Part shown: one piece after another, positions 1 through 64,000 of the stretch
Layout of the letters: the number at the start of each line of letters is the position of its first letter
Position numbering within the stretch: position 1 is the first letter of the stretch
Assembly (NCBI GenBank): GCA_000004695.1
Contig: CM000150.2
Coordinates: forward strand, 2,720,001-2,784,000
DNA from: Dictyostelium discoideum
Taxonomy: Eukaryota
DNA length: 64,000 nucleotides
Reading direction: 5' to 3'
Program-made: the position numbers and the translations under genes
Notes under the pieces: model-generated
The model's database searches: none
What the model saw: the letters and a program-made list of their open reading frames with translations, nothing else
What the model was told of the DNA's origin: nothing

Positions 1-11903: not shown

Positions 11904-12599
11904 GTGGAAAATTCAATTTTCAATATAAAAGAAGATATTAAAAAAAAGAATGAATCAATAAATGTAACAAAAAAAATATTATTAGAGACATCAAACCTAG
12001 TTGTAAAAAATGCTCAAACCACAACCAATTTAGGTAATTTAAAGGGTGAAATTGAAAAAAAGTATGCAAAATTACAAAGTGAAATAAATAGTCTCAACAA
12101 TTACATAAATAGAGAAAGAAATGAAATTAATAATCTAAAAAGAGAAAATGACCGAAATTCACTTCCCCTGATCTTTAGGTTATTAAATCCATTTGGTGCT
12201 CTAATTGTTCTACTTTCAGATTTAAGTGGATTAAAATCAAGAGTAGCTTACAAACAAAAAGAAGTTAATAGAATGTCAAGAGAATTAGATTGTTTGACAA
12301 GCCAAAAAACACTTGTTACTCAATCACTCTCATATACTGAAAAAGAGATTGTCCAATTTAACAAAACTAAAAATTGTTTAGAGTTGTCACTCAATGGACT
12401 TGGTATTAAAAAAACTAATGATGAAAATTTAAAATTTGGATTGGAGTTATTAAAAATTGAATTTGGTATTCTTTCTGTTGACTCTGATTTAAGTAGGGAA
12501 TTATTAGAAATTGGTAGAAATCATGTTCCCAAATATGAAGAAAAATTAAAGATTTTATTCACTGAAAATAATTTAACCTTTAATTTAATTGAAAACTAA
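11904..12599 (+). CDS. Hypothetical coiled-coil ORF of 231 codons with no usable start codon; possible pseudogene.
   Basis: The track 'M' is a GTG. The only in-frame ATG (11850) is followed by an in-frame TAA at 11883, and no GT..AG intron can remove it. Confidence 0.3.
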   Translation: MENSIFNIKEDIKKKNESINVTKKILLETSNLVVKNAQTTTNLGNLKGEIEKKYAKLQSEINSLNNYINRERNEINNLKRENDRNSLPLIFRLLNPFGALIVLLSDLSGLKSRVAYKQKEVNRMSRELDCLTSQKTLVTQSLSYTEKEIVQFNKTKNCLELSLNGLGIKKTNDENLKFGLELLKIEFGILSVDSDLSRELLEIGRNHVPKYEEKLKILFTENNLTFNLIEN

Positions 12600-12720
12600 A
12601 TAAAAAACAAATAAAATTAAAATCTTTTTTTTTTTTAATTTACAATATATATTTTGTATTTTATTTATTTATTTTAACTATTACTATTTATTATTATTAT
12701 TATTGATTATTGATTATTGA

Positions 12721-13029
12721 TTATTGATTATCGATATTTTTTATGGTATCTGAAAATGTAATTTTCCTTGGAGGGACAGGAGGAGGTTGTGATTTCTTGG
12801 ATCTACCACAAACCAATTCATAGTCATCAGATTCAGTATCAGAGATTGTTTCATCAGATTCTAATCTTTTATGAGTTTTAAATGAAACACTACGTCTATT
12901 TGATGTTTTATTTTCTTCATCACTACTATCTCCATTTTCTTCACTGTTAATTTTACTATCATAATCATTATTATTATTATCGCTATTATTATCTATACTA
13001 CTATTAATATTGATATTACTATTTTTACA

Positions 13030-13098
<69 letters not shown>

Positions 13099-15675
13099 AA
13101 TATTATTATTATTTAATAATAATAATGGACTGCTTATACTATTTAAACTACTTTCAACATCAGCATCAGCATCATTGTCATCATCATTATCGGACAAAGA
13201 TAAAGATGATAATTGATCCTCTTCTTTAATTAATTGATGTTGAAGACATGATCTAAGATCTTCCATCCATTCTATTTTTTCAGTATGACTTTCTGCTAAT
13301 AGAACTAAACTAAATTCACAAGTTTCAATTTCAAAAGAGTAAACTGTATTACTTTTATTACTATTACTATTATTATTATTATTACTATTACATGATCTTC
13401 TTAATGTTTGATCCTCTGGATCAGCACTACCACTAGTAGCATCACCATTTCCACCTTCATATTCACCACCATCATCATCACCATCTACGCAAGCTTCACC
13501 TTCATCATCACTTAAAATATCAGATACATCAACAACTTGATCTAAATAGAAAACTTCTTTATATTTAAATTCTTTACCAGTTTCTTCTGATGGTTTATAT
13601 TTTACAAATAATAATAAATCACTAAATAAAAAGAAATAACTATCTTTTTTGAATGTATCTTCAATTTCTAAGAAACCTTCTCTAATATAAGTTCTTTCTT
13701 TATCCATTAAATTCTATTTTTAAATAAATAAATAAAAATAAAAATAAAAATGTTAGTTAAATATTAAAAAATAATAAATTAATAAATTAATAAAAATAAA
13801 TAACATACAAATTGTAAATTTTGAATTGAATCTTGAATTGAAAGGATTTTTCTTTTATTTTCTACAGCCATTTTTGATTCATTAACATGATCAGCAACTC
13901 TTTTAATATTTTCTTTTGCATTTTGAAGCATTTGATAATCTGGATGAGTTGAAGGTGTATATTTAATAACTTCTTTCAATAAAAGAATATATCTAACAAT
14001 TCTTTGAATTGGCATAATTAAATAACTATATAAATCCAATCCATTGTGTGTATCTTGAAATATTTCAAATGTATTTACTAATTCTTCAAAATTACTATTA
14101 CTTTTTTTTAATCTTTTAACTCTTTGATATGAATTATCATAATTATTAATATAATTTGTATAATTATCTTTTAAAAATTCACACTATTTTAATAAAATTA
14201 AAAAAATAAAAATTAGTATTAATAATTAACATATACATACAGATTTTAATTATAATAAATAATTAATACAAACTTTTTCTAAAAATACATCACCAATTGT
14301 AATATTTGAATCAAAAATACTATCACCAAAAATATTATTATGATTTTGATTTTGATTTGAATCATCAATTGTTAAATCATTAAAAGGTAAATTTAATTTT
14401 AATTTAAATTCTTTTAATAAATTAATATGAGATCTTAAAAGATGTTCCCAATTACCAAAGATTGAAGAGATTTCATCATTTGAAAGAATTGGTGAGTTTG
14501 TATCTAAAGAATTTAATAAAGGTACAATTAAGAGGTTATAAACTGTTGAGAGGGATTTAACATAACTTTGTTCAGTAGCAATGATTTCTTCAATGACTTT
14601 TTGTCTTCTAGTATCCATTGGAATTGATTTCATTTGATGATCAGTATCGAAATTCTCTCTAATTAATCTTGTGATCATACAAAGTGAATGAATATCACCA
14701 TTGAATAGATCATGTGGTGAGATATCTGAAACATTGTGAACTGAATTCTCTCTAAGGAAATTTAAAAGTAAACAAATATTTTGCATAAAATGCCATGGTA
14801 GTACAGGCTCCCTTGCGAAAATTCCGACTTTTTGTAATGTTAATTCTTCCAACAATGTCAATAACGTTACACCATTTCTCAAGTCATTAGACATATCAGA
14901 TCCAATCTGTAATGAATGATGTGCTCTCAAATGATGATTGATCCAATCTTTTAAATCTTTCATATCTTCTGGCGGTATTATTACACCACCATTACCACTA
15001 CTAGTATTACTACTACCATTACCAAACTTACTATGAATAATTGAACTATACATTTTCAATGGCGAGCCATCACTACCACCACCACCACCGATACCCCCAT
15101 TGCCACCATTGCCACCATTGCCAATATTCTTTATTAATGGTAGTTTCAAATGTGAATACATCTTATTGACATGGTTTCCTAAAACATGTATATTTGAAAT
15201 TACGAAATTTATATTCTTCTCTTCAAATAGATCAGGTGTATCGAATAAATCAGTTTTCTTTAACCCAACCACTAAACAACCTTTTAAATAATTTCCAATA
15301 TTTTCCATCTTTTTAAAACTACTATTACCATTGTTTATATAGAGTATTGTATTTGGTATGATGGTATTTATAACTCTACATAATAGAATACCATCTTTTA
15401 AAGAGGAACTAAATGACGGTAATTTAAACTTTTCTTTTGTCACCTCTTCAATCCAATCTTGTGCTGCTTTTTGAAGTTCTGGTGAGAATTTAAATGCTTC
15501 TTTAGTTCTAATATCACTATTCAATGATGATACTGCTGGTATTTTAACTGATTTTCTCCATTTAGCTTTCTTTCCATTTGATGATTTATTTAATGGATTA
15601 TTACTATAACTATTATAATTACTACTACCACCACTTGCACTCGTTATTGAAACTGGTGATAAATCACCATTACTT

Positions 15676-15712
<37 letters not shown>

Positions 15713-16502
15713 GATTACCACCAAATAATGGTGAAACTGGAGTTGTTGTAATTTTAATGATTTTTCTTTCACCTGCTAAATGTATACCATTATAACCTTC
15801 AATTTTAGAAGCATGTTTACCTAATACTACAATATTTGTAATCACTAACGAAATATCTTTATTTTCATGTAAATCGATTGAATTGAATAGGTTTACACTT
15901 TGTAAGCCTAATGTTTTACAAGCTTTTAAATAATTTTCAATATTTTCCAATTGTTTAAATGATATTGTACTTTCATTGATTCTCTTAATTGTACCACCTC
16001 TTAATTTATTAATTAATCTACATAATAATACACCATTTTTAAATAACTCATAAAAAGTTTTATCATCCTCCAATTGAATCTCCAATACATCACAAACCCA
16101 TTTTCTAGCGGTTTGTTCCAATGATGAATCATATTTAGCTTGTTTCTTCTTTTCAATATCATCTGTTAAACTTGTACATGATGGTTTCATTTGTAATGAT
16201 GTTATAACACCTTGATGTTGTTGCTGTTGTTGATGTGATGTTGATTGAATACTATTACTACTTGATGATAATAATGGTGATGGTGATGATGATAATGGTG
16301 ATATCAATGGACTTGAAACCGATGGTGATGTTATAAAATTATTACCACTCTCATTGTTTGTAATTGGTTTTGGTAATGTTGAACTACCACTATTCTTTAA
16401 TTTAGATGATTCGTCTTTACCATTATCTTTATCTTTTTTGCTACTACTACTACTACTAGCAATGGTATTTCTTTTTGAACTACCAAAAAAATTTGAAAAC
16501 AT
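12721..16502 (-). CDS. gxcB: RacGEF with three calponin-homology domains followed by DH and PH domains (Trix-type), 1198 aa. Exons about 16502..14274, 14183..13809 and 13713..12721.
   Basis: Three CH domains lie in the 750-aa ORF, for example WVCDVLEIQLEDDKTFYELFKNGVLLCRLINKL... and ...ISNIHVLG. The DH domain starts RQKVIEEIIATEQSYVKSL, runs ...IGDVFLEK|CEFLKDNYTNY...GLDLYSYLIMPIQRIVRYILLLKEV, and continues ...QNLQF|NLMDKERTYIREGFLEIED into the PH domain. Donors are gtttgt and gtatgt, acceptors aatag and aaatag. Exon lengths of 2229, 375 and 993 are all divisible by 3. The architecture and length match Dictyostelium Trix; the symbol is given with moderate confidence. Confidence 0.8.
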
Positions 16503-17131
16503 TTAATATATATATCTTTTCTTTTTTTTTTTTTTTTTTTTGGATTTGATTTTTATATCTTATTTTATTTTATTTATTGATGGCAAGTTATTTTTATTTT
16601 ATGTATATTTAAATTTAATTGATTTATTTATATTATTTATTTGTTTATTTATTTTTTTATATTTGATTATTTTTTAAATCTGATTTAATTTATTTGTTTG
16701 ATCTGATTTTATTTATTTATTTTTATTTTTAATTATTTTATTTTTAATTTTAATATATATATATTTTTATTATTACAATTATTGGTGGTTATTTTTATTT
16801 ATTGCTATTTTTAGTAATTTTGATATTTTTAGTTTTTTTTTTTTTTTATTTTTATTTTTTTTTTTTTATCTTTTTTTTTTTTTTAACCAAGATATATTAT
16901 TTTTTTATTTTTTTATTTTTTTTTAATTGCTTCTTTTGTTTATTTATTATTTATTATTATTATAATACTTTTTAAAAATAATTATTTTTATTATAATTGT
17001 TTTGAAAACAACCTCTTCGCACTATAAAAAAAAAAAAAAAAAAAAAAAAATTAAAATAAAAAAAAAAAAAAATTAAAATAAAAAAAAACTGAAAGAAAAA
17101 AAAAAAAAATTATTTGAATCCACCCCAAACC

Positions 17132-17176
<45 letters not shown>

Positions 17177-17839
17177 GATAATCGAGATGATTGGTAACTC
17201 AATATTCATATGTTTATTAATAAATATATAAAAAAAAATATATAAAAAAAGGAAAAAAAAATAAATAAAAAAAAAGGAAAAAAAAATAGATCTTGAGAAC
17301 TCAAATTAACTTGAAAATTGTGTTTTTTTTTTCCCCTTTGGTTTTTTTTTTCCCCTTTGGTTTTTTTTTTGGAAACTGTCTATCTTTTTTGATCTTTATA
17401 AATAATAAATTGTTCTTCAATTATTTGGAATAAAATTACAAGTTTAAATAAAAAGGAATTCAAGAAAAGTAAATTAATCAAATATTTTGAAAAATGGTGT
17501 TTTTTATTTTTTTTTTTTTTTTTATATTCCAATTTTCAAAGATTTCAAGTTTTACATTTATATTATTTTTAATTCAAGATTTTATTTTTGGAAAAAAAAA
17601 ATATAAAAAATAAAATAAAAAAAAAAAAAAAAAAAAAATATATCTTTTTTTTTTCTTTTTTTTCTTTTTTATTTTTTTATTTTTTTTTATTTTTTTTTCC
17701 TTCAACAAAAAAAAAAAAAAACAAATAAATTTAAATTTAGTCATTGTAGTAGTAATAATTTTATATGTTAATACTCCTAATAAAATATTAGTATATCAGG
17801 GTTATTAAAAATAAATTATTATCACTTTCATTAACTAAA

Positions 17840-17871
<32 letters not shown>

Positions 17872-18057
17872 AATAATAATACACTTATTAGTATATTTTT
17901 TATTTAACATTTAATTATCCTTTTATACATTTATACATTTATATTTATTTATAAAAAAAAAAAAAAAAAAATTCATATAGTATTTATTAGTTTTATATTT
18001 ATTTATATATATATTTAAAAAAAAAAAAAAAAAATAATAATAACCTCAATTTAAATA

Positions 18058-18940
18058 ATGTCAAATAAATCTCATACATCAGAAAAGGTTCAATTGAATG
18101 AATTTCTTCAAAAGAAAAAGCAACCCATACCAATTTATCATACTGAAAGCAAAGGATCCGAACATAATAAAGATTTTAAGGTATAAAGTGGTAATCATAG
18201 TTTGTTATAATAATTATTATTATTATTTAATATGATTACTATACAGTTTTATAGTAATCATATTAAATAATAATTATTATTATTATCACTATTATTATCT
18301 CTTTTTTTTTTTTTTTTTTTCTCTCTCTCTCTCCACCTATTATCTACTAACATTAAAAAAAAAAAAAATAAAATAAAAAATAAAAAAAATAAAAAAAATA
18401 AAACATAAAATATTTAAAGTCTATAGTAGTAGTAAATGGAAAACAAATTGAATCAGATTGGAAAAAGAGTAAAAAAGAATCTGAAAAAGATTGTGCAAAG
18501 AATATATTAGAGTTTATAGAAACACTAGATGGATATCCTATATACTTCACACCATTCAGTAAAGACCCCCCACAAAATAATAAGAAAATTTATGATGAAA
18601 AATTACAGGCAGTATACAATAGTGTCTCTTCAGGAATTGAAGGCTTAAACAATAATAGTTTTTTCACTAAAATTGAAAATAACAATAATAATAGTAGTAG
18701 TAATAATAATAATAACTTGGATCATAACCATTCAAATGACAGTAGTCATACTTCCACAGATAATAATGATAACAATAGTAATAATCATAATAATAATAAT
18801 AATAATCAAATAAACATTGATTTAACAATGGAAAATGTAAATATATCACAATCAAAAACAATCACTAACGAAGGTACCTTAAACAACGACAACGACAACA
18901 ATAACAATAGCATACAACAACAACAACACCAACCACAACC

Positions 18941-19033
<93 letters not shown>

Positions 19034-20498
19034 TTTTGATAAAGATAAAACAAATTTAAAAAAAAAAAAAAAAATTCCTTTCTCATATAATACAGACTTA
19101 ATAGAACATATTGATCTCTTTAAAAGACAAGATTTTCCACAAACTTATCCATCTCGAACAACGTATACAGATACTGGACATACACAACAATTACAAAAAC
19201 AAGTTTTCTTACTCACTGAAAAAATAGGGCTGATGGAATTATTTTATAAAAAACAAATTCGTGTCATTTTAAAATCCCATCATAATTTAGAAACAGAATT
19301 GTCAGCTCTTAAATCTTTTGTTGAAGATTGTTCTGTCACACCAATTGAAGGCCTTGAATTATATTCCATACCGGTTCCTTTAAACCCCAATGCAAAGCCT
19401 TCAGCAGGTACTACACCTGTATTGTCAAAATCAGAAACTCAAAATGAGATAATACAACCAACTAAACCACCAACTAAACCACCAGCAAGTTGTCTCATTA
19501 AAAAGAAAATACCAAATGTAAATATGAAAGCCACTAATAAAACAACAACAACAACTTCAACATCGACTTCAAATAGTTCAACAACAATAAAAACAACGGA
19601 TTCATTTAAAAATACCACTAATAATCAACATCCAAACACATTGAAACCTATGGTATCTAAAATAAACCAACAAACATCAGATTTTATTTTTCCACTACCC
19701 AAACCTATTATCAGAAGAAATCCTATTGGAAATGGTAATTTGGAAAAAAAAATAGAAAAGAAAAACTCTAAACCCAATACTATTGTTTTAGGAGTTGATA
19801 CTCAGTCACAATCAAAAACCAAAATTACACCATCACCAACAACACCACCACCAGAAACAACACCAACAACACCAACAACAACAGCAACACCAACAACACC
19901 AACAACACCAACAACACCAACAACAACAGCAACACCACCACCAACAACAACAGCAACACCACCACCAACAACAACAGCAACACCACCACCAACAGCAACA
20001 ACACCACCACCAACAACAGCAACAACAACACCACCACCACCACCAATAATAGCAACAACAAAAACAACAGCAACAGCAACAGCAACAACAATACCTATAG
20101 ATTTAAATGAAATACAGATACCAATTAGATCTCCTCAAGATTTAACAGTAAATCAATCTATGATATCAACAGCTATGATGATAGCTTCAGCGGCTCAAAG
20201 AAATCCAAAGCTAACAATGAAATTGAAAAGAAAGTTGGAAGAATCTCCAACATTGATGAGCAAACTACAAAAGATTCAATTTGAAAAAGAAGAGGAGATT
20301 TTATGTAGTCAAGACTTACATTCACCAATAATGAGTCCACAATCACCCACCCACCAACCAAAAACTTTAGAACCTCTTTCACCTACAAAGAAGAGTACTC
20401 AGAAATCACCTCCACCTACAAGCCCCTCTCCTATTGTAACAAGAGCAAGAGCTTCTTCAAATTTATTACCAATACAAAATTTAATTTCAAAAAAATAA
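18058..20498 (+). CDS. dsRNA-binding-domain protein, 733 aa, with an N-terminal dsRBD and a long polyQ / Thr-Pro-rich tail. Two exons: 18058..18180 and 18420..20498.
   Basis: Exon 1 reads MSNKSHTSEKVQLNEFLQKKKQPIPIYHTESKGSEHNKDFK. The donor gtataa is at 18181 and the acceptor (ttaaag) ends at 18419. Exon 2 reads SIVVVNGKQIESDWKKSKKESEKDCAKNILEFIE..., completing a canonical dsRBD (PxY...G..H...F...V.V.G....G.SKK.AK..AA). Exon 2 is in frame with track ORF 18717..20498. The architecture resembles the Dictyostelium RbdA/RbdB class. Confidence 0.75.
18205..18287. repeat. Near-perfect inverted repeat (hairpin with a 23-26 bp perfect stem and extended AT-rich arms) inside the intron of the dsRBD gene.
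   Basis: ttatttaatatgattactata cagtttta tagtaatcatattaaataa; the arms continue as (att/aat)n on both sides. Confidence 0.7.
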
Positions 20499-21023
20499 AA
20501 CTTTATTTAACATATAGCACCAAATTTCATTTTATACTTTTGTTTTCATGTAATAGTAGTATTAATTATAATAGCAATAAAAATTACATTTATTATATGG
20601 ATTTTTTATTTTTAATGTTTACTTTCCTATTTGGGATGAAATTATGAATCGATTGGTATTTTTAGAATTGTTTTCTTCTATACAAATTATATTCAGTTTA
20701 TATCTAATAAATATATTTTGTCGTGAATTTTAATAAAAATAAAAATTTTAATTTTTGGATTCGTTTTAGAACTCCATGATAGGATAATTTTTATTTTTAG
20801 ATTTATTTTATTTTATTTTTTTTATTTTTTTTATATTTCTATTTTTTTTATTTCTTTTTTTTTTTATTTATTTTAATAATAAAGAAAAAGTCAAAATAAA
20901 ATTAGAATATTTTTATTAGTGTATTTTAGGATCTCCAATTTTAAAAATAGCCAAACAATGTTAAATTCTTAATATATAAAAAAGTTGATTGTTTTCCTGG
21001 AAAATGTCAGCATATTTCATTAC

Positions 21024-21054
<31 letters not shown>

Positions 21055-21123
21055 TTTTTTTTTTTAATTATATAAATAGAAATTTTCTATTATTTTTTTT
21101 TTGTTTATTAATAAATTAAAAAA

Positions 21124-22151
21124 ATGTCAATATCATATAAAGATTTTAGGTATCCAGAATGTTGGAAAAGAAATCCAAATTCAAAAAATCAATATTTTGC
21201 AGAAATTTTTAAAGATTCAATTAAAGTTGGTATATATGAATTAAAAAATCAAAAACATTATTCATATATGGAGGATATTGTTGGAATTTGTAGATATTTT
21301 TATCCAACTATTGATAATGAACAATTGACATTATGTGGTACTTTTATGAATTGGTTATTCTTAATTGATGACTTTTTAGAATATTACAAGTGAAAAACAA
21401 AATGAAATTCTTAAAAGTCATGAACATATTTTATTCACTGATCAATTTTTAAATAGTGATGTTGAACCACCTACACTATGTGAAAAGTTAACAATCCTTT
21501 TACAAAATAGTTTAAAACAATGGGCTATTAAATATAAGAAATTGGAAACTTATAATATAACAATAACAACATTAATCCAATGGATGTATTCGGTGTACCC
21601 ATTAAATAAAATCTCTGATTTGACAGATCCAATTCATATGGATTTATATACATTTATTCGTAAAGTTAATTGTGGGGTTCCATCATCGATCGCTGTTGTT
21701 CTTTTAGTTGATAAAGAAATAAATGAAATTGATATTTCAAAAATTTTGTTAGATCCATTTTCACGTATTTTAGAAAATACTTCAATACACATTGGAATAA
21801 CTAATGACTGTGCCTCATATAATAGAGTTTAAAGTTGGTATTCATAAAAGCAATCCATTATACTTTTTACAAATTAATGAAAATTTATCATATGATGATA
21901 TATTAAAATCAATAATAAATAAATGCAATCAAAGAGTAAATCAAAAAGTTAATGATGAAGAATTGTTATTAAAACAATTAAAAGAACAAGGATATACTGA
22001 AAATCAATTAAATCAAGTAAATTTAATTTTAAACTATATTCATTATATTATTCAAGGTAATATAGGCTATTCAATATGTTCCAAAAGATATAATTCTATA
22101 GATCAAGAAGATAAAACCTTATTTGAAAAAAACAGATCATGTTATATATAA
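21124..22151 (+). pseudogene. Terpene synthase pseudogene, a tandem paralogue of the gene at 23300..24337.
   Basis: Three consecutive ORFs in three frames (21124..21393, 21542..21832, 21804..22151) are colinear with the intact copy. Compared with it, there is a frameshifting deletion right after LFLIDDFLE (...EYYK*) and a second 2-nt deletion plus TAA after NDCASY. Neither disruption is flanked by plausible splice sites. Confidence 0.75.
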
Positions 22152-22988
22152 TATTTTTTTAATTTGCTAAAATAAACTTTAAAACAATTAATATACTTTT
22201 TTTTTTTTTTTTTTTTTTTTATTGTTTATAATGTTTTTATTATTATTTATGTATTAGCAAACATTGAACATAATCCTTTTCAATTGGGTAATAACCACTT
22301 TGACCAAAGGCATCCTATAATCATACATGTCAATGGCACAGTGAATGTAACTTTCCAGCTTTCTTCAAACAGAGTTTCCCTTTCAGAATAGATTCCCTCC
22401 CATTTTATTATTGTTCATTTAGTTTATTTTATAAAATAATAAATATTAAATAAATATTAAATATTATTGAAAAAAAGAAAATATTAAATAAAATGGGGTT
22501 GTTGGTGGTGGGTTCGGTTGAAATTGAATAAAAAAAAATAAAAAAAAATTTCTAAAACACACTTTTTTTTATAATTTAATTTTTGTATTAAATTAAAATA
22601 TAAATAAAAAGTTTAATTTTAATTCTCAATGAAAAAAAAGATTCATTTTTTTTTTTTTGTATTTCAATATAAATTCAATATGAAAAAATATAGGATGAAT
22701 TAATAAATTTTAAAATTATAAAAAAGAATAAAAAAAAAAATTAATGAGTTATATTTATTTAAAAAACTAATTTAAAATTAATAATTACCACTAATTTAAA
22801 TTAGTATTAGAAAAATTGGCAAAAAAGATCTAAATTCTAATAAATAATTAGCCCCAAAAAAAATTAAATTTTTTAAAAAAATATTAAAAGATACATTTCC
22901 CTAAATAGTTATTATCCTATTAGGATTACCAAATTTAAAAGAATGTTTTACTTGAGTATTTTTTTTTTTTTTTTTTTTTAAAAAAAAG

Positions 22989-23068
22989 AACCAATTCTGG
23001 TTGCACCAATCTTTTTATTTTTTAAAAAAAAAAAAGAACAAATTCTGGATGCACCAATCTTTTTATTA
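22989..23068. repeat. 48-bp tandem duplication (gaac.aattctgg.tgcaccaatctttttatt, twice) about 230 bp upstream of the terpene synthase ATG.
   Basis: Read directly. The unit is GC-richer than its surroundings and may be a promoter element. Confidence 0.55.
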
Positions 23069-23299
23069 TAATACTTAAAATATTTATAGTTTAAAAAAGG
23101 GGGTGTTATTTTCATTTAAAAATGATAAAAAAACAATATATTTTTTATTTATAAAAATAATTAATTGATTTTTGGTTTTATAATTTGAAATTATATTTAA
23201 AATAAAATTAAAAACCAACTTTATATCCAATTTTTGAAAACAATAAATACAAGAAAAAAAAAAAATTTTAATTAGTTTTAAAATAAATAATTAAAAAAA

Positions 23300-24337
23300 A
23301 TGAATATTTTATTAAAAGATTTTAAATACCCAGAGTCATGGAATAAAAGCCCAAATCAAAGCAATCAATATATTGATCAAGTTTTTGAAGATACAAATAA
23401 AATTGGAATTTATGAATTAAATAATCAAGATCATTATTTATACGTAGAAAATTTATTAAATGTTACTTCTTATTTGTATCCAACCTTTGATAAAGAGCAA
23501 TTAAGATTATGTGCTACCTATTTGCATTGGTTATTTTTAATTGATGATTTTTTAGAAGACGAATACAATACAATGTCTGAAAAACAAAATGACGTTATAA
23601 AAAGTCATGCACAAATATTATTAACTGGCCAATATTTGAATAGTGATGTTGATGTGAAACCATCAGAAAAATTAACAATGTTTTTACAAAATACTTCCAA
23701 AGATTGGGCAATTAAATATAATAAATTTGATGTTCATAATATTTATATGACAACTTTATTTCAATGGTTATATTCAGTTTATCCATTAAATAAAACCACA
23801 GAATCAACCAAACCAATTCATATGGATTTATATACATTTATTCGTAAAGTTAATATTGGTGTTGCAGGTTCAATCATTGTTGGTCTTTTAGCGGATAAGG
23901 ATATTACTGATATTGATATTTCAAAAATTTGGTTAAATCCAATATTCACACGTATAATGGAAAATTCAACTATCCAAATTGGCCTTGTAAATGATTGTGC
24001 ATCCTATGACAAAGAATATGCCAATGGTGGTCACATCACTAATCCATTATACTTTTTGCAAGTTAGAGATAATTTAACATTTAATGAAACACTTAATTTT
24101 ATTGTTAATAAATGTAATCAAAGTATAGATGAAATAATTAAAGATGAGCAATTATTATTAAAACAATTAAAAGATCAAGGATATACTGAAAATCAATTAA
24201 ATCAAGTAAATATAATTTTAAATTATAATCATAATTTAATTCAAGGTAATATTAATTGGTCATTAATTTCAAAAAGATATAATAATCATGATGGTAAACC
24301 TTTTATTTTTGAAAATACAAAATCAAAATACATTTAA
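23300..24337 (+). CDS. Microbial-type (class I) terpene synthase, 345 aa, single exon.
   Basis: The aspartate-rich motif [10 protein letters not shown] (DDxxD/E) and the NSE/DTE triad NDCASYDKE are both present. The size and the absence of introns fit Dictyostelium TPS genes. Confidence 0.85.
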
Positions 24338-24469
24338 ATAAAAAAAAGACATTTATCATTTATAGAATCGTTATTATATTGCATTTTTTTTTTATTTTTT
24401 TTTTTACATAGTGTTCGATTGAAATTTGAGAATGAGATTAATAAATATAAGGTTGTGTTTTACAATGTT

Positions 24470-24494
<25 letters not shown>

Positions 24495-24502
<8 letters not shown>

Positions 24503-27094
24503 TACCAGTGTCAACTGTACCACCAGCTTTCTTTAATTTAACAGCAGATGGATCAAAGGATGGCATAATTGGAACTCCACCAGATGGAGGTGGTCTATTG
24601 GCAGCTGGTTTCTTTAATTTAACAGCAGATGGATCAAAACCCATTGGCATCATTGAAACTCCACCAAATTTATTTGGTGATGATTTTGATGGGGAAGTGG
24701 TGGTAGTGGTAGTTGAGGTTAAAGATTCACTTTCTTCTTCATCATCGTCATGTTTTGAATAACTGATTACCTCTTTAATTGCTGGATGTTCAGATAATTT
24801 ACGAGTTGATTTCTTTCTAGTAATCTTAACTTTTGGTCTTTCCAATGTCATATGTTGTAATTTCTTATAACTAGCTTTGCCACCCTCTGATTGGTCATCA
24901 TCACCATCATGACCTCTCTTTCTCTTATCATGATGAGAATGATCAATTGATGGTGATACTGTTTTTGATTGTTGTTTTTCTTTTTCTTCTTTTTCTTTTA
25001 ATGCTTTTTGTTCATCCTCTAATCTTTTATTTTCTGCTTCGGCTGCTAATCTTTCCTCTTCTGCTTTCTTTGCTGCAACTGCTGCAACTTCTTCTGCAAT
25101 TCTTTTAGCTTCTTTTTCAGCTGCTAATCTCTCTTCCTCTGCTTTCTTTGCTGCTTCTGCTGCTAATCTTTCTTCTTCTTTCTTTGCTGCTTCTGCTGCT
25201 AATCTTTCTTCCTCTGCTTTCTTTGCTGCTTCTGCTGCTAATCTTTCCTCTTCTTCTTTCTTTGCTGCTTCTGCTGTTAATCTTTCTTCTTCTGCTTTCT
25301 TTGCTACTTCAGCTGCTAATCTTTCCTCTTCTTCTTTTTTTACTGCCTCAGCTGCCAATCTTTCTTCTTCTTTCTTTGCTGCTTCAGCTGCTAATCTTTC
25401 TTCTTCTGCTTTCTTGGCTGCTTCAGCTGCTAATCTTTCTTCTTCTGCTTTCTTTGCTGCTTCAGCTGCTAATCTCTCCTCTTCTGCTTTCTTGGCTGCT
25501 TCAGCTGCTAATCTATCTTCTTCTGCTTTTTTGGCTGCTTCAGCTGCTAATCTTTGTTCTTCAGCTTTCTTGGCTGCTTCGGCTGTTAATCTGTCTTCCT
25601 CTGCTTTTTTGGCAGCTTCTTCTGCTAATCTGGCTTCTTCGGCTCTTTTAGCTTCCTCTTCAGCAATTCTCTTTGCCTCTTGTTCATCAGCTAATCTCTT
25701 CTTCTCAATTTCAGCTAATCTCTCCTCTTCTTCTTTCTTGGCTGCCTCAGCTGCTAATCTATCTTCTTCTGCTTTCTTTGCTGCTTCAACTGCTAATCTC
25801 TCCTCTTCAGCTTTCTTTGCTGCTTCAGCTGCTAATCTGTCATCTTCTGCTTTTTTGGCAGCGGCTTCTTCTGCTAATTTCTTTGTTTGTTCTTCTTCAG
25901 CTAATCTTTTCTTTTCGAGTTCAGCTAATCTATCTTCCTCTACTTTCTTTGCAGCTTCTTGAGCAACTCTGTTTGCCTCTACTTCCTCTGTCAATTTTTT
26001 CTCTTCTGCTAATCTTGATTCTTCAGCTAATCTCTTCTCTTCTGCCAATCTAGCTTCCTCTGCTAATCTCTTTGCTTCTTCTTCTTCTGATCTCTTCTTT
26101 TCGAGTTCAACCAATCTCTTTTCTTCAGCCAATCTAGCTTCTTCTGTCAATCTTTTGTTTTCAGATTCTTCAGCAGCCAATCTATCATTTTCAAGTTTCT
26201 TTGCAACAGCGGCTTGTTCATCAGCTAATCTTTTCTTTTCTTGTAATTCTAATTTTCTTTGTTTTTCTTTTTCCAATTGTTCTTGTTCTTGTTTTTGTTT
26301 TTCTTCTTGATCCTTTTTGAATTTCTCTTGTCTTTCCTTATCCAATTGTTCATTTCTTTGTTTTAATTTTTCACGACGTTCTTTTTCTAAACGATCTTTC
26401 TCTTGTTTCTCTTGTTCTTCTTTATCACGAATTTCTTGTCTTTCCTTTTCCAATTGTTCATTTCTAAGTCTAAGTTTTTCTCTGTGTTCAGCATCTTCAC
26501 GTTCTTGTCTTTGTTTCTTTTCATTGTTAACACGATCTTGTTCTTCTTTTCTCTTTCTTTGTTCTTGTTCACGCTCTTCACGTTCTGCCTCTTCTTTTTG
26601 TTGATTTAATCTCTCTTTCTCTTCTTCAATCTTTTGTTTTAATTTTCTTTCTTTCTCTAATCTTTCTTTTTGTCTTTGTTCTTTACGTTCTTTTTCATCT
26701 TTTTCTCTACGTTGTTTTGCTTCTTCTCTTTCTTTTTCTAATTTTTCAATTCTTTCTTTTTCTGCTAATGTTGATGTTACAGTTGGAGTTGTTGTTGTTG
26801 TTGGAGTTGTTGTTGTTGTGGTGGTAGTGGTAGTGATTGGAGTATGAGTTGTATCAGTAGTATTTGAAGAAGATGGTTCAGATTTTGGGTTTTCCTGTTG
26901 TTGTCCTTGTTCTACCTTTTTATCAATTTCCAATTTATTATTTTCTACCAATGTGTTTGTTGCATCATTTAAATCTTCATATGATGGTTTTCTATTGCCT
27001 AATGTTGAATCAATATCATAAATTTCATCTAAAAATAGAATTTTAATTTTAATTTTTTCAAAAAAAAAAAAAAACTCCAAGTTATTATTAACAT

Positions 27095-27133
<39 letters not shown>

Positions 27134-27528
27134 TTAAATAATAAATTTTTAAAAAATTTTAAAAACTTACCACCAAATTTTAATTTATCATCAGTAATTC
27201 TTTGAATAGTTGTACCAGAAGGAGCGAAAAAGATTGTTAATAAAGGTAACTCTGCTAAATAGAATAAAACAATACCAGTCATATGGACTTCATTCATTGC
27301 AACATCTTCTCTAAAACTAAGTAATAATGGACTCTCTTTTAATTGATCAGGATTACTAATTAATTGTTTCTCTTTTTCAATTGCAAGTGGGTCTCCTTTT
27401 GAAACTTTACGTAATGGATAAAATGATGACTCTTTTTTAAGTGTTGGAGGGTTGGATGCTGTTGTAGTCGTTGTTTCTTGTGCTGGAGTTCCATACCACC
27501 ATGAATAAAAGTAATCTAAAAGTGCCAT
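24495..27528 (-). CDS. Large (963 aa) membrane-anchored protein with an E/K/R/A-rich coiled-coil repeat region and C-terminal tandem FDPSAVKLKK motifs. Two exons: 27528..27171 and 27028..24495.
   Basis: Exon 1 starts at ATG 27528 (MALLDYFYSWWYGTP...HMTGIVLFYLAELPLLTIFFAP...KLKFGG). The donor gtaagt is at 27170 and the acceptor (atttttag) ends at 27029. The junction codon is g+at=D, giving ...KFGGDEIYDIDSTLGN... in frame with track ORF 24495..27080, whose MEFFFFF start is intron read-through. The body holds about 20 copies of AAEAAKKAEEERL-type 16-aa repeats. Confidence 0.7.
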
Positions 27529-27823
27529 ATTTTTTTCAAAAAAAAAAAAAAACAAAATAAAATGAAATAAAAATATATAAATATGTAAATATATATATAT
27601 ATTTAAGAGATATTACTATAAATTATTTATTTATTTTATTATTTGTGGAATTTTAATATTATACAAGTTATCGATATTTAAAAATAATAATTATTATTCT
27701 TTGAATAATCAAAAAAAAAAAAAAAAAATTAATGTTGTGTGTATTAATATTTAAAATATAATTTAGGATGTGGGTGTTAATTATTTGAATTGTTTTATAA
27801 AAAAAATTAAATTGAATTTAATG

Positions 27824-27869
<46 letters not shown>

Positions 27870-28061
27870 TTTTTATTTATTTTTTTTTTTTATTTTATTT
27901 TGTCGGGGTTCCTTAGATTGGTTTAATCTAAATAAAATTTATTTTTAAATTATTTTTTTTTTAAAAAAATTAAAAATTAATTTTTTAAGTTATTTGATTA
28001 ATTATTTGTGTTTTTGAGTTTTATTATTATTATTTTGATTTTATTTTATTATTTTTTTAAG

Positions 28062-28096
<35 letters not shown>

Positions 28097-28241
28097 AAAG
28101 AAAAAAAAAAAAAAAAAAAAATTGAAAAAAAAAAAAATTATTTGAAAAGAAGGTTAGTATCATTATTTGAAATTGAAAATCCAAAGTGTGAAAAAAAGTA
28201 AAAACCCTCCAAAAAATTTTTTGATTTTTGATTTTTTTTTT

Positions 28242-28277
<36 letters not shown>

Positions 28278-28294
28278 ATAATTATTATATTTAC

Positions 28295-28899
28295 CTTAAA
28301 ATGAAGTCCAATTAAAGAAAATACTAAACATTTTAAATCTTGAATTAAATAAAACATAACTTTTAAACCTTCTGGGTCATCACTTTTTTCAACATCCATT
28401 AATGAACCAATTTTAGTTGTCTTTTTATTTTTATTTTTTATTTTTTTTAAAAAATTAAATAATGGTTAATAGAAATAAAAATAAGAATAGAAATAAAAAA
28501 GTTAAAAAAGTTAAAAAAATTTATAAAAGGAAATATCCCAAAATGACAAAAAAGGGATTTGTTATGAAATATGATGATGATAATTATCATTAAAAGTGGG
28601 GGGGGGGGGGGGGGGTATGATACATACAGAAAAAGAGATATGTTCATCTTTAAATACGATTTCAAGTTCTTGTTTACCTACAACATCAGGTTCTGGCCAA
28701 TTCTTATCATCTTCCAACATTATACCTGAATCTAAAATCACCTTTTTAATTTCTGAAATTACACCATCACTAACACAAACTTCTTTTCTAATTAAATTTT
28801 CACTTTTATAATGAGAATTATTCGCATATCTTAATTTATTTCCTGATCTAAATTCAAATTCTAAAAATTCATGACCATATTTACCTTTATGTCCAACAC

Positions 28900-28932
<33 letters not shown>

Positions 28933-29221
28933 CAAAAAATTAATATATAATTCAGTCTGATAACTGGTTACAATTACCACACCCTATTATTTCGAGTACA
29001 GTAACTATGAATATAACAAACTATTTTAATCCAACTTACTAATATCTAAGATAAAAATCATCTTTTTGTTTTTGAGTCTCTGTTTTTAAAATATCTTCTG
29101 TAGTTTGAGTTTCTGATGATGATGTAGCTGTTGCTGTTGTTTTATTATTATCATTTTCTGGGCTTGTTATATCCATGGCTGAATCAGTTGCCAATTCTAT
29201 TTTTGTATCAACATCTGACAT
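28295..29221 (-). CDS. Mago nashi (exon-junction-complex subunit). Exons 29221..29040, 28898..28628 and 28420..28295; the short terminal exon is not resolved.
   Basis: ...DDFYLRY+ta | t [42 protein letters not shown]...[24 protein letters not shown] | [42 protein letters not shown] matches human MAGOH nearly residue-for-residue. Donors are gtaagt at 29039, gtatgt at 28627 and gtaaat at 28294. Acceptors are tag at 28899 and aaaaag at 28421. Exon lengths are frame-consistent. The expected final few codons (about IKPI*) were not found. Confidence 0.8.
28598..28615. repeat. Poly-G(18) homopolymer (poly-C on the coding strand) inside Mago nashi intron 2.
   Basis: Read directly: gtgggggggggggggggggtatg. 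It is highly atypical for this AT-rich genome. Confidence 0.85.
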
Positions 29222-30015
29222 TTTATTATTTTTATTATTATCACCTTTTTCTGATATATTATTATTTTTATTTATTATTTATTTTTCTTTTTTTTATTAC
29301 TTTCTTTTTCAATTCCAAATATTGGGTAAAAAAAAAAAAGTAGCAAAAATCTTCCTGGTTCTGGTTGATCTACAACAAATATCTTTGATGGAGAAAAAAG
29401 GAATGAAAAAAAAAAAAAAAAAAATGAAAAAAAATAAATAAAAAAAAAATAAATAAAAAAATATAATTTAAAAAATAATAAAATTAAAAAAAAAAAAAAA
29501 AAAAATTAAATTTTTAATAAAAATTCGAAAAAAAAAAAATAAAAAAAATAAAAAAAATAAAATCTACCCCACACACCACAACAAATAAAAATTAAGTTTA
29601 AACTAAAAAAACATTTTTATATTAACAACAATAAAAATAAAATTAATATTAATAGTAATAATAATAATAATACCAATAATAAACATAAACAAAACACTGG
29701 TAATAAAAAATTGTTGATAATAAAAAAAATAATAATAAAAGTAATAAAATAAAAAAAATATAAAAAAAAAAGTTAAAAAATCACAATTTCTTGTAATATG
29801 TTTAAAAAATTTCAAAAATATACTTTCATTTCATTTTTTATATATAATAATTTAATTATTTAATTTTTTTTAAAAAAAAAAAAAAATAAAAAAATAAAAA
29901 GAAAAAAAAAATAAAAAATAAAACAGCATAATATTACCATTTAAAAAATAATAATAATAATACATAAAATAAATAAACAAACAAATAAATAATAAACTTT
30001 TAATATTACATATAT

Positions 30016-32238
30016 ATGTATATGAACAATAGTGAAATTAAAAACGAAAACGATATGGAAGATATTAATTTTTTAAAAAATTATGATAAAAACGATTTAA
30101 AACATGCAATAAAATCATTGACAGGTGTTGAGGTTAGTGATGATTTCATATCTATATTACAAAAACAAATTGCAAGTAATGGTGATACAGAGATTGATTT
30201 TGATGAGTTTAGGGAAGCATTTTCACAAATTACTAAATCATTATATCCAAATGGGATATTGGGTAATAGTGATAATCATAGTAATAATGGTGTCATTGAT
30301 GGTAATTGTAGTATGCTGCATCAAAATGGTAATAATGGATGTGAGTCTAAAACCCAATCGAACCCACCAACACCACAACCAACACCACAAAGATCTAGAA
30401 GTAATTCATGTTCATCATCAGTTTCACAATTATCAGATTTACCATCACCACCCAATTCGCCACGTAATTCAGATTCTGAGAATTCATTCTCACCATACTC
30501 ATTCTCACCATTATCTTCATCACCACCTAAATTCATTTATGCATTATCAACCTCACCTGGTGGTAGTGGTAGTGGTAGTAATAGTGGTAGTCCACCTAAA
30601 CCAACCTATTACTCAACTACGGCCAATATATTTAATAAACCACCTCCACCATTAACATCATCACCAAGACGACCAAGATCATCTTCAGTTAGACAATCAC
30701 AACCAATTGGAATTACAAAAGAGCCATTAAATGATGATCAACATATAATGTTAATGAATCATAATAGTGGAAGTAATCATCACCATCATCATCACCACCA
30801 TCATAATAATAATAATAATAATAACAATTTGGTTGGTAATAGTACATTTAATTCACCATCAGATAAATCAAAATATAAACCACAACCAACTCAAATAAAT
30901 AGTCATAGTCGTAATAATAGTCATCATAATTCACAAAATAGTTTACATACAAATCAATTATTTAAATCATTATTAAATATGGATGAAAATTATTCAGATA
31001 CAAAGAAATCTAGGTCAAAACATAGTCATCAAAGAAGGTCACCTATTGCATCAATTGAAAATTCTGATAATGAAGATAATGGTAATAATAATAATAATAA
31101 TCAATTTCATATGGATATCGATTGGTCAAAACAATTAGAGAATAAAAATAAAAAGAAATTTACATATAAAATTCAAGATGGATTAGATAATGAATCAAAT
31201 TCATCATCAGAATCTGAAGATATATATAATACTTTAAATTTTAATTTTAATAATAATAATAATAAAAAGCATAGTAGTAAAAAAAGTAATAAAAAAAGTA
31301 GTAGTAATAATAAAAACAATAATAATAAATTTAAAGATGAAATTGAATGGGCAACAGAAGAATTTTATTATGATCCAACATTAGACAATTCAGAGGATTT
31401 ACATCAAGTTATATCAATTTTAAAGGAGAAGTATTCATTATATTCAAATAAATCTAGTGAACTAGAGAAAAAGGTACAAACTGCATTGAAAACTAATAAT
31501 CAATTAGAGGATGATTTAGATGTAATAAAAAAGGATTGTATAACATTATCATTATCTAATCAAGCATTGAAAAAGAATAATCAAATTTTAGAATCATCAT
31601 TAGAGTATCATAATACAACCAATGCTCAAATTAAACAGAGTTGTTTCAATTTGGAGAAGGAGAATCAAATTCTAAAGAAAAGATTACAACTATTTGAAGA
31701 TCAAATGGAAAAGAATCAATTACTATTGGAGAACCAAAGATTGGAGCAGGAATTACGTGATTCCAAATTCAATTCAGAGATTGAATTATTGTCAACACAA
31801 TATTCTAAAACTATTCAATCGATTAAATCAGAGTATCAGAAAGAGTTTGAATTGGAATATAAGAAAAATAAAGATTTATTAACAAAGAATGAATTGAAAT
31901 CAATGGAGATTCAATTGGAGAATCAACAATTACGTCAACTACTATTGGAATCCAATAAGAATTTAGAACATCTTGAAAAACTTTATGATGAAAAGATTAA
32001 AGAATATCAATCTCATCAAGAGGAATCTCAAAGTCAAACAATCTCTCAAGAAATCCTATCAACTGAAAATCAAAAATTAAAGAAACAACTTAAAAAGAGT
32101 GAATTACAAAAGATTCTTGAATTGAAAAATGAAATTAAACGTACGAAAAAAGAACATCTTCATTATAAATCATTATTACTTCAAGGTATTAATGATTTTA
32201 AAACAATTGAATCTTCAATTAATAAATTTAATAAATAA
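30016..32238 (+). CDS. EF-hand-like N-terminus, low-complexity middle and long C-terminal coiled coil; 740 aa; function unknown.
   Basis: Real ATG at 30016. ...DTEIDFDEFREAF is a Ca-binding-loop-like EF-hand segment. The C-terminal 300 aa are heptad-rich (LEKENQILKKRLQLFEDQMEKNQ...). Confidence 0.65.
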   Translation: MYMNNSEIKNENDMEDINFLKNYDKNDLKHAIKSLTGVEVSDDFISILQKQIASNGDTEIDFDEFREAFSQITKSLYPNGILGNSDNHSNNGVIDGNCSMLHQNGNNGCESKTQSNPPTPQPTPQRSRSNSCSSSVSQLSDLPSPPNSPRNSDSENSFSPYSFSPLSSSPPKFIYALSTSPGGSGSGSNSGSPPKPTYYSTTANIFNKPPPPLTSSPRRPRSSSVRQSQPIGITKEPLNDDQHIMLMNHNSGSNHHHHHHHHHNNNNNNNNLVGNSTFNSPSDKSKYKPQPTQINSHSRNNSHHNSQNSLHTNQLFKSLLNMDENYSDTKKSRSKHSHQRRSPIASIENSDNEDNGNNNNNNQFHMDIDWSKQLENKNKKKFTYKIQDGLDNESNSSSESEDIYNTLNFNFNNNNNKKHSSKKSNKKSSSNNKNNNNKFKDEIEWATEEFYYDPTLDNSEDLHQVISILKEKYSLYSNKSSELEKKVQTALKTNNQLEDDLDVIKKDCITLSLSNQALKKNNQILESSLEYHNTTNAQIKQSCFNLEKENQILKKRLQLFEDQMEKNQLLLENQRLEQELRDSKFNSEIELLSTQYSKTIQSIKSEYQKEFELEYKKNKDLLTKNELKSMEIQLENQQLRQLLLESNKNLEHLEKLYDEKIKEYQSHQEESQSQTISQEILSTENQKLKKQLKKSELQKILELKNEIKRTKKEHLHYKSLLLQGINDFKTIESSINKFNK

Positions 32239-32308
32239 ATATGTAATAAAAAAAAAAAAAATAAAAAAAAAAAAAGTAATTTCTTTTTTTTTTTACCATT
32301 TGTATATA

Positions 32309-32341
<33 letters not shown>

Positions 32342-32443
32342 CTATAGTCTATATATATATATATATATATATTTATCTTTTTACTATTATTTATTTTCAA
32401 TTATATTTACAAATTAATACATATTAGATATATGTATTATGTC

Positions 32444-33027
32444 TTATTTAGTTTTTTGTTTCTTTTTTGAAGATTCACCAGATTCTTCTTTTGGAGTTGT
32501 TGGTGCAGTTGCAGTTGTAGAATTTGTTGATTCTTTTGATTCTTTTGATTCTTTTGATGTTGTAGTGGTTGTAGTTGAAGATGTTGATACAGCTAAAGCA
32601 GCAGCATTGGTTGCAGCAGCAGCTTCATCAATTTCTTGTGGTGGTATATTTTCAGCGAAATATTCAGGTTTTCTAATGTTAATACCATATTCTCTTAATG
32701 CTAATGAAAGATCATCTGTTGTTAATACTAATGCTTTATCTTTTCTAGTTTTCTCTCTTGATGTACCTTGTAATCTAATCTTACAAAATTGTAAACTATC
32801 ACTTGTTACATCTGATATAAACTTTTGTGTTGCTAATGATATTAATCTTTTTATTCTTTGATCTGTACATGAAAATCCTGTTTTATTTAAATAATATGTT
32901 ACAACTTCATCTGGTATCTAAAATAAATAAATAAATAAATAAATAAAAAATAAAAATTATTAATAATTTTTATTTTTCCTTTTTATTTCTTTGAATTTAT
33001 AAATAAAAAAAAAAATACAAAATACAA

Positions 33028-33063
<36 letters not shown>

Positions 33064-33176
33064 TGCATTGTTTGTATAAATATAAAGTGTGTTATTTTTG
33101 AAGGGATACATACTGTTGGGACATAGTCCTCTAAAGAGTTTATAAATTCTTCATAGTCGATTGGTTCATTTTCCAT
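32444..33176 (-). CDS. taf10: TAF10 (TFIID subunit 10), 178 aa. Two exons: 33176..33114 and 32917..32444. Absent from the ORF track.
   Basis: Exon 1 MENEPIDYEEFINSLEDYVPT has a gtatgt donor at 33113. The acceptor (ttttag) ends at 32918. Exon 2 IPDEVVTYYLNKTGFSCTDQRIKRLISLATQKFISDVTSDSLQFCKIRLQGTSREK...LSLALREYGINIRKPEYF matches the human TAF10 histone-fold region (IPDAVTGYYLNRAGF...RLISLAAQKFISDIANDALQHCK...LTPALSEYGINVKKPHYF). Exon lengths are 63 and 474 nt. Confidence 0.85.
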
Positions 33177-33300
33177 TGTCGAATCGATAAATTTATCTAA
33201 TAAAAAAAAAAAAATCCCTCTGTTTTTATTTTTTTTTTTTTTTAAAATAAAAAAATATTAAAATAAATGAAAAAAAAAAAAAAAAATTAAAAAAATAAAA

Positions 33301-33341
<41 letters not shown>

Positions 33342-33470
33342 AATTACAAAAATATTAAAAAAAAAAAAAAAATACATTTTTCAAGTTCAAAACTTTTTTA
33401 ATAATAATAAATATAATTATAATTTTATGTAATTAATATTTATTACATATTTTATAATTATTTTTATAAA

Positions 33471-36444
33471 ATGAAAATAAATTTAAATTTATTTTTCATT
33501 GTTGTTTTATTACTTTTATTAACAACAAATTCAAATTTTATAAATGGTGAAAAGGATAACGATGATAATGAAAATAATGATAATAACAATAATAATAATA
33601 ATAACAATAATAATAATAACAATAACGAAAATACATTTGTAATTGCAAATGCAGGGGATTTAGACCCAGAAACATTAGAAAAAATTAAAAATTCATTATT
33701 TCAAATAAAACATCACCGTATTATTAGAGAAGAACCTGAGGAGGAGGAAGATGATCATCATGATCATCATGATAGTAATGATGATAATGAAGAAATAAAA
33801 ACAAATAAAAAAAGAAAAAAAGTCAATAATTTAGAACTAAGAGATCAATTTATAATTCAAGGTAGTAATATAGTTAAAGAGAAACCACCAACATCATCAA
33901 CTAAAAGGAGTGATTTAGATGATAATCATAATAATAACAATCATCATCATCTTTACCATGGTTATTATGGTGAAAATGAAGAAGATCATTCATTTTTATT
34001 TGATTTTACAAATTCAAATGTTAGACCAGATAGAGAGTTACCAGGTAGAGATTTATTAATTGAAGCACAAAGATATAGGGGATATTTATTGTATGATAAG
34101 TTAACATCACCAACTCATCCATTCAGTAATTCAATTATGATTCATGGTTTTGATTTATCAACTGATAGAGATTTATTTGAGTTTAAAGGTCAATCGAAAT
34201 TAACTCCACTTGATTCAACAAAAGCTTATCAATTATTATTAGATTCTGCAAATCAAGGTAACCATCGTGCAATGTATTTATTAGGTGTTATGAATGAAGT
34301 AAGTAAATAATAAAATAAATTAATAAATAATGATAATTTAATTATGTTAACATTTTATTATTAAATTTTAATTTTAGATTGGTGAAAATAATAATAATGG
34401 TAATATGGATTTTGTGTTGGCAGAAGAATGGTATTTGAAATCAGCAGAGTATGGTAATTCAGATGCACAAAGATCATTAGGATTTTTATATGCAACTGGA
34501 AAATTGGGATATATTGACGAGGCGAAAGCAATTTTATATTATTCATTCGCTGCAAGGTCTGGTAATATTGTGGCACAGTTGACGATGGCTTATAGGTATT
34601 TACATGGTTATGGTGTTGAAAAGAGTTGTAAGAAGTCATCAATACTCTATGACAAGGTGGCAGCAAGAGTTGTGTCAGATTATGAAATGAGGGGATTCGG
34701 TTACCAAGTGAATTCTCAAAGATTTTCAGAAGAGAGAAAGAGAACACACGGTTATCAAGAGGATAGTGATATAGTGGACTATTTGAAATACTCGTCAGAT
34801 GATCCTGTGACAATGGGTAGACTATATTTGGAGGGCAATTTAGTGCAACAGGACTTCCAATTGGCGTTCGACTACTTTAAGCGTGCTTCGTCAATGGGTC
34901 TAGCTGGCGGCTACTCTGGATTGGGTTTTATGTATAATATGGGCTATGGAGTTATACAATCAAATAAAACAGCGTTCAGCTATTATGTCAAGGCTTCGGA
35001 TTTGGGTGATAAAGATGCAAAGTCGAATCTTGCTGAACTTTATTTCTTTGGATATGGTGTTAATCAAAACACACAAAAAGCAATAGATATTTGGATGGAG
35101 AATTCTCAATATACTGTAGAAACTCATAATGCACATGCAAGTTTTAAAAAAGGTGGTAGTGGCAAGGAGACCATTGTTCAAACTCTTTATCATGCACCAT
35201 CGAATGCTCATTTGGGTAGGGTGTTTGCTTATCATGGTACCAATGGTCAAGGTCAAGGTATTGATCGTAGTAAAGCATTACATTACTTTTCACATGCAAT
35301 CTCTGCTGGTGACATTGGCTCATTCTATCATTTCTCAAAGATTCATTTAGATAAAGATCCATCCTCATGTCCATACGTTGTTCAATATATGAAAAAGATC
35401 GCTGAAAAAGGTGCATGGGCAATCATATTAACAAAGGCTCAAGATCTTTATGAAGAGGATGATACTGATCGTGCATTATTATTAAGTGAAAAAGCAGCTG
35501 AAATGGGTATTGAAATGGCTCAATTTAATTCTGCTTGGATGTATGATAAACGTTTAGGTTTATCATCATATTATAAATCATTAGAGGAACGAGAAGAAGA
35601 AGAACAAGAACAAAAACAAGAAGATAATAGTGATAAAGGTAGAATTGAAGATGAAATTGTAGATTTAATAATTGGTGAGGATAATACAAATAATAAAGAG
35701 GAAGAAGAAGAAGACCAACCAATTAATAAATTATTTAATAAAGACTTTTGGGATCAACAAGCATTTAGATATTATGATTATTCAGCGGAACAATTAAATC
35801 CATTAAGTAGAATAAAGATTGGTGATTTCTTTTATTATGGTATTGGAGTTGAAAAAAGTTTTGAATTAGCAGCAGAGAGTTATAAACAAGCAGCATCAGT
35901 CAGTCAACCAATGGCATTGTTTAATTTGGGTTATCTCTATCAATATGGTGAAGGTGTACCTCAAGATTTCTTTTTAGCAAAGAGATATTACGACCTATCA
36001 TTAACCTATCAACCAAAAGGTTATATACCTGTATATCTATCATTGATTAGTTTATTCTTTCACTTTATTTATACTTTTATTTGTTCATTATTTGATCCAT
36101 CAATTAAAATTTCCTCAACGTCACAAATTGATCCAAAAATAATTTCTCAACAAACTACAACATTAAATAGCGATAAAACAACCACCACCACCACAACAGC
36201 AGGATTTGATAATGATTTTGGTGTAGGTGGTATATTAAATAATTTTTCATTTGATAATGAACTCATTCATCAATTAGAGTCATATACAATGATATTATTT
36301 GCAATTATAATTGGTTTCCTTGTAATAAGAAGACAAAGAATCATTTTAAATCAACAAAGACATCCAATTCGTCAACAACAACCACAACAACCACAACAAC
36401 CACAACAACAAGAACAACAACAACAACAACAACAACAACAATAA
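33471..36444 (+). CDS. SEL1L/Hrd3-like Sel1-repeat ER membrane protein, 964 aa, with a signal peptide, multiple Sel1 repeats and a C-terminal TM helix. Two exons: 33471..34298 and 34378..36444.
   Basis: ...LLGVMNE | gtaagt has its donor at 34299 and the acceptor (ttttag) ends at 34377. Exon 2 IGENNNNGNMDFVLAEEWYLKSAEYGNSDAQRSLGFLYATG... is in frame with track ORF 34405..36444. Recurrent A.YYL/G..Y..G.GV..D...A..WY..AA..G...AQ Sel1 motifs are present. The TM helix is YTMILFAIIIGFLVIRRQRI and the tail is polyQ-P. Confidence 0.8.
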
Positions 36445-36783
36445 ATACTTTGTATTATATAGTAAAAATATAAAGTATAAAATAACAATAATAATATAGT
36501 AATAATTAAATAAAAAAAAGATTAAATAATAAATTTTGTATTATAAAATAAAGATTCAAAACTCTTTTTTTTATTTTTTTTTTATTTTTTTATCTTTTAT
36601 TTTTTTTATTTGTCCGAATAAAATCATACTGTTTTCCAGCCGCTCTGGAATAAATGATGATCATTATTGGTCACCACTATTGGAATAATTGTTATTTTTT
36701 TTGATTAGTTTTTTCTGTTTCAATAATTGTTATTTTTTTTAAAATAGTGAACATATGTAACAAATATTATTAAATTTTTTTTT

Positions 36784-36820
<37 letters not shown>

Positions 36821-36888
36821 TGATTTTATTTAATTTAATTTTTTTATTTTAAAATGGTGAATCATCACCCTCCATAATTTTTCAATTT

Positions 36889-36929
<41 letters not shown>

Positions 36930-50472: not shown

Positions 50473-50684
50473 AGTTGTTGTAGTTGTAGTTGTTGTTGTG
50501 GCTGTAGTTGTGGTTGTGATTGTTGTGGTTGAGGTTGTGGTGGTTGAACAAACCTTGGTGAGTTTTCATTTATAATGCTATATTGTAATTTTTTAATTTT
50601 CTTATACTTTCTTTTTGTGTCTTGATCTATTTTTTTAAATTTATAATAAAAAAATGAAGATGGTATTAAAAGGCAACAAGCCAT
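49350..50684 (-). CDS. FNIP-repeat protein, 444 aa, with a hydrophobic N-terminus and a polyQ tract.
   Basis: A real ATG sits at 50684. C-terminal FNIP-type repeats are present (FPNSVKKIEFGKKYNNG...LPTSLKILKIG...). The polyQ is encoded by (CAA/CAG)n at about 50395-50465. Confidence 0.7.
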
Positions 50685-50867
50685 TAAAATAAAAGAAAAA
50701 GCAATTAAATCCCCACTAATTTTTGTTTATTTAAATGAATTTTAGTATTTTAGAAATTTAAAATAAAAAAAAAAAAAAAAATAAAAAAAAGACCTACTAT
50801 GAAATTTGAATGGTGCTATCAAAAGATAGTGTTTCCATATTAATTAAATTTTTAAAAAATATTTCTA

Positions 50868-50950
50868 CAAATAAATAAATAAATAAATAAATAAATAAAC
50901 AAATAAATAAATAAATAAATAAATGAATAAATAAATAAATAAATAATTAA

Positions 50951-50992
<42 letters not shown>

Positions 50993-51028
50993 AAATAATT
51001 AAATAAATAAATAAATAAATAATTAAAT
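50868..51028. repeat. (AAAT)n minisatellite of about 40 units in the intergenic region between the two FNIP genes.
   Basis: Read directly. Confidence 0.8.
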
Positions 51029-51492
51029 TGGGTAAATATGAAAAAAAAAAAAAAAACAATATTAAAAAAATAAAAAAAAAAAAAGAAACTTTAAATAAAA
51101 AAAAAAAGTTATTAAAATAATAAAAAAAAAAAAAAGTTTAATATAAAAAAAATGAAATTTTTGTAGATTGGTTTGACAATATTGGGTAATATAAAAAAAA
51201 AAAAAAAAAAAAAGGGGGTTTTGGTGTGATCTCCCACATATTGGAGAAAATTTGATTTAAAGAAAAAAAAAAATTGGATTTAAAAAAAAAAAAAAAAAAA
51301 TTTTTTTTATTTTTGGACAAAAAAAAAAAAAAAAAAAAAAAGAAAATTTAAAAAAAAAAAACCTAAAAAAAAAGTATTTTTAAAACAAAAGGAAAAAAAA
51401 AAGTTATTTTTAAAAGAAATGGAAAAAAAAAAAAAAGAGTTATTTTTATTAATTTATTAAAATTTTTATATTTATTTTTATTTTAATTTTAT

Positions 51493-52686
51493 TTATATAA
51501 TACAATTTTGGTTTGCTCTTTTTTCTAAAAATCTTTTATCATCGTCAAAATATTTATAGTTGCTTTTTACAAAAATTAAATTCACAGATTTTGGAATATT
51601 TTCCAATTTTTCATTAAAACAATTTCCCATACTCAAATATTCAATATGTGTTGGAATTTTTCCAACTTTTTTTAAAATTGGTTCATAACCACCACGACCA
51701 CAATATCCGAAAAATTCATCTCTTTTTGCATATTGGATATAACAACCCAATTGTAATTTTCTCACTGATAAAGGAACGGTATTTTCATCTAATTCTCTGT
51801 GGAAACTATGACCAAAACCCAATTCTTCAATTTTTGAAGGCATTGAGTATTTTGCAAAATTACAACCACCATTGGTAAAAGAATTTCCAAAATAAAGTTT
51901 TAAAAGATTTGGTGGTAATTGATCCCTTTCAATGGTTTGATTAAAATATTGACCAAATATAATTGTTTTAACAGATTTTGGAAATGAAAATGGTTGAATA
52001 ATAGTATTAAATTTAAAATCAAATAAAACTTCTTGAATATCTTCTGGTATAATTCTTTCCCAATGATTATTATTTAATTCTTTTAATAATGGTGAATTAA
52101 AATTTGTAAAAATACATTTATTACCACTTATAAAACCATATTCATTATTAAAATCTTTTTTATTAATTTTAATAATTTTATTTAATTGAATTGTTGTTGA
52201 TTCTGAAATTGGTAATAAATTTGAAGTAATTATATTATTATTATTAAAATTATTGTTATTATTATTATTATTTATATCAATAATTGGTTGAAATGAATTA
52301 ATATTTGGTGAATATTCATTTGGTGTAGATGATGATGATGATGGTTGTGATGGTGATGAATAAAAACTATGAATATTATTTAAATTTTGTAATTGTGATG
52401 AACAACATGAGGAAGGACCAATAGAATGTTCATAAATTGGTAAAAGTTGATGTTCTTCTTCTTTTTGGAGTTCTTCATTTAAACCAATCTTTTTGATTTT
52501 AATATTAAAATGTGATTGATTTAATGATTTTGGTGTTGATGGTTCTGGAACAAAAATTGGTTCATCCAAATTTGAAACATCATCAGGAATTTGAAAATTT
52601 AATTGTTTATTATTATTAATATTTTGATTATTATTATTAATTTTATTTTCATTTCCTAATTCTTCAACTTGTTTTTCCAATTCCAA
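51493..52686 (-). CDS. Second FNIP-repeat protein (paralogue); 3' part shown, 5' exon(s) unresolved.
   Basis: FNIP repeats are present (QPFSFPKSVKTIIFGQYFNQTIERDQLPPNLLKLYFGNSFTNGGC...). The track 'M' is a TTG and the frame stays open upstream through a hydrophobic segment (ILCFLILFFAAIIFF) into poly-T without an ATG. A short upstream ATG exon near 53000 is suspected. Confidence 0.55.
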   Translation of the reverse strand: MELEKQVEELGNENKINNNNQNINNNKQLNFQIPDDVSNLDEPIFVPEPSTPKSLNQSHFNIKIKKIGLNEELQKEEEHQLLPIYEHSIGPSSCCSSQLQNLNNIHSFYSSPSQPSSSSSTPNEYSPNINSFQPIIDINNNNNNNNFNNNNIITSNLLPISESTTIQLNKIIKINKKDFNNEYGFISGNKCIFTNFNSPLLKELNNNHWERIIPEDIQEVLFDFKFNTIIQPFSFPKSVKTIIFGQYFNQTIERDQLPPNLLKLYFGNSFTNGGCNFAKYSMPSKIEELGFGHSFHRELDENTVPLSVRKLQLGCYIQYAKRDEFFGYCGRGGYEPILKKVGKIPTHIEYLSMGNCFNEKLENIPKSVNLIFVKSNYKYFDDDKRFLEKRANQNCII

Positions 52687-52860
52687 GTGTTTTTTTAAAT
52701 TAATTGATTTTTGTTGTTGGTCTTGTTCTTCATGTTGTTGTTTTTGTAATTTTTTTAATTTTTTCTTTTTAATCTCAAAATTATCAAAGAAAATAATAGC
52801 TGCAAAGAATAAAATTAAAAAACATAATATATTTAATATATAAATATTATTAAAACTTAT

Positions 52861-52901
<41 letters not shown>

Positions 52902-54063
52902 AAAATTAGAACTTTTTTTTTTTTTCCTTTTAATTATTTAATTAAATTATTTTACATACATTCCAACTGGAATTTTATAAAAATTAATTTTAGTTTCTGG
53001 TTTTAATTCCATATTTTTTTTATAGATTTATAAATTTAATATATTTTTGAAATTTGTTGAAAATAAAAAAATGATTAATTGTAGATAATTACTTTCTTTT
53101 TAAATAAAAAAAAATCAACAGGTTGGTGATGATTTATTTTCTAATTTTTTTTTTTTTTATAAAATAATTTTTTTTTTATTTATTATAATGAAAATATTAT
53201 TAATTTAAAAGTAAAGCCCCCCATTTTGAGATTGATTAGAGAATGTGTGGGGGTAACCACAGACACACAAACTAATAAAAGAAAACCCACACTCTTTTTT
53301 TGAACTGAGGTTTTTATTTTTTTTTTAGTTTTTTTTTTTCCTAAAAATAAAAACCAAACCTTTGATCTATTTTTTATATTTTTTTTTAAAAAAAAAAAAA
53401 AAAAAAAACATTAAAACAGTGGTCCCACACCATTGTAATTTTTTTTTGTTTTTTCTTAAAAATTATAATAATAATAAAAATAATAATATTAATCAGTAAG
53501 TAAAAAAAAAAAAACACACACACAGCAAACCAAAATAGCTTTGGTAAAAAATAAAAATAATAATGTACAAGATGTCCGAAATTTTTTAATATATATAGTT
53601 ATGTGGGTATCTATTTTCTGTAAATAGATCATTTCAAAAATCAATATCTATTTTTAAACACCTTTTAAAAATAAATTCAAATGAAATTTATAATTTAAAT
53701 CCCATATCACTTTTTTTTTTTTTCCTACTTGGTGGTGAAGTTAGTTTTTTTTTTATTCAAGAAAACTGTTCGAAATATTAAAATAGAGTGAAACAATTAT
53801 TTATTTATTTTTTCTAAATTTTAAAGAAAAATAATAATAATTTTGATATATATATATCTTAACAATAATTAAAATAATTATTATTATATTTATGGCACAA
53901 ACATGTACACTCACATTATACCTAAAAATTTCAAAATATTTAATAGATTATAATAATTGAGTTGATGAAAAAAAAAAAAAAATAAATAAATAAAAAAAAA
54001 TAAAATTAAAATAAAAAAATATAATAAAAAATTTTAAAAAGTATTTTATTTTTATTAAACATA

Positions 54064-55009
54064 TTATAAATCTTTATTGAAATCTTTAAACATTTGTTTA
54101 GTGTTGGTATTATTTTGTTGTTCTTGTTCTTGTTCTTGGTCTTCCTCTTGTTCTTGGTATTGGTCTTCCTCTTGTTCTTTCTTTTTCTTTCTTTCCATTC
54201 TTAAATATTTTTGAACAACTCTATCATGTAATAATTCTGGAAATTCTCTTAATATTCCAATTAAATCAACTTGATCATCTTCATCATCTTTTAATAATGA
54301 ATTAACTTTTTCTTCATTAATATTTTTACTACTACTATTATTATCATCACTATTATCATTATTATTATCATTATTATCATTATTATTACTATTAAATAAA
54401 CCAGAGAATTTTGATTTTAATTTTTCTTTTCTTTTAATTTCATTTTTAATTTTATTATAAAATAATTGTCTAAGTTCAGGACCAATATAATTTGTAATTA
54501 AATCTTGAGAAGTTTCATCTTTAATTTCACTTTGATCTTTTACGAATAAAATATCAGGTACATATTTTGATTTAACTTTTTTACCAATAATCCAACGTAC
54601 TCTACTTTTAATTTTAACTAAACGATGTGAAATATCTCTATCAGTGACTTCAAAGAATAATGATCTATACTTTTTTCTTCTTTTCAATTCAATCTCTCTA
54701 TGTCTTGCTGGACCAACGATATCACTAGTATCCAATAAACTTTCAATACTATATGGAATATTTGTAACTTGTTTCATTGGTGTTGCTTTTAATAACTGTT
54801 CAATTTCTTTATTCTCTTCATCATTAAATTCTTTATTACTAAAACGTTTTAATAATAATTTCTCTCTTTTTTCATCATTAATATTATTATCTTGAATATT
54901 ATTATTATTATTATCATCTTGATTATTATTTATTGAAATTTCTAATTTAACTTTTTTATTTTCAGCCATATGTAAATTATTATTACCAAAATTAAATGGA
55001 TCAATGATA

Positions 55010-55040
<31 letters not shown>

Positions 55041-56697
55041 CATTATCATCATCATCATTATCATTATTTGTTTTTGTTGTTATAACTTTTGAAATGATTT
55101 TTGAATTTGAATTATTTGATTTAATATTTGAAATTGAGATTGATTTATCACTTTTTGAATGAAAATCATAAATTAATTGTTTTGCAGAATTTGTTTCAGT
55201 ATTATTTAAAATATTCTTTAAATTTGTATCTTGAATTGAATCAATTTTAATTAAATCATCATCTTTAATTAATTGATCAACTGTTTTTAAATGTCTTTTT
55301 GATTTCATTGAATTTTCATTAATGTTTGAATGATTTCTACGTTTCCAAAATATTTTAACCCATCTAAGATCACTACTCATTACAGCACCCGTTAATTCAA
55401 TATCTGCTTTCGAAATGATTGGATCAATTCTATCCATACTAAGTTGATCAATTTCATTTGGATTTTGAAAATTTGTTTTATTTTTATTTTTATTTTCTTC
55501 AAAATCAAAATCAATATTAAAATTCTCAATATTATCATCATTATTTTCATCATTATTATTATTATTATCATCATTATTTTCATTATTATTAATATTTATA
55601 TTATTTTCAAACATTTGAGATTCTTTTAAAACTTGTAATATTTTTGAAGCTAATCTTGATTGAACTACAGTTTGTAATGGTGAATCATCGTATTCTGTAT
55701 CGACATATTTGAAACCACGTTTTGAGACGAGTTTCTCTTTTTTAGCAGATTGTAATGCATCTAGTTTTGCGAAATATTTCTTTTCATTTCTAGAGATTGG
55801 TTCATCAGGTTTAAGGAAATAACTTTCAAATTTACTTGGAATTAAAATATCATTTGAATAATAATGACCATTAACTTCTGTTATACCTTTTTTACTCAAC
55901 TCTTGTCTCTTCATTTCTTCAGATTTAACTCTTTCTTCAAATGCATTTGAAAAATTTTTATCATTTATATCAATTTCTCTCCATTCACCACCATTATTAT
56001 TATTATTTGTATTATTTTGACTACCCTCTGAATAATTTTTACCAGTACCTAATGATTTCTTTATAAATTCATCATCTTTTGATTTATCATTTGAGTAGAA
56101 ATATTTCTCACTTATATATAATTTATTTTTATTTATTCCATTTTCGGTTTTTTTATTTTTATTTTGTGATGATGATGGTGATGTTTTATTTTCATAATCG
56201 TCATCATCATTATCTTCATCATTATCTTCATCATAAGTTTCATCATCATCATTAAAATCTTCCTCTTTTAAAAAATCATCATCTTCATTATAATCTTGAT
56301 ATTTATCTTTTTCATTACTACCTATAATTTCATTTGCTTCATCATCATCGAAACCAAATTCTGATTTCAATAAATCTCTTTTGTCTGAATTCTGAAATTT
56401 AGTTTTTTGATTATTATTATCATTATTACTAATATTATTATATCGGTATTCCATTAAATTTTCCATTTGTTTTTTTGAAATATGATTAACTTTAATCTTT
56501 CTATCGTAATTATCTTTTCTTTTGGTATTTCTTAATAAACTACCTCTTCCATATTTTGTTGAATAATATTTATTATTATTATTAAAATTATTAAAATTAA
56601 AATTATTATATGATTGTATTATAAAATTATTTGATATTTGATTATTTTGTTTAATTAATGAAGATGGTGTCGGAGTAGATTTTATTAATCGAAACAT
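54064..56697 (-). CDS. Low-complexity N/D-rich protein, 877 aa, with a possible mitochondrial presequence and a possible RbfA-like (ribosome-binding factor A) core.
   Basis: A real ATG sits at 56697 (MFRLIKSTPTPSSLIK). The segment ...QSRLASKILQVLKE...IELTGAVMSSDLRWVKIFWK resembles the RbfA KH-like fold signature (V.I..V.VS.DL..AKV). The product assignment is tentative. Confidence 0.5.
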
Positions 56698-56875
56698 GAT
56701 TTGGTTTTTTTAAGAAAAAAATAAAATAAAATAATAAAATAAAATAAAAAATGAAAATTAAAAAACGAAAAAAATAAAAATAAAAAAAAAATAAAAAAAA
56801 AAAAAGATATTTTTTTTTAAATTTTTTTTTTTCTTTTTCCATTACTCACACAACTCAGATTCAAACCTATTTTTT

Positions 56876-56915
<40 letters not shown>

Positions 56916-57614
56916 TTTTTTTTTTTTTTTCTTTTCAATTACTTTTTTTTTTTAAAACTTAATAACCCACCACCCTTTTATTTTATTTTATTTTATTTTA
57001 TTTTATTTTTTTTATTTTTTTTTTACACAAAAATAAAAATAAAATAAAATAAAATAATAAAATATTTTATTTTATTTTGTATATTAATTTGTTTTTTTCA
57101 TTTGTGTAAAATAGATTATTAAAAAAAAAAAAAGGAAAAAAGTAAATAAATAATAATCATTTTTTTTTTTTTTTTTATTTTTACCTTTTTCCTTTTTATC
57201 CACAAACCCCTCACAATAAAAAAAAAGTAAAAAAAAAAAAAAAATCAAAAAAAGATATAAAAACTTTTTTCTTTTTCTCTCTCTCTGTTTATACACATAT
57301 ATATATATACATAATATATATTAACAGAAATAGCTTCATTTAGATCATTTCTTGGAAGGAGATTCAACTACTCCTATCTAAAAGAAGATCCACCTGAAAT
57401 TATAAACGAACCAATTATTACAACTACAAATATTCAATTAGAAACAATAAATTATAATAATAATAATAATAATAGTGGTAATAACAGCGATACCGATAAC
57501 AACGAATTAATTGAAACATTAACAGGAACAACAACTACAATAGTAACACCATACAGACAAAGAACTAAAGCAGTATTGACAACTAATAATAATAGTAATA
57601 ATAATACTACTACA

Positions 57615-61943
<4,329 letters not shown>

Positions 61944-62083
61944 TCAATAAATAAATAAATAAATAATAATAAAAAAAACAATAAAAAAATAAATTTGACT
62001 ATTATTACTTAATAATAAAAATAATTAAAAGATTATTAAAAAAAAAAAAAAAAAAAAAAGTACTACTTTATACAATAATTATT

Positions 62084-62396
62084 TTATTTTTTTTCTTTTC
62101 TACCTCTATTATTACTAACACCACTGTTATGATGTGATGAAGAGTGAGGTGATTGATCTCTATTATGATATGAATATTGTTGCTGTTGTTGTTGTTGTTG
62201 TTGTTGTTGATATTGTTGATCATTTTGTTGATATTGTTGGTCATTTTGTTGATATTGTTGATATTGTTGATTTTGATGTTGTTGTTCATATTGTTGTTGG
62301 TATTGTTGTTGTTGGTGCTGTTGATGGTGTTGTTGTTGTTGGTGATGTTGTTGATATTGTTGCTGCTGGTGATATTGTTGCTGGTGATGTTGTTGG

Positions 62397-62437
<41 letters not shown>

Positions 62438-64000
62438 ATGTTGTTGTTGAGGAGGATTTTTACTATTTATTGAATAAGCCAAATTATTTGCCGTTATTGG
62501 TTCAACTGGATTCTCTATAAAGACTAATAATTCTGCTAAATAATAATAAGTTTTTTCATCAGGTATTTTATTTGTTCTAAAAATATAATAAAATTGTTAA
62601 TATAATAAAATTGTCTATAAAGGAAATTTGGAAAAAAAAAAAATACAAACCTAATTTCTTCATTTACTAAAGTTAATAAAGCTTTTAATAATGAAGGTTG
62701 ATACATTAAAGCCAATAATCTAATTTTTTCACATTCAGAAAATATTGATTCTAATTTTTGAGGTAAAGATTTAAAGAGTCTACTAATTTTAGTGAAATCA
62801 CTATGAATTGAGTCCATTTTAATGTATGGAATTATATTTGATTCAGCAACTGTATTATAAGACATTGTAAATTGAGATTGAATTGGTGGAAAAGGTAATT
62901 GTGGTGGTGGTAATTGTAATTTTTGAGATATACCCTGTTGATGTTGTTGTTGCTGTTGTTGTAAAAATTGTTGTTGTTGTTGCTGTTGTAAATCATTTAA
63001 ATTACCAAGTTCTAAACAAGTTAAATCCTCACCAAGAAATGGTAAATCAACATTTGGTTCAAATAAAGATAATGCTAAAACTGGTACATCATTTTCATAG
63101 GTTGAATTTATCATACCATACCAATTATCTTGAATATGAACGATTGCAGTTTTCTTTTCATTTCTCAAACAATTTTGAAGTACAGGTCCTAATGGTGGTA
63201 ATGTTGATGGTTTAGAATCTGAAATTAATGGTATTAATACATGTCTTGAAAGAGATGGTATATTATTTAATGATTTATTTGGTAAATACCCAATAATTGA
63301 TAATATTGACATTGATAAATTATTATTATTATTATTATTAGTACTATTATTATTATTATTATTACCAACACCACTATTCATTAAACTACTCTTTGGAATA
63401 CCACCATTATTTAAAAAGTTTAATAAAGTCATTGGATTTGGATAAATTGTCATTGGTGAATTTAATCTACCAAATACTAAAACACATTTATAAAGATTAT
63501 AATTATTATTAACTATTCTATTAATTATATTTGTTAATTCAATATTTAATTGTAATATACTACTAGAATTACTATTTTTAATTTGATTATTTAATTTAAT
63601 TATATCAACTGTACCACGAAAATTATTATTTACTCTAATTTGATTATTATTTTTTTCATTATTATTTAATTGACTATTATTATTATTATTACTATCGAAT
63701 TTATTACTATTATTATTATTATTTGAATGATTTAAATAAATCAAATGACTATTTGAATGATTTAAATGATTATCTTTTATACAAATTGAAATGAAATGAA
63801 ATTGATGAACAAAAGGGAATTGAAAATTTTTAATTTTTGAAAATATTGAATCACCATCACCACTACTACATTTATCAAATGCAGTACATTGATCGGTAAA
63901 TATAAATATTTCAGTCGCAACACTTGTCGAATTACCATATGTAGATTGAATTAATTCACAAACTTGATTTAAAGCATTCAATAAATCTGTACGATCTGAT
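62084..64000 (-). CDS. PolyQ/polyN-rich nuclear-type protein, partial; the 5' end lies beyond the window. Exons >64000..62651 and 62576..62084.
   Basis: The frame is open to the window edge (...SDRTDLLNALNQVCELIQ...). ...LVNEEIR(ag) | gtttgt has its donor at 62650 and the acceptor (atttttag) ends at 62577. Exon 2 (a)TNKIPDEKTYYYLAELLVFIENPVEPITANNLAYSINSKNPPQQQHQQ... is in frame with track ORF 62084..62482. The C-terminal Q/H repeats are encoded by (CAA/CAT)n. Confidence 0.6.

Follow-up and report, generated by a model that had tools for sequence, protein, structure and literature searches.

RbdB is the partner of the Dicer-like protein DrnB in the Dictyostelium microprocessor (PMC4894637), and the gene that encodes it carries a long hairpin with a perfectly paired core in its only intron. 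This raises the question of whether a miRNA-processing factor harbors a substrate of its own machinery, or whether the hairpin arose in this intron and is carried there without serving any purpose. The first-pass annotation of the locus had leaned toward the former, recalling the hairpins of DGCR8 mRNA and suggesting an autoregulatory element or a miRNA/siRNA precursor. In what follows, the window is the whole 64,000-nt stretch of Dictyostelium discoideum DNA that we analyzed (CM000150.2, 2,720,001-2,784,000, forward strand; 77% A+T), and all coordinates are window positions.

The host gene (18058-20498, + strand) is D. discoideum rbdB. Splicing of exon 1 to exon 2 yields a protein of 733 aa in which the Pfam dsrm model matched residues 12-72 (E = 3e-16), and as the intron follows codon 41, it splits the dsRBD. 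Exon 2 encodes the rest of the dsRBD together with an N/Q-rich region, a P/T-rich region, and a C-terminal NLS region, a layout that agrees with PMC4894637. Published RbdB (DDB_G0269426, Q55E25) is a 733-aa protein with one N-terminal dsRBD, a P/T-rich tract at about 511-584, and a C-terminal NLS (PMC4894637); our spliced product matched it in length, in its single dsRBD, in the place of the P/T-rich tract, and in its C-terminal basic region. The annotated ortholog in one of the relatives described below (L001) spans 2122 nt, which is accounted for by a 1941-nt coding sequence and one 181-nt intron, indicating that the rbdB intron is the only one in the gene. The initial reading of an RbdB-like dsRBD gene, with a sole intron of 239 nt (18181-18419) that parts ...DFK from SIVVVNG within the domain, was therefore correct.

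The hairpin begins 9 nt past the 5' splice site of this intron and reaches almost to the T19/(CT)n tract (Table 1). At its center is a perfect stem of 25 bp (18219-18243 paired with 18250-18274), within the 23-26 bp first proposed; the loop, which had been given as 8 nt, is instead 6 nt (CAGUUU). The extended AT-rich arms that had been described (18204-18243 and 18250-18289) were also recovered: the reverse complement of the 3' arm matches the 5' arm at 37 of 40 positions, including 25 of 25 in the core. Two direct repeats of TAATAATTATTATTATTA sit within the hairpin arms rather than outside them. Folding the region, as had been advised, gave a minimum free energy (MFE) of -37.6 kcal/mol at 37 °C for the 111-nt hairpin (-0.34 kcal/mol/nt; z = -9.6), and at 22 °C, the folding temperature used in Dictyostelium studies, the energy was -52.0 kcal/mol (-0.47 kcal/mol/nt). 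None of 200 dinucleotide shuffles folded as well. The intron as a whole also folds far better than expected (239 nt, z = -8.0). Because the element is a palindrome at the DNA level, the antisense strand of the hairpin folds almost as well as the sense strand (z = -9.0). Its GC content is 12%.

Table 1. Features of the rbdB gene, its intron, and the intronic hairpin, in window coordinates.
Feature	Position	Strand	Description
rbdB exon 1	18058-18180	+	123 nt, 41 codons; ATG at 18058; N-terminal half of dsRBD; ends ...NKDFK
rbdB intron	18181-18419	+	GT...AG, 239 nt, 87% A+T
Full hairpin	18190-18300	+	111 nt, ~46 bp; includes basal stem GGUAAU.AUAGU / ACUAU.AUUAUC
5' arm	18204-18243	+	40 nt; resident sequence; ortholog in outgroup L003 is GTTATAAT...GATTACTATA
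Direct repeat TAATAATTATTATTATTA, copy 1	18208-18225	+	18 nt
5' half of perfect core	18219-18243	+	25 bp; from fold and stem scan
Loop	18244-18249	+	CAGTTT (CAGUUU), 6 nt; CAAATTT in L002; AAATTT at the same place in L003
3' arm	18250-18289	+	40 nt; putative inverted duplicate; absent from L003 and L001; identical in window and L002
Direct repeat TAATAATTATTATTATTA, copy 2	18268-18285	+	18 nt
T19 run and (CT)n microsatellite	18302-18334	+	pyrimidine tract downstream of hairpin
TACTAAC	18345-18351	+	candidate branch site, from consensus only
rbdB exon 2	18420-20498	+	2079 nt; begins SIVVVNG

An AT-rich, low-complexity intron might be expected to produce palindromes by chance, and the outer parts of the arms are indeed (ATT)n/(AAT)n-like and partly self-complementary. 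The core, however, is non-repetitive (AATATGATTACTATA). Given the base composition of the intron itself (per-position match probability 0.383), perfect 25-bp stems with loops of 3-12 nt should occur at 2e-5 per 64 kb, or about 0.013 per 34-Mb genome. The window contains seven perfect stems of at least 14 bp with loops in this range; the rbdB stem is the longest, in keeping with the earlier remark that a perfect stem above 23 bp is unusual, and in all the others the arm is a homopolymer or a short A/T repeat. The next longest are A/T-run pairs, and none of the others exceeds 18 bp. When MFE was computed for sliding 110-nt segments of both strands (12,778 in all), the hairpin came third, and it came first among the 3,330 segments whose GC content lies below 0.15. 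The two segments ahead of it in the scan are an intergenic hairpin (~3385-3555) and a coding His/Asn-codon repeat. The shuffles, the stem scan, the MFE scan, and the chance expectation together effectively refute a chance palindrome, to which we assign virtually no probability. An assembly artifact was ruled out, as an independent D. discoideum assembly (GCA_054859355.1) carries the hairpin. Rfam contained nothing relevant, either in an E-value scan of 17000-20000 or in a gathering-threshold scan of the whole window, and a full-text literature search with 14-mers of the hairpin core matched only an unrelated C. elegans paper.

We next compared the orthologous introns. A protein search with RbdB recovered one relative only, and a profile built from the N-terminal dsRBD retrieved no relatives; the orthologous loci were reached through the divergently transcribed RhoGEF neighbor of rbdB. 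Three were obtained: L001 ("D. cf. discoideum," GCA_054859205.1), L002 (D. discoideum, the independent assembly named above), and L003 ("D. cf. discoideum," GCA_054859235.1). In D. purpureum, the RhoGEF neighborhood was not syntenic, and tblastn found no rbdB there. The coding sequences give the tree ((window, L002), L001), L003, with identities to the window of 96.5% for L002, 94.5% for L001 (5.5% divergence), and 88% for L003 (12% divergence). The position of the intron is identical in all four, and its length is 181 nt in L001, 294 nt in L002, and 224 nt in L003; the (CT)n tract is hugely longer in L002, where it makes up about 150 nt of the intron. The motif TAACATT is retained in every one of the four introns.

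The hairpin itself is split evenly across this small sample, with two carriers (window and L002) and two non-carriers (L001 and L003), and so did not pass the conservation check that had been suggested. In L002, it folds at -41.1 kcal/mol (z = -10.4). The L001 intron lacks the hairpin core and reads ...AATAATAATTATTATTA / CACTATTATTATC..., the slash marking a gap that corresponds to the 60 nt between the two TAATAATTATTATTATTA copies; the CAC that ends the 3' arm is still present, and only a weak basal hairpin forms, barely better than shuffles (z = -2.0). The L003 intron contains an ortholog of the 5' arm and a loop-like AAATTT (GTTTGTTATAAT...AAGATTACTATA AAATTT) and then continues directly into ATTATTATCTCT, the sequence that lies downstream of the hairpin in the window, omitting the 41 nt of the 3' arm. 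We regard the match to the 5' arm as homology rather than chance because GATTACTATA contains the rare G and C of this intron. The window 5' arm and its L003 ortholog agree at 33 of 41 positions, and indels are needed to align them. Within this orthologous stretch, L003 has a different, 12-bp AT palindrome and a hairpin of moderate stability (z = -4.0), and the intron site thus seems to be palindrome-prone. That both non-carriers can form some hairpin at this position counts against the account given next.

These relationships are best explained, with moderate confidence, by a young, lineage-specific inverted duplication generated by a template switch, which is probably near-neutral, without a dedicated function, and spliced out with the intron. 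Template switching is known to produce perfect hairpins in a single event; most of these lie in introns, and most are neutral with respect to the host gene (PMC10710096; PMC8794818). As such an event predicts, the added sequence reads as the reverse complement of its immediate neighbor, a source copy without an inverted copy is found in the outgroup (here L003, the one outgroup available), and the two arms are more alike mutually (25/25 in the core, 37/40 overall) than the 5' arm is to its L003 ortholog, from which it follows that the template of the 3' arm was a 5' arm of discoideum type and that the copying postdates the L003 split. The rarity of a perfect 25-bp stem likewise calls for a one-step mutational mechanism. 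In the proposed sequence of events, a 40-nt stretch of the AT-rich rbdB intron would have been copied as its reverse complement immediately downstream, through a snap-back template switch during replication, at some time between the split from the L003 lineage and the divergence of the two D. discoideum genomes sampled. The switch points were placed by eye from the four sequences rather than with the published four-point model. The long perfect stem is then best read as a sign of recent origin rather than of selection; an older hairpin would presumably have needed continuous homogenization of its arms.

A precise deletion of the 3' arm in L003 would produce the same distribution, and the identity of the arms relative to that of the ortholog is the sole ground on which we rejected it. 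Parsimony leaves the polarity unfixed, since an ancestral hairpin lost twice also amounts to two events; the direction of change proposed here would again follow from the comparison of arm and ortholog. For L001, the retained CAC and a gap bounded by direct repeats are best read as a secondary deletion by slippage, in which the core of the palindrome would have been deleted again between the flanking 18-nt repeats. Deletion between flanking repeats is a classical fate of palindromes.

A palindrome that is present or absent among close relatives, with long terminal inverted arms and a short center, could also be a small foldback or MITE-like transposon inserted in the intron, and thug-S elements are known sources of miRNAs in the D. 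discoideum genome. Several observations speak against an insertion. There is no second copy of the hairpin core within the 64-kb window and no target-site duplication at the ends of the arms, the 18-nt direct repeats lying inside them. Moreover, the 5' arm is resident sequence that is already present in the outgroup L003, and only the 3' arm is new. On this last point we rejected transposon insertion, which we consider very improbable.

Comparison of the two carriers showed that the 3' arms are identical and that the 5' arm has two changes, one replacing a pair with a mismatch and the other an A-U pair with G.U; the loop has also changed (CAGTTT in the window, CAAATTT in L002). These two differences in 80 arm positions equal the mismatch rate of about 2.5% in the flanking 4.6 kb. 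Two further arm mismatches are common to both carriers, and no compensatory double substitutions were seen between them, a count that has very low power with two sequences. The pattern would fit a once-perfect duplicate decaying at about the neutral rate, with arms that gather uncompensated mismatches, although a comparison of two sequences has very little power to establish this. The A-to-G change in the L002 core keeps pairing as G.U in the sense RNA and loses it in the antisense. This is what selection on an RNA stem would allow, but a single case carries no weight.

The placement of the hairpin suggests one way in which it could nonetheless matter. Once transcribed within the rbdB pre-mRNA, it would fold into about 46 bp and loop out 111 of the 239 intron nucleotides, placing the folded region between the 5' splice site and the pyrimidine tract with the candidate branch site, before being removed with the intron. 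In yeast, pairing within introns is an established means of drawing splice signals together. In rbdB, self-pairing would shorten the effective distance from the 5' splice site to the branch site and pyrimidine tract from about 165 to about 55 nt, which might aid splicing by offsetting the extra length of the intron. The hairpin is well positioned for this, as it starts so close to the 5' splice site and stops just short of the T19/(CT)n tract and TACTAAC. In addition, all four orthologous introns can form the basal pairing of GGUA(A/G)U.AUAGU with a downstream ACUAU...AUUAUC, which would close off whatever intervenes. Against this, L001, with an intron of 181 nt and no insertion, needs no such help, and its basal stem is the one that barely surpasses shuffled sequence. 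The length of the L002 intron stems from (CT)n expansion outside the hairpin, and intron length is evidently not tightly constrained; nor do the two carriers show the compensatory changes that maintenance of the stem would favor. We consider a role in splicing quite unlikely. Furthermore, a benefit of this kind would merely cancel the cost of the insertion and is therefore indistinguishable from neutrality. Under the template-switch account, the hairpin would be tolerated owing to its intronic location and its folding back on itself.

A further proposal is that the hairpin is a DrnB/RbdB substrate. Here, it would be cropped from the rbdB pre-mRNA into 21-nt RNAs, possibly as two adjacent duplexes, and would constitute a newborn miRNA-like locus; cropping might also lower the amount of productive rbdB mRNA, a negative feedback like that of DCL1 intron 14/miR838 or Drosha-DGCR8. 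The hairpin lies in sense orientation inside a transcribed gene, and with about 46 bp and a small loop it has room for two 21-nt duplexes, as reported for mir-1180 and mir-7102. By the structural criteria of miRBase, a precursor must fold below -0.2 kcal/mol/nt and be paired over at least 60% of the duplex (PMC6161686 Table S1); the hairpin lies below that energy at both 37 and 22 °C, with a core that is 100% paired. AT-rich miRNAs such as mir-1178 exist in D. discoideum, the A-to-G change in L002 preserves pairing on the sense strand, and intronic template-switch hairpins are a documented source of new miRNAs (PMC10710096). A precedent for an intronic hairpin that feeds back on a processing factor is provided by DCL1/miR838 (summarized in PMC12825306).

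Other properties of the hairpin fit this proposal poorly. With a GC content of 12%, it greatly exceeds typical Dictyostelium miRNAs in AT-richness, and dictyostelid miRNAs have been described as considerably less AT-rich than their surroundings. Its stability per nucleotide falls short of all twelve loci in Table S1 of Liao 2018 (-0.51 to -0.73 kcal/mol/nt), and long near-perfect stems are usually siRNA-like rather than miRNA-like substrates. In animals, cleavage of an intronic hairpin that yields a miRNA need not reduce the mRNA, and the same reservation applies to any effect of cropping on rbdB output. Of the features expected of an autoregulatory hairpin, we find a stable hairpin within the pre-mRNA of the processing factor itself, but conservation is lacking: the hairpin is present in two D. 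discoideum genomes and absent from two "cf. discoideum" relatives, and therefore cannot be an essential regulator of rbdB.

The published small-RNA record points in the same direction. Liao et al. (2018) list 29 D. discoideum miRNAs, a count that incorporates Avesson 2012, and the rbdB locus is not among them (PMC6161686). Two of these are counted as intronic, mir-1180 in DDB_G0293106 and mir-7102 in DDB_G0284713, both on the sense strand, and mir-1182 is listed as antisense to an intron of DDB_G0280709 (PMC6161686). The locus is likewise without report in the surveys of Hinas 2007, Meier 2016, and Liao 2018 with its supplement, and none of the miRNA sequences that Liao 2018 and Meier 2016 give for D. 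discoideum occurs anywhere in the window. For reads, miRBase asks for at least 10 per arm, a 3' overhang of 0-4 nt, and at least 50% of reads sharing a 5' end (PMC6161686 Table S1). Neither Meier et al. (2016) nor Kruse et al. (2016) refers to the rbdB intron, to autoregulation, or to a feedback loop; the constructs used by Meier et al. to rescue rbdB- strains were genomic and included the intron.

Weighing both sides, we regard a newborn miRNA-like locus as unlikely. The fuller version, in which DrnB/RbdB crops one or two 21-nt duplexes from the pre-mRNA and partly diverts transcripts from productive splicing, such that a feedback loop is seen at its birth, we judge to be slightly less likely still. 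The original suggestion of DGCR8-like autoregulation or a miRNA/siRNA precursor thus found no positive support, the hairpin being unconserved, altered in its arms without compensation, and outside the published miRNA set. A dedicated function is most likely absent, with the lack of conservation being what would point to neutrality. That the host gene encodes a dsRNA-binding miRNA-processing factor is a coincidence without explanation under the neutral model.

Together, these data present a natural example, outside animals, of a perfect intronic RNA hairpin that would have arisen in one mutational step and then undergone decay or deletion, with the source arm, the derived palindrome, and what appears to be a secondary deletion all visible across four closely related genomes. 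Were the hairpin processed, the locus would show the origin of an autoregulatory loop whose host is the dsRNA-binding half of the Dictyostelium microprocessor. Animals (Drosha-DGCR8) and plants (DCL1-miR838) have a miRNA machinery that regulates itself via a hairpin in one of its own transcripts; this amoebozoan case would then be the third to have arisen independently, and the sister lineages without the hairpin would be natural "deletion alleles" that provide ready-made controls.

Several known systems resemble the rbdB hairpin in part. Like the hairpins of DGCR8 mRNA that are cleaved by Drosha, it is a stem-loop transcribed from the gene of a Microprocessor's dsRNA-binding cofactor, the comparison first drawn. 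The DGCR8 hairpins, which are conserved across vertebrates, lie in the 5' UTR and a coding exon, so that cutting them destroys the mRNA. The rbdB hairpin, in contrast, is confined to D. discoideum and is intronic, so its cleavage need not destroy the mRNA. Arabidopsis DCL1 intron 14/miR838 is similar in that an intronic hairpin lies in the pre-mRNA of a core miRNA-processing factor; processing and non-productive transcript fragments are documented for DCL1 (summarized in PMC12825306), whereas the rbdB hairpin is not known to be processed, to yield small RNAs, or to affect the mRNA. The hosts also differ, DCL1 being a nuclease and RbdB a dsRBD partner. DrnB/RbdB foci have been described as reminiscent of plant dicing bodies (PMC4894637).

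Within the same organism, mir-1180 and mir-7102 likewise form long sense-strand intronic hairpins whose stems fit two adjacent duplexes (PMC6161686). Those two measure 149-153 nt, with folding energies of -0.53 and -0.62 kcal/mol/nt; their AT content is clearly lower, and they give DrnB-dependent reads (PMC6161686). The rbdB hairpin, 111 nt long with 12% GC, has a folding energy of -0.34 kcal/mol/nt at 37 °C and -0.47 at 22 °C, and no reads from it have been reported. The rbdB hairpin also resembles the intronic hairpins produced by template-switch mutation (Monttinen et al., 2023, PMC10710096; Monttinen and Loytynoja, 2022, PMC8794818), whose perfect stems formed in one step as a reverse-complement copy of adjoining sequence, as is proposed here. 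As in those cases, the rbdB hairpin is lineage-specific and young, with an outgroup that has the source arm only. Unlike the hairpins described in primates and mice, it lies in an amoebozoan genome of about 78% A+T and has a longer stem, with arms of 40 nt. Its membership among the known template-switch-generated intronic hairpins is the best explanation of the structure, distribution, and arm relationships reported here.

The single intron of rbdB, the microRNA-processing gene, differs in length between close relatives: it spans 294 nt in L002 (GCA_054859355.1, labelled D. discoideum) versus 239 nt in the window because a (CT)n microsatellite of about 7 units in the window is strongly expanded in L002, where it occupies about 150 nt. 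In L003 ("D. cf. discoideum", GCA_054859235.1), the site of (CT)n is taken up by (ATTTT)n. RbdB itself also varies in length between close relatives (733 aa in the window, 646 in L001, the "D. cf. discoideum" assembly GCA_054859205.1, 723 in L002 and 762 in L003), and when the protein sequences were compared by eye, much of the difference between the window and L001 lay in poly-Q/poly-N and P/T-rich repeat tracts. Identity of the dsRBD to that of the window was 98% in L001, 98% in L002 and 87% in L003.

Across roughly 7700-22100 of the window, alignment to L002 gave about 2.5% mismatches and many indels over 4.6 kb. This level of difference seemed high for a single species, leading us to suggest, from sequence divergence, that the labels "D. 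discoideum" and "cf. discoideum" may conceal a species complex.

Directly downstream of rbdB lie tandem terpene-synthase-like genes; when L001 was compared with the window by blastn, the window copies showed about 77% identity to the orthologue of the copy next to them. The D. purpureum locus (L004, GL870965.1) lacks the head-to-head order of rbdB and RhoGEF that characterizes the D. discoideum group; upstream of RhoGEF it instead carries a gene for a BRR2-type helicase and another of 169 aa.

Features in and around the rbdB locus and from the MFE scan
Feature	Position	Strand	Basis
Tandem terpene-synthase-like genes	window ~21124-24337; L001 7964-12122	window +	Pfam Terpene_syn_C_2, annotated in L001 and L003
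(CT)n microsatellite, rbdB intron	window 18320-18334; L002 4150-4258	L002 on -	sequence read
Top-stability 110-nt window of MFE scan	window 30781-30890	-	coding repeats
Intergenic imperfect hairpin, 171 nt	window 3385-3555	+	found in MFE scan

The most stable window of the MFE scan was rejected as a structured RNA: it falls within coding repeats, in which CAT/CAC His codons face AAT/AAC runs, and its stability is thus a repeat artefact. The scan also returned an intergenic hairpin with an imperfect stem of about 70 bp (-59.9 kcal/mol, z = -11.2) and a GC content of about 27%, clearly above the intergenic background. This hairpin matched no family in an Rfam scan, none of the published D. discoideum miRNA sequences that we checked, and nothing in a full-text literature search. 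It resembles either a precursor of a miRNA or a foldback element.

Follow-up and report, generated by a model that had tools for sequence, protein, structure and literature searches.

Terpene synthase genes in plants occur in tandem arrays that include pseudogenes, formed by local duplication followed by divergence or decay. In the social amoebae, Dictyostelium discoideum has nine characterised terpene synthases (Chen et al. 2016; summaries in PMC6524965 and PMC6156593), counted as 'nine full-length genes', all of which (DdTPS1-9) are active, with sesquiterpene products of DdTPS1 found in the volatile bouquet (PMC6524965). Local duplication has been described in D. purpureum, where DpTPS4 and DpTPS5 form a tandem repeat (PMC6524965). 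The locus described here likewise combines a local terpene synthase duplication with subsequent divergence or decay; compared with DpTPS4/DpTPS5 and the plant arrays, its turnover is traceable among very close lineages, and its dead copy is traceable to recombination between two paralogues, termed A and B. It lies in a 64,000-nucleotide stretch of DNA, hereafter the window, which belongs to chromosome 1 of D. discoideum AX4.

The downstream member of the pair is an intact gene with the following features:

23300..24337, + strand: DdTPS1, a single intronless open reading frame (ORF) of 345 aa encoding a class I terpene synthase
23543..23560, + strand: DDFLED (TPS1 aa 82-87), the Asp-rich metal-binding motif
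23990..24016, + strand: NDCASYDKE (TPS1 aa 231-239), the NSE/DTE metal-binding motif
24275..24280, + strand: RY (TPS1 aa 326-327), the C-terminal pair

An exact-sequence look-up with this ORF returned EAL72064.1 / XP_645958.1 / TPS1_DICDI, and the predicted product equals DDB_G0269428 (UniProt Q55E23, TPS1_DICDI) residue for residue over its full length. The gene is therefore already known: comparison with the nine known D. discoideum terpene synthase genes, proposed in a first-pass annotation of this DNA, identifies it as DdTPS1 itself, with no difference between the two. That annotation had called an intact class I terpene synthase here, and the call holds, as both DDFLED and NDCASYDKE are present (patterns applied: DDxx(D/E) for the Asp-rich motif and (N/D)Dxx(S/T)xx(K/R)(E/D) for the NSE/DTE triad) and the Pfam family PF19086 (Terpene_syn_C_2) matches at 49.5 bits, above the gathering score of 23.7 bits (E = 5.5e-13; positions 2-198 of the 199 in the profile). 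In an alignment of nine intact family members, D82, D83, F84, L85, E86 and D87 of the Asp-rich motif are invariant, as are N231, D232, S235 and E239 of the NSE motif and, in alignment A5, both R326 and Y327. Such a C-terminal RY pair is a family feature of bacterial and fungal terpene synthases.

DdTPS1 is a working class I sesquiterpene synthase, and its sequence matches in the PDB are class I sesquiterpene synthases in every case, with no dictyostelid terpene synthase structure among them. The fungal and bacterial enzymes 7ofl, 8h6q, 8gr5 and 4mc0 share the Asp-rich and NSE/RY regions with TPS1, the profile matches to solved structures (E-values 3e-7 to 6e-4) denoting distant similarity only. 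Two of these entries are named enzymes, 8h6q being presilphiperfolan-8-beta-ol synthase and 8gr5 AcCop4. An AlphaFold2 model of TPS1, built from an input alignment of nine sequences, was too poor for comparison with the all-alpha class I terpenoid cyclase fold (mean pLDDT 45.6, pTM 0.36). Pairwise comparison of TPS1 with its orthologue in assembly L001 gave omega = 0.15.

Upstream of DdTPS1 lies a second, broken copy, to which we assign the following features:

21124..22151, + strand: chimeric (A::B) copy, probably a non-processed terpene synthase pseudogene, colinear with TPS1 across three frames
21379..21380, + strand: derived 11-bp deletion between these positions (AAGATGAAGAA in orthologues; alignment A2 columns 257-267)
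about 21466..21468, + strand: private in-frame 3-bp insertion in the AX4 copy (A2 columns 354-356), also present relative to TPS1
21477..21547, + strand: single switch from A-type to B-type sequence at informative sites, the proposed unequal-crossover junction
21756..21757, + strand: private in-frame 3-bp deletion in the AX4 copy (A2 columns 645-647)
21824..21827, + strand: derived 2-bp deletion, (AG)3 to (AG)2 (A2 columns 715-716)

Aligned at the nucleotide level, as had been suggested, the two copies are colinear from end to end and 75% identical. A tblastn search with TPS1 matched the upstream copy with E = 7e-111, spread over three successive reading frames, and the frame-corrected translation shares 60% amino-acid identity with TPS1. 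Lesions were scored against four related copies that have neither deletion (L001, L003, L004a and L004b), three of which are uninterrupted ORFs; related copies without the deletions occur in L001, L003, L004 and L005, and the derived state of both deletions can be read directly from this alignment. The 11-bp deletion falls just after DDFL(E) and shifts the frame by +1; according to the three-frame translation, the TGA at 21391..21393 is the stop reached after this shift and no separate lesion. The 2-bp deletion disrupts the NSE motif at its Glu codon, the last of NDCASYNR(E), and shifts the frame again, with the TAA at 21830..21832 being the first stop in the old frame. The frameshifted tandem paralogue proposed in the first-pass annotation is thus confirmed, as are its two small deletions, while the in-frame TAA that it counted alongside them follows from the 2-bp shift and is not an independent lesion.

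The upstream copy combines full-length tandem homology, with flanks retained, and derived ORF-disrupting lesions, and it has no continuous ORF containing both metal-binding motifs. Given the two frameshift deletions, the A::B hybrid would be unable to encode a terpene synthase and would yield no useful transcript, and we infer, at a probability of about 0.9 and on comparative sequence grounds, that 21124..22151 is a non-processed pseudogene derived from a lineage-specific tandem expansion. The 11 bp may have been lost by slippage within GAAGATGAAGAA, at the Asp-rich motif of the hybrid, and the 2 bp by slippage within AGAGAG, at the Glu of its NSE motif.

The AX4 annotation places a gene at the same locus, which we read here as a pseudogene: DDB_G0270514 / XP_645957.1 / UniProt Q55E24, a 'hypothetical protein' of 297 aa (P0009), which the three exons of the model reproduce exactly. 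The annotated product has no Pfam match on record and is missing both metal-binding motifs, and a search of literature other than the 2016 PNAS paper on DdTPS1-9 and the 2005 genome paper found no mention of DDB_G0270514. Between its exons, the model specifies two introns:

21354..21417, + strand: 'intron 1' of the AX4 model, 64 nt, 20% GC, GTTATT...AAAG
21765..21834, + strand: 'intron 2' of the AX4 model, 70 nt, 27% GC, GTATTT...AAAG

The first spans the 11-bp deletion and takes out the Asp-rich motif region with the residues that follow it, and the second spans the 2-bp deletion and takes out the NSE motif.

Errors of sequencing or assembly in the reference, behind which the upstream gene would really be intact in AX4, were named at the outset as an outcome that would overturn the pseudogene reading, and beyond the general point that AT-rich Dictyostelium sequence is error-prone nothing speaks for them. 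Assembly L002 (GCA_054883475.1), a second assembly of the same lineage that is near-identical to AX4 and was presumably assembled without reference guidance, is 100% identical over the 1028 nt of the copy and has both deletions, so that these are not sequencing errors, a match that bears on the correctness of the sequence and not on the frequency of the lesions in wild isolates. Over 13.3 kb, L002 differs from the window by 10 homopolymer-length indels and 2 SNPs and nothing else, and the 11-bp and 2-bp deletions both sit in non-homopolymer sequence, making such errors an almost negligible explanation. Splicing across the frame breaks, likewise named as a potential refutation, is what the AX4 model asserts, with DDB_G0270514 as a real three-exon gene for a non-catalytic, terpene synthase-like protein of 297 aa: the GT...AG boundaries at 21354..21417 and 21765..21834 restore the frame and translate exactly to XP_645957.1, and the copy has kept an A-type promoter flank. 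However, both 'introns' align codon for codon, catalytic motifs included, with the coding sequence of the copies without deletions; TPS1 and all deletion-free copies use the homologous stretches, DDxxD and NSE among them, as coding sequence, and every intact family member inspected as DNA is one unbroken ORF. At 20% and 27% GC the 'introns' resemble exons, the flanking spacers having about 10-13%, and neither 5' site (GTTATT, GTATTT) follows the Dictyostelium consensus GTAAGT. At 64 and 70 nt they are also well under the mean intron length of 146 nt (PMC3188802), a second annotation pipeline places different introns on the identical DNA, and the resulting protein would have neither metal-binding motif. 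A genuinely spliced gene is therefore very unlikely, and we read the 297-aa model as a probable artefact of gene prediction, in which ad hoc introns span the frame breaks.

How the pseudogene came about bears on a further alternative. Intact B-type (P0005/P0014, 346 aa) and A-type (P0006, 346 aa) paralogues from other D. discoideum-complex assemblies lie in tandem upstream of TPS1 at syntenic positions; each is a single ORF without interruption, evolving under purifying selection (omega 0.14) and with DDFLEDEEN and NDCASYNRE intact, whereas the AX4 copy is a frameshifted hybrid of both types, its frame-corrected translation being 86% identical in amino acids to the B-type and 79% to the A-type. 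Paralogue A contributed the promoter and the 5' ~350 nt of the AX4 copy, and paralogue B contributed the remainder. The 51 informative sites change type once: A-type states occupy 19 of the 20 sites up to 21477, and B-type states 29 of the 31 from 21547 onwards, where the other 2 are private. Neighbour-joining trees built from the 5' 250 nt put the copy among the A copies, and those from the 3' ~630 nt put it among the B copies. The upstream 300-nt flank matches the A flanks at 229/248 and 209/243 positions, compared with 172/250 for B, and the best match of the downstream flank is to the B flanks. An A flank, a single switch and a B remainder together point to unequal crossover collapsing a three-copy array, and the dead copy is an A::B recombinant, not a simple decayed duplicate. 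Gene conversion of the 5' part of B by A, with copy A lost separately, would also produce a single switch if one conversion tract extended to the 5' end, and tandem paralogues often convert; it would require an extra deletion event, though, while one crossover accounts for both the flanks and the copy number, given that the upstream 300-nt flank is A-type as well, the downstream flank is B-type and AX4 is exactly one copy short of the three-copy arrays. We therefore regard conversion as rather unlikely and retain unequal crossover. The order of events that we favour would begin within the D. discoideum species complex, where the tandem array would have grown from one copy to three (A, B and TPS1); A and B would then have recombined unequally at 21477..21547 in the AX4 lineage, deleting one repeat unit of about 1.95 kb, as spaced in L005, and leaving a single A::B hybrid under the A promoter.

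Patterns of substitution may reflect a relaxation of constraint on the dead copy. On the pseudogene branch there are 6 synonymous and 16 non-synonymous changes (omega about 0.61, no significant departure from neutrality, p = 0.28). The sister branch, leading to the intact copy, has 10 synonymous changes and 7 that are non-synonymous (omega about 0.16, p = 0.00026 versus neutral), the difference between the two branches being marginal (Fisher p = 0.059). At the 124 positions invariant in nine intact proteins, the upstream copy shows 6 substitutions, a count for which the leave-one-out control is weak because close pairs shield each other.

Next, the architecture of the locus can be compared directly with that in other assemblies. 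D. dimigraforme has one intact gene at the TPS1 locus and D. citrinum one copy together with a degraded fragment; two D. cf. discoideum assemblies have three copies, and L001 and L003 each have a fragment and two intact copies. At least one disabled copy is present in every D. discoideum-complex assembly examined, through the two frameshifts of the A::B recombinant in AX4, a deletion inside copy A in both L001 and L003, a 10-bp deletion of copy b in L004, and a nonsense mutation in copy A in L005 (GCA_054859205.1), where TPS1 itself is possibly frameshifted. The single-base deletions behind that last possibility, at about 11851 and 12390 of L005, both fall in homopolymers and may be errors of assembly. 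This comparison with seven related loci strengthens the suggestion of the first-pass annotation that the locus captures the birth and death of a gene family. It is possible, and we propose it only tentatively, that the TPS1 array turns over fast across the species complex, from one to three copies, with nearly every lineage having disabled a different copy and with AX4/NC4 lacking a sesquiterpene synthase kept by its sisters. If so, closely related lineages would release different blends of volatile terpenes, which could play a part in telling species or kin apart, or in ecological interactions.

Separately, we considered locus-specific hypervariability as the source of the ~9% by which the L001 and L003 orthologues diverge, and rejected it because divergence is just as high in the flanks (~90% identity over 5 kb) and TPS1 has a dS of 0.18. 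The L001 and L003 assemblies come from a lineage that is deeply diverged.

Overall, the TPS1 locus pair records gene-family birth and death of an ordinary kind and calls for a small correction to the annotation; it leaves the understanding of terpene synthases and of gene-family evolution unchanged. The entry for DDB_G0270514 (Q55E24) should be changed to that of a terpene synthase pseudogene, which gives AX4 a tenth terpene synthase locus, a dead one. The enzyme would have been lost in the reference laboratory lineage and kept intact in divergent assemblies labelled D. discoideum, and terpene profiles of AX4 may therefore under-represent the species complex. As a clean and datable case, the locus would illustrate unequal crossover and slippage deletions driving the turnover of secondary-metabolite genes in amoebae.

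The spacer between the two copies contains three further features:

22254..22400, no strand assigned: GC-richer spacer patch, 36% GC, an insertion in the AX4 lineage by comparison with the others
22964..23059, + strand: two-copy 48-bp tandem duplication, AX4 lineage only, 241-336 nt upstream of the TPS1 ATG
23050..23299, + strand: TPS1 proximal upstream region, presumed core promoter (spacer alignment A4)

The GC-richer patch is absent from L001, L003, L004 and L005. Searches of both strands found no protein homologue for it, no second copy was found in the window or in the compared loci except L002, and the window has no tRNA genes, hence none marking a TRE-type insertion site near the patch. 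The 48-bp duplication consists of copies at 22964..23011 and 23012..23059 that are 85% identical; TRF made no call on it, and repeat and motif searches confirmed it. Its non-homopolymer core (22988..23011 and 23036..23059) gave 0 matches in shuffles of the window, and among the compared loci the core motif occurs in L002 only. A 48-bp repeat had been noted at 22989..23068 in the promoter of the intact gene; the repeat exists, with its two copies at 22964..23059, above the conserved proximal promoter. L001 and L003, and in part L005, share this proximal region (23050..23299); the blastn match begins at 23057, and the conserved promoter starts near the 3' end of the duplication.

The open reading frame at 23300..24337 encodes 345 aa and matches DdTPS1 at every residue (DDB_G0269428, XP_645958.1, UniProt Q55E23, 'Terpene synthase 1'; exact-sequence look-up, AX4 protein), which identifies the intact copy among the nine known D. 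discoideum terpene synthase (TPS) genes. Both metal-binding motifs, an RY pair (residues 326-327) and a match to Pfam PF19086 (Terpene_syn_C_2; 49.5 bits, cut-off 23.7) bear out its first-pass annotation as an intact class I enzyme, and its sequence relatives in the PDB are exclusively class I sesquiterpene synthases. The gene itself is already known: all nine DdTPS genes are expressed during multicellular development and all nine enzymes are active in vitro, with sesquiterpene products of DdTPS1 present in the volatile bouquet (PMC6524965), and prespore cells are enriched for DdTPS1 (PMC6156593). TPS1 is under constraint (omega = 0.15, dS = 0.18, pairwise against its orthologue in L001, GCA_054859385.1).

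Features of the two TPS copies and of the AX4 model of the upstream copy
21124..22151 (+): upstream, broken copy
21124..21353, 21418..21764, 21835..22151 (+): model exons
21354..21417 (+): model 'intron 1', 64 nt, 20% GC, GTTATT...AAAG
21765..21834 (+): model 'intron 2', 70 nt, 27% GC, GTATTT...AAAG
between 21379 and 21380: 11-bp deletion (AAGATGAAGAA), directly 3' of DDFL(E)
near 21466: 3-bp insertion
21756/21757: 3-bp deletion
21824..21827: 2 bp missing from an AGAGAG run, which destroys the Glu codon of NDCASYNR(E)
23300..24337 (+): TPS1, with DDFLED (residues 82-87) and NDCASYDKE (residues 231-239)

The upstream copy is a true non-processed TPS pseudogene, which the reference annotation shows as a spliced hypothetical protein (DDB_G0270514, XP_645957.1, Q55E24, 297 aa); a literature search for DDB_G0270514 found no mention of it. 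It aligns to TPS1 over its entire length at 75% nucleotide identity, and tblastn recovered the full TPS1 protein across three consecutive frames (E = 7e-111; 60% protein identity when frame-corrected), so that, judged by alignment, the homology is real and far above chance. Two perfect runs are shared by pseudogene and TPS1, one of about 42 nt (CCAATTCATATGGATTTATATACATTTATTCGTAAAGTTAAT; approximately 21634..21675 and 23816..23857) and one of about 33 nt (GGATATACTGAAAATCAATTAAATCAAGTAAAT; about 22005..22037 and 24184..24216), which could reflect strong codon constraint or small gene-conversion tracts.

By aligning the upstream copy to its counterparts in other assemblies, which polarised the lesions, we identified four derived indels in AX4. 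At the 11-bp deletion, and again at the 2-bp one, the frame moves by one position, and the copy is therefore read in frames 1, 2 and 0 successively. TGA 21391..21393 and TAA 21830..21832 are no more than the stops first reached in the abandoned frames, and the TAA is not the separate in-frame mutation it had been taken for. Each of the two deletions falls within short direct repeats, as is typical of replication slippage, through which we infer that they arose.

Against sequencing error as the source of the frame breaks stands L002 (GCA_054883475.1), an independent D. discoideum assembly: its differences from the window over 13.3 kb amount to only two SNPs and ten indels in homopolymer length, and it is 100% identical over all 1028 nt of the broken copy. 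The frameshifts are therefore real in the AX4 lineage, to which L002 essentially belongs, wild populations being outside its reach. The AX4 gene model instead implies that the breaks are spliced out: we rebuilt it exactly, with three exons and two introns, each intron covering one frame break and one metal-binding motif. However, both 'introns' align codon-for-codon to coding sequence of TPS1 and of every undeleted copy, no interruption splits the single ORF of any intact family member examined at DNA level, and the 'intron' GC content is exon-like, unlike the 9-18% of adjacent spacers. Moreover, the L002 annotation of identical DNA (protein P0012) places its junctions elsewhere and has a third intron, leading into an ORF of the spacer. 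The model thus looks like an artefact of a gene predictor bridging frameshifts; even if spliced as modelled, its product, for which no Pfam match is on record, would lack both catalytic motifs.

The TPS locus occupies a syntenic position in all assemblies, with the same upstream gene on one side and coiled-coil and Mago-nashi genes on the other. Related assemblies carry up to two tandem paralogue types, A and B, upstream of TPS1.

TPS copies at the syntenic locus
D. dimigraforme (L007): one, intact
D. citrinum (L006): one intact; degraded C-terminal fragment (L006 7246..7555) upstream of it
D. cf. discoideum (L005, GCA_054859205.1): A (L005 8001..9041), codon 283 a TAA nonsense, RY -> RK; intact B; TPS1 lacking 1 bp at each of two sites
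D. cf. discoideum (L004): intact a; b lacking 10 bp (L004 8001..9028); intact TPS1
'D. discoideum' (L001; L003, GCA_054859355.1): A a fragment with about 500 bp lost internally (L001 4606..5087; L003 4659..5063); B and TPS1 intact
AX4 and L002: TPS1 and one upstream copy

In trees, the AX4 upstream copy groups with A-type genes over its first 250 nt and with B-type genes over about 630 nt at its 3' end. Among 51 A/B-distinguishing sites, 19 of 20 are A-type up to 21477, while from 21547 on 29 of 31 are B-type and the other two private. The flanks follow suit: the upstream 300 nt are closest to A flanks (229/248 and 209/243, versus 172/250 for B), and the downstream 150 nt match B flanks best. 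The most economical explanation is that A and B underwent one unequal crossover, which would have deleted a single repeat unit (about 1.95 kb by L005 spacing) and left an A::B hybrid upstream of TPS1; gene conversion with separate loss of a copy would also yield a chimera, and is the weaker alternative.

Other array members have been disabled independently in other lineages. New here are the origin of the pseudogene as an A::B recombinant, the survival of intact orthologues in diverged lineages, and the finding that every D. discoideum-complex assembly examined has at least one disabled copy; these uphold the birth-and-death reading. The earlier observation and its interpretation were essentially right. 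The locus is a textbook case that does not depart from known biology.

With substitutions polarised by outgroups, the counts of synonymous and non-synonymous changes are 6 and 16 on the AX4 pseudogene branch (omega about 0.61), which cannot be told from neutrality (p = 0.28), versus 10 and 7 on the intact sister branch, where neutrality is rejected (omega about 0.16; p = 0.00026). Set against each other, the branches show a difference that is no more than suggestive (Fisher p = 0.059). Nine intact proteins share 124 invariant positions, and the pseudogene departs from them at 6, G110D and W212L among these.

The L005 TPS1 orthologue (L005 11842..12884) appears from its sequence to be disabled itself: it has lost one base at codon 3 and another near L005 12390, and also shows a 6-bp insertion and RY -> SF. 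Both 1-bp losses fall in homopolymers and may be errors of assembly. The L005 annotation joins it to the B copy as a 638-aa protein (P0013). L001 and L003 are about 90% identical to AX4, flanks included (window 16500..28100); given this and the TPS1 dS, their lineage is deeply diverged from AX4 despite the species label, far above the expectation for conspecific strains, which suggests a cryptic species or mislabelling.

The 48-bp repeat assigned to the TPS1 promoter is real, with two copies (22964..23011 and 23012..23059; 85% identity), and lies just upstream of the conserved proximal promoter. Its core occurs twice in the window, never in shuffles of the window, and among the other loci only in L002, and spacer conservation starts near 23050, the 3' end of the second copy; the repeat is therefore a recent lineage-specific duplication, with no indication of any function. 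Between the two TPS copies, the spacer has 10-18% GC except for a 36%-GC patch (22254..22400; window G+C, 22.6%), an AX4-lineage insertion present in L002 and not in L001, L003, L004 or L005 in the spacer alignment. The patch can be read without a stop for about 45 codons on each strand, neither of which gave a protein homologue in our searches; the L002 annotation splices the + strand ORF onto the pseudogene.

The immediate TPS neighbours encode low-complexity proteins (24495..27080, -; 18717..20498, +): the coiled-coil neighbour has 861 aa with many AEEERLAAEAAKK-like repeats (807-1003 aa across assemblies), and the poly-Q / poly-T-P neighbour has 593 aa. Further away, 14253..16502 (-) holds a CH-domain and RhoGEF gene. 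A second tandem duplication (33471..36444 and 36997..40268) comprises two Sel1-repeat ORFs (Pfam PF08238; 34405..36444, 679 aa; 38301..40268, 655 aa), each preceded 5' by an ORF without Pfam match (33471..34310; 36997..38169).
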